This document shows, one piece after another, positions 1 through 64,000 of a DNA stretch of 64,000 bases. Numbering within the stretch: position 1 is the stretch's first letter; the number at the start of each line of letters is the position of its first letter. The translations under genes were made by a program, and so were the position numbers. Origin of the DNA: Bordetella parapertussis (lineage in GTDB: Bacteria > Pseudomonadota > Gammaproteobacteria > Burkholderiales > JACQAP01); contig CAMDKM010000011.1 in the NCBI GenBank assembly GCA_945900965.1, forward strand, positions 9,213 to 73,212, read 5' to 3'. The notes below the pieces were generated by a model. The model made no database searches and was not told where the DNA came from. It saw nothing but the letters and a program-made list of their open reading frames with translations.

Positions 1-759
1 TACGCGCTCGGACAGGAAACGCGCTACAAGGAATTGCTGGCCAATAATTTCGTGTCCCCGGAAGGATATGCCCAGGTGGCGGCGAATTTCCGCGCCCTCG
101 AATCCACGGTCGCCGGCAGCGTGTCGGCGGTCAACCGCGCGCGCATCAACATTGGCTACACCTCGATCCGCGCCACGCTCGACGGCCGCGCCGGCAAGGT
201 GCTGCTCGGCGAAGGCAATCTGATCAGGGCCAATGACGATCAGCCCATGGTGGTCATCAACCAGATCGCGCCGATCTATGTCAGCCTGGCGGTACCGGAA
301 AACCGGCTGAACGAAGTACGTGCATCACACAAAAAGGCACCAGTGCGAGTGGAAGTCGCGCCGGACAAGTCTGCGAGGCTGTCCGGATTGCTGGCCTTTG
401 TCGACAACGCGGTGGATGTGGCCACCGGCACGATCAAGTTGCGCGGCCAGTTCGCCAACCGCGACCGGCTGCTCTGGCCAGGACAATTTGTGGATGCCTG
501 GGTCGTACTGGGCGATGAGGAAAAAGCGCTGGTAGTGCCGACCCAGGCTTTGCAGACCGGCCCGAAGGGCCAGTTTGTTTATGTGGTCTCCGCCGATGGC
601 AGCGCGGAGTTGCGCGAAGTGACCGTGGCTCGTGCCGAAGGCAACGAAAGTGTGATTGCAGGCGGACTCAAGGTCGGTGAAACAGTGGTGGTGGACGGTG
701 CCTCGCGTGTGCAGCCCGGCTCCAAACTCGGCATCAAGACGCCGGACAAGCCGTCGTGA
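1..759 (+). CDS. RND efflux periplasmic adaptor (membrane fusion protein), C-terminal part; 5' end lies outside the window
   Basis: Frame 1 is open from the window edge. The C-terminal region resembles AcrA/MexA/MdtA-type adaptors (GQFVYVV...ELREVTV...VIAGGLKVGETVVVDG). Its stop overlaps the GTG start of the downstream RND pump (GTGA at 756-759). Confidence 0.8.
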   Translation, partial: YALGQETRYKELLANNFVSPEGYAQVAANFRALESTVAGSVSAVNRARINIGYTSIRATLDGRAGKVLLGEGNLIRANDDQPMVVINQIAPIYVSLAVPENRLNEVRASHKKAPVRVEVAPDKSARLSGLLAFVDNAVDVATGTIKLRGQFANRDRLLWPGQFVDAWVVLGDEEKALVVPTQALQTGPKGQFVYVVSADGSAELREVTVARAEGNESVIAGGLKVGETVVVDGASRVQPGSKLGIKTPDKPS

Positions 760-3700
760 GCATCGCCGAGATTTTTGTCCGCCGGCCGGTGATGACCGGG
801 CTGGTGATGATAGGCATCCTCGCCTTTGGCATCATTTCCTACCGGCAATTGCCGGTGTCGGATCTGCCCAACGTCGACTTCCCCACCATTGCGGTCACGG
901 CCTCCCTGCCCGGCGCCAGCCCGGAGACCATGGCCGCCGCAGTGGCCACGCCGCTTGAAAAAGAATTTTCCACGATCGCCGGCCTGGACTCGATGGATTC
1001 GTCGAGTGCGCTGGGTCTGACCCGCGTCACGCTGCAATTCGCCCTGGATCGCAACATCGATGCAGCCGCCCAGGACGTGCAATCGGCCATCACCCGCGCG
1101 CTGCGCCAACTGCCGGCGCAGATGAGCACGCCGCCATCGTTCCAGAAAGTCAATCCGGCGGACGCAGCGATTTTCTCGCTGTCGCTGACATCGAAGACGC
1201 TGCCCATGTCGGCGGTGGACGAATTTGCCCAGAGTCTGCTTGCGCAACGCATCTCCACCATTGCCGGAGTCGCACAGGTGCAGGTGATCGGTTCGCAGAA
1301 ATACGCGGTGCGCGTGCAACTCGACCCGCGCGCGCTGGCCAGTCGAGGCGTGGGCATTGACGAAGTGGCGCAAGCACTCAACCGCCACAATTCCAACCTT
1401 CCTACCGGCACGCTCAACGGCGCCCAGCGGGCCTACACCATCGAATCCAGCGGGCCGTTGCACAGCGCCGCCGATTTCCGGCCGATCGTGGTGGTCTGGC
1501 GCAATGGCGCCCCGATTAGACTCAACGAACTGGGTCGGGTGATCGACAGCGTACAAAACAATAAAATGGCGGCCTGGTTGAACGACGAGCCGGGCATCAT
1601 CATCCAGGTGCAACGCCAGCCCGGCACCAACACGATTCGCATCGTGGACTCCATCAAGCAACTGCTGCCCGGCTTCCAGGCCCAGGCGCCCGCTGGCTTG
1701 TCGATCGATATTCTCTACGACCGAACCATCTCGATCCGCGATTCGGTCGCCGATGTGAAATTTTCGCTGATGCTGGCGCTGGCGCTGGTGATTCTGGTGA
1801 TCTTCCTTTTTCTGCGCAACATCTCCGCGACGGTGATTCCCAGTCTCGCGCTGCCCATGTCCATCGCCGGAACGTTCCCCGTGATGTATCTGATGGGTTA
1901 CAACATCGACAATTTGTCACTCATGGCGTTGACGCTATGTGTGGGATTTGTGGTGGACGACGCCATCGTAATGCTGGAAAACATCAGCCGGCACCTGGAA
2001 ATGGGCAAGACCCGCATGCAGGCCACGCTGGATGGCGCTCGCGAAGTGGGTTTCACCATTGTCTCGATGACCCTGTCGCTGGCGGCGGTGTTCATTCCGG
2101 TGTTGTTCATGGGCGGGGTGCTGGGTCGACTGCTGCACGAATTCGCGGTTACCATCATAGCAGCGGTCCTGGTGTCGGGGTTCGTATCTCTGTCGCTCAC
2201 ACCGATGTTGTGCAGCCGCTGGTTGCGTCCCGAGCGAGAACGGCACCATGGTCTGGTTTACAGGGCATCGGAACGCGCCTTCGATGCCCTGCGCGATTTC
2301 TATGACCTGACGCTGCGCTGGTCGCTGCACCACCGGCGCACGGTGATGATCCTGTTCGCAGCGATTTTCGCCACCACGGTGTGGCTGTTCGACAAGATTC
2401 CGATGGGGTTTTTGCCGAGTATCGATACCGGCCAGTTGTTGGTGTTCACCGAGGCCGCGCAGGATATTTCCTTCGACGCCATGGCGCAGAAACAACGGCA
2501 GGCGGCCCGCATTGTGCGCGATGATCCCAATGTGGCCGCATCCATGGCCTTCATCGGCCCATCGTCCACCTCCGGCGCCAGCCAGACGCTGAACCTCGGG
2601 CGCATATTCGTCCGCCTCAAGCCGCGGGAAGAACGCCTGCACGCCGATGCCATCATTCAGGAATTGCGCCCCAAGCTGACTTCCATACCCGGACTCAAAG
2701 TTTATCTGCAGAACATTCCGCCGATTCGAATCGGCGGCAAAGTCACCAAAAGCGAATACCAGTACACCCTGCAGGATACCGACACCGACGAGCTCTATCG
2801 TTGGGCGCCGATTCTGGAAGCCAAACTCAAGTCGCTGCCGGATTTTGTGGATGTGGCGAGCGACCTGCAAATCACCAACCCCACCGTGCGGGTGGATATC
2901 GACCGCGACCGGGCTTCTTCTCTCGGCGTCACCGCCGAGCAGGTAGAGGATGCCTTGTACAGCGCCTTCAGCTCGCGTCAGGTATCGACCATTTATACGC
3001 CCGCCAATCAATACTGGGTCATTCTCGAACTCGAACCTCAGTATCAGGACAGCCCGGAAGCCCTGTCCCTGCTGCACGTTCGCTCGGGCCCCGGAGCATT
3101 GGTGCCGCTTTCCGCGGTGGCACGCATCGAACACGGCATCAGTCCGCTGATCGTGACCCATCAGGGTCAACTGCCTTCGGTCACGCTGTCCTTCAACCTG
3201 AAGAAAGGCGTGGCGCTCAGCCAGGCCATTGAAGAGGTCAACAAGGTCGTTGCGGAATTGCGCATACCGCCCACGTTGATCGGCAGTTTCCAGGGCACGG
3301 CACAAGCCTTCCAATCGTCTCTGGCTGGCATGGGATTGTTGTTGCTGATGTCGATTTTTGTGATCTATCTGATCCTCGGCATCCTGTATGAAAGTTACAT
3401 CCATCCGATCACCATTCTGTCCGGCCTGCCGACGGCGGGATTCGGCGCTCTGCTCACGCTGATGCTTTTCAAGATGGATCTGAACATGTACGGCTTCGTG
3501 GGTCTGATCATGCTGATCGGCATCGTCAAGAAAAACGCCATCATGATGATCGATTTCGCCATCGCCGCCCAGCGCAACGACGGCAAGGACCCGGCGCAGG
3601 CCATCTACGAAGCCTGCCTGATCCGCTTCCGGCCCATCATGATGACCACCATGGCCGCACTCATGGGCACGCTGCCGATCGCCATGGGCTTCGGCGCCGG

Positions 3701-3863
3701 CTCCGAAGCACGCAGGCCTCTGGGGCTGGCGGTCGTTGGCGGCCTGATGGTGTCGCAAGTGCTCACGCTCTACATCACACCGGTGGTGTATCTGTACCTG
3801 GAGAAACTGCGGACCTGGCGCAGCGGAAAACCCGATTCATCCGCCGCCCCGGCGGCAGCCTGA
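756..3863 (+). CDS. RND (HAE1 family) inner-membrane efflux permease, AcrB/MdtB/MdtC-like
   Basis: 1035-aa ORF. The N-terminus MSIAEIFVRRPVMTGLVMIGILAFGIISYRQLPVSDLPNVDFPTI, two large periplasmic loops and 12 hydrophobic segments are diagnostic of this family. Translationally coupled to the adaptor. Confidence 0.93.
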   Translation: MSIAEIFVRRPVMTGLVMIGILAFGIISYRQLPVSDLPNVDFPTIAVTASLPGASPETMAAAVATPLEKEFSTIAGLDSMDSSSALGLTRVTLQFALDRNIDAAAQDVQSAITRALRQLPAQMSTPPSFQKVNPADAAIFSLSLTSKTLPMSAVDEFAQSLLAQRISTIAGVAQVQVIGSQKYAVRVQLDPRALASRGVGIDEVAQALNRHNSNLPTGTLNGAQRAYTIESSGPLHSAADFRPIVVVWRNGAPIRLNELGRVIDSVQNNKMAAWLNDEPGIIIQVQRQPGTNTIRIVDSIKQLLPGFQAQAPAGLSIDILYDRTISIRDSVADVKFSLMLALALVILVIFLFLRNISATVIPSLALPMSIAGTFPVMYLMGYNIDNLSLMALTLCVGFVVDDAIVMLENISRHLEMGKTRMQATLDGAREVGFTIVSMTLSLAAVFIPVLFMGGVLGRLLHEFAVTIIAAVLVSGFVSLSLTPMLCSRWLRPERERHHGLVYRASERAFDALRDFYDLTLRWSLHHRRTVMILFAAIFATTVWLFDKIPMGFLPSIDTGQLLVFTEAAQDISFDAMAQKQRQAARIVRDDPNVAASMAFIGPSSTSGASQTLNLGRIFVRLKPREERLHADAIIQELRPKLTSIPGLKVYLQNIPPIRIGGKVTKSEYQYTLQDTDTDELYRWAPILEAKLKSLPDFVDVASDLQITNPTVRVDIDRDRASSLGVTAEQVEDALYSAFSSRQVSTIYTPANQYWVILELEPQYQDSPEALSLLHVRSGPGALVPLSAVARIEHGISPLIVTHQGQLPSVTLSFNLKKGVALSQAIEEVNKVVAELRIPPTLIGSFQGTAQAFQSSLAGMGLLLLMSIFVIYLILGILYESYIHPITILSGLPTAGFGALLTLMLFKMDLNMYGFVGLIMLIGIVKKNAIMMIDFAIAAQRNDGKDPAQAIYEACLIRFRPIMMTTMAALMGTLPIAMGFGAGSEARRPLGLAVVGGLMVSQVLTLYITPVVYLYLEKLRTWRSGKPDSSAAPAAA

Positions 3864-3876
3864 CTTAAATCTCAAA

Positions 3877-4284
3877 ATGGAAAATCCCGTATCCACGACA
3901 CCTTCAACAACACCCGATCCGTCCGTGGTGACCATTGCCCATGTCGTTTATGGCCTGCACGCCTTGAGCATACTGATCGGCTTGACCAGTTTTGCCACCA
4001 TCGTCGGAGCTTTCGTGTTCGGCGTCCCCTCGATCATCGCGGTGATCCTGAATTACCTGCACCAGCCCAAAGCCCGCGATACCTACCTCGCCTCGCATTT
4101 CCGCTGGCAGATCCGCACTTTCTGGTTTGCTGTGTTGTGGGTATTTTTCGCGCTGGCGTTGTTCGTTACCATCATCGGCATTCCGTTGGCCTGGGCTGTC
4201 CTGGTGGGTGCAGGTATCTGGATCATCTACCGCGTCGCGCGTGGCTGGCTTGCGTTGTCGGAACGCAAGGCAATGGTGATTTGA
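3877..4284 (+). CDS. small integral membrane protein, unknown function (about 4 TM)
   Basis: 135-aa ORF starting 14 nt after the RND pump. Hydrophobic helices, motif HFRWQIRTFWF. Family not confidently recognised. Confidence 0.6.
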   Translation: MENPVSTTPSTTPDPSVVTIAHVVYGLHALSILIGLTSFATIVGAFVFGVPSIIAVILNYLHQPKARDTYLASHFRWQIRTFWFAVLWVFFALALFVTIIGIPLAWAVLVGAGIWIIYRVARGWLALSERKAMVI

Positions 4285-4354
4285 CCCCCCCTCTCCCCTC
4301 GCGGGACAAGGGCACACTTGAAGCGGAGCAGAGGGGGAAGACAACAAGCATTAC

Positions 4355-5323
4355 TCAATCAATTTTCGCCCCCGCCTTTTTAATAACCGCCGCCCAACGC
4401 GGCCGCTCGCGTTTCACCAAATCCTGAAACTGTTGCGGCGAACTGCCATCCGGATCAGTACCGAGTTCCGCGAAGCGTTGCCGCACGGCAGGCGATTGGA
4501 GTGACGCGACAATTTCCCGATGCAGTTTCTCTACAATCGCCGTCGGCATATTCGCCGGACCAATGACCCCACCCCAAGCGACGGTCTCGTACCCCGGCAG
4601 TCCCGATTCGGCGATGGTGGGTACATTCGGAAATAAGACAGAGCGCCGAGGCCCCGATACGCCCAGCGGCCGCAGGCGTCCGGCTTTGACATGTGGCGCC
4701 ACCGAGGTAATGTTGTCGAAAATCACCTGCGCTTGGCCGGCGATCAAATCCGTGATCGCCTGCGGGCCGCCGCGATACGGCACATGCAGCATGTCCACGC
4801 CCGCCATGGTCTTGAACAATTCGCCGCCAAGGTGCCCCGTGGTGCCATTACCCGGCGAAGCGAACGCCAGCGTCCCGGGATGTTCCTTCGCATGGGCAAT
4901 CAATTGGCCAACACTCTTCACCGGAAGATCGTTGTTGACCGCCAGCAGGTTGGCGACTCGCAGGCAATTTGATATCAGTGTCAGATCGCGCTCGACGTCA
5001 TAGGGAAGATTCGGCAGCAATCCCTGATTGATGGCGAGCGACACAATGTTGCCGTAGCCAAGCGTATAGCCGTCGGGTGGGGCCCGCACAATTTCCATCG
5101 TGCCTATCACTGCGTTGGCGCCAGGTTTGTTCAAAATGACGATGGGCTGCCCCAGGCGTTGGGACAATTCGGCGGTAAGAATGCGCATCAGCACATCCGG
5201 CGACCCGCCGGGAGAACCCGAGACGATGAAACGAATCGGTTTATCCGGGTATTCCGGACGTGCGATTCCTGCGAGCGCCAGCAACGCGAATGCAAACAAC
5301 ATCCGCAATACCCATTTCGTCAT
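4355..5323 (-). CDS. Bug/TctC-family tripartite tricarboxylate transporter substrate-binding protein (orphan)
   Basis: Start chosen at the internal ATG (5323), preceded by AAGGTGA. Signal peptide MTKWVLRMLFAFALLALAGIA. Family motifs GGSPDVLMRIL, NKPGANAVIG, SPGNGTTGHLGGELF, HVPYRGGPQAITDLIAGQ. Confidence 0.85.
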   Translation of the reverse strand: MTKWVLRMLFAFALLALAGIARPEYPDKPIRFIVSGSPGGSPDVLMRILTAELSQRLGQPIVILNKPGANAVIGTMEIVRAPPDGYTLGYGNIVSLAINQGLLPNLPYDVERDLTLISNCLRVANLLAVNNDLPVKSVGQLIAHAKEHPGTLAFASPGNGTTGHLGGELFKTMAGVDMLHVPYRGGPQAITDLIAGQAQVIFDNITSVAPHVKAGRLRPLGVSGPRRSVLFPNVPTIAESGLPGYETVAWGGVIGPANMPTAIVEKLHREIVASLQSPAVRQRFAELGTDPDGSSPQQFQDLVKRERPRWAAVIKKAGAKID

Positions 5324-5351
5324 GGGCACTTCACCTTCTTTGCGCCGGGCC

Positions 5352-6371
5352 TCACCCTCGACTTCCGCCGACTGCAGCGAGGACACCAGCGCGGCGTCGC
5401 TCCAGCTTCCACCAGACAACAGCCGACAAGGCGGAGAGAAAGAATGCGCTAGCGACTGCGAATCCGCTGCTGGTTGTCACTAGCGAATTTGCCGCCAACC
5501 CGAGACCGAGCCACAGCGCCGGAGCCCGGAGCACGGCAGCCATCGATCGCGACGGCCGCCTTCGTTTGATGACGATCGCCGAAATCAACACCGCAAGCAC
5601 AAGCCCCCCAGATGCCCCCCACCAAGCATTGCTGGCGGGGGCTCCTGGCAAGAGGACTGCCATGGCGGCAGCGATGCGAATCGAACCTCCGAGATAATCG
5701 GTTCGTCTCATCCAGTCGGATCCTCCGATCAGCAGGCGCAATCCGTCATTCCCCGGAGGAAGAGGGACATTGTCGTCAGTGGACGCAAGGCCCTCAATCG
5801 GGCGCAGAAGCACTCGCATGGCGAGGCTCGCGAGCCAGCCCGCTGGCAACGCAAGTGGCGCGGCGATAAGTGGGATCGGCACCACGAACAGGAGCGCGAG
5901 CGTCCCGAGCACCAGCCACTCGACAACGCGCACAGCGGCGCGGCGAATGCGATGTCGCGGCGGCTCCGCCCATGTGGCGAGCGAGATAAGACGATCCGCC
6001 GAGCGCAACACGCGCCGACTCCGGGCAAGATCGAGTGCCTCGAAGGCTTCGTCGAAGCTGACCCAGCGAACCCTGCGCTTTTCGAGCGGCTTGCTGCGGC
6101 CGCTGTAGGCCATCAGAAAATACTCGATGGAGATCCAATCCCCTTCCTGCCTTTGCTTGACGCGCCGCAGGCGCCGGATTGGCCGCACACGCACACCCGC
6201 CTCTTCGCTAACCTCGCGCTGCGCGGTTTCGGCGGCACTCTCCCGTTTCTCGACATGCCCCTTCGGAAATACCCATCGGTCGCGCGTACCGCTGGCTTCA
6301 ACAAGGAGGTAACGCGGTCCATCGCCTGTCAGCTTGAAGACGATCCCTCCTCCATGCGTTGAGCGGCTCAC
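5352..6371 (-). CDS. Nudix hydrolase domain fused to a C-terminal polytopic membrane domain
   Basis: Complete Nudix box GHVEKRESAAETAQREVSEEAGV (GX5EX7REUXEEXGU), followed by about 190 aa with several hydrophobic helices. Start assigned to the GTG at 6371, which overlaps the CHAD gene stop (GTGA). The longer ATG-initiated ORF to 6497 would overlap the upstream gene by 130 nt. Confidence 0.7.
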   Translation of the reverse strand: MSRSTHGGGIVFKLTGDGPRYLLVEASGTRDRWVFPKGHVEKRESAAETAQREVSEEAGVRVRPIRRLRRVKQRQEGDWISIEYFLMAYSGRSKPLEKRRVRWVSFDEAFEALDLARSRRVLRSADRLISLATWAEPPRHRIRRAAVRVVEWLVLGTLALLFVVPIPLIAAPLALPAGWLASLAMRVLLRPIEGLASTDDNVPLPPGNDGLRLLIGGSDWMRRTDYLGGSIRIAAAMAVLLPGAPASNAWWGASGGLVLAVLISAIVIKRRRPSRSMAAVLRAPALWLGLGLAANSLVTTSSGFAVASAFFLSALSAVVWWKLERRRAGVLAAVGGSRG

Positions 6372-7282
6372 TGGGGCGGCGCCTCGACACTGCGCTGGGC
6401 CTCGTCCCAGAGAGGCCCAAGCTTGTCCGAGAGCAAGAAGGCCTTGCGCAGCGCAACGCGGCGAGCGCGTATGACCTTCACCAGCAGGCCCTCCCATACC
6501 CGTCGCTCGATCTTGGAGGCAGTGGCCATGGAAGTTTCAAGCAAGATCACCATTGAATCCGCGTCGTGGAGATCGCCCAGCACGTCATGGAATCGCGAAG
6601 CGCTCCGGTAGAGCCGCCGCACCTCCTTACCCAACGTGCGAGAGAAGGGCTCTATCGCGTAACGCAGGCGCTTGTTCCCGATGCGCAGACTGTGCATGGA
6701 CTCCGACGTCGCCTGCCTCCGCGCGGCCGTCCAACGCGCGCGCACATCCAGCAATCGCTCGTGCACCCGCTGGCACGCAAACACATAGGTGGGCTGGACA
6801 GATGCCGCGTCCTGCTCGATCAACCCGATACTCGCGCCGAGCTGCGTCGGGAAGCCCTCAAGCTGAAGACGATCGACCATCGTGGCGAGCGCCTCCGCGG
6901 CCTTGAGCCGCTCCGCCTCCAGCCGCGAAACAAGCTCGGTCACGCTGCGCGGCAGTTCCGTGTGCCCGGCAGTGAGTTTCCGCAGATGGATCAGGGCTAC
7001 GTCCCGATCACGCACCTCGCCAAGGGCGTCATTCAGGTTTTCAATCCACTCCCGATGCTTGCGAAAAACCTTCTTTTGCAAGACGGGCCGAAAGAGCCGG
7101 AAAGCCTCACGGAAACGTTTTACCGCCACACGCAGGTCGTGAATTCCTTTATGCGAGTCGGCGCCGTGAGCGTCGGGAATCTTTTCCAGAAGATCGAGCA
7201 GAACTGCCTGCAATACCTTCGATGACGCGCGCGCCACCGGCATGCGACGCGAAAGTCCTGCGATCCAGATCGGCTTGGCCAT
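6368..7282 (-). CDS. CHAD domain-containing protein
   Basis: Two CHAD-type conserved helices: HDLRVAVKRFREAFRLF and HSLRIGNKRLRYAIEPF. Start is uncertain (ATG 7282 or GTG 7372). Confidence 0.75.
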   Translation of the reverse strand: MAKPIWIAGLSRRMPVARASSKVLQAVLLDLLEKIPDAHGADSHKGIHDLRVAVKRFREAFRLFRPVLQKKVFRKHREWIENLNDALGEVRDRDVALIHLRKLTAGHTELPRSVTELVSRLEAERLKAAEALATMVDRLQLEGFPTQLGASIGLIEQDAASVQPTYVFACQRVHERLLDVRARWTAARRQATSESMHSLRIGNKRLRYAIEPFSRTLGKEVRRLYRSASRFHDVLGDLHDADSMVILLETSMATASKIERRVWEGLLVKVIRARRVALRKAFLLSDKLGPLWDEAQRSVEAPPQ

Positions 7283-7436
7283 ACTTGAAAGGATACAACA
7301 TGGGCAGGTGCCAGCGGAGGAAGCTGGTCGCGCGAATAAGGGTAACCCTAAAATCGCCACCGGTGCCTTCACTGGCGCGCAGCTATGTGAATCCGGTGGA
7401 AGGCGTAGATTTCCGTTAGCGGCACTGTGATGTAGT

Positions 7437-7466
7437 ATGTGTACTGTTACTGTAGGAGGTACACAC
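7437..7466 (+). promoter_or_regulatory. putative vapBC operator/promoter-proximal inverted repeat
   Basis: ATGTGTAC (7437-7444) and GTACACAC (7459-7466) form a 7/8 inverted repeat. It spans the AGGAGG Shine-Dalgarno and ends 2 nt before the vapB ATG. A TAGTAT -10-like hexamer lies at 7433-7438. Type II antitoxins commonly autoregulate through such sites. Confidence 0.35.
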
Positions 7467-7467
7467 T

Positions 7468-7662
7468 ATGCGTACGAATATTGTAATCGACGACAAGCTC
7501 ATGAAGGATGCTTTGCGGGCCACGGGAGCGAAGTCGAAGCGTGAAGCCGTTGAACTGGGATTGAGGACGCTCGTGGATCTGCGCAAGCAGGAGCAGGCTC
7601 GGCGACTCCGGGGAAAGATCACATGGGAGGGCAACCTCGATTCGATGAGGACCGATAAGTGA
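7468..7662 (+). CDS. vapB: type II antitoxin, VapB family
   Basis: 64 aa. N-terminus MRTNIVIDDKLMKDALRATGAKSKREAVELGLRTLV. Strong SD (AGGAGG). 4-nt overlap with the downstream PIN gene. Confidence 0.85.
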   Translation: MRTNIVIDDKLMKDALRATGAKSKREAVELGLRTLVDLRKQEQARRLRGKITWEGNLDSMRTDK

Positions 7663-8069
7663 TTCTTGTCGATTCCAGCGTGTGGATTGACTACTTCCGT
7701 GGCGCCACGACGCCACAGGTTGAACTATTGGATGGGCTTTTCGGACGGAAGCGCCTGGCCGTTGGCGACTTGATCGAGGTTGAAGTGCTGCAGGGTGTAC
7801 GCGATGAACGTGAGTTCAACCTGGTGCGCAAGACGCTGGATGCATTTGCCAAAATTGATCTGGTTGGCCACGACGTGGCGGTCAAGGCGGCGCGGAACTA
7901 CCGAACACTACGAAGGTTGGGAATTGCCGTGCGTAAAACTATTGATACGCTGATCGCGACACGGTGCATAGAGGACGGATTGACGCTCCTTCATTGCGAT
8001 AAGGACTTCGATCCATTTGCGACGCACCTTGGTCTCCGCGTGGCGTATTCGGAAACCGACTCGGGATAA
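7659..8069 (+). CDS. vapC: type II toxin, VapC (PIN-domain ribonuclease)
   Basis: 136 aa. N-terminus MILVDSSVWIDYFRG carries the first PIN acidic residue; the C-terminal part has LLHCDKDF. Overlaps vapB. Confidence 0.88.
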   Translation: MILVDSSVWIDYFRGATTPQVELLDGLFGRKRLAVGDLIEVEVLQGVRDEREFNLVRKTLDAFAKIDLVGHDVAVKAARNYRTLRRLGIAVRKTIDTLIATRCIEDGLTLLHCDKDFDPFATHLGLRVAYSETDSG

Positions 8070-8288
8070 GGGACGCGGATGAGGAAAGAGACACCACGGC
8101 AGGTTCATGGCAGACAATTGCGACGAACGCGCCTTGTCCGCTCTCCCCAAGACGAGCGAATTTGACCGTAAAAACGTGGGGCTAAGATCAAAACTTGGCC
8201 GATTTTCCATGGCTAAACCGGGAATATCAAACAGTTACGCTGGTCCGACCCCTACCCTATACCCCCCGTCCGAACAACGGAGAATCTC

Positions 8289-8732
8289 ATGGTATTTCAC
8301 GGCAAGTGGTACGACGAAGTCCGCGTGGGGGAGACCTTCGGCACCCGGCTGACGGTGACAGAAACGCATCTCGTGCTGGGTTCGGGCATGTTCGGCGATT
8401 TCAATCCGCTGCATGTAGACGAGGAATTCGCAAAGAAATCCTTGTTTGGCGGCCGCATTCTGCATGGGCCGTTCACGAGCGCCCTGGTATCCGCCCCGGT
8501 AGGCAACTACTTCGCCGGCACCGCAATCGCCTGCCTTGAACATGCCTGTCGCTTTAAAGCGCCCGTGCGCTCCGGCGACACACTTAGCACGCTCTGGACC
8601 GTGACCGAACTGCTGCCCAAGCCGAAACACAAGGGCGGCATCGTCGTGATGCGCTGCGAGTGCCACAATCAGAACGAGGATCTGGCAGTCGAGGCGGACG
8701 GCAAAATACTGGTGGCAAGCCGTCCAGCCTGA
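8289..8732 (+). CDS. MaoC-like (R)-specific enoyl-CoA hydratase / hot-dog fold dehydratase
   Basis: 147 aa. Hydratase motif GDFNPLHVDEEFA plus ILHGPFT. Confidence 0.85.
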   Translation: MVFHGKWYDEVRVGETFGTRLTVTETHLVLGSGMFGDFNPLHVDEEFAKKSLFGGRILHGPFTSALVSAPVGNYFAGTAIACLEHACRFKAPVRSGDTLSTLWTVTELLPKPKHKGGIVVMRCECHNQNEDLAVEADGKILVASRPA

Positions 8733-8850
8733 CGATAAGGCGGGCGATCTGCCGATGCCTTTATCGTGCAAGTGGCGGCAGCGGCGGGCTGCCAAAGAAC
8801 GGTAACGTTCGATAAGAGTGCGGCGAGACTGGGCATGACTTTGCTGCATT

Positions 8851-9008
8851 AACCTAAAAGCCGCAATTCAGCCACAGAGTACAGGGAACACAGAAAGATT
8901 CAAGGACTTGAGTCCGCATGCGGCACCCACCAGACGGGGGAGCATGAAGAACAACTTACATTCTTGATTTTCCTCTGTGTCCTGTGTGGCAAATAGCCTT
9001 TTCTAGGA
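8851..9008. repeat. CACAGAG-arm intergenic element, copy 1 (MITE-like, non-coding)
   Basis: Outer AACCTAAAAG / CTTTTCTAGG. Arms GCCACAGAGTACAGGGAACACAG and CCTCTGTGTCCTGTGTGGC in inverted orientation. Subterminal TTCTTGATTTT. Collinear with the 18589-18737 copy. Confidence 0.8.
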
Positions 9009-9220
9009 TTAAGCAGGTTCGAGCAGCTGGATCGGCGTCGATGCTGACGGAAGGTTACGCCCCCCACGTGCCCGTATGATCACCGCGTCTATGTGCCGCA
9101 GACCTGAAAAATGCGCACAATTTGAAAATGCGCTCTAATCCCACACCGGCCGGGTAAACCGGCTTTGCCCGATCCGCCTGCCAGGCAATTTATCACCGGA
9201 CGTTGTTCACCCACCACCCG

Positions 9221-11026
9221 ATGAACGAAATCCCTCTTCCGCTCCGCCAGGATGCGCACAGCGATATCGCCGCGATAGCTACGCGGTGGCTGCGAGCGTT
9301 CGATGAGGCCTTGAAGCACGGGAACGTGAAAGGCGCCGGGGCGCTGTTCCTTCCCGATGGTCATTGGCGCGATGTGCTCGCTTTTACCTGGCATCTGCAG
9401 ACGATGAACGGCCGCCCGGCGATCGAAGCGACGCTTTCGCGGACCCTGACAGGCGCGCGGCCCAGTGGATTCCGGCTGGCGCAAGGGCGCACGCCACCGC
9501 GCCAGGTCACCCGCACCGCAGTCGAGGCGATCGAAGCGCTGATCGAGTTCGCCACTGCGCATGGCACGGGCATCGGAGTGCTGCGCTTGGTACCCGACCC
9601 TGCCAATACGGATCGAATGCTCGCGTGGAACCTGCTGACCTCGCTGGACACACTGAACGGCCAAGCGCAGCAGGCCTTGCCTGCGCAGGCGCGACCCAAT
9701 GACAGCCGGCGGGAATTCGGCGGCGATAACTGGCTCGACCGACTGGAAAAGCGGCGCGCGTTTGCGGACCGCGATCCCGCCGTGCTGGTGATCGGAGGGG
9801 GTCAGGCGGGATTGTCGGTGGCGGCGCAGCTGCAAAATCTCGACGTCGACACGTTGATCATCGATCGTCACCAACACATCGGCAATAACTGGCGCAAACG
9901 CTACCACTCGCTGGTGCTGCACAACGAAGTACATGTGAATCATCTGCCTTTCATGCCCTTCCCGCCCACCTGGCCGGTGTTCATCCCGAAGGACAAGCTG
10001 GCAAACTGGTTCGAGACCTATGTCGAGGCTCTGGAGCTCAATTACTGGACCGGCACTGAACTGGTTGCTGGCCAATACGACGAGCGCTTGGAGAAATGGA
10101 CAGTCACCCTGCGCCGCACTGACGGCAGCGAGCGCGTCATGCACCCGCGCCATCTGGTGTTTGCCACCGGCGTGAGCTCCATACAGGTAAGGCCAAAGCT
10201 TCCAGGACTGGAGTCCTTCGCCGGAACCGTGATGCATTCGGAAGCGTTTACCAGCGGCGCGCCATGGAAAGGCAAGCATGCGCTGGTTCTGGGTACCGGC
10301 ACCAGCGGCCACGATACCGCGCAGGACTTGCAGGCCAGCGGCGCGCAGGTCACACTGATTCAGCGCAGCCCCACTTATGTCGTGAGCCTGATGGAAGCGC
10401 AGCGCGTCTATGCCATTTATGGCGAAGGCCCGCCGACGGAGGATTGCGACGTGCTGGCAACCTCCCTCCCCTACCCGGTACTCAAGCGTTTCTACCAGTT
10501 ATCGACGGCGCAAATGCGCGCGGCCGACCAGGCGCTGCTCGATGGTCTGGCGGCGCGCGGCTTTCGGCTGCATTTCGGTGAAGACGACACCGGCTTTCAA
10601 TTGATGTATCTGCAACGCGGCGGCGGTTATTACTTCAACGTCGGATGCTCGGAACTGATCGTCGAAGGCAAGATCGGCCTGCTCCAGTATCACGACATCG
10701 AGCGATTCGTCGCCGAAGGCGCGCGGCTGCGCGATGGAAGGATCGTGCCGGCCGATCTGATCGTGCTGGCCACCGGATACCTCAATCAGCAGGCTGTGGT
10801 GCGCAGGCTTCTTGGCGATGCCATTGCCGAGCGTATCGGGCCGGTGTGGGGATTCGACCACGGAGGCGAACTGCGCAATATGTGGAAACGCACCGCCCAG
10901 CCCGGCCTGTGGTTCACTGCCGGCAGCCTGGCTCAATGCCGCATTTACTCGAAGGTTTTGGCCACGCAGATCAAGGCCTGCGAGCAAGGTCTGTTGAACA
11001 AAAGGCTTTCTGCTCATGAGTCCTGA
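9221..11026 (+). CDS. flavin-containing monooxygenase / NAD(P)/FAD-dependent oxidoreductase
   Basis: Two dinucleotide-binding motifs (VLVIGGGQAGLSVA and ALVLGTGTSGHD), with the spacing typical of class B flavoprotein monooxygenases. The first ATG is at 9221; the track ORF starts at a TTG at 9203. Confidence 0.8.
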   Translation: MNEIPLPLRQDAHSDIAAIATRWLRAFDEALKHGNVKGAGALFLPDGHWRDVLAFTWHLQTMNGRPAIEATLSRTLTGARPSGFRLAQGRTPPRQVTRTAVEAIEALIEFATAHGTGIGVLRLVPDPANTDRMLAWNLLTSLDTLNGQAQQALPAQARPNDSRREFGGDNWLDRLEKRRAFADRDPAVLVIGGGQAGLSVAAQLQNLDVDTLIIDRHQHIGNNWRKRYHSLVLHNEVHVNHLPFMPFPPTWPVFIPKDKLANWFETYVEALELNYWTGTELVAGQYDERLEKWTVTLRRTDGSERVMHPRHLVFATGVSSIQVRPKLPGLESFAGTVMHSEAFTSGAPWKGKHALVLGTGTSGHDTAQDLQASGAQVTLIQRSPTYVVSLMEAQRVYAIYGEGPPTEDCDVLATSLPYPVLKRFYQLSTAQMRAADQALLDGLAARGFRLHFGEDDTGFQLMYLQRGGGYYFNVGCSELIVEGKIGLLQYHDIERFVAEGARLRDGRIVPADLIVLATGYLNQQAVVRRLLGDAIAERIGPVWGFDHGGELRNMWKRTAQPGLWFTAGSLAQCRIYSKVLATQIKACEQGLLNKRLSAHES

Positions 11027-11083
11027 CAGGCCGCAAGATTTCGCGGCGCCAGCCAGACGGACTGGCGCTCGTACAATACCGCC

Positions 11084-12055
11084 ATGAAGGACTATCTCGT
11101 CTCGCTTGAACGGCTGCAAGAAGCCGCCGCAGTCGTTTATGAGTCGCTGGCGCCCACGCCGCAGTACGCCTGGCCGCTGCTGCAATCCGCGCTCGGCGCG
11201 CAAATCTGGGTCAAGCATGAAAATCACACGCCGATTGGCGCCTTCAAGCTGCGCGGCGGGCTGGTTTATTTTCGCGACCTGGCCCAGCGCGGCAAGCCCG
11301 CCGGGGTCATCAGCGCCACGCGTGGCAATCATGGCCAGTCGGTCGGCTTTGCGGCCCGCCAGCACGGCATACCCGCCACCATCGTGATTCCGCAGGGAAA
11401 CAGCGCCGAAAAGAATGCGGCCATGCGTGCACTCGGCGTCGAATTGATCGAACACGGAGAGGATTTTCAGGCAGCCAAGGAGCGCGCATCCTGGATCGCC
11501 CAACAGCGCGGGCTGCATATGGTGCCTTCCTTCCACCCGCTGCTGGTGCATGGCGTGGCGTCGTATTCGCTCGAGTTGTTGCGCGCGGTGCCCGACCTTG
11601 ATGTGGTTTATGTCCCCATCGGCATGGGCTCCGGAATTTGCGGCATGATCGCCGCACGCAACGCGCTAAAGCATCGCGTGGAGGTGGTCGGAGTCGTAAG
11701 CACCCAGGCGCCCGCCTATGCGCTTTCCCTGGAACAAGGCCGCGCCGTTGAACATTCCGTGACCACTCGCATCGCGGATGGCCTGGCCTGCCGCACGCCC
11801 GAACCAGCCGCGCTCGACATTCTTCAAAAAGGCATGGCAAGGGTGGTACGGGTGAGCGACGACGAAATCGAGGCAGCAATGTGCCGAATGTATTCCGCCA
11901 CCCACAACGGGGCGGAGGGCGCAGGTGCTGCGGCACTTGCGGCGGCCTGGCAGGAACGCGGCCGATTGGCGGGACGTAAAATTGGCGTGGTGCTTAGCGG
12001 CGGCAATGTCGATCGGGAGGTATTCTCCCGGGTTCTCGCCGGTGAACTGCACTGA
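11084..12055 (+). CDS. PLP-dependent threonine/serine dehydratase (short form, no ACT domain)
   Basis: 323 aa. PLP-lysine motif GAFKLRGG, plus ATRGNHGQS and the glycine loop PIGMGSGICG. Confidence 0.85.
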   Translation: MKDYLVSLERLQEAAAVVYESLAPTPQYAWPLLQSALGAQIWVKHENHTPIGAFKLRGGLVYFRDLAQRGKPAGVISATRGNHGQSVGFAARQHGIPATIVIPQGNSAEKNAAMRALGVELIEHGEDFQAAKERASWIAQQRGLHMVPSFHPLLVHGVASYSLELLRAVPDLDVVYVPIGMGSGICGMIAARNALKHRVEVVGVVSTQAPAYALSLEQGRAVEHSVTTRIADGLACRTPEPAALDILQKGMARVVRVSDDEIEAAMCRMYSATHNGAEGAGAAALAAAWQERGRLAGRKIGVVLSGGNVDREVFSRVLAGELH

Positions 12056-12114
12056 ATTTTGCCAAACTTCGCAAATCGCCAGACGATACCGAAAAATGCT
12101 AACGGAAAATAATC

Positions 12115-12513
12115 ATGCCCTTCGACCCTACCGCCCCCGGTAAGAAGCGCGCACTTAACGTGCTCGGCGGGCCGCTGGCCGAATGCGGCAGCCGGCCGCT
12201 TACCGGGTTTTATCGGGACGGCTGCTGCAATACCGGGGCGGACGACCACGGCGCCCATACCGTGTGTACGCTGATGACCGAGGCATTCCTGGAATTCTCG
12301 CGTTCGCGCGGCAACGATCTTTCCACCCCGATGCCCGAGTACGGCTTCCCGGGCCTGAATCCCGGCGACCGCTGGTGCCTTTGCGCAGCACGCTGGCGCG
12401 AAGCGCTCCAGGCCGGCGCCGCGCCACAAGTCGTTCTCACCGCCACTCATGAACGGACCCTGGATTACGTCACTCTCCAAGAATTGAAGAAGTATGCGGT
12501 GGATTTGCAGTAG
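12115..12513 (+). CDS. DUF2237 family protein
   Basis: 132 aa with the characteristic PLTGFYRDGCCNTG...HTVC...PGDRWCLCAARW pattern. Confidence 0.85.
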   Translation: MPFDPTAPGKKRALNVLGGPLAECGSRPLTGFYRDGCCNTGADDHGAHTVCTLMTEAFLEFSRSRGNDLSTPMPEYGFPGLNPGDRWCLCAARWREALQAGAAPQVVLTATHERTLDYVTLQELKKYAVDLQ

Positions 12514-12703
12514 GCGAGAGTGCGATGACCGGTGACGGGTGACAAGTGAAAGCGTGAAAAGTGAATGAGTGAAGGCGTGAATGGTGACGAATGACGGGTG
12601 AGAATATGCGCGCCACCTTGCGGCGCTCCACCCCTCGCCACTCGATCCGCGATCCTCAATCCTGACCTCTCACCCCTCGTCCCTCGCCCCTCTCCCCTGA
12701 TTC
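12514..12703. repeat. heptad-arm palindromic element, copy 1
   Basis: Left arm of GTGACGG/GTGAAAG/GTGAATG units. Core hairpin GCGCCACCTTGCGGCGC (12610-12626). Right arm of CCCCTCG/AATCCTC/CCCTCGC units. Confidence 0.8.
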
Positions 12704-12705
12704 CC

Positions 12706-13287
12706 ATGCTTTTCCGACGCGCATCCGATTCTGACTATCCAGGCATCCTGGCCTTGCAGGAAGCCAATCTGTTTGCGAATCTGAGCGAGGAGGCCCGCAG
12801 GGAAGGATTTCTATCGGCTCGTTTTTCAGTCGAGCAGTTCGAGCGGATGAATCGCGATGCGGCGATTGTGGTGGCCGTCGATGCCGGTCGGATTGCCGGC
12901 TATGCGTGCAGCGCCTCGGTGGAAGACAGCCGGCGCTATCCGATCCTCGCGGCGATGATCGAGACCTTCGGCCGCACCACATTCCTGGGCACTGCGTTGG
13001 CCGATGCCAATGTCTGCATCTACGGCCCGGTGTGCGTGGATCGGACATTGCGCGGGCAAGGCGTATTTCGACAATTGATTCGTACCCTGAAAGACGAATT
13101 GGCCGGGCGCTATGAGACGGCGGCGGCATTTATCGCAAAGTCGAATGTGCACTCGTTGTCCGCGCACGTCGACGGACTGGGAATGACGCTCACCGGCGAA
13201 TTCGAATACGTCGGAAAATCATACTGGATCGTGTGTTTTGGAATTCCCGCAGCCGACCTGGCTCGCGGTGTCGGGCCGCGGAAATGA
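12706..13287 (+). CDS. GNAT family N-acetyltransferase
   Basis: Acetyl-CoA binding motif VDRTLRGQGVFRQL (R/Q-x-x-G-x-G/A). Start at the first ATG after the repeat. No SD is visible, so the start is uncertain. Confidence 0.7.
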   Translation: MLFRRASDSDYPGILALQEANLFANLSEEARREGFLSARFSVEQFERMNRDAAIVVAVDAGRIAGYACSASVEDSRRYPILAAMIETFGRTTFLGTALADANVCIYGPVCVDRTLRGQGVFRQLIRTLKDELAGRYETAAAFIAKSNVHSLSAHVDGLGMTLTGEFEYVGKSYWIVCFGIPAADLARGVGPRK

Positions 13288-13308
13288 CTCCGTGCCGAAA
13301 TATATTCA

Positions 13309-13500
13309 ACCTAGAAAAAGCAGCTGAACCACAGAGGCACTGCAGCTTCGGCCGTAAGTGCTGCGCCTTAAGAACATCGCGAAAAACAGCTTGTTGATTC
13401 TGTCCGTGCACTCACCAAAAAGGTGAACCCTGCTGGCATGACAACTGATTGATCTATTGTCCTTCTCGGTGTCTCTGTGCCTCTGTGGTGCAGATTTTGG
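13309..13500. repeat. CACAGAG-arm intergenic element, copy 2
   Basis: Perfect 13-bp inverted repeat ACCACAGAGGCAC (13328-13340) / GTGCCTCTGTGGT (13477-13489). Outer AACCTAGAAAAAG. Confidence 0.75.
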
Positions 13501-13515
13501 GTGATCCTCGCGCCA

Positions 13516-13547
13516 GAAAAAGCAAACGGCCGCCTAAAGGCGGCCGT
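13516..13547 (-). terminator. Rho-independent terminator of the membrane-protein/VWA operon
   Basis: 9-bp GC stem ACGGCCGCC / GGCGGCCGT with loop TAAA (13526-13547). On the minus strand it is followed by TTGCTTTTT. Lies 20 nt downstream of the VWA gene stop. Confidence 0.8.
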
Positions 13548-13567
13548 CGGTAAACTCGCGATGCGTG

Positions 13568-14236
13568 TTATCCCCTCTTACGGAAAATCCTGTCGAGATG
13601 CTCCATATCGTTGACCACTTTCCAGTCGGTAGCGCCGGCGGTGCGGGCGCGTTTTTCCCACCATTCCAGGCGGTCCAGGTAGCGACGCGGATCGACGTTG
13701 TCGGAATCGAGTTTGGTGACATTGACCGCGACAATGCGAATGCCCTCCAGTTTGATGGGTATGTCGCGCACCGCCTGTTTATCGATTTCCTCCTGCATGT
13801 CCGAGAAAATCACGATAGTCTTCTGCCCAGCCTGAGTTTCGTTAAGGAACAGCGTCGCCTGGATCATTCCGCCGGTGATATCGGTGTATCGGCTGCCCTT
13901 CGAGGCGACGACGTTGCTGGCAAATTCCGCAAACTTCTCGCTGAAGTTGCGTTTCTGGACATTGGATGCCAGCGGATCCTTGCCGAGCGTCACTTTTGCG
14001 ACGATGTCTTTTTCGGTAAAACTGCGGCTCTTGACCCGGCCGATCGCCAAGGCGTCGCCGGGGTTCAAAGTGCCCAACAGATAATTCACCAGCGCCTTGG
14101 CTTTGCCCATTTCCTTGGCGTAGGTACCGGAGGTGTCCACCAAGACAAATACCGATTGATGATGATCTACGCTGGGCCCACATGCCGCGATGCTCAAGCA
14201 TGCCCCCAAGAGGGCCAATTTGAATAGGTGCTTCAT
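13568..14236 (-). CDS. VWA (von Willebrand factor A)-like lipoprotein
   Basis: Lipobox LSIAAC after the signal peptide MKHLFKLALLGA. MIDAS-like elements VLVDTSGTY ... YTDITGG ... IVIFSDMQEE. Confidence 0.75.
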   Translation of the reverse strand: MKHLFKLALLGACLSIAACGPSVDHHQSVFVLVDTSGTYAKEMGKAKALVNYLLGTLNPGDALAIGRVKSRSFTEKDIVAKVTLGKDPLASNVQKRNFSEKFAEFASNVVASKGSRYTDITGGMIQATLFLNETQAGQKTIVIFSDMQEEIDKQAVRDIPIKLEGIRIVAVNVTKLDSDNVDPRRYLDRLEWWEKRARTAGATDWKVVNDMEHLDRIFRKRG

Positions 14237-15708
14237 GCTGCCTCCTCCGATCTGGAAATTCGTCGGGAACCCGATTGCGCCCCCCCTTTGATTTGCAACG
14301 ACCCGCCGCCGCGATGCCCGTTGACCAGACGCTCAATGCCCAATGGCGCAAAGATCACAACGTCGTAGAACATGACTGCGATATTTCCGCTCTGTCTCAC
14401 CAGGCCCGCGAGGATTCGCAGCACAAATGCCAAGCCTTGGAGTAGAAATTCCAGACCGGCGCCCACTACGGTGCGGCCTGCACTGACAAAATATTCCAAG
14501 GGAATTGCCACAAAAGCCAGGGCAAATGGCAGCGTAAAACCCAGGATCATCTGACCGAATGTGGGGATTTTTGTGATCCATCCGGTCTCCACCGGCGCCG
14601 CACCCGCAGCCGCACCCAACTGAGTCTTGAGCGCAACGTCGGCGGCCACGATCATGTCGCGCATCACGGCGAGGCCGACTTCCACACCGGCCAGCACCAG
14701 GAGAATGGAAAGCGAGGCCCACATCAGCCAGCGGCGCATTTTTTCGGTGATATTGCCCAGCGGGAACAGGCTGGTGAAGCGCAGGGTCTCCATCAAGAAC
14801 AATCCCATCAGCGTTTCAAACAAGATGATGACCAGTGCCGCCAGTTCGGAAGCTTGTAAATCCCCTACGATATAGTCTCCGCCGCCGACCATGGCCGACA
14901 TCGGCAAGGCAATCAGCTTGAAGTTCACAAAAGCGCCGCCCACAGCGATCAGCATCACCAATCCGGAAATGAAAAACTGGCTCGATATCGACGCTACCAG
15001 GGAATTGGCAGCATCGTTGTTACGGGCCGCAATCTTGTCCAGCTTGAGCACATTGGCGTCGATTTTGGCGGCGCTTTCCTTGAGGCTGGTGACGTTGCGG
15101 TCAACCTGACTCAGCGTTTGACTCACCGAGCGCCAGAAGGGCAGAAAACTTTTGAGGATATTGTGTCGGCCCTTGTAGGCATTGCGGTATTCGGCCACCA
15201 CCTTCTGGTAAATCGACTCCAGGGAACCGCGAATGTCGCCCAGTATGCGTTCCACCACCCCATCATTACTGGATTTGATTTTGGCTAGCGCCTCAATGGC
15301 CACCACCCACTCCGGCGGCGGCGGGGGAACTTCCCCGCTGCGCTTGTAATCATCTTCGATGCGGGTGATTTCATCCATCAGCTTGCGCTGCATCACCGGA
15401 TAACCCTCGAGATCGCGTTGTACCAGTGTCGTGACGCGCTCGAACTCGCGATCGATAGACATTTTCAATTCATGACCACCATGCGAAAACAGCACCTGGC
15501 GATTGCGTTCGCGCATGCGCAGAGCGCTGCGCACCAGCCAACGCGATCCCAGTCGCATCGGGTTCGAAATCGTCTTGGTGACGCTTAGAATCAAGGCGTG
15601 AAACGGCTTCCTGGCCGCATAGAGGAAGGGGATGGCAATCAGCACCAACACCACGATGGATAAGGCCATTCGATCCGGCCAGATGAGCAACGATTGCAGT
15701 AGCGACAT
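14233..15708 (-). CDS. uncharacterised polytopic membrane protein (N-terminal TM, about 200-aa helical region, C-terminal 6-7 TM bundle)
   Basis: 491-aa ORF with coding-like GC3. Stop/start ATGA overlap with the VWA gene. An AT-rich promoter-like region lies upstream (15709-15920). No family recognised. Confidence 0.7.
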   Translation of the reverse strand: MSLLQSLLIWPDRMALSIVVLVLIAIPFLYAARKPFHALILSVTKTISNPMRLGSRWLVRSALRMRERNRQVLFSHGGHELKMSIDREFERVTTLVQRDLEGYPVMQRKLMDEITRIEDDYKRSGEVPPPPPEWVVAIEALAKIKSSNDGVVERILGDIRGSLESIYQKVVAEYRNAYKGRHNILKSFLPFWRSVSQTLSQVDRNVTSLKESAAKIDANVLKLDKIAARNNDAANSLVASISSQFFISGLVMLIAVGGAFVNFKLIALPMSAMVGGGDYIVGDLQASELAALVIILFETLMGLFLMETLRFTSLFPLGNITEKMRRWLMWASLSILLVLAGVEVGLAVMRDMIVAADVALKTQLGAAAGAAPVETGWITKIPTFGQMILGFTLPFALAFVAIPLEYFVSAGRTVVGAGLEFLLQGLAFVLRILAGLVRQSGNIAVMFYDVVIFAPLGIERLVNGHRGGGSLQIKGGAQSGSRRISRSEEAA

Positions 15709-16141
15709 GATTTTATTTTCCCTGCATCAAATGTGAAGAGGCGTAACCCGGAGCCCTCGGAAAACCCTCGGGAGAACGGCTCACCCACTGCAACCCCCGC
15801 GCCAGAACTCCCCCTCATGGGCAAATCGAAGGTAATTTCGCAGTTTAATTTCTTATGCTGCTGTTATTACGGACAGAAATTCTAAATTTTTGACCGATCG
15901 AAGCGCCTGATAAACGTCAATTCTGTCGCCAATCAGCGACGCGACTCGGCCGGTTTTTGTAATACGCTTGAGTGACTGGAAAGGACGCGGCCGAAGACCT
16001 TGACGTGCGGGACAGGGCGAATGCCTTTCCAATTCGGGGGCCCACTTGAGGCAGCAATGCACAATGCCGCGTGCCAATCCGCCGTTCCCGGACTATCATT
16101 CCGGGCCATTCCTTTTTCCCTCTCAATCGGACACTTTCCCC

Positions 16142-17830
16142 ATGCATGACTTGGTCATTCGTAGCGGCACTGTTATTGACGGCAGCGGTACGCGTGGACG
16201 CACCGCCGACCTGGCGGTCGATGGACAAACCATCACGGCCGTCGGGCCCGGCATAGGCCGCGGGCGGCGCGAAATCAATGCCAGTGGTGCGCTGGTTACG
16301 CCGGGTTTTGTCGATATTCATACCCATTACGATGGCCAGGCCACCTGGGATCCGTTTCTGACGCCCTCCTCGCAGCATGGTGTGACCACGGCGGTATTCG
16401 GTAACTGCGGTGTGGGATTTGCTCCAGTGCGCCCGGGCGCCTCCCCCTACCTGATCAACCTCATGGAAGGGGTGGAAGATATTCCGGGAACCGTTCTGGC
16501 CGAGGGCGTGAGCTTTAACTGGGAATCTTTCCCGCAATTTCTCGACGTGCTGGACGCCGCCCCCAAGGTCATGGACATCGGTGCGCAGGTTCCCCATTCG
16601 GCATTACGCTTCTACGTCATGGGCGAGCGTGGAGCCAATCACGCCGAGGCACCCACCGGGGCGGAAATTGCCCACATGGGCGATCTGCTCGAAGAAGCCC
16701 TGCATGCCGGTGCGCTGGGTTTTTCCACCTCGCGCACCACCAAACACAAAGCCCGGGATGGCAGAGCAACCCCGAGCCTTTCCGCCGGCGAGCCGGAGCT
16801 GGCAGGCATCGCGCGGGCCATGAAACGCGCCGGACGTGGCGTAATCGAAGTCAACTCGGATTTCGGGCCCGGCGAATTCGACATCCTGCGCAACGCGGCT
16901 CAGGCCGCCGGACGGCCGCTATCGGTACTGCTTTTGCAGGTCAACAATGCGCCCGAGCTTTGGCGCGAAACACGCTGCCAGATTCATGAAGCACGCGCAG
17001 CGGGCGTCAATGTCACCGGCCAGGTGGGCAGCCGGCCGATTGGCTGGATGATGGGCCTGGAAACTTCCACCCACCCGTTCGGACGTCATCCGGCATGGCT
17101 GGCGATGGACAAACTTTCTCCGCAGCAACGCTACGCTCGTCTGCGGCAGGATGCGGAGCTTCGCCGAACCCTCGTCGAAGTGCGCCCCGACGACGAACAC
17201 ACCCGCTGGCTGGAACAGGCAATGGCCCGCGCCTATGTCGTGGACGACACCTACGATTACGAGCCTAGGACTTCGGACAGCATCACCGCACGCGCCGCCG
17301 CTCTCGGGACAAGCCCCTGGGCCTTGGCGCTGGATGCCATGATGCAGGATGGCGGCAAACGGTTGCTGTCGCATACCTTTGAAAATTATTACCACGGTAA
17401 TCTCGAAGATATCCGCGAAATGCTCGCCGACGAGGCAACCGTGATGGGGCTGGCGGACGGCGGCGCGCATGTGTGCACCGTCTGCGATGCGGGCGCCACG
17501 ACTTTTCTGCTCACGCACTGGGCGCGCGATCGCCGCCGCGGGGAAAAGCTGCCACTGGAATTCCTGGTAAAAAAACAGACCCGCGACACCGCCACCGCCT
17601 ACGGATTAAACGATAGAGGCTTGCTCGCGCCCGGCCTGCGCGCCGACATCAACGTTATCGATTTCTCCCGGCTGGCGGTGGGCCGCGTCGAAGTCGCCTA
17701 CGATCTGCCCGCGGGGGGACGCCGCCTGGTGCAGGGCGCCAACGGGTATTTGCACACCTTTGTCGGCGGCGTGGAAACGCTGCATAACGACGCACACACG
17801 GGTGCGCTGCCTGGCCGGCTGATTCGTTAG
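16142..17830 (+). CDS. N-acyl-D-amino-acid deacylase (D-aminoacylase) family amidohydrolase
   Basis: MHDLVIRSGTVIDGSG..., metal-binding GFVDIHTHYD, GNCGVGFAP. Start at the ATG at 16142. Confidence 0.85.
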   Translation: MHDLVIRSGTVIDGSGTRGRTADLAVDGQTITAVGPGIGRGRREINASGALVTPGFVDIHTHYDGQATWDPFLTPSSQHGVTTAVFGNCGVGFAPVRPGASPYLINLMEGVEDIPGTVLAEGVSFNWESFPQFLDVLDAAPKVMDIGAQVPHSALRFYVMGERGANHAEAPTGAEIAHMGDLLEEALHAGALGFSTSRTTKHKARDGRATPSLSAGEPELAGIARAMKRAGRGVIEVNSDFGPGEFDILRNAAQAAGRPLSVLLLQVNNAPELWRETRCQIHEARAAGVNVTGQVGSRPIGWMMGLETSTHPFGRHPAWLAMDKLSPQQRYARLRQDAELRRTLVEVRPDDEHTRWLEQAMARAYVVDDTYDYEPRTSDSITARAAALGTSPWALALDAMMQDGGKRLLSHTFENYYHGNLEDIREMLADEATVMGLADGGAHVCTVCDAGATTFLLTHWARDRRRGEKLPLEFLVKKQTRDTATAYGLNDRGLLAPGLRADINVIDFSRLAVGRVEVAYDLPAGGRRLVQGANGYLHTFVGGVETLHNDAHTGALPGRLIR

Positions 17831-18170
17831 TCCTGCTTCCGTAGTACACACCAACGTCGTTCCGGGGAGCACACACGGGAGTCGGCGCCGGATGTCCCAC
17901 ACCGCTATCCATCTTGATTGTAGGGATTTGCCCACAGCCAAGCTTCGTCAACGCTTACGCCAAGTTCGGGCCTTTCCCACAGCAAGATACGGGTATCCCT
18001 GCAACACTTTGCCGGCCTTTTCACTATCCTCGGAATCAACAAAGCGCGCGAATATCCGATTCAGGGATTGAAGGGATTTGGGCTTTTTCCCGCTTGTTCG
18101 GATAATGCGTTGTCAAAAATACAACGTTTGCCGATGCAGGCGTGAGGAGGGTCGGCCATAGGGGATACTT

Positions 18171-18590
18171 ATGGACCCGCTATCCGTTGCCGCACTTGCG
18201 GTAGAGCTGCTCGCATCGATTCACGCACTTTCCGGTTATCCGGCGGTCGTGGATCTGCCCGAAATTCACAGAGTCCCGCTGGCCGAAATTCAGTAACGGG
18301 CATGCAAAAGTACTTGCCGGGTCCAGGCGATCTACCTGCCCGGCGAAGGCGTCTACATCGACGAAACGTTCGATCTCGTCAACGACCCGTTTGCCCGCTC
18401 CATTCTCCTTCACGAACTGGTTCATCACGACCAGAAGGTCGCCGGGGCATTCGAGAACATTCCATCGAACTGCGAACGCTGGTACGCCGCCGAAGCCCAG
18501 GCCTATGCGATCCAGAATCGCTACCTGGTCTCCCTCAACCTGCCTAATCGGGTGCACTTCCGGACCACCGGAGTGAGGTGCAAGGATTAA
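18171..18590 (+). pseudogene. small HExxH (zinc-metallopeptidase-like) protein interrupted by an in-frame TAA
   Basis: A single frame reads MDPLSVAALAVELLASIHALSGYPAVVDLPEIHRVPLAEIQ-TAA(18294-18296)-RACKSTCRVQAIYLPGEGVYIDETFDLVNDPFARSILLHELVHHDQ...RCKD-stop. The downstream part has no plausible start codon of its own. Confidence 0.55.
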
Positions 18591-18737
18591 ACCTAAAAAC
18601 CGCAATTCGGCCACAGGACAACAGAGAGAAATTCAGGAATTTGGGTCAGCATGCTGCACGCACCAGATGGGTGAGCATCAGGAACAACCTACATTCTTGA
18701 TTTTCCTCTGTGTTCTCTGTGTCAAATAGCTTTTTCA
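18589..18737. repeat. CACAGAG-arm intergenic element, copy 3
   Basis: Begins at the stop codon of the HExxH gene. Collinear with copy 1 (about 75% identity by eye). Internal 10-bp palindrome CAGCATGCTG (18547... see finding; located at 18647-18656 within the element). Confidence 0.8.
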
Positions 18738-18838
18738 GAATTACTCGAAGGTTCCCCATCCGCCTCCGCCCGGTTATGATTGCGCGCGATACCGAGCGCG
18801 CACATTTCAAAAAAGACAACCGCAAGACCGGAGGCAAC

Positions 18839-19894
18839 ATGCTGAGCTATGACGTCGTCGAATGGGGCAAACCGCTGCAGAAGCGGGAACACCCCACGCC
18901 CGTGCCAAAAGGCACCGAGGTTCTTCTGAAACTCAAGTTCTGCGGTGTTTGCCATAGCGATGTTCACATTCGCGATGGCTACTTCGATATGGGCGGAGGA
19001 AAGCGTTTCCACATGAGCGATCGCGGCATGCATCCGCCCATTACGCTCGGCCACGAGCCCTTTGGCACGGTAATCGCCGCCGGTCCCGAGGCAAAAGATG
19101 CGTCAATCGGCAAAGATCGACTGGTCTGTCCGTGGATCGGCTGCGGAAACTGCGCCCGCTGCCATGAAGGCCAGGACAACCATTGCATGACGCCACGCTG
19201 GATTGGCATTCAATGGGCAGGCGGCTACGGCGATCATCTGCTGATCCCGCATCCGCGCTACCTGGTGGATGCCAGCGGGATCGACCCTGCCTGGGCGGCC
19301 ACGCTGGCATGCTCGGGGTTGACCACCTACTCCGCGGTGACCAAGCTCGCCCCCATTCCTCGCGAGGAATGGATTGCGGTTATGGGTGCCGGGGGGCTGG
19401 GGCTGATGGCAATCGGGATGCTGCGGGCATTGGGCCATGAACGTATCGTTTCGGTGGATATCGATCCTGCAAAGTTTGCGGCCGCGCGCGAAGCAGGCGC
19501 TGCCGCCACAGTCGATGGGCGCGATACCGACGCGGCCAAGAAACTTCAGGCCGTTGCCGGCGGTCCGCTTTACGGAGCAGTGGATCTGGTCAACACCACG
19601 ACCACCGCCAGCACCGTATTGGCTACCCTGCGCAAGGGCGGAAGACTCGTTATGGTCGGCTTGTACGGCGGCGAGATTCCCTTATCGCTGGTTGCCGTGG
19701 TGCAGCGCGCGCTGACTATTGTCGGATCAAGTGTCGGCACCGTGGCGGAATTGAAGGAAGTGGTGAGTCTTGCCCGTGCCGGCAAACTCAAGCCGATTCC
19801 CATCGAAACGCGCCCGCTCGCGGAAGTCAGCCGCACGCTTGACGAACTGAAGGCAGGAAAAATTGTCGGTCGGGTGGTGGCGAAAATAGACTAA
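18839..19894 (+). CDS. zinc-dependent alcohol dehydrogenase (MDR family)
   Basis: GGAGG SD 5 nt upstream of the ATG at 18839. Catalytic zinc motif CGVCHSDVH, GHEPFGTV, structural-zinc Cys cluster CPWIGCGNCARC, NAD-binding GAGGLGLMA. Confidence 0.88.
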   Translation: MLSYDVVEWGKPLQKREHPTPVPKGTEVLLKLKFCGVCHSDVHIRDGYFDMGGGKRFHMSDRGMHPPITLGHEPFGTVIAAGPEAKDASIGKDRLVCPWIGCGNCARCHEGQDNHCMTPRWIGIQWAGGYGDHLLIPHPRYLVDASGIDPAWAATLACSGLTTYSAVTKLAPIPREEWIAVMGAGGLGLMAIGMLRALGHERIVSVDIDPAKFAAAREAGAAATVDGRDTDAAKKLQAVAGGPLYGAVDLVNTTTTASTVLATLRKGGRLVMVGLYGGEIPLSLVAVVQRALTIVGSSVGTVAELKEVVSLARAGKLKPIPIETRPLAEVSRTLDELKAGKIVGRVVAKID

Positions 19895-20070
19895 CTGGGG
19901 CGCCGATTTCGTCTTTCATTGCGAATGCCGAGTAAATGATCTTCCAGTCCGAACCCGAAAACAATCCTGCGTCATTGCAGACTGTTTAGACATTTGCAGG
20001 CGCTTCAATCGTTGCGCAGGCAGCGATTCTTGCTTACATTTCCGCTGCCATCCATTTGCGAACCCACTCC

Positions 20071-21045
20071 ATGGACGAATCCGAAGATTGGGCGTTTCCA
20101 CTCGATCAGCAACCACAAACGGCCGACGTGAATTTCGACCTGGCCGCGGCACTGGACGCAGTTGTTCAGTTGCGGGCGGAAGTTCCGGCCGACGCGTATA
20201 CCGCTTCCATTCTCGGCACCGGGCGGCAAGGCAACGGTGTGGTGATTCGCGAAGACGGGCTGACCCTTACAATCGGCTATCTGATCACGGAAGCCAGCGC
20301 CGTGTGGCTCGCCAGCAATCATGGCGAAGCCGTGGCCGCTTACCCTCTGGCTTATGACCAGGTGACGGGTTTCGGGTTGGTACAGCCGCTGGGACATTTC
20401 GACGTGCCGGCTTTGCCGCTTGGCTCGGCGTCGGCATGCGCAATCGGAGATGAAGCCATAGTAATCTCCCACGGAGGTCAGGCTCATGCGCTCAAGGCCC
20501 GCGTTCTGGCCAAACACGAGTTTGCCGGATATTGGGAATATGTATTGGACGAGGCTGTGTTCACCACACCTGCCCACCCGCAATGGGCCGGCGCCGCCCT
20601 GATCGATCACGCGGGGCGCTTGCTGGGCATTGGTTCGCTGCTGGTTCAGGCCGTCGAGGGCACCGATGCCGTTAACGCCAATATGATCGTGCCGATCGAT
20701 CTGCTGGCGCCCATTTATAACGATCTGCTCGCCACTGGCAATGCACGCCGAGCGCCCCGCCCCTGGCTAGGGATGTACACCTCGGAATCGGACGGCAAAC
20801 TGATCGTGGTCGGCGTCGCCGACAAGGGCCCCGCCGACCAGGCTGGCGTAAGGCAAGGTGACGTCGTCACGGAAGTGGCGGGGCAGCGCGTGGAGTCGCT
20901 GGCGACGATGTTTCGCAGCGTATGGGGGCTCGGACCAGCAGGTACCGAGATTGTGCTAACCCTGTCGCGTGGCGGAGACTTGCTGCATAAGCGGCTCAAA
21001 TCCGCCGACCGGGGAAGTTTTCTGAAAAAACCGTCGCTGCACTGA
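20071..21045 (+). CDS. trypsin-like (S1C/HtrA-like) fold protein with C-terminal PDZ domain; catalytic triad apparently degenerate
   Basis: HtrA-like blocks GNGVVIREDGLTLTIGYLI and HPQWAGAALID. PDZ block LIVVGVADKGPADQAGVRQGDVVTEVAG. Confidence 0.75.
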   Translation: MDESEDWAFPLDQQPQTADVNFDLAAALDAVVQLRAEVPADAYTASILGTGRQGNGVVIREDGLTLTIGYLITEASAVWLASNHGEAVAAYPLAYDQVTGFGLVQPLGHFDVPALPLGSASACAIGDEAIVISHGGQAHALKARVLAKHEFAGYWEYVLDEAVFTTPAHPQWAGAALIDHAGRLLGIGSLLVQAVEGTDAVNANMIVPIDLLAPIYNDLLATGNARRAPRPWLGMYTSESDGKLIVVGVADKGPADQAGVRQGDVVTEVAGQRVESLATMFRSVWGLGPAGTEIVLTLSRGGDLLHKRLKSADRGSFLKKPSLH

Positions 21046-21057
21046 ACCCAAAGTGCC

Positions 21058-22332
21058 TTAAGCCGCGGCCGGCGCCATGACGGTGCGACGACGCAGCAAC
21101 CACACCGCGCAGGACACGTTGACCAGATTCCACGCGATGCCATGTATGAACGCGGCATGATAGGAACCGGTGAGATCGTAAATTGCTCCCGACATCCAGC
21201 CTCCCAAGGCCATGCCGAATTGTGTCGCCATGATGACCGCTCCGACCCGGGCACCCGCTTCGCTGGGCGGAAAATATTCGCGAACGATGATGGCATAAGA
21301 CGGCACGATGCCGCCTTGGAACAGCCCGAACATTGCGGAGACCAGGTACAGAGACGCCAGACCATCGAAGGGCAAATAGAACAATAGCGCGATGCCCTGC
21401 AAGGAAGAACCGAGCAGAAGCGTTCGCAATCCGCCCAGGCGATCCGAAATCCATCCGAAAGTGACACGGCTGACAATCCCGCAAGCCAGCATCAGGGACA
21501 ACATTTCGGCCCCGCGTGCGGGTCCATAACCCAGATCGGAGCAGTACGCGACAAGATGTACCTGTGGCATGGACATCGCCACGCAGCACGACGTACCTGC
21601 CAGAATCAGCAACCACTGCACTGCGCCCGGCGAGACACCCGCCAACCAGAGCGGTCTGGATAATCCGTTTTCCGTCGAGACTCCATGTCCCAAAACCGGA
21701 AGCCGGCGCCGCAGGACAAACAGCAATGGCAACATTGCCAGCAGACAAAAAATGCCAATACCGAAATACGTCTGGCGCCAGCCTGAACTCTGGATGAAAT
21801 ACTGAACCACGGGCGGCCAGACCACCCCTGCCAAATAATTGCCGCACATGAAGATGCCTACAGCCAGGCCGCGTCGACGCTCGAACCACATAGAGATGTC
21901 GGATAAAAGCGGACCAAAGGTCGCTGACCCGCCGACACCGATCAATAGTCCCTGTATGGCGGCGTACTGCCAGAGACTGGTTGAATAACTGGCGCCAGTG
22001 AATCCCATTGCCAGCGCAACGATGCCCACCACTATGGCCGTCACAATGCCAAGACGATCGGACAGGCGGCCCAGCAGAACGCCGGCAATACCAAATCCCA
22101 GGGTAGTAAGGGTATAGGGAAGCGATGCATCGGCGCGCGCCACGGCAAATTCAGCCTGAACCGCCGGCAGAGCAACCACTACCGACCACATGCCTACGCC
22201 GCCAATAGTCGACAGCAGCACCGAAACAACCAACCGCAGCCAGGCATATGAAGAGTCCACGCCCCCGTGAAACAGCCGGTGACTCGGTGTTGTTATGTTT
22301 TTATCCGCCCCACCCTTTTGCAACGACGACAT
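21058..22332 (-). CDS. MFS transporter
   Basis: 424 aa, 12 predicted TM. Motif A copies LLGRLSDRLG and GWISDRLGG. Confidence 0.85.
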   Translation of the reverse strand: MSSLQKGGADKNITTPSHRLFHGGVDSSYAWLRLVVSVLLSTIGGVGMWSVVVALPAVQAEFAVARADASLPYTLTTLGFGIAGVLLGRLSDRLGIVTAIVVGIVALAMGFTGASYSTSLWQYAAIQGLLIGVGGSATFGPLLSDISMWFERRRGLAVGIFMCGNYLAGVVWPPVVQYFIQSSGWRQTYFGIGIFCLLAMLPLLFVLRRRLPVLGHGVSTENGLSRPLWLAGVSPGAVQWLLILAGTSCCVAMSMPQVHLVAYCSDLGYGPARGAEMLSLMLACGIVSRVTFGWISDRLGGLRTLLLGSSLQGIALLFYLPFDGLASLYLVSAMFGLFQGGIVPSYAIIVREYFPPSEAGARVGAVIMATQFGMALGGWMSGAIYDLTGSYHAAFIHGIAWNLVNVSCAVWLLRRRTVMAPAAA

Positions 22333-22381
22333 GGCACCCTCTCGGAAGCGGCGATTGTGCCACGTAAGTCGTCAGACGACT

Positions 22382-22598
22382 GTGACGGGTCACGGGTCAA
22401 CGGTGACGGGTGACGGGTGACGAGTGATAGCGTGAAGGGTGAATGAGTGAAAAGTAAAACATTCTGCGCGCCGCTTAGCAGCGCTCGTCCCCTCGACCCT
22501 CGCCCCTCATCCCTCGCCCTTAATCCCTCGCTCCTCAATCCTGACCTCGCACCTTTCATGTCTTACTCAATCCTCAATCCTAGATCCTGACTCTTCAC
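22382..22598. repeat. heptad-arm palindromic element, copy 2
   Basis: GTGACGG x several / GTGAAGG / GTGAATG arm, A-rich spacer, GC-rich centre (22466-22484), then CCCCTCG/CCCTCAT/AATCCTC arm. Ends 1 nt before the stop of the 22600 gene. Confidence 0.8.
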
Positions 22599-22599
22599 C

Positions 22600-23013
22600 T
22601 CATTCCGCCTTCCAGGCATTAACCTTGGAATTCATCATATCGATGATGTGTTTGCGTACTTCGGCCTCCGATGGCGCGGTTCCCCATGCCATCCATTTTT
22701 CGGTGGAGGGCCACCAGTCGCGCTGGGTCTGTTCCTCAGTTACCTTCTGCTGGAGTTCAATTTCCACCAGATAAAGGAACGACTGATCTTCTTCGAAATA
22801 TTTGGAGCGCACACGAACATGCAATCGCTGGCGGCCTCCCTGATCGAGGTCCGGGATCTCCGCCATGGCCCCGCCGATCAGCGGTGCGACCAACTTCTGC
22901 AAACGCCCGCCACCCATCATCGGCCCTTCAGATTCGCACTTGAGCGTCAAGGCAAAAGTCGGGACACTGCCGAACAACGCGCTGACCAACATCACGAGAA
23001 TTACTTTCTTCAC
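22600..23013 (-). CDS. secreted hypothetical protein
   Basis: 137 aa. GTG start preceded by GGAGGA. Signal peptide MKKVILVMLVSALFGSVPTFA. Lower GC than neighbouring genes. No family recognised. Confidence 0.6.
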   Translation of the reverse strand: MKKVILVMLVSALFGSVPTFALTLKCESEGPMMGGGRLQKLVAPLIGGAMAEIPDLDQGGRQRLHVRVRSKYFEEDQSFLYLVEIELQQKVTEEQTQRDWWPSTEKWMAWGTAPSEAEVRKHIIDMMNSKVNAWKAE

Positions 23014-23172
23014 GATGATTTCTCCTCCGTTAAATGCCGCGCCACCGCGCGGCAGGTACTTGACGCATTGTGGCTCCCGGAAGGAAGAAGCTTCAAGCGC
23101 AGAAGTGTGGGGGTTCCACGACAGAATCCTAGGTTAGGATTACGAATAATTCAGTCGTCGAGGTAATCAACC

Positions 23173-23943
23173 ATGAATCTGCATGACGCCGTATGTATCG
23201 TGACCGGTTCGGCCACTGGAACCGGCGCCGCCTGCGCGACGCAACTAGCCCGCAAGGGTTGCCGCGTGGTGGTGAACTTCACCAAAAGCCAGGAAGAGGC
23301 TGCGGAAACCGTCGAAAAATGCCGTTCGGCGGGAGGCGATGCGATCGCGGTGCGTGCAGACGTCGCCTCGAATGCTGATTGCCAGTTGCTGGCCAGAACC
23401 GCGCTGGACAAGTGGGGCAAAATCGACGGCTTGATCAACAATGCCGGCATTACCAAATTCGCGCCGGCCGCGGATCTGGACGCACTCAGCGCAGAAGATT
23501 TTCAGCGTATCTACGCAGTAAATGTGATCGGGCCCTATCAGATGATCCGGGCCTGTGCCCCGGCCATGAAGACGCAGGGCGCCGGTGCCATCGTCAACAT
23601 CTCTTCGATTTCGAGTGTCATGGGCGTCGGCTCATCGACGGCGTATGTTGCATCCAAGGGTGCGTTGAATGCGATGACGCTGGCACTTGCCCGCTCGCTC
23701 GCGCCAGCGATCCGTGTCAACGCCGTGTGCCCTGGATTGATCGAGACCCGCTGGCATCAGTCGCGTTTCAGCCCGGAGGAGTACGCAAAATTCAAGGCGG
23801 GCTATGAGAGAAGTGTACCGCTTGCCAAGGCTTCCTCGGCGGACGATATCGCCGAAGTCACCGTCTGGCTCCTGGAAGGAGCGGCGCATGTCACCGGGGA
23901 GACGATCCTGGTGGACGGGGGCATGCACCTGGGGAAGTTCTGA
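23173..23943 (+). CDS. SDR family oxidoreductase (3-oxoacyl-ACP reductase-like)
   Basis: TGSATGTGAA cofactor motif, NNAG, catalytic YVASK. Confidence 0.9.
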   Translation: MNLHDAVCIVTGSATGTGAACATQLARKGCRVVVNFTKSQEEAAETVEKCRSAGGDAIAVRADVASNADCQLLARTALDKWGKIDGLINNAGITKFAPAADLDALSAEDFQRIYAVNVIGPYQMIRACAPAMKTQGAGAIVNISSISSVMGVGSSTAYVASKGALNAMTLALARSLAPAIRVNAVCPGLIETRWHQSRFSPEEYAKFKAGYERSVPLAKASSADDIAEVTVWLLEGAAHVTGETILVDGGMHLGKF

Positions 23944-24213
23944 TGCGGCCGCTCAAAGTGCACGCGAAAAAAACCCGGTATCCCGGGCTTATTCCAGGGT
24001 CGGAGGAGCCGCGCCCTGACGTCCTGCTTCAGAGGAGTACCGTTTTACGGACCGCGACCAACCGACAATATCAGCGCTTGGAACATCCTGCGGCACCTTT
24101 AGAACTCCTAAATTCGGCGCGGTCAATACCGCCTCTGCGCCCCGCAAATGACCAAAGCACGTCGCACCCCGGACTTTGACAAATTTTGGCAGTTCACGCC
24201 CTAATCGACCACC

Positions 24214-25014
24214 ATGAAGATCCGTATTCTGTCCGATCTGCACCTGGAATTTTCCGATCGCTTCCCGCCACTTTCCTGGCCCATGCCGGACGCCGACGTG
24301 GTGGTGCTGGCCGGCGACATCGATAACGGGACGCGGGCCATCGACTGGGCGGAGCGGATCTTTTCAACAACACCGGTGCTCTATGTGCCGGGCAATCACG
24401 AATTCTACGACCGCGAAATATTCACCGCGCGCAATGCACTGAAGCGCCGCGCCGCGCAGAGTCCGAACCTGCGGCTGCTGGACGATGGGGAATGTGTCAT
24501 CAACGGTGTGCGCTTTTTGGGCAGCACCTTATGGACCGACTTTGCCGTATATGGAGAGAATAAAACAGGCCGCGCGATGGCCGAGTCAGTGCGCTACGTC
24601 ACGGACTTTCGCGCCATTCGCCATGGAACGGAAGGACTGCTGACACCGGCACAGACGGTCGAATTCCATCGTCAGGCCCTGAGCTTTCTTGAAGCGCGGA
24701 TACACGCCCTGTTCCCGGGCTCTACCGTTGTTGTCACCCACCATGCGCCGCACACCGGCAGTATTCACCCAAAATGGGGCGATACCCTGGTCAACGCCGC
24801 GTTTGTTTCGGATCTGACGCGGCTGCTGGGAAATCCCGTATTGTGGATTCATGGTCATACTCACGACAGTTTCGACTATCGCACCAATGGAACGCGGATT
24901 GTCGCCAATCCAATGGGCTACCGGTTCAGCAAGCGGCCGCGCATAGCGGGGCAGCTCCCTTCGGTCATGTTCGAAAACGCCTGTTTCGATCCGTCGCTTG
25001 TTGTATCGATATAG
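24214..25014 (+). CDS. calcineurin-like metallophosphoesterase
   Basis: All MPE blocks are present: SDLHLE, AGDIDNG, GNHEFY, VTHHAP, IHGHTH. Confidence 0.85.
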   Translation: MKIRILSDLHLEFSDRFPPLSWPMPDADVVVLAGDIDNGTRAIDWAERIFSTTPVLYVPGNHEFYDREIFTARNALKRRAAQSPNLRLLDDGECVINGVRFLGSTLWTDFAVYGENKTGRAMAESVRYVTDFRAIRHGTEGLLTPAQTVEFHRQALSFLEARIHALFPGSTVVVTHHAPHTGSIHPKWGDTLVNAAFVSDLTRLLGNPVLWIHGHTHDSFDYRTNGTRIVANPMGYRFSKRPRIAGQLPSVMFENACFDPSLVVSI

Positions 25015-25129
25015 CTGGCAGAGACGGTTTATCACAGCGAGCATGAAACTTGCCGGTCCAAGCCCTTGGATAGTAGCCTTCAACCCCGCGCGACGCCGCA
25101 CCGGTGTCACAAGGTCCCCGACCCGACCA

Positions 25130-26074
25130 ATGGAAACTGAATCAATTTCGCCCCCACCGAATCCGGTGCCCGAACATGCGGCCACCGATCCGGGCTCCCC
25201 GCCCACGCTTGCCAGTGTCGTTTTCGCTCGTATCGTCGAATTCGCCCGCCGCCCGGTTGCCGAACAGGCCAGACTGCGGGCCCAAATTGAAGCTGCGCTG
25301 GCTGTTTCGCTTGCGGCGGTCAAGCGCCGTAACCGGATAGTGCTTGATGCGCCTGACGGCATTGTTGTCGCGGTGCTGGCCGATCCCACCGCTGCTCTGA
25401 ATATTGCCGAGCGCTGTCTGAACGCTTCGATCGCCGGCGTTCCGGTGGCCATTGCCGTGAACCACGGGGCAATACGGCTCGCTCCCGATAAAAGCGGACG
25501 CCAGGGGCTGATGGGCGACGCATTGGGCACTGCTTCGGCCATAGCCCATTTTGCCGGCCCCGCGCGGCTGTTCGTTTCACGCTCCTTCCTTGATGCCCTG
25601 GCTATGGTAGCGCCGGCCCGAGCCTTGAGCCTGCGTCCGGCGGGCGTATTCACCGATGCCAATTTGCGCACTCATGAATTGTTATCGGTGGATCGCGAAG
25701 TTATTCCGCGCCGCAGAAGGTTTCTGGTTGCCATCGGGGCCGCAGCCTTGATCGCGATTGGCGCAACGATGGCGAACTTCCGTATAGACATCCGAAACAG
25801 TTTTAACGCCGGCAAGCCGGCGGTGCTGAACTTCAGTATTTACCCTTACGGCGAAGTATTCGTGGATCAAGTCTCTTATGGCAAGAGTCCGCCACTGCGG
25901 GAATTACAGCTCGAACCCGGGGCACACGAAGTGGAACTGCGTAAAAAGGGCTATCCCGCCTATCGCACCGTCGTTGAGATGGAGCCTGGCAATACGTCGA
26001 CCTTGGCATACGCTTTTGTGCCCAAGTCGGAACGGGGTCTGTTCCTTCGCCTTCGAAACTGGATTGCGCGCTGA
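25130..26074 (+). CDS. membrane protein with an N-terminal degenerate class III cyclase-like domain, one TM helix and a C-terminal PEGA domain
   Basis: Cyclase-homology-like blocks VVFARIVEFARRP ... APDGIVVAV ... IAVNHGAIRL ... GDALGTASAIAHFAG, lacking the usual metal-binding Asp. TM helix FLVAIGAAALIAIGATMANF. PEGA-like YGEVFVDQVSYGKSP...LEPGAHEVELRKKGY. Start uncertain (25043, 25130 or TTG 24998). Confidence 0.65.
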   Translation: METESISPPPNPVPEHAATDPGSPPTLASVVFARIVEFARRPVAEQARLRAQIEAALAVSLAAVKRRNRIVLDAPDGIVVAVLADPTAALNIAERCLNASIAGVPVAIAVNHGAIRLAPDKSGRQGLMGDALGTASAIAHFAGPARLFVSRSFLDALAMVAPARALSLRPAGVFTDANLRTHELLSVDREVIPRRRRFLVAIGAAALIAIGATMANFRIDIRNSFNAGKPAVLNFSIYPYGEVFVDQVSYGKSPPLRELQLEPGAHEVELRKKGYPAYRTVVEMEPGNTSTLAYAFVPKSERGLFLRLRNWIAR

Positions 26075-26094
26075 ACACAACACACAGGTCAACC

Positions 26095-27294
26095 ATGGCA
26101 AGCAAGAAAAAAATTGGCCGCTACCGGATTCTCGGTGAACTGGGGCGAGGTGCGATGGGCGTGGTCTACAAGGCCGAAGATCCTTCGCTGGATCGGCTCC
26201 TGGCCATCAAGACCATTGTTATTCCGGCGCACGACGCCGAACGCAAGGAATACGAAGCCCGCTTTATGCAGGAAGCCAAAGCCGCCGGAAAACTCTCCCA
26301 TCCCGGCATCGTGACCATTTACGACGTGGGCCGAGAAGATACGGAAGTGTTCATGGCGATGGAGCTTCTTGATGGGGTCGATTTGATGACCCGCAGCGAA
26401 CAGAGCCTGCTTTCGGTGCCGGAGACGGTGCGAATCGTCGAACAGATTGCCGATGCATTGGCCTTTGCGCACGACCGTGGCGTGATACATCGTGACATCA
26501 AGCCTCCCAATATCATGATAGTCGACGGCGGCCGGGTGAAGATCATGGACTTTGGCATCGCGCGCATGCGCCAGTCCGACGTCAAGACACAGACCGGCAT
26601 GATGCTCGGCACGCCGCGATACATGTCGCCCGAACAGGTCGTGGGTCGGCCCTCCGACCACCGCTCAGATATTTTTTCACTCGGGACCGTGCTCTACGAA
26701 TTGTTAACCAATACCAAACTCTACGCAGGCGCAGAGGCAACCGAGATCATGTACAACGTCGCGAATCAGCGACCGTTGGCACCCAGCCGCATCAATCGTG
26801 CGGTGACGCCGATGCTCGATCTGATAGTGGCCAAGGCGCAGGAAAAGTCCGCCGACGAGCGATATCAGGACGCCCATCAACTGGCTGCCGATTTGCGCAC
26901 TTGCATGAACGAACTCGGCATTTATCGCCCGGAGCCCGAAGCGACGCAACCAGTGGGTGGCACTAAAAAGCATTCGGCGAATGCCGATGCCACGGTTAGC
27001 CTGCCGGTGGATGGCGAGAAACGCGACGCAAAGGCCGACTCCGGCCCGCGCGGCACGAAGGCGCTCAATATCATCGTGGATTCCGATACTCGCCTGGCGT
27101 TGTCGTCGATTTTCGATTCGACCGAGGCAGTCAAGCGGCTTGCCAAACCAGAATCCGGCGATCAGGTTCGCTTGACTAAACCGCCTCGCGCCAGAGGGCT
27201 GATTGCGAAGTTTTGGCACGATTCCGACCTGCGGGTGCTGTGCCTTGTTATTTTCGCGACACTGGCGGCAGGACTTGCCGCCATCACGAACTGA
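26095..27294 (+). CDS. Hanks-type serine/threonine protein kinase, C-terminally tail-anchored
   Basis: GRGAMGVVYKA glycine loop, LAIK lysine, HRDIKPPNI catalytic loop, DFG, GTPRYMSPE. A single hydrophobic helix VLCLVIFATLAAGLAAI sits at the extreme C-terminus. Confidence 0.92.
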   Translation: MASKKKIGRYRILGELGRGAMGVVYKAEDPSLDRLLAIKTIVIPAHDAERKEYEARFMQEAKAAGKLSHPGIVTIYDVGREDTEVFMAMELLDGVDLMTRSEQSLLSVPETVRIVEQIADALAFAHDRGVIHRDIKPPNIMIVDGGRVKIMDFGIARMRQSDVKTQTGMMLGTPRYMSPEQVVGRPSDHRSDIFSLGTVLYELLTNTKLYAGAEATEIMYNVANQRPLAPSRINRAVTPMLDLIVAKAQEKSADERYQDAHQLAADLRTCMNELGIYRPEPEATQPVGGTKKHSANADATVSLPVDGEKRDAKADSGPRGTKALNIIVDSDTRLALSSIFDSTEAVKRLAKPESGDQVRLTKPPRARGLIAKFWHDSDLRVLCLVIFATLAAGLAAITN

Positions 27295-27463
27295 CCTGTC
27301 CAGGAGCCTGTCGGACTCAGGTGTTCGATAGCAAAACGGTGGGAGAGCGAGGACGGACTTTGACGATTTCGACGCGCATATCGGAAATATCTAAGGAGAA
27401 ATCGGCAAAATACGGATCGTTCTCCCATCAATGCAGCCGAATCATGCCAAGTCCGACAGGCCC

Positions 27464-27982
27464 CTAGGATCGCACGCTGGCGATAATTCGCAACTGCTGA
27501 TCGTAGTGTCTTGTGAGCATCCTGAGTGCGTCCAGCAACTTGGCTTGTGCGGCATGGAGTCGCTGGCTTTGTTCGGCCAGCATTTTCTGGTGCGCTTCCC
27601 CGGGAGGTCCGCCGCCTCTGGCAAGATCCGGCGTCGGGGGAAATCGCGATGTGTTCAACATCTGAGGTCGCCGCAGTTTGCGCTCGAGTTGAGCAATCAG
27701 GGTGCGCTCTCGATTGAATTCGCGAGTCAACGCAGAGTAGCGGTGATCACGCGCTTTCACATTGGCTTTCCGGAATTTTCCTAGCTGAGTCGAATTTACC
27801 TCGAGGCGCGCAGCCAGCGCGACAATCTCGTTGCTGGGCCGGTCCAGTTCCGGAAACGCCCGCGCCTGAGCCACCAGTTGCCGGGCGCGCGACAACGAGT
27901 CGGCCGCCAGGGAGTTTTGCGCATAACATTGCAGCCCCACCGCCAGGAGCGTGCCTGCCATCGCCCAACGCGTTCCGAACAT
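27464..27982 (-). CDS. secreted coiled-coil hypothetical protein
   Basis: ATG at 27982 preceded by GGAAGG. Signal peptide MFGTRWAMAGTLLAVGLQCYA. The rest is charged and helical. No family recognised. Confidence 0.55.
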   Translation of the reverse strand: MFGTRWAMAGTLLAVGLQCYAQNSLAADSLSRARQLVAQARAFPELDRPSNEIVALAARLEVNSTQLGKFRKANVKARDHRYSALTREFNRERTLIAQLERKLRRPQMLNTSRFPPTPDLARGGGPPGEAHQKMLAEQSQRLHAAQAKLLDALRMLTRHYDQQLRIIASVRS

Positions 27983-28292
27983 CCTGCCTTCCACCCATGG
28001 ACTCCTTGTCGCAATACCCAGACAACGCGCAGAATCAGTCTAACGTGGGCTCGATCCGGGCCATCACCGCCCCACTAACGCGCACTCCGTTCTGCACAGA
28101 AGGCATCAACACCCCGCACCTTCTGGTACCAGGGATCCGGATGCAAATCCCGGGCCCAAGAATTCGTGGGTCGCGCTATCCTATAATTTCTGGTTGATGC
28201 AGAAAATTATTCCAACACCAGAGCATAAGCGAATGACAAGCAACAGGCTTTTGGCTTTTCCCCCGATCATCCCTCAGGGCTGTGGTCGCGGC

Positions 28293-28973
28293 ATGGCAGC
28301 GTGTGGCAAGCGCAAGCGCTTTTGGATTGCTCTGATGGCTGTCGGCGTTGCCGGCTGCGCCGGCGGCGGCGCGAAGCAGTCCAATTTGGAAGACTGCCAG
28401 GAAGACAAGCGCGGCTGCATGGAATCTCGCTTAAGTCTCGCCGAACACGAAAAATTGATGCAGGTACGCTTCCAGCGACATTATCAGGAATGTATGGAAG
28501 GTCGGCGTTGCAATCTGGAATCCCTCGATGCCGCGAAGCGCCGAAAAGTCCACGAGGCCGTGTCCCGATTTAACTACCAAGCCTGCCTGCGTGGGGAATC
28601 GGGTTGTGTTACGGCGGTGCTCTCCGACGAAGAAAGAGCCAAAGTTGATACAACGGAAAGAACCCGAAATTTCGATCGCTGCGTAAGTGGTCTGGCCTCT
28701 TGCAGGCGATGGTCGCTGTCGCCCACCCAGCTGGTCGTGGTGCGGGAGGCCTATCTGCACCGCAATTTCGCGGCCTATCTGAACAGCGTAGGCACCTTGT
28801 TGCATTGCAGTCCCGATGAGCTCACGGCGGCGCAAAGTATCCAGGTTCGGGAGCGCAAGCTGGCCGTCAACCTGTACATCTGCGCCAACGCACTGATGGG
28901 ATGCGTGGAAGACTGGTTGAATCCTGAACAGCGGGAAACATTCTCCGCTGTGCGCGCGAAACTTGCGCGTTGA
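28293..28973 (+). CDS. lipoprotein with six tandem approximately 32-aa Cys-pair repeats
   Basis: Signal peptide and lipobox RFWIALMAVGVAGC. Repeats follow the pattern C-x5-6-C-x3-L-x3-E/Q-x3-V-x7-N-F/Y-x2. Start uncertain (ATG 28197, 28233 or 28293). Confidence 0.6.
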   Translation: MAACGKRKRFWIALMAVGVAGCAGGGAKQSNLEDCQEDKRGCMESRLSLAEHEKLMQVRFQRHYQECMEGRRCNLESLDAAKRRKVHEAVSRFNYQACLRGESGCVTAVLSDEERAKVDTTERTRNFDRCVSGLASCRRWSLSPTQLVVVREAYLHRNFAAYLNSVGTLLHCSPDELTAAQSIQVRERKLAVNLYICANALMGCVEDWLNPEQRETFSAVRAKLAR

Positions 28974-29010
28974 GCTTATGCAGTCAAAAACCATCCGCGG
29001 CTCAAAAATG

Positions 29011-29038
29011 AAAAAAGCCCGGGAAACCGGGCTTTTTT
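29011..29038. terminator. bidirectional Rho-independent terminator
   Basis: AAAAAA-GCCCGG-GAAA-CCGGGC-TTTTTT. Sits between the convergent Cys-repeat lipoprotein and cold-shock genes. Confidence 0.8.
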
Positions 29039-29057
29039 GGTCCAGCGTTCGTCCTGA

Positions 29058-29261
29058 TTACTCGGGACGAATATTGGAAGCCTGATCGCCTTTGGGTCCG
29101 GCGGTCTTATCGTAGCTCACCTTCTGATTTTCCTTGAGTGTCTTGAAACCATTGCCCTGAATAGCGGAGAAATGGGCAAAGAGATCCTTGCCGCCATCAT
29201 CCGGTGTAATGAATCCGAAACCCTTGGCGTCATTGAACCACTTCACTGTACCTGTTGCCAT
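29058..29261 (-). CDS. cold-shock protein, CspA family
   Basis: 67 aa. [18 protein letters not shown] (RNP1 KGFGFI) and DLFAHF (RNP2). Confidence 0.95.
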
Positions 29262-29413
29262 GTCTGAATCTTCCTTATTGAAATTGAAATAAACGGGCGT
29301 ATTGCCCTTAACGCGGGAACTTCAAGAGGAGAATTCAAGGAGATCTGAGGAGTACCGTTCAACGGGGCTACGACGGACCAGCAAAATCAACGCTTGGAGA
29401 ATCCAGCGAAGCC
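29262..29413 (-). promoter_or_regulatory. long (about 146-nt) cspA-type 5' leader
   Basis: This is the distance from the predicted -10 hexamer to the csp ATG. CspA-family mRNAs characteristically have long structured leaders. Confidence 0.5.
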
Positions 29414-29442
29414 TTTATACGTGCATATCCCTAAGAAGTCAA
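29414..29442 (-). promoter_or_regulatory. sigma70-type promoter of the cold-shock gene
   Basis: On the minus strand: TTGACT (29442-29437), 17-nt spacer, TATAAA (29419-29414). Confidence 0.6.
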
Positions 29443-29598
29443 AGGGTTTTTCGAAATGGGGGCAGGGCAGCCCGGGACATGCCAAGGGCTGAAAGTCAAG
29501 ATCAGCCGCTCGACTTTCCGTTGTTTGATCGACTTCCTCGCAATGCACACCTTGGTTGCGGGTACCATGAAGTCCCTTCCCAATGGAACACGAACTCC

Positions 29599-29868
29599 AT
29601 GGTCAGCCACATCCATGCCCCGCCCCCGGATCCGGTCCGCGACCTCGCCGCCGAGATTTTTGTCGAGATTGTCTGCCGCAATATCGTGGTGACCGAAAAC
29701 GCGGCGCAGATCAAATCCAATCCAGAAAGCCTCGCCCGAATCAGCTTCAGACTTGCGGAGGCGTTTCAACGCATCCATACCGAAGTCAATGCACCAAATC
29801 AACCGAAGAACCAGGAATTCGACATGAAGGCTGCCGAATTGCCCGGCTTCAAATCGGCGGGCAGCTAA
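29599..29868 (+). CDS. hypothetical small protein (89 aa)
   Basis: GC3-rich frame from the ATG at 29599. The longer track ORF (from 29302) would run across the csp promoter and leader and has low GC3 there. No SD, no family recognised. Confidence 0.35.
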   Translation: MVSHIHAPPPDPVRDLAAEIFVEIVCRNIVVTENAAQIKSNPESLARISFRLAEAFQRIHTEVNAPNQPKNQEFDMKAAELPGFKSAGS

Positions 29869-29891
29869 ACAGCATCAAGGATCTATTTGCG

Positions 29892-30632
29892 CTAGCGCGT
29901 GCACACCAGCCGCCGGCCTTCAGCACCGGTGTTCAGAATCATCTTGCGCGAGGTGGATTCTTCTATCTTGAATAGGCGGCTTTGTTTCGGATCGGTCAGT
30001 GTCAAGACCGATCCGGTTTTGTCGTACTTGAACGAGCGCGGCCCATCCGCCGATTCGATGACCAAGCTTGCATCGGGCTGAAAATCGTAGCGTTCGCTGC
30101 GCCCCGATATGGGATCCATGCAAGACCACTGGCCCAAGCCCGACTCCGTTGCGGGTTCCTCCCGGGAATCAGCCATTGGCGCGGGCTCGGAAGATTCCTT
30201 TGCGGCCTTTGGCGCGGAAGGCTCGCCCGGCTGCGAGACCTCTGGCGCGGGCGCCGGCGGCGCCTCGGCTTGGGTTGCAATCGGAGGAGCGGGTGGCGGT
30301 GGATCGCGTCGTGTCCACCAGACAATCGCGGCGACAAGAACCAAGACTGGAACAATCCACTTGCCTACAGAGTTCAAGAATCCAGATGCGGGTTCTTGTT
30401 CGATTACTGGCCTGGCCGCCGGTCTGGACAGCGCGGCAATGCTGGCGTCGTAGTTCACCCGCTGCTTCGGATCGAGCAGGATTTCCTTTGCCTGTTGCAA
30501 TACCAGCGCTTTGTTAGGGTCATGTATGGTGGCAAAAATCAGCTCCTGCGTGCGCTCCTCATAGGCTGCCGCGATATCCTCTGCCGAAGCCTTGGGACCG
30601 ACACCGAGTATTTGATACAGCGTTTTTTTCAT
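29892..30632 (-). CDS. J-like (DnaJ N-terminal-like) domain membrane protein
   Basis: MKKTLYQILGVGPKASAEDIAAAYEERTQEL...LLDPKQRVNYD, then TM helix WIVPVLVLVAAIVWW, a Pro/Ala-rich linker and a C-terminal globular domain. HDP occupies the place of the canonical HPD. Confidence 0.7.
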   Translation of the reverse strand: MKKTLYQILGVGPKASAEDIAAAYEERTQELIFATIHDPNKALVLQQAKEILLDPKQRVNYDASIAALSRPAARPVIEQEPASGFLNSVGKWIVPVLVLVAAIVWWTRRDPPPPAPPIATQAEAPPAPAPEVSQPGEPSAPKAAKESSEPAPMADSREEPATESGLGQWSCMDPISGRSERYDFQPDASLVIESADGPRSFKYDKTGSVLTLTDPKQSRLFKIEESTSRKMILNTGAEGRRLVCTR

Positions 30633-30666
30633 GGCCGCCGGACGAATGAACGTGAATATGATGCGA

Positions 30667-31590
30667 CTAAATATCTTCTCGTGCAACCGATCCCAACCGT
30701 GCGCAAACCAAAGTACCCGGCAAGTCAATGCCCATCGCAATAAACTGCCGCCGCATGCGCTGAGCATCCGCCGTGATGCCGGTGAAAAGACGAAACGCTT
30801 CCGCAGCCTGCAACACCGCCATGCCGCTTCCATTCATTGTGCGACAGCCGGTCTGTCGGGCCACGCGCAGCAATTCGGTTTCCAGTGGAAAGTACACAAT
30901 GTCGGCGACCCATAGGTTGGGCCGTAGCATGACCGGCGGCAGTGGCAGTCCTGGATATTTCACCATGTCGGTGGGTGTGGCATGGATGAGGCCGTCTGCT
31001 TCCGCCATTGCGCGCGGCAGATCGTCACCGATGGCAATGCGCGACGCGCCAAACTTTTCAGCGAGCCGCACGGCAAGCTGCTGGACTCGGGATGGGTCGA
31101 TATCGAACAAGGTAAGTTGCCTCGCTCCAAGACCCAGCGCCGCATAGGCTACCGCCGCGCCGCCGCCACCTGCTCCCAATTGCACGATGCGGTCCTTCTT
31201 CACATCCGCCAATTCCTGCCGGAAGCTTTCCGCAAATCCCCACCAATCGGTGTTGTGGCCAATGCGCCGACCATCGCGCAGCAACACGGTGTTAACGGCA
31301 CCCAGCGCTCGCGCATCGTCCGACAAATCATTCAGCAATGGCAGGACCGTTTGTTTGCAAGGGTGGGTAATATTCAGCCCGCAAAAACCCATGCGCTCCG
31401 CGGCGGTGAGCAATTCGGGCAACGCTTGCAAACCCAGCCCGGGTTTTTCGAGATCGATGAGCTGATATAAATAACGCAGTCCTTGTGCCGCGCCTTCCTG
31501 CATATGCATCGCAGGACTGCGCGATGCCTGGATTCCGGCTCCGATCAGACCGATCAAGAATAATGGCGGCTGGTGATTTGCAGTCTTCAT
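30667..31590 (-). CDS. shikimate/quinate dehydrogenase family protein (AroE/YdiB-like)
   Basis: ASRSPAMH, NITHPCK, NTDWWGF, GAGGGGAAVAYAL. Start at the ATG at 31590. Confidence 0.85.
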   Translation of the reverse strand: MKTANHQPPLFLIGLIGAGIQASRSPAMHMQEGAAQGLRYLYQLIDLEKPGLGLQALPELLTAAERMGFCGLNITHPCKQTVLPLLNDLSDDARALGAVNTVLLRDGRRIGHNTDWWGFAESFRQELADVKKDRIVQLGAGGGGAAVAYAALGLGARQLTLFDIDPSRVQQLAVRLAEKFGASRIAIGDDLPRAMAEADGLIHATPTDMVKYPGLPLPPVMLRPNLWVADIVYFPLETELLRVARQTGCRTMNGSGMAVLQAAEAFRLFTGITADAQRMRRQFIAMGIDLPGTLVCARLGSVAREDI

Positions 31591-31627
31591 TTTTACGCTC
31601 TTCGCCCCCCGGAAGTTCGCAGGGAAC

Positions 31628-33076
31628 TTAGCTCCTGCGCAAAACGCGTCCGGGCCGCTGACCGGTCGATGCACCGCCAGACCAGACGATTTTGCCGTTA
31701 ACGATGGTGGCATCTATCCCGCACGCAGCTTGAATGGGCTTTTCCCAGGTGGCCGTTTCATTCACCGTCTTCGGATCAAACACCGTGATGTCCGCGTAAG
31801 CCCCTTCGCTAAGCACGCCGCGATCCCGCAGGCCGAAGGTCTTTGCCGACAATCCGCTCATCTTGTGGACCGCCGTTTCCAGAGAAAACAAATTTAGATC
31901 GCGGCTGTAGTGGCCGAGCACCCGCGGAAAGGTGCCCCACAACCTGGGATGGGGTGCCACATCGTGGGGCAATCCATCGGAACCCACCATGGTGTGCTCG
32001 AAAGACAGGATGCGCCGGACGTCGGCTTCGTCCATCGAGAAATAGATGGCCGATGCCGGTTGCAGTTTATCGATTGCCTGGGGAATGGGCAGCCCCATTT
32101 CAGCCGCCACGTCGTCCAGGTCCCGGCCGGAAAACTGCGGAAACGGCCGCGAGGAACTGACAATCACCCGGGTGCAAATCTTGGTGCGCTCGAAACTGAG
32201 TATGGTCGAGGACGCCATATACGGATAACAATCCAGACACACCGACTGACTGGCAAGCGCCGCCTCAAACCGCGCCAGCGTTTGTTTCGAACGTCCATGA
32301 TTCGCGGCGCCGACCACCTTGTGGTGCGAAACCACCACGGGCACACCCAGTTCGCGTCCGGTCAGAAAACTTTCATCCAGGGAATCGAGCACCGTCTCCG
32401 CTTCATTGCGCATGTGCGTGCAGTAGACCCCGTTGAACTCGCGCAGCGGCCGACAGATTTCGATCACTTCCCGGGTCGGGGCCGCAATTGCCGGTTCGTA
32501 GTAAAGGCCGGTGGAAAATCCGATCGCACCCGCCGCCATGGCCTCACGCGTCATCTCCCGCATGCGGCCGATTTCCGCATCGGTGGCCGGGCGGTCGAGG
32601 CGTTCCATGGTGGCCACCCGCAAGGTGGTGTGGCCCACCAACAGCGCACAATTGGTTGCCGCCGGCCGGGCACGCAGTTCCTCGACGTAGTCCGCCATCC
32701 TGGGAAATTTGAACCAGCCGCCCTGGTCGTCGAGCAGATCCAGAGGCGGGGTCACCGCGCCCCGCATGCCACCGGGCATTGGCGCAAGCGATATTCCGCA
32801 GTTGCCCGCTACGACGGTGGTCACACCCTGACTCACTTTCGGTGACATATCCGCGCCTGACAACATCAACCGGTCGTCGTGTGTGTGCACATCGATAAAT
32901 CCCGGCGCCGCGATTTTTCCCGAACCGTCTATTTCAACATCCGCTCTGGACTTGTCGAGTTGCCCGATGTGGACAATGCGATCGTCACGCACGCCGATAT
33001 CGCCTTTGAAACGCGGCGCCTTGGTGCCATCTATCAGCGTGGCATTGCGGATCAGCAAATCGAAATGTTCGGCCAT
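31628..33076 (-). CDS. N-acyl-D-amino-acid deacylase (D-aminoacylase) family amidohydrolase, second paralogue
   Basis: 482 aa. DLLIRNATLIDGT, GFIDVHTHDD, GNCGISLAP. Confidence 0.88.
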   Translation of the reverse strand: MAEHFDLLIRNATLIDGTKAPRFKGDIGVRDDRIVHIGQLDKSRADVEIDGSGKIAAPGFIDVHTHDDRLMLSGADMSPKVSQGVTTVVAGNCGISLAPMPGGMRGAVTPPLDLLDDQGGWFKFPRMADYVEELRARPAATNCALLVGHTTLRVATMERLDRPATDAEIGRMREMTREAMAAGAIGFSTGLYYEPAIAAPTREVIEICRPLREFNGVYCTHMRNEAETVLDSLDESFLTGRELGVPVVVSHHKVVGAANHGRSKQTLARFEAALASQSVCLDCYPYMASSTILSFERTKICTRVIVSSSRPFPQFSGRDLDDVAAEMGLPIPQAIDKLQPASAIYFSMDEADVRRILSFEHTMVGSDGLPHDVAPHPRLWGTFPRVLGHYSRDLNLFSLETAVHKMSGLSAKTFGLRDRGVLSEGAYADITVFDPKTVNETATWEKPIQAACGIDATIVNGKIVWSGGASTGQRPGRVLRRS

Positions 33077-33226
33077 CTCTCCTCCCCTTTTTGTGATGAC
33101 ATTCTCGCACTGTTGCGCCGAAATGGGCCGAGGGAGCCCTTTTGGTCGGACACTCCCGCGCTATCGGCGCTACACTCCATTCTGCTCGCAAAACAATTTC
33201 TGACCCCCAACAACGCACCCACAGCC

Positions 33227-33922
33227 ATGAACCCGACACAAACCGCATTGATTGTCGGCGCCGGCCCGGGACTGAGTACCAGCCTGGCACGACTGTTTTC
33301 GCTCGAAGGAATAAAGGTCGCCCTGGCAGCCCGCAACACCGACAAGCTCACCGGGCTGACGACGCAAACCGGCGCGCGCGCCTATGTCTGCGATGCCGCC
33401 AAGGCCGATCAGGTTCAAAACCTGTTCGACAGCGTCGCCCGCGATCTCGGCGTTCCCGATATCGTGGTGTACAACGCCAGTTCCCGAGTGCGAGGTCCGA
33501 TCCACACGCTCGATCCCGAGAAGGTCCGCGCCGCACTGGAAGTCAGCGCCTATGCAGGGTTTCTCATAGCCCGGCGTGCGACAGGGGAAATGCTCAAGTC
33601 CGGACATGGCACTATCCTGTTCACCGGTGCCAGCGCCAGCGTAAAGGGTTACCCGGAATCCGCTCCGTTTGCGATGGGAAAATTTGCCCTGCGGGGATTG
33701 GCGCAAAGCATCGCCCGCGAACTCGCACCGAAGAACATTCATGTCGCCCACGTCATCATCGACGGCGGCATTGCATCCAGCTATGCCAAGCCCGAAGACA
33801 CCGGTCAGGACCGCTGGCTGGATCCGGACGCCATCGCGCGCGAGTATCTACACCTGCACCGCCAGCATCGCAGCGCCTGGACTTGGGAGATCGAATTGCG
33901 GCCCTGGATGGAGAAATTTTAA
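33227..33922 (+). CDS. SDR family oxidoreductase
   Basis: IVGAGPGLSTSLARLF cofactor motif, NAS, and a catalytic region around FAMGK. Start at the ATG at 33227; the upstream part of the track ORF is antisense to the aminoacylase gene. Confidence 0.8.
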   Translation: MNPTQTALIVGAGPGLSTSLARLFSLEGIKVALAARNTDKLTGLTTQTGARAYVCDAAKADQVQNLFDSVARDLGVPDIVVYNASSRVRGPIHTLDPEKVRAALEVSAYAGFLIARRATGEMLKSGHGTILFTGASASVKGYPESAPFAMGKFALRGLAQSIARELAPKNIHVAHVIIDGGIASSYAKPEDTGQDRWLDPDAIAREYLHLHRQHRSAWTWEIELRPWMEKF

Positions 33923-33932
33923 GGAAACAGAG

Positions 33933-34271
33933 TTATCGAAGGATACTCACCGATGAAAATTCGGAATGACCGTCGAGATTGCATCGTCCGGTGAGGTAGA
34001 CGCGAACTCGAAGCCCGGAGTTCAAGGATTCGAGCAACATCAGGTACATCTTGTCGGACCCCGATTTTTCATAGTCCTGAAAGAACCACTGCTTGTCCCC
34101 GCAGGCACTCGGGGTCTTTTTTACCCCCAGTCGTACGGCATAGTAGTGCCCGCCGATGGCACGCAGTTCCTCGATCGCGCCCGCCTCCGTCCAACCTGCA
34201 TCCGCATAGGCGCCTTGCGTCAGGACACTCCCACCAATTGAGAATATTGCGATACAGATCGCCAACTTCAT
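33933..34271 (-). CDS. small secreted hypothetical protein
   Basis: Signal peptide MKLAICIAIFSIGGSVLTQGAYA, two Cys, locally lower GC. No family recognised. Confidence 0.5.
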   Translation of the reverse strand: MKLAICIAIFSIGGSVLTQGAYADAGWTEAGAIEELRAIGGHYYAVRLGVKKTPSACGDKQWFFQDYEKSGSDKMYLMLLESLNSGLRVRVYLTGRCNLDGHSEFSSVSILR

Positions 34272-34516
34272 ATTATTCGCCTCCGTCTCGATGGGATCGG
34301 GCAATTTTGCGGCGCATATTCCGCTTCAACACTTTACCTGAGGCAGTTTAGCGATCGTGTATGAACAACAGGCCTCTGACCAGCACTTCGCGCCCTGCCT
34401 GTTTACGCTGACCGTAGTACCCTGCGCAAAGACGGTCCCCGTTCGATTGAGTGTGGTTGTTTTGACGCCGAATTCGCTTGCGCTTCCACATCCGGGCAAA
34501 ATGTCGTTCATCCATC

Positions 34517-35677
34517 ATGCATCCTGCCCTTTTTGCTCTTGCCCTGGCCGGCCTGGTTTCCGGAGCCAATCTTCGCATGTTCGACGCGCTGCTGCCCTCG
34601 GTGGCCGAGAGCTTCGGCGTGGCGCCGACCATCGCCTCGGTGGTGGTGACAGCCTTCACGCTTGCCTACGGTTCCTCGCAACTGATCCACGGACCACTGG
34701 CAGATCGGATTGGAAAACTGCGCGTGGTCGCCATCGCCAGCTTTATTGCAGCCGCAGCCTCGCTGGGCAGCATGTTCGTCACCTCATTGAGCGGCTTGAC
34801 GGCGCTGCGTTTTGCCACCGGCATCGGCGCCGGGGGAATGATTCCGCTGGCGCTGGCATGGATCGGCGATAACACGCCCTACGAAAGACGCCAGGCTACA
34901 TTGGGGCGCTTCATCGGCGTCATACTGGTGGGACATGTCCTGGGACCGGTACTGGCCGGTGCACTGGCGCACTTCGTCAACTGGCGTGCCGTGTTCGGAA
35001 TTTTCACTGTTCTGTTCCTCATTACCGGCATCGTCCTTTGGCAACAACACCGCAAATCGGCGCCGCTGCCGCCAAAAGACAAGGCAACCTCCGGCGTATG
35101 GGCGGTATACGGCTTGGTATTGCGCGACCGATGGGTATGCACGGTGCTGGCCACCGTATTCATCGAGGGCGCGTTGTTCTACGGCGCCTTTGCTTACACC
35201 GGCGCTTATCTGAAGGATGAATTCGGTCTGTCGTATTTCACCATTGGCGCGATCATTGCCGCATTCGGCCTGGGCGGCATGACCTACAGCCTGTCGGTGC
35301 GCTGGCTGCTGCGGCGTCTGGGCGAGTCGGGCCTGGTGGCCACGGGAAGCACGATGCTGCTCCTCTGCTACCTCTTGTTGCCGTGGCTGCCATACTGGCA
35401 GCCCTTCGTGCCGCTGCTGGTTCTGGCGGGCGTGGGTTTCTACATGTTTCACAACACACTGCAGACTCGCTCCACCGAAATGGCCCCGCAGGCGCGTGGC
35501 ACGGCATTGTCCTTGCATGCATTTGCCATGTTCATCGGACAGGCAACGGGTGTGGCGATATTCGGTGCCGGAATCCGCGCAAGCAATTACGCTTGGGCAT
35601 TCGTGATTGCTGGAATCGGACTCTACGCACTGGGCCAATGGTTTTCCCGTCGGGTTCGTCGCCATATATCCCGTTGA
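34517..35677 (+). CDS. MFS transporter
   Basis: 12 predicted TM. Motif A GPLADRIGKLRV. Confidence 0.8.
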   Translation: MHPALFALALAGLVSGANLRMFDALLPSVAESFGVAPTIASVVVTAFTLAYGSSQLIHGPLADRIGKLRVVAIASFIAAAASLGSMFVTSLSGLTALRFATGIGAGGMIPLALAWIGDNTPYERRQATLGRFIGVILVGHVLGPVLAGALAHFVNWRAVFGIFTVLFLITGIVLWQQHRKSAPLPPKDKATSGVWAVYGLVLRDRWVCTVLATVFIEGALFYGAFAYTGAYLKDEFGLSYFTIGAIIAAFGLGGMTYSLSVRWLLRRLGESGLVATGSTMLLLCYLLLPWLPYWQPFVPLLVLAGVGFYMFHNTLQTRSTEMAPQARGTALSLHAFAMFIGQATGVAIFGAGIRASNYAWAFVIAGIGLYALGQWFSRRVRRHISR

Positions 35678-35787
35678 CGGGTGACGCGAATTGACACGTA
35701 AGCGCGGTATGATTTCTTTTCGAAGTGACAAAGCCCTCCAGCGGGCGTCGCCCTTTGGAGACAGCAATAGTTGACAGGAGAAACTCG

Positions 35788-36156
35788 ATGAAGAAAACAT
35801 TAATGCTTTTTGCAGTGCTCGCTCTATGGATCCCCACGCTGACCCTTTCTGCCGGCCAGGTAGCGGAAGCCAAACTCGGCAAGGGGGTGGCGGACCGCCA
35901 GATTACCGAGGAGTCGACCGCCTTCACCCTTGGCGAAAAAGCCTATCTCTGGATGCGTGTAATGGACGGCGCGGGAGAAACGCTCACGATTTCTTGGAAA
36001 ACGGGCGATCAGACGTTCGATTCCACGCTTGCCGTGGGCGGCAGCCCCTGGCGGACCTGGGCCAATAAGACATTGCATCTTGCCGGTGACTGGACAGTAA
36101 CGGTGTCCGACTCCGCCGGCACCGTGCTTCATGAAGCCAAACTGACGGTGCAATAA
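35788..36156 (+). CDS. secreted hypothetical protein (possibly DUF2914-like beta-sandwich)
   Basis: AGGAG SD 8 nt upstream. Signal peptide MKKTLMLFAVLALWIPTLTLSA. The family assignment is tentative. Confidence 0.6.
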   Translation: MKKTLMLFAVLALWIPTLTLSAGQVAEAKLGKGVADRQITEESTAFTLGEKAYLWMRVMDGAGETLTISWKTGDQTFDSTLAVGGSPWRTWANKTLHLAGDWTVTVSDSAGTVLHEAKLTVQ

Positions 36157-36182
36157 ACCTAAGCCAGACGCGCTGGAACTCA

Positions 36183-36315
36183 AATGAGAAGTAAATGCGC
36201 GAAGGGTGAAGGGGGAAGGCGTGAATGAGTGAAGGGTTTAGGCTATCCCTCAATCCTCGCTCCTCAATCCTCAATCCTGACTTCGCTATCCCCCAGCCCC
36301 TACTCCCTCTCCCCT
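36183..36315. repeat. heptad-arm palindromic element, copy 3 (no GC core)
   Basis: GAAGGGTGAAGGGGGAAGGCGTGAATGAGTGAAGGG, then CCCTCAATCCTCGCTCCTCAATCCTCAATCCTGAC...CCCTCTCCCC. The right end reaches the rhomboid gene stop. Confidence 0.7.
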
Positions 36316-36934
36316 ACCGGCCCCGCCACCAACTGCCGGGGCCGCTTCTGCCGTAGCGGTACATCCACCAGCCGCCAAGCAATCCGCCCAGGTGCGCGAA
36401 GTGGGCCACACCCTGCTGTGTCCCGGTGACGCCGAGGAATAGTTCAAGCCCTGCGTAGATCGCCACGAACCAGCGCGCCGGAATCGGGATGGGCGGAATC
36501 AGCGGCACAATCTTTCGATCGGGGAATACCAGGGCATAGGCCAGCAAAATGCCGAACACACCCGCGGAGGCTCCCACCACCGGGCCCGCCCCTGCACCAA
36601 AGGCACCCCCGATCAGAAGATGGGCAACAGCGCCGGACACCACACTGGCAAAGTAGGCCAGGGCAACACGGCGCGGCCCCCACACCCGCTCCAGATCGGA
36701 GCCAAACATCCACAGCGCAAACATGTTGAATGCAATGTGCATGAAGCTGCCATGTAGGAAACTGTAGGAAAGCAACTGCCAGGGCGCGTATATCGGAAGA
36801 CTTCCCCAGCCCGTCCCGGCGCCGGGCCAAAGCGCAAACCACTCGAACAACATGTTCGCGCCCTGGGATTCCAGAAAGTAAATCAGCACGTTGACGATGA
36901 TCAACGCCTGGGTGAAAGGGGGCATCGGCCTCAT
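36314..36934 (-). CDS. rhomboid family intramembrane serine protease
   Basis: Catalytic Ser motif GASAGVFG and His motif HFAHLGG. 6 TM. Confidence 0.85.
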   Translation of the reverse strand: MRPMPPFTQALIIVNVLIYFLESQGANMLFEWFALWPGAGTGWGSLPIYAPWQLLSYSFLHGSFMHIAFNMFALWMFGSDLERVWGPRRVALAYFASVVSGAVAHLLIGGAFGAGAGPVVGASAGVFGILLAYALVFPDRKIVPLIPPIPIPARWFVAIYAGLELFLGVTGTQQGVAHFAHLGGLLGGWWMYRYGRSGPGSWWRGR

Positions 36935-37091
36935 CAGCGCCCTATCCCCTTAAATGTACAAAAATTGTCTGCATGGAAAACGCCTTTTCGTGAACCCTTC
37001 CGTCTTCGCCAATCGGTGCAGGCGGGCCGGAAAACTTGCCTTTGTATTCGGGCTTCACGATCGAACGCTGCCGGATGATTAAGGTTCCGGC

Positions 37092-37754
37092 TTACTTGAC
37101 GATTTCGAGCAACTCGACTTCGAATACCAAGGTCGCACCGGGTTTGATGACCGGAGGTGATCCGCGGTCGCCGTAGGCAATGGTCGCCGGGCATACCAGA
37201 CGGCTCTTGCCGCCGACCTTGATCTCCTGCACGCCTTCGGTCCAGCACTTGATCACGCGGTTGAGCGGAAATGTGGCCGGCGCGCCGCGAGTGACGGAGC
37301 TGTCGAACACGGTGCCATCGATCAGCGTGCCGTGGTAATGCACCTTGACCGTATCGGTGGCCGCGGGTGAAGGGCCCTTGCCTTCCGTTAGCACTTTGAC
37401 CAGCGCCCCGGAGGCTGTTTTCTTGACGCCGGATTCGGCCGCAGTTTTGGTCAAAAATTCAGCGCCCGCCTCCTTTTCCTTTTCCGCAACTTTCGAAGCG
37501 CGCGCCTGCGCCAGCTCCTGAATTTTCGGCCCGAAGACCTGCATGTCCACCTTGGGCGTTTTCTTCAACGCCCCATCCGCCAGCCCCGCCTTCACAAGCT
37601 CCAGTTCGGCTTCGCTCAGACCAAAGTCGTTCAAAGACTGGCTGATCGCGATTCCAATGGCGTATAGCGTTTTTTGTTCGTCGGTTTTCGGTTCGGCGGC
37701 GCTTGTGCAACCGATTGAACACAGGAGCACAAGACCGTAGGTAGCGAGTTTCAT
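37092..37754 (-). CDS. FKBP-type peptidyl-prolyl cis-trans isomerase (FkpA/Mip-like), probable lipoprotein
   Basis: Signal and Cys LLCSIGC. FKBP core VKVHYHGTLIDGTVFDSS ... VIKCWTEG ... LVFEVELL. Confidence 0.9.
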   Translation of the reverse strand: MKLATYGLVLLCSIGCTSAAEPKTDEQKTLYAIGIAISQSLNDFGLSEAELELVKAGLADGALKKTPKVDMQVFGPKIQELAQARASKVAEKEKEAGAEFLTKTAAESGVKKTASGALVKVLTEGKGPSPAATDTVKVHYHGTLIDGTVFDSSVTRGAPATFPLNRVIKCWTEGVQEIKVGGKSRLVCPATIAYGDRGSPPVIKPGATLVFEVELLEIVK

Positions 37755-37987
37755 AATACATCCTTAAATTGAGAAGGCGCGATATTACCCTAGTACGAAC
37801 TCGGCCAATCTTGCCGGGGCAGACAAGGTTTCGAAGTACCAGCCGACGCACAGAATTTTCAACATCCCCATGCCAAATTCCGTAGACTGCACGAACGTTC
37901 ATTGTCGCCTGGGACGTGACTTACCCTACATAAATTCAATGGCGATCCGGGCCTTGCCCGGGGACACCCTATTCAAGGAGCAATCAC

Positions 37988-38104
37988 ATGGCCAAAGGTC
38001 AGATGCGCAGCAATCGCGAGATCAAGAAACCCAAAAAAGACAAAACCGCCCCCTCTACCGCGGCAGGCCGCCCCGGCATCCCGGTGCCCGCCAAGAAAAA
38101 ATGA
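37988..38104 (+). CDS. small basic protein (38 aa), unannotated by the 60-aa ORF cutoff
   Basis: AAGGAG lies 8 nt upstream of the ATG. Sequence MAKGQMRSNREIKKPKKDKTAPSTAAGRPGIPVPAKKK. Located in an otherwise empty 430-bp gap. Confidence 0.5.
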   Translation: MAKGQMRSNREIKKPKKDKTAPSTAAGRPGIPVPAKKK

Positions 38105-38185
38105 AGTGACTGGTGTGGGCCGGCAAATTTTCTGCGGCCCTGTTACCTGCAGGTTGGCCTGGGGAATGCCAGGCCACGGGGTCCC

Positions 38186-39187
38186 TTACCCCAGACCAAA
38201 CGCCTCGGCCAGTAGTTTGTAGGAGTGCTGCCTCGGCACGGGGTCAAAGGTCCAGGTCACGACGACCAATTCATCCAGCTCCAGTCGTTGTGCCAGTTCG
38301 GTCAATCTCGACGCCACCTGCTCGCCCGTGCCAACAAACGCCTTGCGCCGCAGGGCTTCGACGATGCCGCGCTCCCAGTCGTTGTATGCAAAGGCGTCGG
38401 CCTCCTCAGGCGAAACCAATGGCTTGCGCATGCCCTGCTCGAAACCGACCCGCCAGTACTCGCGGGTCTTGAGTAAGTGCCTGGCCTCGGCCTCCGAATC
38501 GGCCGCCAATGCCCACACGCAGATCGTCGCCTGCGGCTTCGGGTGACGATCGCTCGGCCGATAGTTGCGGCGGTAGAGCTGCAAGGCCTCTTCGCAACCC
38601 CGGCCGTCGGTAAAAAAATAGGCAAACGCATAAGGCAAACCGAAATGCGCGGCCAGTTGTGCGCCGTAGTCCGAACTGCCGAGCATCCACAATTCGGGCC
38701 GGGTCGGCCCAAGCGGATGTGCCTTGATGGCACCAAAGGGATGATCGTCTTGCAAGGGCAATCCCGACACCCAGGCTTGAAGGTCGAGAACTTGTCGGGG
38801 AAATTCCAGTTCCGCATTGGAATAAGGGTTCAAGGCGTGGGCGGTCAACCGATCCGAGCCGGGCGCACGGCCAACACCCAGATCGATTCGGCCTGGCGCA
38901 ATGCTCTCCAGCACACGGAATTGCTCCGCGACCTTGAGCGCCGCGTAATGCGGCAGCATGATGCCGGCACTGCCGACCCGGATCCGCGGTGTGGTTGCGG
39001 CTATGGCCGCCATCAAGACTTCCGGCGCGGTACCGACGATGCTGTCGCTATTGTGATGTTCCGATACCCAGTAGCGGTGATATCCCAGCGCATCGCAATG
39101 CTTCGCCAGTTCGAGCGATTCCCGAATGGCCAGATCCTGCGTGCTGCCCTTGGCCGAGGTTGATTGATCCAGAACCGAAAATTTCAT
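38186..39187 (-). CDS. LLM-class (luciferase-like) flavin-dependent oxidoreductase
   Basis: 333 aa. MKFSVLDQS...LGYHRYWVSEHH typical N-terminus. Confidence 0.85.
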   Translation of the reverse strand: MKFSVLDQSTSAKGSTQDLAIRESLELAKHCDALGYHRYWVSEHHNSDSIVGTAPEVLMAAIAATTPRIRVGSAGIMLPHYAALKVAEQFRVLESIAPGRIDLGVGRAPGSDRLTAHALNPYSNAELEFPRQVLDLQAWVSGLPLQDDHPFGAIKAHPLGPTRPELWMLGSSDYGAQLAAHFGLPYAFAYFFTDGRGCEEALQLYRRNYRPSDRHPKPQATICVWALAADSEAEARHLLKTREYWRVGFEQGMRKPLVSPEEADAFAYNDWERGIVEALRRKAFVGTGEQVASRLTELAQRLELDELVVVTWTFDPVPRQHSYKLLAEAFGLG

Positions 39188-39229
39188 TTCTGCGTTACAT
39201 CCGCCCGGACCTGGCAGACACTGGCAAGC

Positions 39230-40063
39230 TCAAAGCGTGGCCCCGCGATCGCCCATGGCATGTTCGGTGAGCTGGCGCGTCACGATGCCGAAGGCTTCGT
39301 CCATCGAATCGGTACGATGGAAAAGCTGCAAATCTTCGCGATTGATGGTGCCATGCCGGATCAACGCCTCGAAATCTATGACCTCGTCCCAGTACTTGGT
39401 GCCAAATAACACGATCACCATTGGCTTGGTCATTTTGCCGGTCTGGCGCAGCGTCAGAATTTCGAAGACCTCGTCGAGCGTTCCAAACCCTTCCGGAAAA
39501 ACCAGCAAGGCCTTTGCCATATAGGCAAACCAGAACTTGCGCATGAAAAAGTAGTGAAAGTGAAACGACAGCTCGCGAGTGACGTAGCGATTGTCGAATT
39601 CCTCGAGCGGGATCGAGATTGTCAGTCCGATGTTCAGGCCCTTGGCTTCGGATGCCCCCCGATTCGCGGCCTCCATGATGCCTGGCCCGCCTCCGGTGCA
39701 AACAACGAAGCGTTGCCCTTCATCGCCCAGGGTTTTCGACCATTCGGTGAACCGGCGCGCCAGTTCGCGCGCTTCTTCGTAGTAGCGGGACATGGCAAGC
39801 CTCGATTGCGCGCGCTCGATGTCGCCCTTGCCCCGCTCCGCGGCGCTCATTTCGGCTTCGGCCTGCTCGCGCGAAAGGATCCGCGCTGAGCCCATGAACA
39901 CAATGGTGTCGTCGATTTTGTAATGATCGAAACGGCTGCGCGGTTCCAGATACTCGGCCAGAATGCGCAGCGGCCGCGCATCGCTGCTGTTGAGAAACCC
40001 TTCCTTCAGATAAGCCTTGACCGAATTGTGACGGCGTTCCGGACGTTTTTCTTTCATACGCAT
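39230..40063 (-). CDS. LOG/TIGR00730-family Rossmann-fold protein (nucleotide 5'-monophosphate nucleosidase-like)
   Basis: GGGPGIMEAANRGA and PEGFGTLDE motifs. Confidence 0.85.
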   Translation of the reverse strand: MRMKEKRPERRHNSVKAYLKEGFLNSSDARPLRILAEYLEPRSRFDHYKIDDTIVFMGSARILSREQAEAEMSAAERGKGDIERAQSRLAMSRYYEEARELARRFTEWSKTLGDEGQRFVVCTGGGPGIMEAANRGASEAKGLNIGLTISIPLEEFDNRYVTRELSFHFHYFFMRKFWFAYMAKALLVFPEGFGTLDEVFEILTLRQTGKMTKPMVIVLFGTKYWDEVIDFEALIRHGTINREDLQLFHRTDSMDEAFGIVTRQLTEHAMGDRGATL

Positions 40064-40114
40064 GCATCCCGTAGTTGATAGTGGAAATTTAAGTAAGCAG
40101 CAAGAGCCCGATCA

Positions 40115-40762
40115 TCACGTCGGCCGGCGCCACACGCTCGCCAGCCAGGCCTGCTGCTCGAAAGGCAGGCCTGCCGGACGATAGTAATGATCGACTTCGA
40201 GAAATCCGGCGCCGGTGAGAAAGCGGCGCCAGCCATCCAGATCGTGATAGACGCCGTAGCGCCCACCGTTCCAGCCTTCCTGATTTTCGCCACGCGGATT
40301 CGACGCGAACAATACGCCGCCCGATTTAAGCGTAGCGCGCAATTGACGCAGCACATTGGGCAATTCCCCGCTCGGAACATGAAACAGCGAAGCATTGGCA
40401 AATATCCCGTCGAAGCGTTCGGGCGGCAGATCGAGCGCGAGGAAATCTTGCTCCCATACCTCGCAGCCGCAGTGATGCCTCGCCATGGCGGCCAATTGCT
40501 TTGCCCCTTCCAAACCCACCGCATCATGACCAAGCGCCTTGAAGGTTTTCAAGTCGCGTCCCGGACCACAGCCGAAATCGAGCAGCGCAAACGGTGGCTT
40601 GGCTTCGATATGCTTGAGCAGCGCGGCGACGTTCTGGCTGACATCGTGGTCGCGCGTACCTTCCCAGAACGCTTCGGCACGCTGGTCATAGTGCCTCAGC
40701 GTGATGCCCGAAATGTCGGAGGGCTTATCCGGCGCTGGATTCATGCTCGATAAGGTGGGCAT
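40115..40762 (-). CDS. class I SAM-dependent methyltransferase
   Basis: Motif I LLDFGCGPGRD. Post-I and motif II spacing is typical. Confidence 0.85.
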   Translation of the reverse strand: MPTLSSMNPAPDKPSDISGITLRHYDQRAEAFWEGTRDHDVSQNVAALLKHIEAKPPFALLDFGCGPGRDLKTFKALGHDAVGLEGAKQLAAMARHHCGCEVWEQDFLALDLPPERFDGIFANASLFHVPSGELPNVLRQLRATLKSGGVLFASNPRGENQEGWNGGRYGVYHDLDGWRRFLTGAGFLEVDHYYRPAGLPFEQQAWLASVWRRPT

Positions 40763-40790
40763 GTCATGACCGTCCTGTATCGTGCGCCCA

Positions 40791-41390
40791 TCAGGTAATG
40801 ACGCCAGAATCCAGCGCGCGCCACAGGTACAGCGCCAAATAAGAACGATACGGTGCCGCCCGTTTCGGATCGAGCCGATGGGTTTTCAGGCGTCGCCTGC
40901 CTTCAAGCAGACGAATTGCCCGCTGCAAGCTGCCATCGGCGTGGGGAAACACATCCTCGTGTCCAACATAGAACAGCGCAATGATTGCCGCAGTCCACGA
41001 GCCCATTCCCTTGTGGCGGCCAATCTCCGCAGACAATTCCTTGGCGGAAAGACCATACCAATAATCGAGCGCCCCGGAATCGGACCCGACCTCACGGCCG
41101 AATTCGGCAATGGTTTTTGCCTTCGATCCGCTTAAACCGCAGGCGCGCAGGCTTTCCTGATCCAGAAGCCACGAACCTGGCAGCCCCAGATCAACCGCCC
41201 TTCCGTTCACTCGCTCGTAAATCGATTGCGCGGCCTTCGAAGACAGCATTTGTCCGGTCACCACGCGAACCACCGCCTCCGGCAACGGCATGTCGCGGCG
41301 GCAAAGTTTCGGGACGGTCGCCACTTTGCCCAACAGATCGGCATGGATCGGATAACAGGCTTGCAAATGGCGTTTAATTTTGATGCTCAT
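40791..41390 (-). CDS. HhH-GPD DNA glycosylase (AlkA/3-methyladenine glycosylase II-like)
   Basis: HhH region LRACGLSGSKAKTIAEFG and the catalytic-Asp region FPHADGSLQRA. Start at the ATG at 41390. Confidence 0.75.
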   Translation of the reverse strand: MSIKIKRHLQACYPIHADLLGKVATVPKLCRRDMPLPEAVVRVVTGQMLSSKAAQSIYERVNGRAVDLGLPGSWLLDQESLRACGLSGSKAKTIAEFGREVGSDSGALDYWYGLSAKELSAEIGRHKGMGSWTAAIIALFYVGHEDVFPHADGSLQRAIRLLEGRRRLKTHRLDPKRAAPYRSYLALYLWRALDSGVIT

Positions 41391-41454
41391 TTGCCGCCAT
41401 GGTACCGGGTCCACGCGTTCGGGTTGCCGGCAATTGCCGAGCGCCATTGGAACT

Positions 41455-41532
41455 CGTGAAGGGGGAAGGGTGAAGGCGTGAAGGGTCAAGGGTGAAGGGC
41501 GAAATCTAGTCTCTAGCCCCCAGTCTCTAGCC
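41455..41532. repeat. heptad-arm element, short copy 4
   Basis: GTGAAGGGGGAAGGGTGAAGGCGTGAAGGGTCAAGGGTGAAGGGC, followed by CTAGTCTCTAGCCCCCAGTCTCTAGCC. Confidence 0.7.
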
Positions 41533-41543
41533 TCAAATAGACC

Positions 41544-41570
41544 AAAAAAACGGGCACCCCAAGGTGCCCG
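41544..41570 (-). terminator. Rho-independent terminator
   Basis: Stem CGGGCACC / GGTGCCCG, loop CCAA. On the minus strand it is followed by TTTTTTT. Lies 33 nt downstream of the 41603 gene stop. Confidence 0.8.
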
Positions 41571-41602
41571 TATTCGCCTTACACGTTCTTTTCAGAAACG
41601 CA

Positions 41603-41905
41603 TCAGGCCACGTTCATTTCGGTACTGTTGTTGGCATTGTTGGCGCCGCGTTTTGCGCCAGGCTTGGGGCCGGTCGCGCGCGGCGGCACGTAGGCCGACA
41701 GGCGACAGCTCACGCCTTCGATTGGCTTACCGTTGTTGAATCGCGTCACCTGGCAGCAAATCACCTCTCCTGCGGCCGAAAGCTGGGTGATATGGGTCAG
41801 AACCTGTGCCTTGGTCATATGCAGCGCCTTGGCAATTTCTACGTCCATTTGCTCGCCATTGGTCCGTAAATGCTGAAGAATGGTCGTTCTCATCTGAGTG
41901 TCCAT
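41603..41905 (-). CDS. small winged-helix DNA-binding protein (putative regulator)
   Basis: 100 aa. TTILQHLRTNGEQMDVEIAKALHMTKAQVLTHITQLSAAGEV looks like a wHTH. Family not certain. Confidence 0.6.
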   Translation of the reverse strand: MDTQMRTTILQHLRTNGEQMDVEIAKALHMTKAQVLTHITQLSAAGEVICCQVTRFNNGKPIEGVSCRLSAYVPPRATGPKPGAKRGANNANNSTEMNVA

Positions 41906-42019
41906 ACTGGGCTTTCGATTGGGGGAATGAAGTGTAGGCTACCGCGGGCTTCCCGGCAAGCAAAAAGCTACACGACTTATATTGAGTTTAGGAAATTTCC
42001 TCCAATATTTTATTGACTT

Positions 42020-43042
42020 ATGTCGTTTTTAGTCCCTCGAATTTTTGCGCGCGACAAGCCTTATTTGAGGCGCACTGCGACCCGACCAGCACTAGCATTT
42101 GCCGCTTTGGCCGTCCTTGTTCCGGTCAGCCCATGGGTTTATGCCCAAGGCCTTCCCGAAGAGATCCGTGTCATTGTGCCCGTAACAGCCGGCAGCAGCC
42201 TGGACGCGAGGGCGCGGATCATCGCAGAGGCACTGGGTCAGCGCATCAAACGCCGCGTTATTGTCGAAAATCGCACGGGCGCAGGCGGCACCATCGGCTC
42301 CCTGGCCGTTGCCAAAGCCAAACCCGACGGCGCTACGTTGCTGTTTACCAACAACAGTCATGTCGTCAGCCCGCATGTGTATCCGGGTGCCGGATACGAT
42401 GCGATGAAAGACCTGGTGCCAATCGCTTACGGCTACGTCTCCGGGATGATCCTGGTGGCCCATCCGAGTCTTCAGGCAAGCTCACCGGCAGAATTAGTGG
42501 CCCGGGTCAAAGTTTCCGCTTCGCCGCCGGGCTATGCATCCAGCGGGGCGGGCGGCATGCCGCATATCGCCATGGAGTTATTCAGGGAAATGGCCGGCAT
42601 CGACTTGCTGCATATCCCCTACCGGGGCGATGGTCAGGCCTTGGCTGACGTATTGTCGGGCCGGGTGCCGCTGATGATGAGCGGTTATGTCGTGGTGCAG
42701 CCGCATATCAAGACAGGCAAGCTGCGCGCGCTGGCGGTCACCGGCCGCCAACGTACCGACATTTTCCCCGACGTCCCCACGCTCGCGGAGGCCGGTTACC
42801 CGGATTACAGACTGGAAGTGTGGACCGGCTTTTTCGCGCCCGCCGGAATCCGTTCCGAGATTGTCGACAAACTCAACAGCGAGATCGCCATTGCCATCGC
42901 CACGCCCGCGGTTCAGGCCCAGTTCGCGGCGACCGGCGCACAAGCAATGGCCGCTTCGCCCGCAGCGTTTTCTGCCTTCGTGCGGCAGGAATGGGAAATC
43001 TATCGCAAGCTCGTCACACGCTTGAAGCTCAGCGCGGAGTAG
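42020..43042 (+). CDS. Bug/TctC-family tripartite tricarboxylate transporter substrate-binding protein (orphan)
   Basis: NRTGAGGTIGS, SSGAGGMPHIAMELF, HIPYRGDGQALADVLSGRV. Confidence 0.88.
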   Translation: MSFLVPRIFARDKPYLRRTATRPALAFAALAVLVPVSPWVYAQGLPEEIRVIVPVTAGSSLDARARIIAEALGQRIKRRVIVENRTGAGGTIGSLAVAKAKPDGATLLFTNNSHVVSPHVYPGAGYDAMKDLVPIAYGYVSGMILVAHPSLQASSPAELVARVKVSASPPGYASSGAGGMPHIAMELFREMAGIDLLHIPYRGDGQALADVLSGRVPLMMSGYVVVQPHIKTGKLRALAVTGRQRTDIFPDVPTLAEAGYPDYRLEVWTGFFAPAGIRSEIVDKLNSEIAIAIATPAVQAQFAATGAQAMAASPAAFSAFVRQEWEIYRKLVTRLKLSAE

Positions 43043-43067
43043 TTTTTTCGTCGTAATTCGACGACAA

Positions 43068-43264
43068 GCTAGTGTAGTGCTTCTTACTTGCTGGCGGCTC
43101 CGACTGAGTGTTGCCACGGTTGTTTGCGCGCCAAAAGCGGCGAAATCGGCGCCAGACAAGGCGCAAACCGCAGCCAGATTGAACACATGGCGAGGATTTG
43201 CAACGCCGTATGGCGTCGATTCTCGCCGTCTTTTGGGCCGGCAAGTACGAAGCACTACGCTAGG
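43068..43264. repeat. approximately 200-bp imperfect palindrome
   Basis: Outer arms CTAGTGTAGTGCTTCTTACTTGC (43069-43091) and GCAAGTACGAAGCACTACGCTAG (43241-43263) match 21/23. A second inner pair lies at 43131-43153 and 43212-43236. Confidence 0.7.
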
Positions 43265-43347
43265 CTCATTCCGTGCTTCTCATCTCTTGACGAACCCGCC
43301 ATCCAGCCCGATCATCGGGTGGTGCAAACCAAGCAGGAGAGCGCTCT

Positions 43348-43686
43348 ATGCGAATCAATTCCTTTGTAGCAGTCACGGCGCTAATGCTTTGCGGCCTGCC
43401 AGGTTGGAACGCCTTCGCGGCAAACCCGGACGGCGGTAGCGAAACGTTTGCTCCGCAAGCCGAGGAAGCTCCCGTGGCGCAACCGACTGCCGCCACTCCG
43501 GTGAACATCGAGGAAGGCATGGTGCCCAAGGTAGATGAGCCTCAGATGGAGCGGCGCCCCACACCGGCTACAAATGTACGAGTCCGCAGTACCCGGCCGC
43601 GCAACGATCCTCACCGCGATGCCCGCGCCTGTCTTGATAAGGAAAACAAGACCGCGATCATCATCTGCGCAGAAAAATTCCGCTGA
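43348..43686 (+). CDS. secreted hypothetical protein
   Basis: AGGAG SD. Signal peptide MRINSFVAVTALMLCGLPGWNAFA. Low-complexity Pro/Ala-rich middle, and a C-terminal Cys pair. Confidence 0.5.
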   Translation: MRINSFVAVTALMLCGLPGWNAFAANPDGGSETFAPQAEEAPVAQPTAATPVNIEEGMVPKVDEPQMERRPTPATNVRVRSTRPRNDPHRDARACLDKENKTAIIICAEKFR

Positions 43687-43756
43687 GCATTTCGCAAGCT
43701 GGCTCCCGGCCTCGCCAGGAGCACAGATCATTTCAAGAACAATACAAAGCCTCCCC

Positions 43757-44707
43757 ATGCAAAAACGCAAGCTTGGCCGCTCGGGCCTGGAAGTTTCTCC
43801 ATTGGCCTTTGGCGGCAATGTTTTCGGCTGGACAGCAGACGAGCCCACATCGATGCGTCTACTCGATCGCTTTGTCGATGAAGGTTTCAATCTCATCGAC
43901 ACTGCCGACATGTATTCCAAGTGGGTGTCGGGCAACAAGGGCGGCGAATCGGAAACCCTGATCGGCAAATGGGTGAAGAAAAGCGGCAAGCGCGCCAAGG
44001 TCATCATCGCCACCAAGGTCGGCATGGAGATGGCGCCGGACAAGAAGGGCCTCGCCCCGACCTACATCCAGAGCGCGGTCGAGAATTCCCTCAAGCGCCT
44101 GCAAACCGATTACATCGACTTGTACCAGTCGCACATCGATGACCCGGCCACGCCGCTGGCGGATACCCTGGGTGCCTACGACAAACTTATCAAGGCCGGC
44201 AAGGTTCGAGTCATCGGTGCCTCGAATTACAGCGCCGAGCGTTTCGAGGAAGCGCTGGCCGTGAGCAGGAAGCACAACCTGCCGCGCTACGAAACCATGC
44301 AGCCGAACTACAACCTGATCGATCGCGCTGATTTTGAAGCCAAGCTGCAAAACCTGTGCGTGAAGAACGAAGTCGGCGTGATCAATTATTTTTCGCTGGC
44401 CAGCGGCTTTCTCACGGGCAAATATCGCTCCGAATCGGATCTCGGAAAAAGTCCGCGCGGCGAGAGAATGGTAAAGAAACATCTCAACGAGCGGGGATTT
44501 CGAATTCTTGCCGCACTGGATAGCGTCGCGAAAGAAACCTCGTCCACCCCGGGTCGCGTCGCCATCTCCTGGCTGCTTGCCCAACCCGGCATCACGGCAC
44601 CGATTGCCAGCGCCACCTCCCTGCCCCAACTCGAAGATCTATTCGCCGCCACCCGACTAACACTCGCCCCCGGACATCTCAAACAGCTTGATGCTGCGAG
44701 CGTGTGA
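43757..44707 (+). CDS. aldo/keto reductase
   Basis: MQKRKLGRSGLEVSPLAFGGNVFGW, DTADMYS, and a typical AKR length from the ATG at 43757. Confidence 0.9.
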   Translation: MQKRKLGRSGLEVSPLAFGGNVFGWTADEPTSMRLLDRFVDEGFNLIDTADMYSKWVSGNKGGESETLIGKWVKKSGKRAKVIIATKVGMEMAPDKKGLAPTYIQSAVENSLKRLQTDYIDLYQSHIDDPATPLADTLGAYDKLIKAGKVRVIGASNYSAERFEEALAVSRKHNLPRYETMQPNYNLIDRADFEAKLQNLCVKNEVGVINYFSLASGFLTGKYRSESDLGKSPRGERMVKKHLNERGFRILAALDSVAKETSSTPGRVAISWLLAQPGITAPIASATSLPQLEDLFAATRLTLAPGHLKQLDAASV

Positions 44708-44711
44708 GATG

Positions 44712-44877
44712 TAGGGATGAGGGACGAGGGGTGAGGAACTAGGGGCTAGGGCCTTCATTCAATCACTCAATCACTCAATCACTCAATCACTCGAGTATGT
44801 CTGTTCACCGATTACCGTTCACCATTAACGGTTCACCGGTCACCGTTCGCTGTTCACCGTTTACCATTCACTGTTCG
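44712..44877. repeat. heptad-arm element, copy 5 (inverted orientation, with a 4 x TCAATCAC array)
   Basis: GGGATGAGGGACGAGGGGTGAGG, then (TCAATCAC)x4 at 44759-44790, then GTTCACC/GTCACCG units. It is the reverse complement of the module order seen at 50257-50485. Confidence 0.8.
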
Positions 44878-44933
44878 CAAATGCTGGCACATTGCTCGGA
44901 ATGTTAAACTTCTCCCACACGTACCAAATACAC

Positions 44934-45010
44934 GCGCCCATAGCTCAGTTGGATAGAGTACCTGGCTTCGAACCAGGCGGTCGGGAGTTCGAGTCTCTCT
45001 GGGCGCGCCA
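44934..45010 (+). tRNA. tRNA-Arg (anticodon UCG)
   Basis: The cloverleaf parses by hand: acceptor GCGCCCA/TGGGCGC, D arm GCTC-AGTTGGATA-GAGT, anticodon stem CCTGG/CCAGG with loop CT-TCG-AA, T arm GGGAG-TTCGAGT-CTCTC, encoded CCA. Confidence 0.93.
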
Positions 45011-45187
45011 GTTATGGGTACTGCGAGTACCTATAAAGTATTGATCTGCCCCCATTCAGCGCGCACACTCTCTCCTCCCCTCTTCCGTCAAAGGAGAGAA
45101 AGAGTATTACAGCTCGCCAAGTCTTAAGTTTGTGCCATGAATGTCTGACGCCATTTTCTCCCTCCGCGTCCAATGCCTTTCGCAGGC

Positions 45188-46111
45188 TCAGGACTCTCGC
45201 GGCATCCGGACTGTAAGACTGGACGTCGGGCGGCTTCGGTCGTCGGCATCGGTGACCAGTGTAAGCTCTATCATTTCACCGCCCGATAACACGCTCGCCG
45301 CTATGCCTTCCACTTTCCATCGCCCTTCCAAGCGATGTAGCGCGAGCAACCGGCCATCTGCGGCAACCAGGCCGATTGCCGAACCGACACACGCGCCATC
45401 GAGGTAACTGTTGTCCGTAGCTTCGGCGACGGCGCTGAACACCCACTCTCCGCCCGGCAACGTGGCGGCGTCGGTAAATCCCAGTACAACGCACTCGATC
45501 GAACCCAAGTCGTAAGGCTCGAATGCCTTGGGGCTCGGCACGGGGTAACGGCCTTCGCACAGCCAGGACCCTATTTCATTCCACGCAAACCGGCTGCAGA
45601 CGTTACGTGGTTGCTTTCGATTTGCCCGCTGCAACAAACAAAATTCATTGCCGATTTGAAAACCACCTTCAATATTCAGGTCGCCGAACTCGCGTCTGAG
45701 CGGCTCGTATAACTCGGCCAGACTCATCAGGCGCGGCGGCACATTCAATTCGCCGTTGACGTCAAAGGAAGCGACAACCCCCGTTTGCCGGTTCGGACGT
45801 GAACCCGACCCCAGAGCCAGCAGGGCACCGAACGGAAATTCTTCCGATTCGGGAAGCTCGATCAGCGTTTCAAGATCGGGTTTGGCGGCTTTTCGCCGCC
45901 TGTTAGGCAATTCCCCGTCGAGTAGACGCACCCAACGCCCCTTCCCGGCAGTGGCATCGAATACCGCAAGATGATGCTCGTCGTCTGCAAGGACGTATTG
46001 GCGCCCGTCGCGACGCACCAAACCACTGGCGGCGCTCAAGCGGCCAGCGGGCGCGTCGCCCCCGCCTTCCATGAGCAACTCAGCGTGTGTGTGAATGGCG
46101 AGCAGAGTCAC
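45188..46111 (-). CDS. hypothetical protein (307 aa), no confidently recognised family
   Basis: Long GC3-rich ORF with a repetitive beta-strand-like pattern. No signal peptide or catalytic motif recognised. Confidence 0.65.
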   Translation of the reverse strand: MTLLAIHTHAELLMEGGGDAPAGRLSAASGLVRRDGRQYVLADDEHHLAVFDATAGKGRWVRLLDGELPNRRRKAAKPDLETLIELPESEEFPFGALLALGSGSRPNRQTGVVASFDVNGELNVPPRLMSLAELYEPLRREFGDLNIEGGFQIGNEFCLLQRANRKQPRNVCSRFAWNEIGSWLCEGRYPVPSPKAFEPYDLGSIECVVLGFTDAATLPGGEWVFSAVAEATDNSYLDGACVGSAIGLVAADGRLLALHRLEGRWKVEGIAASVLSGGEMIELTLVTDADDRSRPTSSLTVRMPRES

Positions 46112-46257
46112 GGCATGTTGGAAAAGTCATAACAATGGAATCTTTCACTTCTCACTGAGTCAAATGTCGACCCCGACATCGCCAAACTTGCAACCGCTTG
46201 CCACCCGCCAGGGCGATGGCTCGGCGTACAAAAATTCCGGCAAATTATCGGCCAACT

Positions 46258-49200
46258 TCAAATTTCCGCCAGATATTTCTCCAACCGCTTGAACGACACC
46301 GGATACGGCGTCTTTAACTGCTGTGCCCAGAGCGACACTCGCAGTTCTTCCAGCATCCAGCGCAATTCTTCCAGCTTCGGATTGCGGATGCCGCGGTCGC
46401 GGTCCTGCTTGAGCTTGGTCAGATAGGTCTGCCAGTAGCGCGCGAGCTGGGCCTGCCAGTTGGCGTCGCGCTCGGGGTTGGAGGCGATTTTGCTCAGACG
46501 CACGGATATTGCCTCCAGATAGCGCGACATGTTTTTGAGACGCTCGAAGGCGGTGCTCGACAGGAACCCCGACGGCATCAGATCTTTCACTTGGGCGCGA
46601 ATGTCGGCCAGCGCGCGCGGATAAGCGGCAAACGCCGGCTGGCTTAGCTTGGCGCGCAAAGCCTGGTGCTCGGCGAGGATGTCATTGGCAATGCGGCAGA
46701 CTTCCTGCGCCACGTCCGGTAGACGGGTTTTTCCTTTGGCCACGCGGGTCTCGAAACTCTTTTTGTCGCGAATCGGATCGGCTTCGACAAAAACTGCGCG
46801 GTCGCAGATGGCGGTAATGAGTTCATCGCGCAAGCGGTCTGCGACGGTCGCTTTATCCTGCCTGCCGCCTTCTTCGCCCAGCAAGGCGTAACGCAGTTGC
46901 ATTTCGTTGAACGCGGGCAGATTGCGGGCCAGGAATTTCACCTGCTCGGGCAAGGCCAGTTGGAACAGTCGGCGCAGACCGCGCCGGGTAGCGGCCTGCG
47001 CTTCCGTATCGGTGTCGAGCAGTGTCAGCGCCACCGACTTGCCTTCATCGACGATGGCGGGATAACCAATCAGCTTACGGCCATCGCGCTGGACTTCGAC
47101 CTGCTCCGGCAGGGCATCGAACTCCCATCCGCTAAAGCCCTTGCGCTCGAAGGATTCGCTGGCCGCTTCGCTGAAAGTCTTGCGCGCCTTGATCCCCAAC
47201 TGGCTGCGCAGCGCGGCGAGATCGCGGCCGCTGGCGATCTCGTCGTTTTTTTCGTCCACCACGCGGTAGTTCATGCGCAGGTGCTGCGGCAGATCGGAAA
47301 CATCCCAGGCTTCCGCGGGAACTTCGACGCCGATCTTTTTGAAAAGCACTTGCGACAAGGCGGCGGTGAGTGGTGTGGCGTCCGGTGTCAGGATTTCCAG
47401 GCAAGTCGTCACCACCTGCGGCACGGGCACAAAGTTCTTGCGCAGGTTTTTCGGCAGGGATTTGATGAGGTGAGTCATCTTGTCGCGCAGCAGTCCCGGC
47501 ACCAGCCAATCACATCGGTTCTCGTCCACCTGATTGAGCAGGTGCAGGGGCACCACCGTGGTCACGCCGTCGAGAACATGTCCTGGCTCGAAGCGGTAGG
47601 TCAGATCGTAGGTTTGCATGCCGACGACTATGGCGTCGGGAAACTGTTCCTCGGTCACCTGTTCGGCGGTGTGCCGCATAAGGAATTCGCGAGTCAGGAA
47701 CAGACGCTTGGGTTCCGCGCGCTCGGCTTCACGACGCCATTTCTCGAGATCCACCGTGTTGCAAATGCTCTCAGGTATGCGTTCGCCGTAAAACGCGAAG
47801 ATCGCCTCGTCATCCACCAGCACGTCGTGGCGGCGCGACTTGTGCTCGAGTTCCTGCACCTCGGCGATCAGGCGGCGATTGTGCTCCAGGAAAGCGGGCA
47901 GGGTGCCGGGGTACTGGACGGCAACCAGTGCGCCGCGTAGAAACAATTCGCGTGCCTCCCTGGGTGCGATCGGGCCGTACTGCACACGGCGCTTGTGCAC
48001 CACCACCAACCCGTACACGGCCACCTGTTCGTAGGCGATCACCGAGCCGCTGTCCTTGGACCAGTGCGGCTCACGGTGGCTGCGTTTGGCCAGATGCGGG
48101 GCAAGGCGCTCGATCCATTCCGGCTCGATGCTGGCCACTCCGCGCGCGAAAAGCCGGGTGGTTTCAGTCAGTTCCGCCGCCATCACCCACTTGGGACCCT
48201 TCTTCTTCAATGCCGAGGCAGGACTCAAGACGAATTTGATCTGGCGCGCGCCCAGATAAATGCCGGCCTCCTCGGTCTTGAAGCCGATGTTTCCCAACAA
48301 GCCAGCCAGCAGCGCGCGATGCACGTCTTCGTAGCGCGCGGGGTTTTCATTCAGTCGCCAGCTCATTTCCGTCACCAGCGCGTGCAACTGGCTGTACAAC
48401 TCGCGCCACTCGCGCAGCCGCAAATAGGACAGGAAACGCTCGTGGCAATCCTGCACCAGCTTGCGGTTGGATTTTTTGTTCGCGAGCGCTTCATCGAACC
48501 ATTTCCAGATGGAAAGATAAGCCAGGAAGTCGGATTTTTCGTCGAGAAATTCGGCATGCGCCTGGGCGACAGCTTCCTGTTTGTCCATCGGACGCTCGCG
48601 AGGGTCCTGCACTGAGAGCGCTGCCGCGATGATGAGCACTTCGCTCAGACAACCCTCCTCTTTCGCCGCGACCAACATGCGCGCCACGCGCGGATCGATC
48701 GGCAGCTTGGCCAGTTGCTTGCCTGTCGGCGTGATCGTGCGCGATTCGTCCACGGCGCCCAATTCGGAGAGCAACTGGTAGCCGTCGGCAATCATGCGCG
48801 GCGTGGGCGCATCTACAAAAGGGAAATCTTCGATCTCGCCTAGATTCAGTGCGCTCATGCGCAGGATGACCGAGGCCAGCGAGGAGCGCAGGATTTCCGG
48901 GTCGGTGAATTCGCTGCGCGCGGCAAAATCCGCTTCGCCATAGAGCCGCAGGCACACGCCATTCATCACCCGGCCGCAGCGCCCGGCGCGCTGATTGGCC
49001 GAAGCGCGCGAAATTTTCTCCACTTGCAGCAACTCGACCTTGTTGCGATAGCTGTAGCGGTTGATGCGCGCGAGTCCCGAGTCCACCACGTAGCGAATGC
49101 CCGGCACGGTGAGAGAAGTTTCTGCGACGTTGGTGGCCAGTACGATTCGTCGCCCGCCACCTGACGAGAAAATTCTTTCCTGCTCCTCGGCCGAGAGCCG

Positions 49201-50208
49201 GGCGAAGAGCGGCAGGATTTCCGCGCCGGCCGGATGATGTTTGCGCAGCGCTTCGGCTGCCTCGCGGATCTCGCGCTCGCCGGGCAAAAATACCAGCACA
49301 TCGCCCGAACTGGATCGGGAGGTCAGCTCATCCACCGCGTTGACGATGGCCTCGGGCAGATCGATCTCGTGCTCGTCCTCGTCGTCCTCGTCGAAAGGGC
49401 GGTACAAAATGTCCACCGGATAGAGCCGGCCTGACACTTCAATGACCGGTGCGTTGTTGAAATGCGCCGAAAATTTTTCGGCGTCGATGGTCGCCGAGGT
49501 TATGATGAGCTTCAACTCGGGGCGCCTGGGCAGAAGCTTTTTGACGTAGCCAAGCAGGAAATCGATGTTGAGGCTGCGCTCATGCGCCTCGTCGATGATC
49601 AGCGTGTCGTATTGCGATAACCAGCGGTCGCCCTGGGTTTCGGCGAGCAGGATGCCGTCAGTCATCAGCTTGATATAGCTGTCGGGGCTGGACTTGTCCG
49701 TGAAGCGCACCTGGTAACCCACTTCCTCGCCCAGACGGGTGCACAGCTCCGCGGCAACCCTCGCCGCCACCGAACGCGCGGCGATACGGCGTGGCTGAGT
49801 GTGCCCGATCATGCCTTGTACGCCCCGGCCCATGTCCAGACAAAGTTTCGGCAGTTGGGTTGTCTTGCCCGACCCGGTTTCGCCGCAGATAATGACGATC
49901 TGATTGGCCTCGATGGCGGCGCGGATATCCGCGCGGCGCGCACTGATCGGCAGCTCCTCGGGGTAATCGACCTTTGGCAGATTCTGGCGACGCAATGCGG
50001 CACGTTCGGCCGAGCGCGTGGCCTCCTCAAATGCCTTGCGGTACTCGGTCGAAACATCCTTGCCGGCGCGAGCGGATTCTTCGATACGACGCAAGCGCCC
50101 GCGCAAGGGCCCGCGGTCACGCAGCATGCTGCGGTCAATGGTGTCGCGTAGCGACCGCAGGCCTTCTTTTATGGTGGGGACGGGAGGAGAAACTTCGGAA
50201 GAACTCAT
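46258..50208 (-). CDS. hrpA: ATP-dependent RNA helicase HrpA (DEAH box)
   Basis: Walker A GETGSGKTTQ, DEAH box IIDEAHERS, length of about 1316 aa from the ATG at 50208. The 152-codon upstream extension in the track is read-through of the repeat element. Confidence 0.93.
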   Translation of the reverse strand: MSSSEVSPPVPTIKEGLRSLRDTIDRSMLRDRGPLRGRLRRIEESARAGKDVSTEYRKAFEEATRSAERAALRRQNLPKVDYPEELPISARRADIRAAIEANQIVIICGETGSGKTTQLPKLCLDMGRGVQGMIGHTQPRRIAARSVAARVAAELCTRLGEEVGYQVRFTDKSSPDSYIKLMTDGILLAETQGDRWLSQYDTLIIDEAHERSLNIDFLLGYVKKLLPRRPELKLIITSATIDAEKFSAHFNNAPVIEVSGRLYPVDILYRPFDEDDEDEHEIDLPEAIVNAVDELTSRSSSGDVLVFLPGEREIREAAEALRKHHPAGAEILPLFARLSAEEQERIFSSGGGRRIVLATNVAETSLTVPGIRYVVDSGLARINRYSYRNKVELLQVEKISRASANQRAGRCGRVMNGVCLRLYGEADFAARSEFTDPEILRSSLASVILRMSALNLGEIEDFPFVDAPTPRMIADGYQLLSELGAVDESRTITPTGKQLAKLPIDPRVARMLVAAKEEGCLSEVLIIAAALSVQDPRERPMDKQEAVAQAHAEFLDEKSDFLAYLSIWKWFDEALANKKSNRKLVQDCHERFLSYLRLREWRELYSQLHALVTEMSWRLNENPARYEDVHRALLAGLLGNIGFKTEEAGIYLGARQIKFVLSPASALKKKGPKWVMAAELTETTRLFARGVASIEPEWIERLAPHLAKRSHREPHWSKDSGSVIAYEQVAVYGLVVVHKRRVQYGPIAPREARELFLRGALVAVQYPGTLPAFLEHNRRLIAEVQELEHKSRRHDVLVDDEAIFAFYGERIPESICNTVDLEKWRREAERAEPKRLFLTREFLMRHTAEQVTEEQFPDAIVVGMQTYDLTYRFEPGHVLDGVTTVVPLHLLNQVDENRCDWLVPGLLRDKMTHLIKSLPKNLRKNFVPVPQVVTTCLEILTPDATPLTAALSQVLFKKIGVEVPAEAWDVSDLPQHLRMNYRVVDEKNDEIASGRDLAALRSQLGIKARKTFSEAASESFERKGFSGWEFDALPEQVEVQRDGRKLIGYPAIVDEGKSVALTLLDTDTEAQAATRRGLRRLFQLALPEQVKFLARNLPAFNEMQLRYALLGEEGGRQDKATVADRLRDELITAICDRAVFVEADPIRDKKSFETRVAKGKTRLPDVAQEVCRIANDILAEHQALRAKLSQPAFAAYPRALADIRAQVKDLMPSGFLSSTAFERLKNMSRYLEAISVRLSKIASNPERDANWQAQLARYWQTYLTKLKQDRDRGIRNPKLEELRWMLEELRVSLWAQQLKTPYPVSFKRLEKYLAEI

Positions 50209-50256
50209 GGGGTGGCGCAGATGATCCTCAACCGGACGAGCCGGAACTTCACTAGG

Positions 50257-50485
50257 GAAGTGAAGGCGTGATTGAGTGATTGAGTGATTGAGTGATTGAG
50301 CGAATGCGTGAACGGTGAAGGGTGAAGGGTGAAGGGTGAAGGGTGAAGGGTGAAGGGTGAAGGGTGAAGGGTGAAGGGCGTGAATGGTAATCGGTGAACG
50401 GTGAAAAAATAAACGCGCCGCCTTGCGGCGCTCCACCCCTCGTCCCTCGCCCCTGGATCTCCCCTCGCCCCTAGTCCCTGGCCCC
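50257..50485. repeat. heptad-arm palindromic element, copy 6 (largest; 4 x GTGATTGA and 9 x GTGAAGG arrays)
   Basis: (GTGATTGA)x4 at 50268-50299. (GTGAAGG)x9 at 50315-50377. Core hairpin at 50415-50431. Right arm CCACCCCTCGTCCCTCGCCCCTGGATCTCCCCTCGCCCCTAGTCCCTGGCCCC. Confidence 0.9.
50404..50431 (-). terminator. Rho-independent terminator embedded in the repeat (for the amidase gene)
   Basis: Stem GCGCCGC / GCGGCGC with a 3-nt loop. On the minus strand it is followed by GTTTATTTTTT. Lies 85 nt downstream of the amidase stop. Confidence 0.6.
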
Positions 50486-50515
50486 TTTACCGGGACCAAC
50501 GCCTTGGCGCTTAAA

Positions 50516-51832
50516 TCAGAACAATCCGCTGAACGGAGAATGTTTCTCGCACCATGCGGCGGTGGACAGCAGGTAGTTCTCTTCCTCAGCCGCGCCGACC
50601 AGTTGCATGCCAAGCGGCAAGCCGCTGGGCCCTTTGCCGACAGGAATCGTAATGGCGGGAACACCGACCAGGGTCCAGATGGTGCAAAACCGCGGATCGC
50701 CCGTCACCGATAGCGTGGACGGCGCTTCGCCAGGGGCCGGGGGCGTCACAATCGCAGAGTAACCGCGGTCGAAAAATTGCGCCAGGCTTTGTTGATACTG
50801 AAGCCGCATTTTCAAGGCTTCGCGATAATCGGCCTCGCGCATGTTGGCGCCTTCGTCCAGGGCCGAGTTCAGGTAATCGGAAAATTTGTCTCGATAGGCG
50901 GCGCGTACCACCTTCGACACTTTCGCCGCCTCGAACAGCATGATGGTCCGCTGCACGGCGTGCGCGCCATCGAATTCTCCCGGAATCTCCAGAACGTCCA
51001 CCGAGGCACCGGCCTCGCGCAGGCGACGAACGTCGGCATCGAACTGGACGCGCTGTTCGGGCGCGGCCAGATGCCAGACCGGCGAGCGCACCGCGGCCAG
51101 GCGCGGCGCGCTGCGCAGCGGCCGCACTTCCGGCGCGATGGCGCTGCGATTTTCCGTCAGGCAGGAGGCCAGGAAGGCCGCATTGGCAACGTCGCGCGCA
51201 AACACGCCGGGTTGATCGAGCGTCGGAGAAAACGGCATGATCCCGCGTGCGGAGATCAGCTCTGCGCTGGGCTTGTAGCCCACAATGCCGCAAAACGCCG
51301 CGGGACGAATGATCGAGCCGTTGGTTTGTGTTCCCAGCGCCCCAGCCACGAAGCCCGCCGCCACGGCAGCTGCCGAACCGCTCGACGAACCGCCGGGAGT
51401 ATGCGTGGCATTCCATGGATTGCGGGTGCGCCCCGGCGTCATGAAGGCGGCTTCGGTACTCACCGTCTTGCCGAACATGATCGCGCCGGCCGATTCCAGC
51501 CGAGTCACCACATCTGCCGTTTCTTTCGGCACATAACCGACATAGGCCTGGCAGCCCATTTCGGTGGGAATGCCGGCGGTATAAATGTTGTCCTTGACCC
51601 CAATCGGGATGCCGTGCAGAGGATGGGCCAGACGCAGGGGCGTATTGGCGGTATCCGCTGCAGCGGCCAGCGCCATGGCGCGGGCAGTATCGAGCCACTG
51701 CCAGGCCTGCACATCCTTTTCCAGTGCGCCAATGCGCTCCAGCAAACTGTGGGTGTAGTTCGCACTGGTCATCCGACCGGAACGGATAAGTTGGGCCGCT
51801 TCACGCAGGCTGAGTTTGTACAAATTGCTCAT
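50516..51832 (-). CDS. amidase (amidase-signature family)
   Basis: 438 aa. AS signature GGSSSGSAAAVAAGF and upstream IGVKDNI. Confidence 0.9.
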   Translation of the reverse strand: MSNLYKLSLREAAQLIRSGRMTSANYTHSLLERIGALEKDVQAWQWLDTARAMALAAAADTANTPLRLAHPLHGIPIGVKDNIYTAGIPTEMGCQAYVGYVPKETADVVTRLESAGAIMFGKTVSTEAAFMTPGRTRNPWNATHTPGGSSSGSAAAVAAGFVAGALGTQTNGSIIRPAAFCGIVGYKPSAELISARGIMPFSPTLDQPGVFARDVANAAFLASCLTENRSAIAPEVRPLRSAPRLAAVRSPVWHLAAPEQRVQFDADVRRLREAGASVDVLEIPGEFDGAHAVQRTIMLFEAAKVSKVVRAAYRDKFSDYLNSALDEGANMREADYREALKMRLQYQQSLAQFFDRGYSAIVTPPAPGEAPSTLSVTGDPRFCTIWTLVGVPAITIPVGKGPSGLPLGMQLVGAAEEENYLLSTAAWCEKHSPFSGLF

Positions 51833-51862
51833 ATTTTTCTAGTGGTGTCGTGCAATCTAAAT

Positions 51863-51998
51863 CCTTGACGCAACGACGCAAAGGCGCAAAGGAAAATACG
51901 GGCGAAACCAGATTGCGAGGCTCGCCCGGCGGCGGGCTTTTTTCGGTTTACCAATACGCATTTGAATTTCTTTGCGTCTTCGCGTCGTTGCGTCAAGG
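51863..51998. repeat. 136-bp element with perfect 17-bp terminal inverted repeats (GACGCAA-unit arms)
   Basis: CCTTGACGCAACGACGC (51863-51879) is the exact reverse complement of 51982-51998. The arms extend imperfectly to about 30 bp. Internal hairpin GCCCG-GCGG-CGGGC plus T6 at 51923-51942. Confidence 0.85.
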
Positions 51999-52003
51999 TT
52001 TGC

Positions 52004-52990
52004 CTACGCTTTAAGGTGTTTTTTGTAGTCGGGGTTCAGCAAGTTCGGCGGCAATTTCCCCGAAAGGGCGGCAACCAGATTCTTTGCTGCGGTCATCGCC
52101 ATAGCCTTGCGCGTGGGTTCGGAGGCGCTGGCGATATGCGGCGAGAGAACTACGTTTTTGATTTCCAGAAAACCGGGATTGAATTTGGGTTCGTTTTCGT
52201 ACACATCGAGGCCCGCGGCCCAGATGGTCTTCTTTTTCAAGGCATCAATGAGCGCTACGTCATCGACAATGCCCCCGCGCGCCACATTAACCAGCACGGC
52301 GGTGGGTTTCATCAGCGCGAGTTCCTTGGCGCCGATGAAGTGCTGGGTATCCGGCGTGAGCGGCAGGATCAAGAGCACGATGTCGGCGCGGCGCAGCAGG
52401 TCTTCCTTGCCCGAATATTCGGCGCCGGATTCGCGCTCCGCTTCGACCGTTGCGCGGTTGCGGCTGTGATACAGAATTTTCATGTCGAAACCGCGCGCGC
52501 GCCTGGCGATGGCTTGACCGATGCGGCCGAAGCCGCAAATGCCGAGCGTTGCGCCATGCACGTCGCAGCCGAGCATTTGCTTGAGGAATACGGTCTTCCA
52601 TTCGCCGTTGCGCAGGTAGGCTTCGCCCTCGGTCATACGCCGACAGGTGGCGATGATGAGTCCCATGGAATAATCAGCCACGCTGTCGGTAAGCACGCCC
52701 GGCGTATTGGTGACCATGACGCCGCGTTTCGTACAAGCCTCGACATCGATATTGTTGTAGCCTACGGCGGTGTTGCACACGGCGCGAATCGACGGGCATT
52801 TGGCGAGAAAATCGGCATCGACCTTGTCGCTCGAAGCGGTCTGCACGCCGTCCTTGCCCTGCAATTTGGCAATCAACTCCTCGCGCGCGTACAGACGGTC
52901 GGTTTGATTGGACTCGACCTCGAAATGGCCTATGAGGAATTCGACGGTTTCGTCGAAAACCTCGCGTGTGATCAGTATTTTTGGCTTCAT
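52004..52990 (-). CDS. D-isomer-specific 2-hydroxyacid dehydrogenase (glyoxylate/hydroxypyruvate reductase-like)
   Basis: NAD motif GICGFGRIGQAIARR. Catalytic region NVARGGIVD...SPHIASA. Start at the ATG at 52990. Confidence 0.88.
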   Translation of the reverse strand: MKPKILITREVFDETVEFLIGHFEVESNQTDRLYAREELIAKLQGKDGVQTASSDKVDADFLAKCPSIRAVCNTAVGYNNIDVEACTKRGVMVTNTPGVLTDSVADYSMGLIIATCRRMTEGEAYLRNGEWKTVFLKQMLGCDVHGATLGICGFGRIGQAIARRARGFDMKILYHSRNRATVEAERESGAEYSGKEDLLRRADIVLLILPLTPDTQHFIGAKELALMKPTAVLVNVARGGIVDDVALIDALKKKTIWAAGLDVYENEPKFNPGFLEIKNVVLSPHIASASEPTRKAMAMTAAKNLVAALSGKLPPNLLNPDYKKHLKA

Positions 52991-53128
52991 CTTTTGGCTC
53001 CCGGCAATTTCCGGAAGAGCCGGATGGACGGGGACCCGAAGGTTATCCCGAAGGGGCATTGCGGATCAAGCAGTCAAGGTATCGAGTCGAACCCATTCGC
53101 CTTTGAGGTGGCCGAAATCGGGCCGCGA

Positions 53129-53776
53129 TCAGCCGGCAACGATGATCACATGCACGCGAATCGGGCCATGGGCCCCAAGCACCAGGGTCAATTCGATGTC
53201 CGCCGTTCGCGAGGGCCCAGACACGAAGTTGACCTGGCGCGGGAGCGTGCCGTGCTCGCGGCGAAGCAAATCCCATCCGTCTTCCATGGCGGACACAATG
53301 CGCGAAGCCGGCACAATGGCGATGTGGGTATCGGGAAGCAGGCTGGAGGTGGCCGATGTCCCCTCGCCCGATAACAGCATTAATGTGCCGTTTTCGGCCA
53401 ACGCGCAATAGGTTCCGGTAATTCCGACCTTGTCCGACGCCATCGCCGGGCGCGGCTCGATTTTTAATCCGGCTCCTGCCCAGTCGAGGGCGGCGAATTC
53501 CGGCCAACATACGCCGATTTCGGGAAGCTTAAGGGTGCGCAGATATCGGGCAGCCGCGGCTGGCACATCGGTTAGCGTTCCCACATCGTCAACCGTGGAC
53601 ATCATCGCCAGGCAGCGCTGCCTGAAGCGTGCCACCGGCTCCCAGTTCATGGAGGGCAGCGGTCCGCGCACCGGGTGCCGCAGGCGATCGATGGCAGGTT
53701 CACGTCCCGCCGGGATGTACCCCGTCTGGCGATTAGCATCCCGAATGCGCCGCAGAATGTTGTCCCTTGCACTCAT
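53129..53776 (-). CDS. lutC: lactate utilisation protein C (LUD domain)
   Basis: 215 aa, immediately downstream of lutB (3-nt gap). LUD-domain length and position in a lutABC-ordered cluster. Confidence 0.8.
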   Translation of the reverse strand: MSARDNILRRIRDANRQTGYIPAGREPAIDRLRHPVRGPLPSMNWEPVARFRQRCLAMMSTVDDVGTLTDVPAAAARYLRTLKLPEIGVCWPEFAALDWAGAGLKIEPRPAMASDKVGITGTYCALAENGTLMLLSGEGTSATSSLLPDTHIAIVPASRIVSAMEDGWDLLRREHGTLPRQVNFVSGPSRTADIELTLVLGAHGPIRVHVIIVAG

Positions 53777-53778
53777 TT

Positions 53779-55188
53779 TCAGCGACGCCTCCCACTGACA
53801 TAAAGATCGCGGAAGGTGCGCCCTTGAGGCGCAGGCATATCACGGCTATTGGTCCATTCCGCCCCGGCCAACGGGAGCTTATGCAGCAGGGCACCCCGTC
53901 CGCCCAGCCAGCGGCCGACTCGAGCGGCAATGCGCGTCGCCACGGCATATAAACTCGGGCGAAGCGCGAGCCAGGCCCAAACCTTGAGTCCGACCCGCTC
54001 GCCCCGGGGGCGCAGTTTTTTTTGCACTTGCTCCTCGCGCAGCTTGCGCATCAGGTCGGGTAGCGGAATATTCACCGGGCAGGCTACACCGCACTGATTG
54101 CACAAAGTCGCGGCATTGGGCAGATCAAGGGCATTTTCCAGGCCGACATAGGCGGGCGTCAGGATCGAGCCGATCGGCCCCGGATATACCCAGCCATAGG
54201 CATGGCCGCCAATATTCTGATAGACGGGGCAGTGGTTCATACACGCGCCGCAACGTATGCAGCGCAGTGCCTCCCGGATCTGCGAGCCCAGCACCCTGGT
54301 TCGACCTGCATCGACAATGATGACGTGAAATTCCTCGGGGCCATCGTGGTCGCCGGCGCGCTTCGGCCCGGTGGTAATGGAAATGTAATTGCTGATCGAC
54401 TGGCCGGTGGCCGAGCGGGTCAGTAGCCGCAGCAGCAGCGAGGCATCTTCCATGGTCGGAATAATTTTTTCGATGCCCGCGATCGCCACATGCACCTTGG
54501 GCATGGTGGTGGTCATGCGACCATTGCCCTCATTGGTGACAATCATGCTGGAGCCGGTCTCGGCCACCAAAAAATTGGCGCCGGTGATACCCATGTCGGC
54601 ATCCAGAAAATGCGGGCGCAGGATTTCGCGCGCCTCGTGGGTCAGTGCCGGTATGTCGTCGAGTTTCGGCCTCTGGTGCAACCTGGCAAACAGCTCGGCG
54701 ATCTCCTCCTTCGACTTATGCACCGCTGGCGCGATGATGTGGGAAGGCGTCTCGCCGAATTGTTGAATAATGTATTCGCCCAGATCGGTCTCCCTTACGT
54801 CGATCCCGGCTTTTTCCAAGGCGTGATTGAGTTCGGTTTCCTCGCCGAGCATGGATTTGGATTTGATGACCTTGCGCACGCCATGACGCCGTGCGATATC
54901 CAGGACCAGGGCATTGACGTCCTGCGCGGTTTCCGCCCAGTGCACGATGGTCCCGGCGGCTTTGGCCCGGATTTCCCATTCCTCCAGCAATGTCTCCAGG
55001 TGCAGCAGGCCGAAATCGCGGATGCGGGCTGCCGCCTCGCGAATTTCCTCAAAGTTATCAAGTTCCCGGATTGCATTGGCACGACCTACCACCAATCTGC
55101 CTCGGGATTTGCGCAAGGCTATCTGCAACTTGGGGTCGGCCAGTTTCTGGCTGGCCGCCTGTTTGAAGCGTTGCGAGGTTACTTGCAT
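53779..55188 (-). CDS. lutB: lactate utilisation protein B (4Fe-4S iron-sulfur protein)
   Basis: 469 aa. Ferredoxin-type clusters CIRCGACMNHCPVY and CNQCGVACPVNIP. Confidence 0.88.
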   Translation of the reverse strand: MQVTSQRFKQAASQKLADPKLQIALRKSRGRLVVGRANAIRELDNFEEIREAAARIRDFGLLHLETLLEEWEIRAKAAGTIVHWAETAQDVNALVLDIARRHGVRKVIKSKSMLGEETELNHALEKAGIDVRETDLGEYIIQQFGETPSHIIAPAVHKSKEEIAELFARLHQRPKLDDIPALTHEAREILRPHFLDADMGITGANFLVAETGSSMIVTNEGNGRMTTTMPKVHVAIAGIEKIIPTMEDASLLLRLLTRSATGQSISNYISITTGPKRAGDHDGPEEFHVIIVDAGRTRVLGSQIREALRCIRCGACMNHCPVYQNIGGHAYGWVYPGPIGSILTPAYVGLENALDLPNAATLCNQCGVACPVNIPLPDLMRKLREEQVQKKLRPRGERVGLKVWAWLALRPSLYAVATRIAARVGRWLGGRGALLHKLPLAGAEWTNSRDMPAPQGRTFRDLYVSGRRR

Positions 55189-55261
55189 GTCGATTTCTGT
55201 CGCGCGCCACTGGCCGCATTCGAACGCGAAGCGAACAGGAAATCCAACAACCCGTCACCCG

Positions 55262-55999
55262 TCATTTGTCACCGCCCTCTACCCCGGCCAACACTTCGGC
55301 CACATGCAGCACACGCGTCCTCAAGTCGCCACGGCGGCGCAATCTACCCTCGATATTGAGCATACATCCCAAGTCGCCGAGTACCACGGCATCAGCTCCG
55401 ACAGCGTGGATGTCTTCACATTTTTGATCGGCGATACGGGCGGAGATGTCACCGAATTTGACGGCAAAGGTGCCGCCAAATCCACAACACTGCTCCGGTT
55501 GCGCCATTTCCTTAAGGGTGAGACCGGGAATTTTGCTCAGTAGAGCGCGGGGTTGCGACTTGACGTTCAATTCCCGCAATCCGGAGCAGGCGTCGTGATA
55601 GGTCACCCCGCCTTCGAAGCGACCCGGAACGCGCTCGATTTTCAGGACTCGGACAAGAAAATCGGTGAGTTCGAAGGTTTTCTCCGCGACGCTGACTGCC
55701 TTCGGGCGCCACTCCGGAAATTCCGCGAGGAGCTCCGGGTAATGGGTGCGAATCATTCCGCCGCATGAGCCCGACGGCACCACCACATAGTCACAAGCAG
55801 CGAATTCAGCAAGCACCTTTTTCGCCAGGGCCTGTGCCGCAATCCGATCGCCGGCGTTGTACCCGGGCTGCCCGCAACAGGTTTGCGAGCTCGGCACGCT
55901 TACCTCACAGCCGGCCTCTTCCAGGAGGCTGAGCGCCGCAAATCCGATACTTGGCCGCATCGCATCGACCAGGCAGGTAACAAAAAGACCGACCTTCAT
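55262..55999 (-). CDS. lutA: lactate utilisation protein A ((Fe-S)-binding, CCG-domain oxidoreductase)
   Basis: MKVGLFVTCLVD N-terminus. Two CCG motifs (QTCCGQPG, EQCCGFGG). Confidence 0.88.
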   Translation of the reverse strand: MKVGLFVTCLVDAMRPSIGFAALSLLEEAGCEVSVPSSQTCCGQPGYNAGDRIAAQALAKKVLAEFAACDYVVVPSGSCGGMIRTHYPELLAEFPEWRPKAVSVAEKTFELTDFLVRVLKIERVPGRFEGGVTYHDACSGLRELNVKSQPRALLSKIPGLTLKEMAQPEQCCGFGGTFAVKFGDISARIADQKCEDIHAVGADAVVLGDLGCMLNIEGRLRRRGDLRTRVLHVAEVLAGVEGGDK

Positions 56000-56226
56000 T
56001 TTTCTCCCTACTGTGCAGACCGCTGGCAATCCGTTTCCCTGTTATTTCCGATCAGTTTCCAGGCGCTGCAGTCTGCGAAAACCCAACCTGGCGGGAATGC
56101 GAACGAATGGAGCAGTTCGTCGGACAAAAGCTATCGGAAGCCCAATGAGCGCACTTAAACAGGGCGCGGAATATAACACAGGGTTTTTTCTGTGGCGTGT
56201 TGCTCACAACAGATTCGACCAGTAAA

Positions 56227-57051
56227 ATGCGGCGATGCACAAACTCGAAATTTCAAAAAGCGAAATCATACGTGGCTGAATCTAATGGTAAAACGTCGAT
56301 CCAGGTGATCGAGCGCATGATGGATCTGGTGGATGCTTTGGCACGCAGCAACGAACCGGTCAATCTCAAGCGTCTGTCCCTGTCAACCGGTCTGCATCCG
56401 TCCACTGCCCATCGCATTCTCAATATGCTAGTGGGCTTTCGCATGGTGGAGAGGGTCGTTCCGGGCACCTATCGCTTGGGACTGCGGCTTATGGAGCTGG
56501 GCAATCTGGTCAAATCGCGCATCAGTCTGCGCGATCTGGCACTCCCCTCCATGCAACGGCTGCACGGGGAGCTGCGAGAAACCATCGATCTGGTGGTGCG
56601 TCAGGGTGATGAGACGGTTTGTGTCGAACGCCTTGGGTCAGACCCTACGGCGATTCGCTTGTTAAACATGGCCAGCGCGCGCGCGCCGTTGCACGTCACT
56701 GCGGTGGGAAAGATATTTCTGCTGGAGGACGGCCCGGAAAAATGCCGCGATTATGCGACACGCACCGGGCTTCCGGTTCTTGCCAAAAATACGCTGCATG
56801 ATCTGGGAGCGCTCACCCGCGACTTGGAGCGCATTCGCAAGCTGAGTTACGCGCTGGACAACGAAGAGGCGGAAAAAGGTGTTTCCTGTCTCGGTGCGGG
56901 GATTTACGACGACGAGTCGCGACTGGTCGCAGGCCTGGCTGTATCGGCACCGGCCGATCGGCTGGACAAGTCCTGGGCTCCCCGGGTTAGGGAGATTGCG
57001 GACGAAATATCCCGCGCCTTGGGATTCCGCGCGGGTATTAAGGCTGCCTAG
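56227..57051 (+). CDS. IclR family transcriptional regulator (divergent from lutABC)
   Basis: N-terminal wHTH (SIQVIERMMDLVDALARSNEPVNLKRLSLSTGLHPSTAHRIL) and a C-terminal IclR effector domain. Confidence 0.85.
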   Translation: MRRCTNSKFQKAKSYVAESNGKTSIQVIERMMDLVDALARSNEPVNLKRLSLSTGLHPSTAHRILNMLVGFRMVERVVPGTYRLGLRLMELGNLVKSRISLRDLALPSMQRLHGELRETIDLVVRQGDETVCVERLGSDPTAIRLLNMASARAPLHVTAVGKIFLLEDGPEKCRDYATRTGLPVLAKNTLHDLGALTRDLERIRKLSYALDNEEAEKGVSCLGAGIYDDESRLVAGLAVSAPADRLDKSWAPRVREIADEISRALGFRAGIKAA

Positions 57052-57080
57052 TTTTACCTGGAATTACCACACACCGGCTG

Positions 57081-57980
57081 TCAGCCGGCGACGCGAAGAA
57101 CGTCGGTCTCGATCCAGCGCTTGATTCGGTTAGCATCGCCGATACGGGACAATTTTCCCCAGGAATCCAGCAAAACGATGATGACCGGCTTATCGGCGAT
57201 CATCGCCTGCATCACTAGGCAGCGGCCCGCCTCGCTGATGTAACCGGTTTTCGACAGCCCGATTTCCCAGCTGTTGCTCTTGATCAGCCGGTTCGAATTG
57301 ACGAATTGCAGTGTGCGCCCGCGGCGTTGGTCTTCGGATTCGAGCCGGAAGGAGTTCGAGGTCGTGTATTCGCGAATCAGCGGATAGTTGTGGGCCGCCT
57401 CGGCAAGTTTCGCGAGGTCTGCCGCAGTGGAAACATTGTGCGGGGTTAACCCGGTGGCATCGGCGAACCTGGTATCGTTCATCCCCAGTTCCTCAGCCCT
57501 GCGATTCATTTCCCTGACAAAAGCCTCGGTTCCACCAGGGTAATTTCTGCCCAATGCAGCAGCGGCCCGGTTCTCCGAAGCCATCAACGCGAGTTTGAGC
57601 ATTTCAGCCCGCATCAGGGTAGTGCCCACTTTCAGCTTGGAGCGCGAGCCCTTTATCCTGTCTACGTCGTCGTTGTCGATGATGATGGACTCCAGCAAGG
57701 GCAGTCCAGAATCCAATACCACCATCGCGGTCATCAGTTTAGTGATCGAGGCGATGGGCATCACATGATCGGTGTTCTTGGCGATCAGGGGCATACCGGA
57801 ATTCTGGTCCAGAACCAGGACCGCCCCCGAGCGTAGGCTCAGATTGACCTTTTTGACGGAGAATCCCTTGCCAGCTAATGTCCGGACACTTTCGTCGGCG
57901 TTGGCAGAAGAGCCGGCGATGGTGAGCCCGGTTGCTGCAAAGGCCAGTAAAGCAGAGGTAACGATTTGTTTTTTCAACAT
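57081..57980 (-). CDS. D-alanyl-D-alanine endopeptidase / low-MW PBP (S11 family, PbpG-like)
   Basis: Signal peptide. SxxK (ASITK), SxN (SEN) and KTG (SKTGY) motifs. Confidence 0.88.
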   Translation of the reverse strand: MLKKQIVTSALLAFAATGLTIAGSSANADESVRTLAGKGFSVKKVNLSLRSGAVLVLDQNSGMPLIAKNTDHVMPIASITKLMTAMVVLDSGLPLLESIIIDNDDVDRIKGSRSKLKVGTTLMRAEMLKLALMASENRAAAALGRNYPGGTEAFVREMNRRAEELGMNDTRFADATGLTPHNVSTAADLAKLAEAAHNYPLIREYTTSNSFRLESEDQRRGRTLQFVNSNRLIKSNSWEIGLSKTGYISEAGRCLVMQAMIADKPVIIVLLDSWGKLSRIGDANRIKRWIETDVLRVAG

Positions 57981-58225
57981 ATTGTTCTTAAATAAAGAAT
58001 TGTATGAAATATCCTGATTGTGCAGTCGCCATGGTTTTGCCGTTTGAATGCAAGTTTCGCAGCACTCAGAACTAAACGACGCCTAACATACCAAAAATCA
58101 ACAAGTAAGGAAACAATATCAATAATTCTTTTAAATGCAAGCGCTGATTCATTCATTATCTGTGGAAAATTCTGCTGGGGCCGGGCATTGATCCGGCACA
58201 GTCCATGGCAAAGCACATGCAAGAA

Positions 58226-60046
58226 TCATGCGCCGTGACCCGCCAGCTCGGCCGCTTCGACCCGTTCCTTTTCCTGCTGAAGCGCCCACATGTGTGCGTA
58301 CGCCCCGGCCATTGCAAGTAATTGACGATGGGTACCGCGCTCTACAATTCTGCCGGCATCCATGACCAGAATTTCGTTTGCATCGATCACGGTGGACAAG
58401 CGATGGGCAATAACCAGCGTGGTTCGCGATGCCGAAATTCGCGACAGTTCGCTCTGAATGGCTTTTTCGGACTTGGAATCCAGGGCCGAGGTGGCTTCGT
58501 CGAATATCAGAATCAAGGGATTCTTGAGTAACGTCCGCGCAATGGCCACCCGTTGCTTTTCGCCACCCGACAGCTTCAGGCCCCGTTCGCCGACCGAAGT
58601 TTCGTAACCGTCCGGCAGGCTCTCGATAAAATCGTGTATGTGCGCAGAGCGTGCAGCTTCGATGACTTTTCCCCTTGGCGCGTCCGGATTGCCGTAGGCG
58701 ATGTTGTAAAAGATGCCGTCGTTGAACAACACCGTATCCTGGGGAACGATGCCGATTGCCGCGCGTAAGCTCTTCTGGGTGAAGTCGCGCACATCCACGC
58801 CATCGATGATCACTCGCCCTGCATCGACGTCATAGAAGCGAAACAATAATCTGGCCAGCGTGGATTTGCCCGAGCCGCTGGCACCCACCACCGCAACCGT
58901 GTGACCGGGGGGAATTTCGAAACTCACCTGGTGCAGAATCTGCCGCCGGGGTTCGTAGCTGAAATCGACATTCTCGAATTTCACCACTGGCCGCGCAGCC
59001 GCCAGAACGCGCGCGCCCGGCCGGTCCTCGATTTCCCGGTTTTCCGACAGCAGGCGGAACATTCTGTCCATGTCGATAAGTGCCTGTTTGATTTCCCGGT
59101 ACACCATGCCCATGAAATTGAGTGGAATGTACAACTGGATCAGCAGCCCGTTGACCAGCACCAGATCCCCCAACGTCAGCGTTCCGCTGACAACCCCCTC
59201 AGCGGCTAAAATCATCAGCAATGTCACCGCCACGGCAATCACCAGGCTCTGGCCGATGTTGAGCAGGCCCAACGAGGCCTCGTTCTTGACCTCGGCAGAT
59301 TCGAATTTGCTCAGATTGTCGTCGTAGCGTCCGGCCTCGAACTCTTCGTTGTTAAAATACTTCACCGTTTCGTAATTCAACAAGCTGTCGATGGCACGGG
59401 TGTTGGCCTTGGAATCCAGCTCATTGGCCTTGCGGCGGATATCCATCCGCCACTCCGTGACGGTGACCGTGAAAATCAAATAGACCACCACGGCGATCAG
59501 CGTCACGGCCGTAAACCGCCAGTCGAACTTGGCGGTCAGCACAAAAGCCACCAGCCCGAATTCGAGGATCACCGGAATGATCGAAAACAGCATGTAGGTG
59601 ATCAAAGTGGAAATTCCACGGGTGCCACGCTCGATATCGCGCGATACCCCTCCGGTCTGGCGCTCGAGGTGAAACCGCAGACTCAAACTGTGCAGGTGGC
59701 GGAATACTTGCAGCGCGACGCGTCGGATCGCCCGTTTCGCCACGCGGACAAACACAATGTCCCGCAATTCGGCGAACAAGGTGGTGGACAGGCGCAATAC
59801 TCCATACATGACCAGCAGCGCCAGGGGCATGACCACCATCGCCTGACTGGGGTCGAGCGCATCCACCACGCCCTTCATCACCAGCGGCACCCCAACGTTG
59901 GCCAACTTGGCACTGGCCAGCAATAACAGGGCAATGGTCACCCTGACCTTGAATTCCAGCAGATAAGGCAGCAAGGTACGGATGGTGCGCCAGTCGTTGC
60001 GCTGCCAGGCGGGCCGGGGAATTTCAGTCAAGGAGTGTGAACGCAA
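58226..60046 (-). CDS. ABC exporter, fused permease/ATPase, Atm1/ABCB7/HMT-like
   Basis: 606 aa. 6-TM N-terminal domain. Walker [10 protein letters not shown], signature LSGGEKQR, Walker [14 protein letters not shown]. Confidence 0.9.
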
Positions 60047-60215
60047 GGCGAACTACAGAATGATTCGAGCGACAGGTTTCATACAGTCCCGAAGTATACT
60101 CCTGGAGCCCAATATCGAAATCGGAGAAGCGCCCGGCATGGAGTATATTGACCCCACATGGCCTCTTGGGCCCGACCCGCAGTCGAAATCATTCCCATAG
60201 GAGAATTTTTGGATC

Positions 60216-60665
60216 ATGAAACTGCTGCGCTGGACCGCTGGACTGCTCGTTATTCCCCTTGCCCTTTTCGCGGCCTATGCATGGCTGGTGCTGAACTGGA
60301 GTTACTCCGAAGGCGAGCGCGCGGGCTACGTGCAGAAACTTTCGAAAAAAGGCTGGATCTGCAAAACCTGGGAAGGGGAACTGGCTCTGGTGACGATGCC
60401 GGGCACGGTCGGGGAGAAGTTTTATTTTACGGTGCGGAGCGACGAAGTCGCCGATCAGATCAATCGCTCGATCGGCCGGCGGGTCGCACTCCGCTATGAA
60501 GAGCATGTTGGAATTCCCACCAATTGTTTTGGTGACACCCGCTATTTTGTGAACGCGATCCAATTGATCGACGAGCCGGCACCCCTGCAATCGGTGCCGA
60601 CCGCAACTCCACCGGAATCGTCGATACCGTCTGACGCACCCGGGCCCACGGAACCGAAAAAATAG
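60216..60665 (+). CDS. membrane-anchored hypothetical protein
   Basis: AGGAG SD. N-terminal TM LLRWTAGLLVIPLALFAAYAWLVL. Pro-rich tail. No family recognised. Confidence 0.6.
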   Translation: MKLLRWTAGLLVIPLALFAAYAWLVLNWSYSEGERAGYVQKLSKKGWICKTWEGELALVTMPGTVGEKFYFTVRSDEVADQINRSIGRRVALRYEEHVGIPTNCFGDTRYFVNAIQLIDEPAPLQSVPTATPPESSIPSDAPGPTEPKK

Positions 60666-60679
60666 ATACGCGGACGGCG

Positions 60680-61843
60680 TTACGCGTAATCTGCGTTTCG
60701 CCCATAACTGCTAATGCCAGTTAGCAGCCGCACCAACGCGTAGGCCGCTACGGCAATCAGCCGGCGCACGGAGCCCATTCGAGTCCATCGCTCGCGCGTT
60801 ACCTGCAGCGCGCCCGTGGACATGGCATTGTCCAGGCTGGCCCGTAGCTGTCTGGAAAATTCTTCGCTTTCGATAACGATGTTGGCTTCCCGCGCCAGCA
60901 ACAGGCTCATTGGATCGATATTGGAGGACCCCACTGTGGCCCACTGACCATCGATGACCGCCACTTTGGCGTGCAGGAATCCACTGTGGTACTCGAAAAT
61001 TTCCACACCCGCGTCGATCAATTCGTCGTAAAGAGCCCGCGTGGCGTAATGCACCAGAAAATATTCCACGCGTCCTTGCAGAAGCAGCACCACGCGAACG
61101 CCGCGCTTGCGGGCCGCGCACAATTCCGTCCGAAAACGCCCGCCGGGAAGAAAGTACGCATTGGCGATCACGATTTCCTTCTGCGCCGTGGTAATGCGCT
61201 CCAGATAGGCCCACTCGATGTCCCGTCGATGGCGAAAATTGTCGCGCACCAGAAAGGCCGCGGCATGTTGACCGGATTTCCGGGAGCGCATGACAGACGG
61301 CGCAAGTGGTCTCCAGAGCCGGCGAAGTTGAACCCATGCAGTGCGCATCCACATGGTCCGAACGGCCAGGTGCATGTCGAGAAGGATGGGCCCTTCCACC
61401 CTGACTGCATAATCGAAGCGCGGCGCCGCAAGCCCGGGCTGGTCAAGATCGTCGAGGATGTTGATGCCGCCACAGAACCCGATGCGCGCGTCGATGACAA
61501 CGAGCTTGCGGTGCAGCCTGCGAAGCCGGGTACGACGCAAATGAAACCGGTACAGATCCGGCCGGAAAACCAGCATTTGCACACCGGCATCGAGCAATTT
61601 CTGCCGCAGAGTTTCGGGAAAGGCACGTGACCCGAATCCATCGATCAGCAAATGTACACGCACGCCCCGGCCGGCCGCACGAATCAATGCATCGGCAACG
61701 TTTCTTCCGGTGGTATCAAATTCAAAGATGTAAGTTTCAAGAAAAATTTCGTGCTGGGCGGCATCGAATTCCAGCTCCAGTTCCGGAAAATACTGGGCGC
61801 CTCCCTCCAGCAAACGAATTCGGTTTCCCTGCCGCAGCTTCAT
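60680..61843 (-). CDS. clsB: cardiolipin synthase ClsB (PLD superfamily)
   Basis: Two HKD motifs (LHRKLVVIDARIGFCGGINI and LHAKVAVIDGQWATVGSSNID). ATGA overlap with the upstream EEP gene, as in E. coli ybhP-clsB. Confidence 0.88.
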   Translation of the reverse strand: MKLRQGNRIRLLEGGAQYFPELELEFDAAQHEIFLETYIFEFDTTGRNVADALIRAAGRGVRVHLLIDGFGSRAFPETLRQKLLDAGVQMLVFRPDLYRFHLRRTRLRRLHRKLVVIDARIGFCGGINILDDLDQPGLAAPRFDYAVRVEGPILLDMHLAVRTMWMRTAWVQLRRLWRPLAPSVMRSRKSGQHAAAFLVRDNFRHRRDIEWAYLERITTAQKEIVIANAYFLPGGRFRTELCAARKRGVRVVLLLQGRVEYFLVHYATRALYDELIDAGVEIFEYHSGFLHAKVAVIDGQWATVGSSNIDPMSLLLAREANIVIESEEFSRQLRASLDNAMSTGALQVTRERWTRMGSVRRLIAVAAYALVRLLTGISSYGRNADYA

Positions 61844-62580
61844 CGCTTGCGGTCCAACAGGGCCGATAAGGCAACGTGGTCGGATACACGGGACCAGGTG
61901 CGCCCACGATGGGCATGGGCGATGCGAATCGAAAACCCCCTCACGTAAATCCGGTCCAGTCTGAGGAAAGGCAATATAGCCGGATAGCTGCGCGCCGGAA
62001 GACCGGCGGTATTCTCGAACACTTCCGTCACGTCGAGTGCGGAACTTGCCCGGCGGCGCCAATCGTTGAAATCGCCAGCCACGATCAGGGGTGCGCCCGG
62101 CGGCACCTCGCGCTCGATGCGGGCATTGAGCAACGCGATCTGTTTCTTGCGCCAGCGACCCAGCAGCCCAAGATGCACGTTGATACAGTGAAGGTGATGA
62201 TTCCAGCCCGGAATCTCGATCTCGCAATGAAGCATGCCGCGCGATTCCGAGCGGTGCATCGAAACATCGAGGTTGTCCGATTTGACGATGGGATATTTGC
62301 TCAGAATAGCATTGCCGTGATGCCCGCTTTCATAGACGGCATTCCTGCCATAGGAAAATTCGTTCCACAACGAATCCGCGAGAAACTCGTGTTGTGGCGC
62401 CGCCGGCCAGTCGGCATGCCGTTCCGCGTGTTTCTCGTGCAGGCCCTGCACTTCCTGAAGGAACACCAGGTCGGCGCCGATTTTTCGCAGCTGGTCCCGT
62501 AAATCGTGAACCGACATGCGCCTTTTGAACTGGGAGAATCCCTTGTGAATATTGTAGGTAACGACGTGCAGAGAATCCAT
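61840..62580 (-). CDS. endonuclease/exonuclease/phosphatase (EEP) family protein, YbhP-like
   Basis: 246 aa. VVTYNIHKG ... LQEV ... SDH C-terminal motif. Position upstream of clsB. Confidence 0.85.
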   Translation of the reverse strand: MDSLHVVTYNIHKGFSQFKRRMSVHDLRDQLRKIGADLVFLQEVQGLHEKHAERHADWPAAPQHEFLADSLWNEFSYGRNAVYESGHHGNAILSKYPIVKSDNLDVSMHRSESRGMLHCEIEIPGWNHHLHCINVHLGLLGRWRKKQIALLNARIEREVPPGAPLIVAGDFNDWRRRASSALDVTEVFENTAGLPARSYPAILPFLRLDRIYVRGFSIRIAHAHRGRTWSRVSDHVALSALLDRKR

Positions 62581-62595
62581 GATCGAATACGAGGC

Positions 62596-63159
62596 CTATC
62601 TATACGGCTGGGTAGGCGCTACGCTGGTCTTGAGAATCTCCTCGACCATTGCGCCAAATTGTTTGCGTATCGTATTGCGCATCAACAACGTACCAATGAG
62701 ATGGGGCACGTTGAAATCGGGCGTCAACCGCCCGCTGTAGTACAGCCGCAAGCGCGGACCGGATGAGTCCAGCACGTAGGTGCCAAGCATCTCCTTGAAA
62801 TTCCCCTCGATGGCACGGGATTCGACTCGATCAGGAGGAAATTCGTCGATAGCAAGCTTCACCTTCACTGGCATTCTGAAGAACAGCAGACTGGCCTCGC
62901 CATTTTGCTCGATCACCACACTGTTGCCGGAACGGGAGACCACACGGCTGGAAGCCATGCCCGGTATGAACTCGGCAAGCCGGTCGTAATCGGTGAGTAT
63001 CTGCCACGCATGCGACTGATCGCATTCGATTTCCGCGCTGGCCGCGACATCGAAGCTGTCGTCGTGCCGTGCAACCTCAACGGAAACTGAGGCCCCGTGA
63101 CCGAGTGACGGACCAGCCAAGAAAAGCACAAGCAGGAGATTTCCAGACCGACCACTCAT
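62596..63159 (-). CDS. SRPBCC (START/polyketide cyclase-like) family protein with signal peptide
   Basis: 187 aa. Signal-like N-terminus. HAWQILTDYDRLAEFIPGM block typical of SRPBCC proteins. Confidence 0.7.
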   Translation of the reverse strand: MSGRSGNLLLVLFLAGPSLGHGASVSVEVARHDDSFDVAASAEIECDQSHAWQILTDYDRLAEFIPGMASSRVVSRSGNSVVIEQNGEASLLFFRMPVKVKLAIDEFPPDRVESRAIEGNFKEMLGTYVLDSSGPRLRLYYSGRLTPDFNVPHLIGTLLMRNTIRKQFGAMVEEILKTSVAPTQPYR

Positions 63160-63213
63160 TGCGGAAACCGCCTTGACTCCTCCGCCCGGAGAACAAGCGG
63201 GAAACGTAACGCT

Positions 63214-63660
63214 TCAAACTCTGGACGGCAGCAGGCGCAATATTTTTGCATTGCTCCAGGAAAACACCTTGTCGGCTGCCTTATCGTGGGGCAGCCAGGC
63301 AAATTGCAGATGTTCCCGCGGAGACAGGGTCGCGGGAAGCGGGGCCGGAAGGCACAAGCCGAATACATGCTCGGTATTGTGCGTCACGCCTGGCGCATAG
63401 CGCCAGCGCCATTCCGGATAGATTTCGTAACGGTTCTGCGTCTGCCAGTCCGTCAGGGTCCCGGCAATTCCAGCGATACCGGTTTCTTCGGCCACTTCCC
63501 GGGCGGCGGTTTCGACCAGGGTTTCGCCCTCTTCCTGGCTGCCTGTCACGGATTGCCAAAATCCCGGGCGATCGGCGCGCTCCAGAAGCAACACCTGCAG
63601 GTCCGGCGTATGAATGACCACCAGCACCGAAACCGGGATCTTAAAGACAGTTTTTGCCAC
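63214..63660 (-). CDS. nudB: dihydroneopterin triphosphate diphosphatase NudB (Nudix)
   Basis: Nudix box GSQEEGETLVETAAREVAEETGI and FWQSVTG. The GTG at 63660 gives MAKTVFKIPVSVLVV, the same N-terminal length as E. coli NudB. TTG 63690 and GTG 63669 are alternatives. Adjacent to aspS as in E. coli. Confidence 0.8.
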   Translation of the reverse strand: MAKTVFKIPVSVLVVIHTPDLQVLLLERADRPGFWQSVTGSQEEGETLVETAAREVAEETGIAGIAGTLTDWQTQNRYEIYPEWRWRYAPGVTHNTEHVFGLCLPAPLPATLSPREHLQFAWLPHDKAADKVFSWSNAKILRLLPSRV

Positions 63661-63797
63661 AGAGGCCACAGAGGTCTCAGAGAAATTCAATAGCGCGAGT
63701 TCGAATTCTGGTCAACACCGTTGGTGCTCTGTGATAGATCACCCGCGCAAGAATGTTCTTGATTGCCGTTCTCTGTCTCCTCTGTGCTCTCTGTGGC
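63656..63797. repeat. CACAGAG-arm intergenic element, copy 4
   Basis: GCCACAGAGGCCACAGAGG (left) and CTCTGTCTCCTCTGTGCTCTCTGTGGC (right), with subterminal TTCTTGATT. It fills the whole aspS-nudB gap. Confidence 0.8.
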
Positions 63798-64000
63798 TAG
63801 CTTGTTTTGGGTTGCTCGACATTGCGCAACCGGATATGCAGTTCGCGCAATTGTTTTTCCTCCACGGGACTGGGCGCCTGGCACATCAAATCCTGCGCGC
63901 GCTGGGTTTTCGGGAAGGCGATCACGTCGCGAATCGACTCGGCGCCGGCCATCATGGTCACGATGCGGTCCAGGCCGAAAGCCAGGCCACCATGCGGCGG
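63797..64000 (-). CDS. aspS: aspartate--tRNA ligase, C-terminal 67 codons (5' part outside the window)
   Basis: The minus-strand frame, open to the window edge, reads [46 protein letters not shown]..., the class II motif 3 region of AspS. Stop TAG at 63797-63799. Confidence 0.9.

Follow-up and report, generated by a model that had tools for sequence, protein, structure and literature searches.

The locus considered here lies within a 64-kb stretch of DNA (the window, 64,000 nucleotides in full) and raises the question of why a gene for a CHAD-domain protein should run directly into one for a Nudix hydrolase that carries a long hydrophobic extension, and whether the two products serve a common reaction. 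The original prediction had answered with an undescribed polyphosphate- or nucleotide-polyphosphate-processing module at the membrane. Our analysis suggests that the enzyme of this pair is probably a membrane-held, polyphosphate-associated nucleotide-oligophosphate hydrolase. The features on which this view is built are collected in Table 1.

Table 1. Positions of the CHAD–Nudix gene pair, its parts and its flanking features within the window.
Feature	Positions	Strand	Details
TctC/Bug periplasmic solute-binding protein gene	4355-5323	minus	322 aa; Pfam TctC
Nudix-membrane fusion gene	5352-6371	minus	339 aa + stop
Predicted membrane-anchor domain, aa 148-322, 4-6 helices	5406-5930	minus	hydropathy, AlphaFold helices
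Nudix catalytic domain, aa 1-135	5967-6371	minus	Pfam NUDIX; predicted cytoplasmic; pI 10.8
Nudix box GHVEKRESAAETAQREVSEEAGV	6192-6260	minus	translation
GTGA junction, CHAD TGA stop / Nudix GTG start	6368-6371	minus	sequence
Shine-Dalgarno-like GAGG	6382-6385	minus	10 nt upstream of Nudix start, within CHAD 3' end
CHAD gene	6368-7282	minus	304 aa + stop; stand-alone, phosin-type, predicted polyphosphate-binding protein
Intergenic region, CHAD to divergent vapBC module	7283-7467		presumed promoter region; ORF map

With respect to the first gene, CHAD (PF05235) is the sole Pfam family found on its product, matched at E=3e-37 (129.1 bits against a cut-off of 25.6) over profile positions 4-222 of 228. 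The homologues of this protein (73-89% identical) are all 303-304 aa long, which supports the ATG at 7282 as its start. A PDB sequence search returned CtCHAD (6QV7/6QVA), together with 3E0S and 6QV5, as the closest solved structures, and CtCHAD, the nearest, is a polyphosphate-bound structure. The protein is strongly basic (pI 10.45, with 54 Lys and Arg residues among 304), and CHAD has been described as a polyphosphate binder (PMC6537752); by analogy, the window protein is expected to bind polyphosphate as well. Its fold family and basic character are common to the CHAD phosins (PptA and PptB of Ralstonia eutropha, CtCHAD) and to the CYTH–CHAD protein YgiF. Whereas in YgiF the CHAD domain is fused to a triphosphate-tunnel enzyme, no CYTH domain was matched on the 304-aa protein, whose enzyme partner is instead the separate, coupled Nudix protein.

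This partner exactly matches NCBI protein P0001 (annotated 'NUDIX domain-containing protein [Burkholderiales bacterium]'), and its full-length homologues, about 60 in number, span 338-346 aa. Pfam NUDIX is matched at E=5e-16 over residues 11-120, and both domain assignments of the original prediction therefore hold. So does its description of the Nudix box as complete: GHVEKRESAAETAQREVSEEAGV agrees with GX5EX7REUXEEXGU at all positions, and the catalytic residues are invariant in 32 homologues, across which G38, E44, R52, E53, E56, E57 and G59 are all unchanged. The AlphaFold model of residues 1-135 adopts the Nudix alpha/beta/alpha fold with pLDDT values of 80-90. When the whole model was submitted to Foldseek, approximately 120-150 residues were aligned and the matches were to Nudix domains only. 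Single-domain Ap4A/Ap6A hydrolases were retrieved with a probability of 1.00 and target-normalised TM-scores of 0.72-0.79, and E values of about 1e-8 were obtained for Ap4A and Ap6A hydrolases, MutT1/Rv2985 and NUDT2/4.

By sequence and predicted fold together, the Nudix domain is closest to the Ap4A/Ap6A hydrolases, mycobacterial MutT1 and DIPP/Ddp1. The leading neighbours were CT771, Ndx1, NUDT2, the Aquifex Ap4A hydrolase, DDP1 and DIPP1, with Rv2985 ('Nudix diadenosine polyphosphatase') also among them; the DIPP/Ddp1 type, to which the original prediction had pointed, stands here alongside the diadenosine polyphosphate hydrolases and MutT1. Identity to the Ap6A hydrolase Ndx1 of T. thermophilus is 34%; the identities to characterised hydrolases, at just 20-34%, do not define the substrate. 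Likewise, no NCBIfam equivalog cut-off was reached by the Nudix protein, all scores lying far below; the best match was MutT1 (NF052459, 37.1 bits against a cut-off of 475), followed by RppH and MutT. In sequence and structure alike, the catalytic domain is best matched by Ndx1 and the Aquifex and human Ap4A hydrolases (NUDT2 type), but these enzymes are small, soluble, single-domain proteins without CHAD linkage, in contrast to the membrane-fused and CHAD-coupled Nudix protein of the window.

The presence of DDP1 and DIPP1-3 among the sequence and fold neighbours raises the alternative that polyphosphate is the substrate of the Nudix domain, which would then correspond in bacteria to the Ddp1/NUDT3 endopolyphosphatases and receive its polymer from CHAD at the membrane. 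The unusually basic character of the domain, with a pI of 10.8 and many invariant arginines, would suit such a role, as would its tight coupling to a polyphosphate binder, and Ddp1-type Nudix enzymes are counted as polyphosphatases (PMC6537752). Ddp1, DIPP and NUDT3, which act on polyphosphate or inositol pyrophosphates, share a broad Nudix clade with the window domain; they are, however, eukaryotic and soluble and match it less well than do the ApnA hydrolases. That Ap4A/Ap6A hydrolases and MutT1 match more closely than DIPP does, that no bacterial Nudix polyphosphatase was encountered in the literature consulted and that the Nudix gene persists without CHAD in many lineages render this alternative unlikely in our judgement.

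In terms of gene organisation, the original prediction had placed the CHAD stop and the Nudix start within a shared GTGA, and this junction is present in the sequence as described. A 4-nt NTGA overlap between CHAD and Nudix genes is shared by about 50 metagenomic loci, with 63-89% identity of their CHAD proteins to that of the window (the window itself, 38 further GTGA/TTGA loci, 11 CTGA loci and the outgroup locus L172), as 35 TTGA, 4 GTGA, 11 CTGA and one ATGA, the last in L172. This recurrence indicates that the overlap is not due to chance and that the pairing is conserved elsewhere, and it predicts that both proteins are made together; from the sequence, we infer that CHAD and Nudix are translationally coupled and co-expressed. 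Most relatives have GAGGAG in place of the window's Shine-Dalgarno-like GAGG, and this stretch belongs to the part that survives as a remnant where CHAD has been deleted. The ATG at 6497, an alternative start that would have made the coupling an artefact, was rejected in favour of the start at 6371 on three grounds. CHAD-less homologues begin with ATG at the position aligned to the start at 6371, after unrelated sequence; the 126 nt before this start, compared with 13 related loci, vary mainly at third positions of the CHAD frame (165 substitutions against 76 and 91); and five relatives contain Nudix-frame stop codons within that stretch.

The pairing itself is not, as had been suggested, undescribed. 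In Streptomyces, a ppk-pptA(CHAD)-SLI_4382(Nudix) operon, found in 88% of 163 genomes, is co-transcribed under PhoP control (PMC8003754), and the window pair is a membrane-tethered version of this pairing. In both S. lividans/coelicolor and the window, a stand-alone CHAD phosin gene lies directly 5' of a Nudix gene in an order conserved across the lineage, and the Streptomyces enzyme, which is co-transcribed with its partner, is likewise Ap6A-hydrolase-like according to the published description. The Streptomyces pair, however, follows ppk and is PhoP-controlled, whereas there is no ppk within the 64 kb of the window; and its Nudix protein is soluble, with 142 aa, whereas that of the window has a membrane domain and a 4-nt gene overlap. 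A Gemmatimonadales MAG also holds a ppk1-HisPhos-CHAD-x-Nudix cluster. PPK2-NUDIX fusion proteins represent a further recurrent link between a polyphosphate enzyme and Nudix (PMC11968564), although in these the Nudix domain is fused to the kinase and has no membrane anchor, while in the window it is paired with a binding protein. MutT1 (Rv2985 and its MSMEG counterpart), which is both a top fold neighbour and the top NCBIfam match, carries a histidine-phosphatase domain and has no CHAD partner; the window protein carries a membrane domain instead, and Pfam matched no His_Phos in its C-terminal half, which is hydrophobic. The mycobacterial MutT1 gene adjoins ppk1. The mycobacterial enzyme cleaves diadenosine polyphosphates and 8-oxo-(d)GTP (PMC11784022).

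Within the family, the pair recurs in uncultured soil Burkholderiales, where the Nudix domain occurs in four states, accompanied by both CHAD and the anchor, by either of them alone or, in occasional cases, by neither. An outgroup locus, L172 (Nudix 48% and CHAD 63% identical), has the same CHAD and Nudix-membrane arrangement as the window; since it too has the membrane domain, the three-part arrangement is probably ancestral. The neighbour-joining tree, which bears no support values, was read only alongside this outgroup context and the deletion remnants. In the majority of CHAD-coupled relatives, a short hydrophobic or amphipathic helix with a polybasic tail replaces the membrane domain, and the majority of membrane-anchored relatives are without CHAD. 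The membrane tether is consequently not integral to the module, contrary to what had been supposed, and because each partnership is repeatedly lost or absent, neither is obligatory. CHAD has been lost at least four or five separate times with the Nudix gene retained, several CHAD-less loci keeping 20-70 nt of the CHAD 3' end, and CHAD-less copies are placed in unrelated operons; the NTGA overlap persists for as long as CHAD is present. Seven apparent CHAD-NUDIX fusions (P0083, P0091, P0096, P0098, P0102, P0112 and P0113) were rejected as artefacts in which the CHAD gene is read out of frame, in the frame of Nudix; one apparent fusion begins with a known junk prefix.

The repeated loss of CHAD bears directly on a second alternative, that the enzyme is a general housekeeping or sanitising Nudix hydrolase (clearing 8-oxo-GTP or Ap4A, or processing RNA 5' ends) that merely hitch-hikes in an operon with CHAD and has no tie to polyphosphate. 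Retention of the Nudix gene in unrelated operons would fit, as would the ranking of MutT1, RppH and MutT in NCBIfam, the lack of ppk or ppx genes in the 64-kb window and the absence of an obvious phenotype upon deletion of the Streptomyces Nudix gene (PMC8003754). This reading is at odds with the retention of the 4-nt overlap where identity has fallen to 48% for Nudix and 63% for CHAD, and with the fact that Actinobacteria and Gemmatimonadota have like Nudix genes linked to CHAD or ppk; moreover, the NCBIfam scores fall far under their cut-offs (37 against 475 for MutT1). We regard it as rather improbable. Farther afield, among the matches listed by a scan of genome contigs with the full-length alignment, which picked up on generic Nudix-box patterns, CHAD or ppk1 lay near one of 80 distant Nudix loci (L011; up to 40% identical).

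The C-terminal half of the Nudix protein had been described as multi-pass membrane sequence, and the predictions agree: a stretch of about 175-200 residues after the Nudix box combines hydrophobicity kept across the family with a positive-inside pattern (basic loops at 139-148, 269-282 and 323-328). On a hydrophobicity scale, we called strong hydrophobic segments at 153-171, 250-268 and 303-321 and marginal ones at 226-244 and 276-294. AlphaFold places helices at 138-161, 168-193, 209-224, 229-243, 250-270, 282-299 and 303-335, but with low pLDDT (40-60) and no confident helix packing, and the membrane region is accordingly to be read as a prediction only. The domain includes the basic loop KRRRPSRS. 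It is far less conserved than the catalytic domain and is a narrow orphan by sequence: Pfam gave no match, and an exhaustive profile search of 1.84 billion representative proteins returned 11 matches, of which 10 were family members or fragments. Variants of 291-293 aa lack approximately 40-50 residues located after helix 3 and before the last helix, a block corresponding to predicted helices 4-5; if this block is a two-helix hairpin, its removal would leave the topology unaltered. Three other proteins combining membrane and Nudix domains (P0117, P0118 and P0120) were dismissed as support for a general link between membrane-bound Nudix and polyphosphate; their membrane domains are unrelated, and the contigs of P0117 and P0118 have unrelated gene contexts.

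The low conservation of the domain, the loss of the block in variants, its replacement in the short forms and the lack of outside relatives lead us to infer that it serves to anchor the enzyme and not to transport or sense. The opposing view, in which the domain would have a function of its own, for example to conduct, transport or sense phosphate, polyphosphate or nucleotides, could appeal to the predicted cytoplasmic loop LRLLxGGxxWMxRTDYLGGxIR and the C-terminal WWKLERRRAGVLAAVGGSR, both well conserved in the family, and to the TctC periplasmic binding-protein gene directly 3'. Yet the domain has no kin among the 1.84 billion representatives beyond its own family, dispenses with two predicted helices in the variants, is wholly absent from most CHAD-coupled relatives and yields no confident packing, and the linkage to TctC is confined to the close relatives of the window and is not seen in more distant ones. 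We consider a role of this kind very improbable. The TctC gene starts 28 nt past the Nudix stop in the window, and in L167 and L168 its start overlaps that stop by 4 nt; it is possibly the third gene of the operon.

Upstream of CHAD, the promoter scan matched no sigma-70 consensus, and the terminator scan likewise gave nothing useful. No ppk1, ppk2 or ppx gene lies within the 64-kb window, and none of the ORFs of 180 aa or longer, in the window or in the 10 kb of source contig to either side of it, matched the PP_kinase or PPK2 families. Directly upstream in the window is a VapBC module, whose place is taken in relatives by BrnTA/AbiEii-like genes. These neighbours, together with a weak PADLOC match of the Nudix domain to the candidate system PDC-S07 (E=1e-9), could suggest that the pair, lying beside toxin–antitoxin genes, acts in defence against phages or stress. 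The PADLOC match, however, reflects generic Nudix similarity (36 bits), and CHAD had none; the toxin–antitoxin genes vary while the CHAD-Nudix-TctC-AcrB synteny is stable, and other relatives of the pair occur in metabolic gene contexts. A defence role is, in our estimation, exceedingly improbable.

We lean, somewhat beyond an even balance, toward a two-gene, translationally coupled phosin–Nudix module. In such a module, the CHAD protein would be basic and helical and would bind polyphosphate, like the proteins found on the surface of polyphosphate granules, and its partner would be a basic pyrophosphohydrolase, catalytically intact as judged by sequence, of the dinucleoside/nucleoside-oligophosphate clade (Ap4A-Ap6A, MutT1, DIPP). 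The catalytic domain would sit on the cytoplasmic side, held by a lineage-specific anchor of 4-6 helices in the inner membrane, and CHAD would place polyphosphate or a granule surface beside it. The hydrolase may then clear ApnA and adenosine tetra- or pentaphosphate arising where polyphosphate kinases work, or trim polyphosphate. The domain identities, the intact Nudix box, the conserved coupling, the Nudix clade and the basic charge of both proteins speak for this module, as do three independent links, namely the Streptomyces operon, the Gemmatimonadales cluster and the PPK2-NUDIX fusions. Against it stand the window's lack of ppk and ppx, the repeated loss of CHAD, the scarcity of the membrane domain alongside CHAD, the lack of an obvious phenotype in the Streptomyces deletion, the single CHAD/ppk1 neighbour among the 80 listed distant loci, the NCBIfam scores below every equivalog cut-off and the low pLDDT of the membrane part. 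A bolder version, in which CHAD and the membrane-anchored Nudix protein form a complex that docks polyphosphate granules or nascent chains to the inner membrane, where it cuts either the polymer or ends of it that are capped by nucleotides, strikes us as distinctly doubtful; under it, the relatives in which an amphipathic helix and polybasic tail replace the membrane domain would be its peripheral-membrane counterparts.

The pair bears on two questions, the role of CHAD phosins on granules and that of the Nudix protein in the Streptomyces operon. Its four-state family constitutes a natural experiment, and the pair is itself defined and easily cloned; with it one could learn if a phosin acts by recruiting an enzyme or by regulating it, and which highly phosphorylated substrate is cleared. 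Should the enzyme prove to be no more than an anchored Ap4A hydrolase of the housekeeping type, the return would be modest, namely one more architecture in the Nudix superfamily. If the docking complex were real, bacteria would for the first time be credited with a Nudix-type polyphosphatase, and a phosin with acting as the targeting subunit of an enzyme.

Profile searches support both domain assignments of the original prediction. Specifically, the CHAD open reading frame scores 129 bits against the Pfam CHAD profile (E=3e-37; cut-off 25.6), and the adjacent 339-residue frame matches Pfam NUDIX at E=5e-16. The Nudix box is complete, and its catalytic residues are invariant whether relatives carry CHAD and a membrane domain, CHAD and a short Nudix protein, or no CHAD at all. 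The 339-residue product is identical to an NCBI-annotated protein of a Burkholderiales MAG (P0001; contig JBEBGF010000002.1). All 120 listed CHAD homologues are 303–320 residues long, nearly all 303–304, which places the CHAD start at ATG 7282 rather than at GTG 7372 further upstream. The nearest solved structures to the CHAD protein are those of work on polyphosphate binding, in which this binding and a granule location are properties of CHAD domains (PMC6537752).

Coordinates of the coupled genes, their junction and their immediate neighbors
Feature	Position	Strand	Remarks
TctC/Bug periplasmic binding-protein gene	4355-5323	minus	28 nt past Nudix stop
Nudix-membrane gene, 339 aa	5352-6371	minus	Pfam NUDIX, residues 11-120
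Nudix box GHVEKRESAAETAQREVSEEAGV	6192-6260	minus	agrees with GX5EX7REUXEEXGU at all positions
GTGA junction	6368-6371	minus	CHAD TGA stop overlaps Nudix GTG start
Shine-Dalgarno-like GAGG	~10 nt upstream of Nudix start, within CHAD 3' end	minus	
CHAD gene, 304 aa	6368-7282	minus	Pfam CHAD match
VapB-VapC (PIN) toxin-antitoxin pair	7468-8069	plus	directly upstream of CHAD, divergent

With respect to the junction, translational coupling at GTGA had been proposed with the proviso that a Nudix start at ATG 6497 would make it an artefact, and that start is excluded on three counts. Five CHAD-less homologues (L001, L090, L095, L100 and L110) begin with ATG at the aligned start position, immediately upstream of which lies unrelated DNA. 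Over the 126 nt from 6372 to 6497, differences between the window and 13 related loci fall mostly at third positions of the CHAD frame (165, vs 76 at first and 91 at second positions), indicating that the stretch evolves as CHAD coding sequence. Finally, five relatives, including the closest (L167 and L168), have Nudix-frame stop codons in this stretch. Where the window has GAGG, most relatives have GAGGAG.

A family-specific scan of metagenome contigs yielded 80 loci, to which the contexts of individual proteins were added. CHAD directly precedes Nudix with a 4-nt overlap reading TTGA in 35 cases, GTGA in 4 (window counted), CTGA in 11 and ATGA in 1 (L172, locus of the outgroup protein P0100), so the conserved pairing set as a check does recur. 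In the CTGA loci (L111-L113, L116, L119, L120, L123-L125, L132 and L141), CTG occupies the conserved Nudix start codon upstream of THGG (about 1360 in L112, for example), and gene callers picked a GTG 14 codons upstream instead (P0082, P0089). Either CTG initiates via termination-reinitiation, or the start has shifted and the overlap lengthened.

The family occurs in three states. CHAD with a membrane-domain Nudix protein is found in the window, in L167 and L168 (80% identical to it), in L087 and in the outgroup. CHAD with a short Nudix protein of 170–190 aa is the commonest state. In place of the membrane domain these proteins have AEWLVGGALALLRPRGxRRKxRVRR, in which the first half of helix 1, now an amphipathic helix, runs into a conserved polybasic tail; binding to membrane or polyphosphate could persist in this form. 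In a further 19 loci the Nudix protein has the membrane domain and CHAD is absent. Because P0100, only 48% identical to the window's Nudix protein, also has the membrane domain and an ATGA-coupled CHAD (63% identical), the coupled three-part arrangement is most likely ancestral. This reading is supported by several CHAD-less loci that retain 20–70 nt of the CHAD 3' end, GAGGAG included, directly upstream of the Nudix start codon. The breakpoints of these remnants differ among groups (L089/L092/L096/L097/L102; L127; L128/L129; L134), indicating that CHAD was deleted independently at least four times. Each accessory part, CHAD and the membrane domain, has been lost repeatedly and separately. We consider it quite improbable that the two proteins are functionally unrelated neighbors. 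The module originally proposed is real and conserved, but its predicted membrane tether is an optional, lineage-restricted addition.

The proposed multi-pass membrane character of the C-terminal half was borne out as a prediction. Residues ~148-322 are hydrophobic throughout the whole family, and simple insertion-energy sums give strong segments at 153-171, 250-268 and 303-321 plus two marginal ones, with nothing comparable in the Nudix domain. The basic stretches (RHRIRRAAVR preceding helix 1, KRRRPSRS at 269-276 and a C-terminal KLERRR) fit a predicted topology of four to six spans with N-terminus, catalytic domain and C-terminus all cytoplasmic. AlphaFold models the Nudix domain at pLDDT 80-90 and the membrane half as low-confidence helices (pLDDT 40-60), so membrane insertion stands as a prediction. 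The membrane domain has no Pfam match, and an exhaustive profile search of 1.84 billion representative proteins returned 11 hits, ten of them members or fragments of this same family and the other, P0246 (2220 aa), matched in 11 short stretches. Weak conservation, tolerated loss of a ~40-50-residue block between helix 3 and the last helix (predicted helices 4-5), replacement in short forms and the lack of relatives elsewhere lead us to read this domain as an anchor; a functional membrane module is very unlikely.

In terms of enzyme type, the nearest solved structures by sequence are Chlamydia CT771 (4MPO, titled 'bound to hydrolyzed Ap4A products'), T. thermophilus Ndx1 (an Ap6A hydrolase), human and Aquifex Ap4A hydrolases, yeast DDP1 and human DIPP1-3. 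Fold neighbors are the same set plus M. smegmatis MutT1 and M. tuberculosis Rv2985, deposited as 'Nudix diadenosine polyphosphatase'. NCBIfam equivalogs all score far under cut-off (best MutT1, 37 bits vs 475), too low to name a substrate. The unusually basic Nudix domain (pI 10.8), with many invariant arginines, would suit a highly anionic substrate. That the enzyme is itself a direct polyphosphatase seems unlikely. The 64-kb window and 10 kb either side on the source contig contain no polyphosphate kinase or exopolyphosphatase gene.

In L167 and L168 the TctC/Bug gene after Nudix (7023-7991 in both) shares 4 nt with the end of the Nudix gene, a linkage not found in more distant relatives. 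The gene could belong to the operon as its third member, or simply be an orphan of the kind that Burkholderiales have in large numbers; the window has a second TctC gene, at 42020-43042. At the toxin-antitoxin site upstream of CHAD, BrnT/BrnA, HTH and AbiEii-like genes are present in close relatives, between syntenic flanks (L167 2098-4739; L168 2233-5008), so this site looks like an insertion hot-spot. A defence role for the pair itself is very unlikely. Elsewhere in the window, a 135-aa predicted membrane protein lacking a Pfam match (3877-4284, plus) directly follows an AcrB-type RND pump gene (756-3863), a position conserved in L167, L168 and L169. Four long ORFs, putative genes of 232-470 aa without a Pfam match at E<=1e-5, lie at 24586-25671 (minus), 28194-28973 (plus), 40791-41489 (minus) and 51962-53374 (plus).

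The CHAD-Nudix pairing, initially thought undescribed, has been published before. Streptomyces lividans co-transcribes ppk, the CHAD gene pptA and SLI_4382, which encodes a 142-aa Nudix protein 'similar to Ap6A hydrolases', and PhoP controls the operon; 88% of 163 Streptomyces genomes have this arrangement, and Nudix deletion gave no obvious phenotype. The study also notes that in other bacteria the region downstream of ppk commonly contains Nudix, MutT and histidine-phosphatase genes (PMC8003754). That operon shares the CHAD-Nudix pair and additionally includes ppk. In a Gemmatimonadales MAG locus (L011; CAVVWJ010000002.1, 2736-6405), ppk1 and a His_Phos_1 phosphatase gene are clustered with CHAD, a 127-aa ORF that matches no Pfam family and a gene for a 150-aa Nudix protein 38% identical to the window's. 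Components that occur fused in mycobacterial MutT1 or paired in the Streptomyces operon are combined here as separate genes. L011 alone, among 80 more distant genome Nudix loci listed, has CHAD or ppk1 nearby, so the link is recurrent but not general in the wider Nudix clade. PPK2-NUDIX fusions have been reported (PMC11968564), and a large Nudix-clan survey makes no mention of CHAD or transmembrane fusions (PMC5389931).

Other membrane-Nudix architectures were rejected as kin, their membrane domains being unrelated and the contigs of P0117 and P0118 showing unrelated contexts. P0117 (L173 5001-6164; 387 aa), with an N-terminal membrane and a C-terminal Nudix domain, is encoded between two giant Tc-toxin-type genes (SpvB/TcdB, ABC_toxin_N), the last 4 nt of the first overlapping its start. 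Apparent CHAD-NUDIX fusions, all from source 'src' (P0083, P0091, P0096, P0098, P0102, P0112 and P0113), were likewise discarded as Arg/Ala-rich out-of-frame CHAD translations joined to the Nudix frame. One begins with the junk prefix MKENVFFFFFFFQAEDGIRDL; such false entries would mislead domain-architecture surveys.

Taken together, the window holds two intact genes with a conserved stop-start overlap and an internal ribosome-binding site, the second encoding a catalytic domain predicted to be cytoplasmic on a predicted membrane anchor. We lean modestly toward a model in which the two proteins would be made together, CHAD would bind polyphosphate, and the membrane-held hydrolase would act nearby on highly phosphorylated nucleotides or polyphosphate. 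The pairing was known already; what is added here is an optional, lineage-restricted predicted membrane tether. The main value of the pair is that it should make the role of Nudix enzymes associated with phosins tractable to study.

Follow-up and report, generated by a model that had tools for sequence, protein, structure and literature searches.

Six intergenic tracts that share one layout are present in the window (the whole 64-kb stretch of DNA that was analysed), and reading the sequence directly located them where the first-pass annotation had placed them. Gene calls with Pfam annotation put their arms in noncoding DNA, 0–50 nt from stop or start codons, and none of the tracts carries an ORF of its own, in agreement with that annotation. 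Tandem Repeats Finder (TRF) reported period-7 arrays, or 14/21-nt multiples, in all six. The tracts, referred to below by position as elements 1–6, also keep the order of modules first described for them, namely a GTGA-type purine-rich arm, an optional centre and a CCCCTCG/AATCCTC-type pyrimidine-rich arm; the centre, an A-rich stretch with a GC hairpin, is found only in elements 1, 2 and 6, and element 5 is flipped relative to the others, the latter as originally noted from the sequence.

The purine-rich arm of element 1 (12514–12602, plus strand; GTGACGG, GTGAAAG and GTGAATG units, from sequence, TRF and gene calls) begins straight after the stop codon of a DUF2237 gene at 12513. A 28-nt core (12610–12637) opens with the hairpin GCGCCAC-CTT-GCGGCGC (12610–12626), which has an A·C mismatch on the plus strand and a G:U pair on the minus strand, and then takes in the first units of the pyrimidine-rich arm; in a pattern scan, neither strand of this hairpin was terminator-like, the U-tract being at fault. 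The pyrimidine-rich arm (12627–12705, plus strand; CCCCTCG, ATCCTCA and ATCCTGA units) runs up to the ATG of a GNAT acetyltransferase gene at 12706, a start without a Shine–Dalgarno sequence, and a G-quadruplex (G4) motif occupies 12673–12705 on the minus strand.

Element 2 lies 50 nt from the start codon of a minus-strand MFS transporter gene (start 22332). Its purine-rich arm (22382–22462, plus strand; sequence and TRF) holds 6.6 copies of GTGACGG (22382–22427) followed by GTGAAGG and GTGAATG units. The central hairpin, GCGCTGC-TAA-GCGGCGC (22468–22484), contains one G:U pair on the minus strand and a C·A mismatch on the plus strand; a T-rich tail comes next on the minus strand, yet the hairpin was not retained as a terminator in the pattern scan. 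The pyrimidine-rich arm (22485–22599, plus strand; CCCCTCG, CCCTCAT, AATCCTC and ATCCTGA units) touches the stop codon (22600) of a minus-strand gene for a 137-aa protein and bears a minus-strand G4 motif (22489–22527).

In element 3, a purine-rich arm of GCGAAGG, GTGAAGG, GGGAAGG and GTGAATG units (36183–36240, plus strand) starts 27 nt past the stop codon of a DUF2914 gene (36156), and a pyrimidine-rich arm of AATCCTC, ATCCTGA and CCCCTAC units (36241–36315, plus strand) overlaps the stop codon (36314) of a minus-strand rhomboid gene, with a G4 motif on the minus strand at 36290–36324. Element 4 comprises 6.7 copies of GTGAAGG (41455–41503, plus strand; TRF 41456–41503), whose complement on the minus strand stops 8 nt short of the ATG at 41447, where a 218-aa gene without a Shine–Dalgarno sequence starts, and a short pyrimidine-rich arm of TCTAGCC and CCCAGTC units (41504–41534, plus strand). 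Adjoining this element, and separate from the heptad arms, an intrinsic-terminator-like hairpin of an ArsR-like gene can be read from the sequence on the minus strand at 41546–41572 (ACGGGCACC-TTGG-GGTGCCCGT followed by TTTTTTT).

Element 5 has a purine/G-rich arm of the GAGGGG type (44708–44750, plus strand; GGGATGA, GGGACGA, GGGGTGA and GGGGCTA units), which begins right past the stop codon of an aldo-keto reductase gene (44707). Its pyrimidine-rich arm (44751–44877, plus strand) consists of 4.8 copies of TCACTCAA (44755–44792) and then of GTTCACC-type heptads (44803–44876), and ends 57 nt before a tRNA-Arg gene (44934).

Element 6 separates an amidase gene from hrpA, a minus-strand gene starting at 50210. 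A distal array of 8-mers, GTGATTGA repeated 5.5 times (50257–50311, plus strand; TRF 50268–50311), is 47 nt away from the start codon (ATG) of hrpA and is followed by a heptad array of 13.7 GTGAAGG units according to TRF (50308–50405, plus strand), the unit number of which is strain-variable; the near-perfect part of this run is itself a G4 motif on the plus strand (50320–50378). Next comes a minus-strand, terminator-like module downstream of the amidase gene (50404–50431), formed by GCGCCGC-AAG-GCGGCGC (50431–50415) and then GTTTATTTTT. A pyrimidine-rich arm of CCCCTCG, TCCCTCG and CCCCTAG units (50432–50490, plus strand), with some 26 nt between it and the amidase stop at 50516, completes the element and carries a second G4 motif on the minus strand (50436–50485).

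Element length ranges from 78 to 234 nt, with very unequal arms within an element, and the density is approximately one element per 10 kb, or some 12 arms in 64 kb. In a scan of the window for periodicity, period 7 covered 295 nt in nine segments and period 8 covered 134 nt, including the 8-mer arrays of elements 5 and 6, versus 32, 38 and 27 nt for periods 5, 6 and 9, respectively. The 28-nt core, GCGCC[A/G]CCTTGCGGCGCTCCACCCCTCG, occurs at exactly two sites in the window (12610–12637 and 50415–50442), and the claim that elements 1 and 6 share it was borne out, as it was matched in none of 100 shuffles even when three mismatches were allowed. Multi-unit blocks of 15–22 nt also recur between elements: CACCCCTCGTCCCTCGCCCCT is common to elements 1 and 6, TCCTCAATCCTGACCTC to elements 1 and 2, and GTGAATGAGTGAAGG to elements 1 and 3. 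A metagenome scan with the 18-mer GCGGCGCTCCACCCCTCG returned at least 120 matches, at loci averaging 67% GC and many of them inside apparent coding DNA; all the matches listed are attributable to chance and none holds the full core, the 18-mer being too short to be informative in GC-rich DNA.

Likeness to known repeats and variation among strains

The elements match no Rfam family: the only match in the window at the gathering threshold is the tRNA-Arg, and permissive scans of elements 6 and 1 gave eukaryotic miRNA-like noise far below gathering scores. The impression in the first-pass annotation that they follow no recognized consensus and are unusual has to be corrected. Indeed, convergent pairs of tandem heptamers near gene ends are known from Xanthomonas, where Rehm et al. 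(2015) described 186 arrays of GGGAATC repeats, 70 cases being convergent pairs (PMC4692102). The heptamers of Xanthomonas and Nostoc are approximately 90% intergenic and differ in length among close relatives, and a regulatory role was not found (PMC4692102). Like them, the present arrays consist of tandem 7-nt units with G-tracts, lie between genes in convergent pairs and vary in unit number among strains, and their G-rich strand is the coding one just past stop codons and the non-coding one just before start codons (PMC4692102). Unlike the GGGAATC, GGGGACT and GGGGATT families (PMC4692102), however, the units are GTGAAGG, GTGACGG, GAGGGGC, GAGGATT and relatives; moreover, each pair mixes two unit classes, three copies hold a GC hairpin core, and 8-mer sub-arrays and a higher density are found. 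Mrazek's 2007 survey, as summarized in two papers, presents heptanucleotides as the commonest long simple sequence repeats (SSRs) in most bacterial genomes examined, noncoding, enriched in large high-GC genomes, with Burkholderia among the richest, and ascribes these repeats to polymerase slippage, offering a polymerase footprint only as an idea for the 7-nt length (PMC4679880, PMC4692102). In those summaries heptamers are noncoding, as here, and neither a paired inverted layout nor a polarity towards genes is described. TAACTGA repeats, known from Beggiatoaceae, Cyanobacteria and Bacteroidetes, precede start codons by only a few nucleotides, and a translation-tuning role has been proposed for them in Beggiatoaceae; one indirect TAACTGA repeat was reported in the Guaymas genome (PMC4679880).

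The resemblance between these repeats and ours extends to intergenic tandem heptamers and, for TAACTGA, to a unit scattered across distant phyla. Tandem heptamer repeats of cyanobacteria (STRR), reportedly described by Mazel in 1990, are a further precedent; the STRR1 unit is said to be CCCCAGT, which occurs once in element 4, not in tandem. Both STRR and TAACTGA repeats differ from the present arrays in units and in hosts, and are mostly single direct arrays. GTGAAGG arrays in bacteria were not mentioned in the literature that our search retrieved. Judged from their units and layout, the six tracts are thus of a known kind, but not of the same sequence family as the heptamer families described.

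In the strains compared, perfect runs differ by whole units; these strains are >99.9% identical, with at least 99.98% identity in the flanking DNA that was measured. Element 6 varies in heptad number and, in one strain, by an 18-nt indel in its pyrimidine-rich arm, and the 8-mer run of element 5 is one unit shorter in the metagenome-assembled genome GCA_040081635.1. The degenerate elements 1, 2 and 4 are of constant length. In relatives whose amidase is 84, 77 and 75% identical, the order 2-Hacid_dh–amidase–hrpA is kept; their amidase–hrpA spacers are 137–287 nt of unique DNA, and no period-7 segment was found in approximately 13 kb of each. The spacer is wholly different, i.e. replaced rather than a clean empty site. 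Among sister strains, none devoid of an element was found. At the amidase–hrpA spacer, the arrays are young and lineage-specific.

Larger changes were also detected at element 6, in metagenome assemblies. In sample ERZ27280310, amidase is joined to hrpA (L002) and a Rieske gene to a rhodanese gene (L413); in sample ERZ27280197, amidase is joined to rhodanese (L003) and Rieske to hrpA (L408). Together, the two samples supply every one of the four junctions that a reciprocal exchange creates. The joins overlap by 59 nt of (CCCTTCA)n, a tract that falls inside the heptad array of element 6 (50308–50405), and the flanks of the junctions are 99.98–100% identical across 4–16 kb. As the apparent k-mer of the assembly (141) exceeds the 59 nt of this tract, a chimeric origin of the joins is disfavoured. 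The rhodanese locus (L413) bears a seventh element, with a purine arm and then a pyrimidine arm, 5 nt from a start codon, and the exchange is most simply an inversion between this element and element 6. The perfect array thus appears to be the crossover point of a chromosomal inversion between near-identical strains. The recovery of the four junctions of a reciprocal exchange in a 59-nt (CCCTTCA)n tract is new here; whereas the array is a recombination breakpoint in this case, Rehm et al. saw greater local synteny stability (PMC4692102).

These observations bear on the possibility that the tracts are non-autonomous mobile elements of the MITE or foldback type, with terminal inverted repeats made of tandem units and a transposase encoded elsewhere. 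Such an origin would account for the composite order kept in all six copies, for the exact 28-nt core in two of them and the common blocks of 15–22 nt, for the density of the elements, and for their presence in this species where relatives have an entirely different spacer. However, the tracts have neither defined termini nor a defined length, their arms are very unequal and, unlike terminal inverted repeats, not complementary to their own partner, and inspection by eye of the fuzzy ends of the six tracts reveals no target-site duplication. The spacer of relatives is replaced, not cleanly empty, and a single transposase would not explain the same layout with many unrelated units in many phyla. 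In line with the first-pass annotation, no transposase was called among Pfam-annotated genes over approximately 50 kb of the window, nor was a RAYT or Y1 transposase found among them; the flanking ORFs likewise include no RAYT-type gene and no small accessory gene of the four-helix-bundle or transposase-like kind. A REP sequence is a fixed, imperfectly palindromic stretch of about 35 nt, associated with a RAYT transposase. The present elements resemble the REP/BIME of enterobacteria and pseudomonads in being intergenic, dispersed, often past stop codons, able to form hairpins and recombination substrates, but their unit is a 7-nt direct tandem repeat and the sole palindrome is a 17-nt hairpin in three of the six copies. 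Eukaryotic foldback transposons, which do have a transposase, combine inverted arms of variable numbers of short tandem repeats with a short centre and promote rearrangements; signs of transposition such as theirs are absent here. We thus regard a mobile origin as distinctly unlikely.

Polarity relative to genes

On the sense strand of the neighbouring genes, the six elements all follow the same rule: the purine/G-rich arm comes after a stop codon and the pyrimidine-rich arm before a start codon. Contact with codons can be immediate on both sides (element 1), overlap a stop (element 3) or leave 8 nt before a start (element 4). The order purine then pyrimidine was also observed in the seventh element and in three inverted elements with other units. 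This polarity was assessed in a cross-phylum sample of 119 loci from genomes matched by (GTGAAGG)3. Neighbouring arms were arranged purine then pyrimidine in 22 cases versus none in the opposite order, and, relative to the purine strand, 64 of the 96 unpaired arrays (p = 0.0014) and 48 of the 52 paired ones had their nearest gene boundary on the 5′ side. Period 7 dominates this sample, with 240 segments, whereas none of periods 5, 6 and 8–12 has more than 31.

The sequence (GTGAAGG)3 is found at more than 119 genome loci in many lineages, including Burkholderiales, Gallionella, Gemmatimonadaceae, Bacteroidota, Planctomycetota, Verrucomicrobiae, Chloroflexota and Acidobacteriota; the genome from which the window derives does not figure among the matches. 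In viral contigs it was retrieved at 27 loci, compared with 41 for GGGAGTA, 18 for GGGATGA, 6 for GGGTAGA and 4 for GGGAATG. These other G3N4 units of the same composition are about equally common, so that a GTGAAGG-specific factor is unnecessary, and this candidate was discarded. Searches of viral contigs with 24-mers gave 17 heptamer, 50 hexamer and 2 octamer loci; many matches are giant-virus contigs, and the figure for hexamers is confounded, coding repeats in frame being the probable cause, so that only the large excess of heptamers over octamers is informative.

The translation signals borne by the two strands differ. The purine/G-rich strand often contains TGA or TAG stops in all three frames, GTG starts and Shine–Dalgarno-like AAGG, GAGG or GGTGA, whereas starts, stops and Shine–Dalgarno-like sequences almost never occur on the pyrimidine-rich strand. 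By unit type, ATG or GTG is present in 44% and a stop in 48% of purine-strand units, versus 3 and 8%, respectively, of pyrimidine-strand units. The stop codons of purine units are not enriched over base composition, since 13% of composition-matched shuffles reach the observed frequency. As the pyrimidine strand lacks stop codons, it generates false long ORFs, such as a 1468-aa ‘hrpA’ ORF.

Two further explanations start from this layout. In the first, the elements would be scars of double-strand-break repair, in which a templated or slipping polymerase adds G-rich heptads to the 3′ ends of the break before these are rejoined. Since both 3′ ends receive G-rich heptads, the G-rich strands would automatically face each other, and the strict convergence (22 versus 0 in the 119 loci, six of six in the window), the unique or hairpin-bearing spacer between arms and the replacement of the whole spacer relative to relatives would all follow. 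A break-centred model does not, however, predict that unpaired arrays keep the polarity of gene ends (64 of 96), and the two arms of each element in the window differ in unit class, GTGA-type versus GAGG-type; the arms abut coding ends, as expected if selection limits growth, and no candidate enzyme was found. Repair scars are, in our opinion, highly improbable.

In the second, the arrays would be binding sites for a protein or the ribosome that tune translation of the neighbouring gene, candidates being S1 on pyrimidine-rich leaders, CsrA on GGA, and anti-Shine–Dalgarno pairing with AAGG or GGTGA. Pyrimidine arms indeed end 0–8 nt before the starts of the GNAT, 218-aa and rhodanese genes, all devoid of a Shine–Dalgarno sequence, purine arms repeat the motifs AAGG, GAGG, GGTGA and AGGAU, and a similar idea has been put forward (PMC4679880). 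Against this, about 40% of the genes in the window lack a good Shine–Dalgarno sequence anyway, the units vary widely both inside one genome and from genome to genome, orthologous genes do not retain the arrays, and no candidate binding protein was found linked to them. We consequently give very little credence to this role.

Folding, terminator and G-quadruplex potential

According to the first-pass annotation, every element can form a long imperfect hairpin. RNA folding z-scores, computed against dinucleotide shuffles, do not sustain this proposal: five of the six elements fold no better than shuffles (element 1, −1.3; element 2, −0.1; element 3, −1.4 and +0.2; element 4, +1.6 and +1.0; element 5, +1.0 and 0.0), and element 6 alone folds better (−4.1 and −3.2). 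Arm–arm duplexes average −32.6 kcal/mol with the element's own partner versus −40.3 kcal/mol with arms from different elements. Own arms thus pair no better than foreign ones, which indicates a generic purine/pyrimidine complementarity and not a selected structure. On the strength of the shuffles and the cross-element pairing, we reject the long-hairpin model.

The other structural claim, that the core hairpin of element 6 doubles as a terminator for the amidase gene, fared better. The pattern scan classed this hairpin as terminator-like, and it is predicted from its sequence to end amidase transcripts: on the minus strand, about 85 nt past the amidase stop codon, it combines a 7-bp all-GC stem, a 3-nt loop and a GTTTATTTTT tail. 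In the same scan, the region of element 6 held two terminator-like sites versus 0.3 expected in shuffles.

Five canonical G4 motifs were detected in the 64-kb window, where shuffles predict approximately 5.8; all are located within elements 1, 2, 3 and 6 (both arms), and none outside the elements. The G-tracts of the arms of elements 4 and 5 are imperfect, and the purine arms of elements 1, 4 and 5, which belong to the GTGA or GTTCACC type, contain for the most part only runs of GG and are not G4 motifs.

These data are most relevant to a functional interpretation, whereby G4 structures in DNA or RNA, or arm–arm hairpins, would punctuate transcription units, the polarity of the G-rich strand being selected. 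They could act through termination or pausing of RNA polymerase, REP-like protection of mRNA 3′ ends, or unstructured 5′ leaders. The confinement of all five motifs to the elements, the polarity rule across phyla and the terminator-like hairpin of element 6, which folds better than shuffles (z = −4.1), are consistent with such a function, and for the G3N4 heptads of Xanthomonas, G4 formation in vitro and transcription in most cases are documented (PMC4692102). However, Rehm et al. found no regulatory role for the latter (PMC4692102), five of the six elements fold like shuffles with arms unmatched to their own partners, and the purine arms of elements 1, 4 and 5 are not G4 motifs. Furthermore, arrays are missing from the same spacer in relatives (amidase 75–84% identical), and the differences in unit number among near-identical strains fit neutral turnover better than conserved function. 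A selected structure therefore seems unlikely.

Origin and consequences of the arrays

We consider that the tracts are probably intergenic, microsatellite-like heptanucleotide arrays arranged in convergent pairs in an uncultured Burkholderiales, and shaped by slippage, exchange and a filter on polarity. Replication slippage would make the arrays and resize them in place, a step backed by the polymorphism in unit number. Homologous recombination or gene conversion between loci would then keep them alike: arrays at different loci may stay similar because sequence is exchanged between them, and both the common multi-unit blocks and the reciprocal crossover in the 59-nt array support such an exchange. 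Indeed, the pairing of GTGA and GAGG arms in all six elements and the exact core of elements 1 and 6 exceed what independent slippage provides, so that exchange or the copying of composite units is needed.

The arrays would subsequently grow until they meet coding sequence, where one polarity only would survive. Given the signals that it bears, the purine strand would be tolerated as the sense strand only past a stop codon, whereas the pyrimidine strand would be the sense strand before a start codon. Such a filter would by itself produce the purine-then-pyrimidine order on both strands of every spacer, which would then look palindromic although no hairpin had been selected. We infer this translation-signal filter from units whose start and stop content is that predicted by base composition, and G-richness, acting via G4 structures or R-loops, may explain the polarity just as well. 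Finally, the GC hairpin of element 6 would be nothing more than the intrinsic terminator that belongs to the amidase gene, lodged between the arms, and the hairpins of elements 1 and 2 may be copies or decayed versions of it. A less passive picture, in which the polarity reflects a dedicated and widespread process (G4/R-loop punctuation or templated addition) and the arrays are favoured crossover sites for inversions, strikes us as quite improbable.

The purine-then-pyrimidine polarity, earlier reported for Xanthomonas and Nostoc, extends to a sample spanning many phyla, and perfect arrays shift by whole units between near-identical strains, whereas degenerate ones do not. In a natural population, as seen through metagenome assemblies, a perfect array of 59 nt appears to suffice for the crossover in a reciprocal rearrangement of the chromosome. 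The demonstrable biological consequence of these arrays is genome plasticity, through variation in spacer length and through recombination between arrays that apparently inverts chromosome segments. In practice, a difference in gene order at such arrays between metagenome contigs from the same species can be genuine.

Layout and kinship of the heptad elements

Six intergenic tracts (El1, 12514-12703; El2, 22382-22598; El3, 36183-36315; El4, 41455-41532; El5, 44712-44877; El6, 50257-50485) were described in the first-pass annotation as a purine-rich followed by a pyrimidine-rich arm of degenerate 7-nt units, and direct reading of the sequence bore out this layout in all six. TRF detected arrays of period 7, or of its multiples, in every tract, besides two 8-mer arrays, and the excess of period 7 in the window (58.8% G+C) reached 295 nt versus 32, 38 and 27 nt for periods 5, 6 and 9, respectively. 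The 28-nt core reported for two copies occurs exactly twice (12610-12637 in El1; 50415-50442 in El6), with no match in 100 shuffles, and blocks of 15-22 nt, each spanning two or three different units in conserved order, are common to several elements. The copies are thus related beyond a like composition, and the repeat family is real and was correctly observed. The source is an uncultured Burkholderiales bacterium, the amidase adjoining El6 being 100% identical to the NCBI protein ‘MAG: amidase [Burkholderiales bacterium]’. The MAGs GCA_040081635.1 and GCA_947487555.1 contain the same DNA, as do several ENA assemblies.

Gene calls with Pfam annotation on matching DNA placed these elements in spacers that they occupy almost wholly. 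In El1, the DUF2237 stop (12513) is followed by purine arm, hairpin, pyrimidine arm and the GNAT ATG (12706). On the minus strand, El2 runs from the stop of a 137-aa gene (22600) through a G-rich arm, a hairpin and a CACCC-type arm to an MFS transporter ATG (22332), 50 nt further. El3 lies between convergent genes, its purine arm 27 nt past the DUF2914 stop and its second arm overlapping the rhomboid stop. In El4 (minus strand), an ArsR-like gene with its own terminator-like hairpin precedes a G-rich arm, (CCCTTCA)n and, after 8 nt, the ATG of a 218-aa gene, while El5 leads from an aldo-keto reductase stop through G-rich and pyrimidine arms to a tRNA-Arg 57 nt away. Finally, El6 (minus strand) begins approximately 26 nt past the amidase stop with a G-rich arm, continues with a hairpin and GTTTATTTTT, then (CACCCTT)n and (CAATCACT)n, and ends 47 nt before the hrpA ATG. 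In 6/6 elements, the sense strand is purine/G-rich past a stop codon and pyrimidine-rich ahead of a start codon, so that either strand reads purine arm then pyrimidine arm. As the El6 pyrimidine strand has no stop codon, a minus-strand ORF of 1468 aa (46258-50664) runs through it into the amidase gene; this ORF is an artefact, approximately 150 codons too long, the called hrpA having 1316 aa and its start at 50208-50210.

The first-pass annotation recognised no known consensus in this architecture, but it matches the G-rich heptameric repeats of Xanthomonas (GGGAATC) and Nostoc in layout, strand rule and length variation. Rehm et al. (2015; PMC4692102) found approximately 90% of these to be intergenic and counted 70 convergent pairs in a single genome. 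Their repeats obey the strand rule seen here at stop and start codons, vary in length among related species and form quadruplexes in vitro; no function was found. Every test of kind was positive for our elements, although the units differ, and the two-class arm composition and shared hairpin core are additions to that kind. Mrazek et al. (2007; summarised in PMC4679880 and PMC4692102) found that heptanucleotides are the most abundant class of long simple-sequence repeats and that Burkholderia genomes rank among those richest in them; polymerase slippage was suggested as the cause. Further relatives are cyanobacterial heptamer repeats, TAACTGA repeats (PMC4679880) and Geobacter GGGACCG elements (PMC2700814); GTGAAGG arrays in bacteria were not mentioned in the literature searched. 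Tests for REP/BIME, with no Y1 transposase among the genes called in about 50 kb of the window, and for MITEs, by complementarity of the arms, were negative. A mobile element seems a quite improbable explanation. The elements therefore join a known, poorly understood kind of repeat and form no new class.

Folding, termination and neighbouring repeats

The proposal that each element folds into a long imperfect hairpin found no support. RNA folding against dinucleotide shuffles gave z-scores of -4.1 and -3.2 for El6, -1.3 for El1, -0.1 for El2, -1.4 and +0.2 for El3, +1.6 and +1.0 for El4, and +1.0 and 0.0 for El5. Left-right arm duplexes averaged -32.6 kcal/mol within an element versus -40.3 kcal/mol between different elements, indicating that arm complementarity is generic to G/A-rich against C/T-rich sequence. 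No sign of selection for a fold emerged from this complementarity. Support was limited to one structure: in El6, a 7-bp GC hairpin at the centre, followed by a T-run, was terminator-like on the amidase strand in a pattern scan, consistent with the role of amidase terminator attributed to it. Its counterparts in El1 and El2 have no T-run. The window holds five canonical G-quadruplex motifs, all of them within arms, and an Rfam search of the window matched the elements to no family. A functional G4 or hairpin element appears an unlikely explanation.

The El1 (12610-12626) and El2 (22468-22484) hairpins each have one G:U pair on the minus strand, where the plus strand shows an A.C or C.A mismatch; El1 sits between plus-strand genes and, with n=2, this may be chance. 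Other inverted repeats are also present. At 51860-52001, 8-9-nt units (GACGCAAAG / CTTTGCGTC) with purine-then-pyrimidine polarity form 35-nt arms, 89% complementary, around a plus-strand terminator-like hairpin (GGCTCGCCCGGCGGCGGGCTTTTTT), both neighbouring genes (2-Hacid_dh and amidase) being on the minus strand. A second family of GCCACAGAG / CTCTGTGGC units occurs at 63656-63797 and 13324-13493, one copy with 36-nt arms (78% complementary) and another with 17-nt arms (94%). Since the CTCTGTGG motif lies downstream of the amidase in relatives with an 88%-identical amidase (L405, approx. 1640-1665; L406, approx. 1950-1975), this family is older than the heptad elements.

Strain variation and reciprocal exchange between El6 and an element outside the window

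The compared strains encode the same flanking proteins, their DNA being at least 99.98% identical where measured. Between them, El6 varies in its count of heptads and, within the G-rich arm, by an 18-nt indel, and El5 by one 8-mer, whereas the degenerate El1, El2 and El4 show no length change. Such whole-unit change in perfect runs, with constancy in degenerate ones, is the signature of slippage. Relatives at 84, 77 and 75% amidase identity keep the order 2-Hacid_dh-amidase-hrpA with spacers of 137-287 nt of ordinary unique DNA, and no period-7 segment was found in approximately 13 kb of each. The arrays are therefore young and lineage-specific. The 88% relatives have a different gene downstream of the amidase and other repeat types there: their post-amidase spacer carries a CCCTCTCCCTCCGGGAGAGGG hairpin then GTGAGGG (L405:1385-1450; L406:1680-1745), a dispersed repeat unlike the heptad elements.

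In two contigs, L003 and L006, a rhodanese gene follows the amidase. This join first gave the impression of a chimera, but all four exchange junctions were then recovered: amidase-El6-hrpA (L002) and Rieske-element-rhodanese (L413:3790-4020) in ERZ27280310, and amidase-rhodanese (L003:11303-11600) and Rieske-hrpA (L408:16432-16700) in ERZ27280197. L003 equals the window at 99.98% over 11.5 kb, then L413 over 5.0 kb; L408 equals it at 100% over 16.6 kb, then L413 over 3.9 kb. The match to the window and the match to L413 share 59 nt of (CCCTTCA)n in each contig (window 50320-50378). This tract is shorter than the assembly k-mer of 141 (apparent only, from ‘k141’ contig names) and the amidase-rhodanese junction recurs in two separate assemblies, which argues against mis-assembly. 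The simplest reading of these sequences, and a likely one, is a strain-level inversion produced when two heptad arrays in inverted orientation underwent homologous recombination. The partner in L413 (3818-4000) is a seventh element of this species, outside the window, with purine-then-pyrimidine polarity: GAGGTGC and TCTAGGCGCTAGGGC units, (CCCTTCA)n, CCCCTGA/CTCCTGA, then GTTCACC units. Its pyrimidine arm stops 5 nt before the rhodanese ATG, a start with no Shine-Dalgarno sequence.

Spread across phyla and origin of the polarity

(GTGAAGG)3 was detected at more than 119 genome loci, among others in Burkholderiales, Gallionella, Hydrogenophilales, Gemmatimonadaceae, Bacteroidota, Planctomycetota, Verrucomicrobiae, Chloroflexota and Acidobacteriota, and at 27 loci in viral contigs. 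In several viral-classed contigs, (GTGAAGG)n arrays occur at three or four separate sites (e.g. IMGVR_UViG_3300017992_000721, 3300037343_000061 and 3300028895_000633). In viral contigs, other G3N4 units of the same composition reach roughly the frequency of GGGTGAA, and the phenomenon thus concerns a class of units rather than one sequence. Among the 119 listed loci, period 7 dominates, these loci having been selected by a heptamer. Neighbouring arms at most 150 nt apart are purine-then-pyrimidine in 22 cases and the reverse in none; many form genuine palindromes, (GTGAAGG)n ... (CCTTCAC)n, with a unique spacer at the centre, and others pair different units. When masking was symmetric and ORFs were called crudely, the gene boundary closest to an array lay 5' of the purine strand for 64/96 unpaired arrays (p = 0.0014) and 48/52 paired ones. 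At betaproteobacterial loci, arrays reach an opposite-strand start codon or provide the stop codon of a same-strand gene.

On the purine strand of heptad units, stops in each of the three frames are frequent, as are GTG starts and motifs resembling a Shine-Dalgarno sequence. Starts occur in 3% of unit types on the pyrimidine strand versus 44% on the purine strand, and stops in 8% versus 48%, so that arrays of one orientation only could extend as far as a start codon or run over a stop codon. These frequencies are those predicted by base composition, and G-richness itself, acting via quadruplexes or R-loops, is thus an equally possible cause of the polarity. We somewhat favour a single mechanism in which slippage makes and resizes arrays, recombination between arrays would spread and homogenize unit blocks and occasionally invert DNA, and selection on translation signals may set polarity. 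Slippage and one crossover are visible in the strains, and shared blocks in the elements; homogenization by recombination is what we infer from them. Protein or ribosome binding as the role of the arrays, and addition of units by break repair, each have very little probability. The array-mediated rearrangement, together with a polarity rule holding across phyla, is the most interesting result of this analysis.
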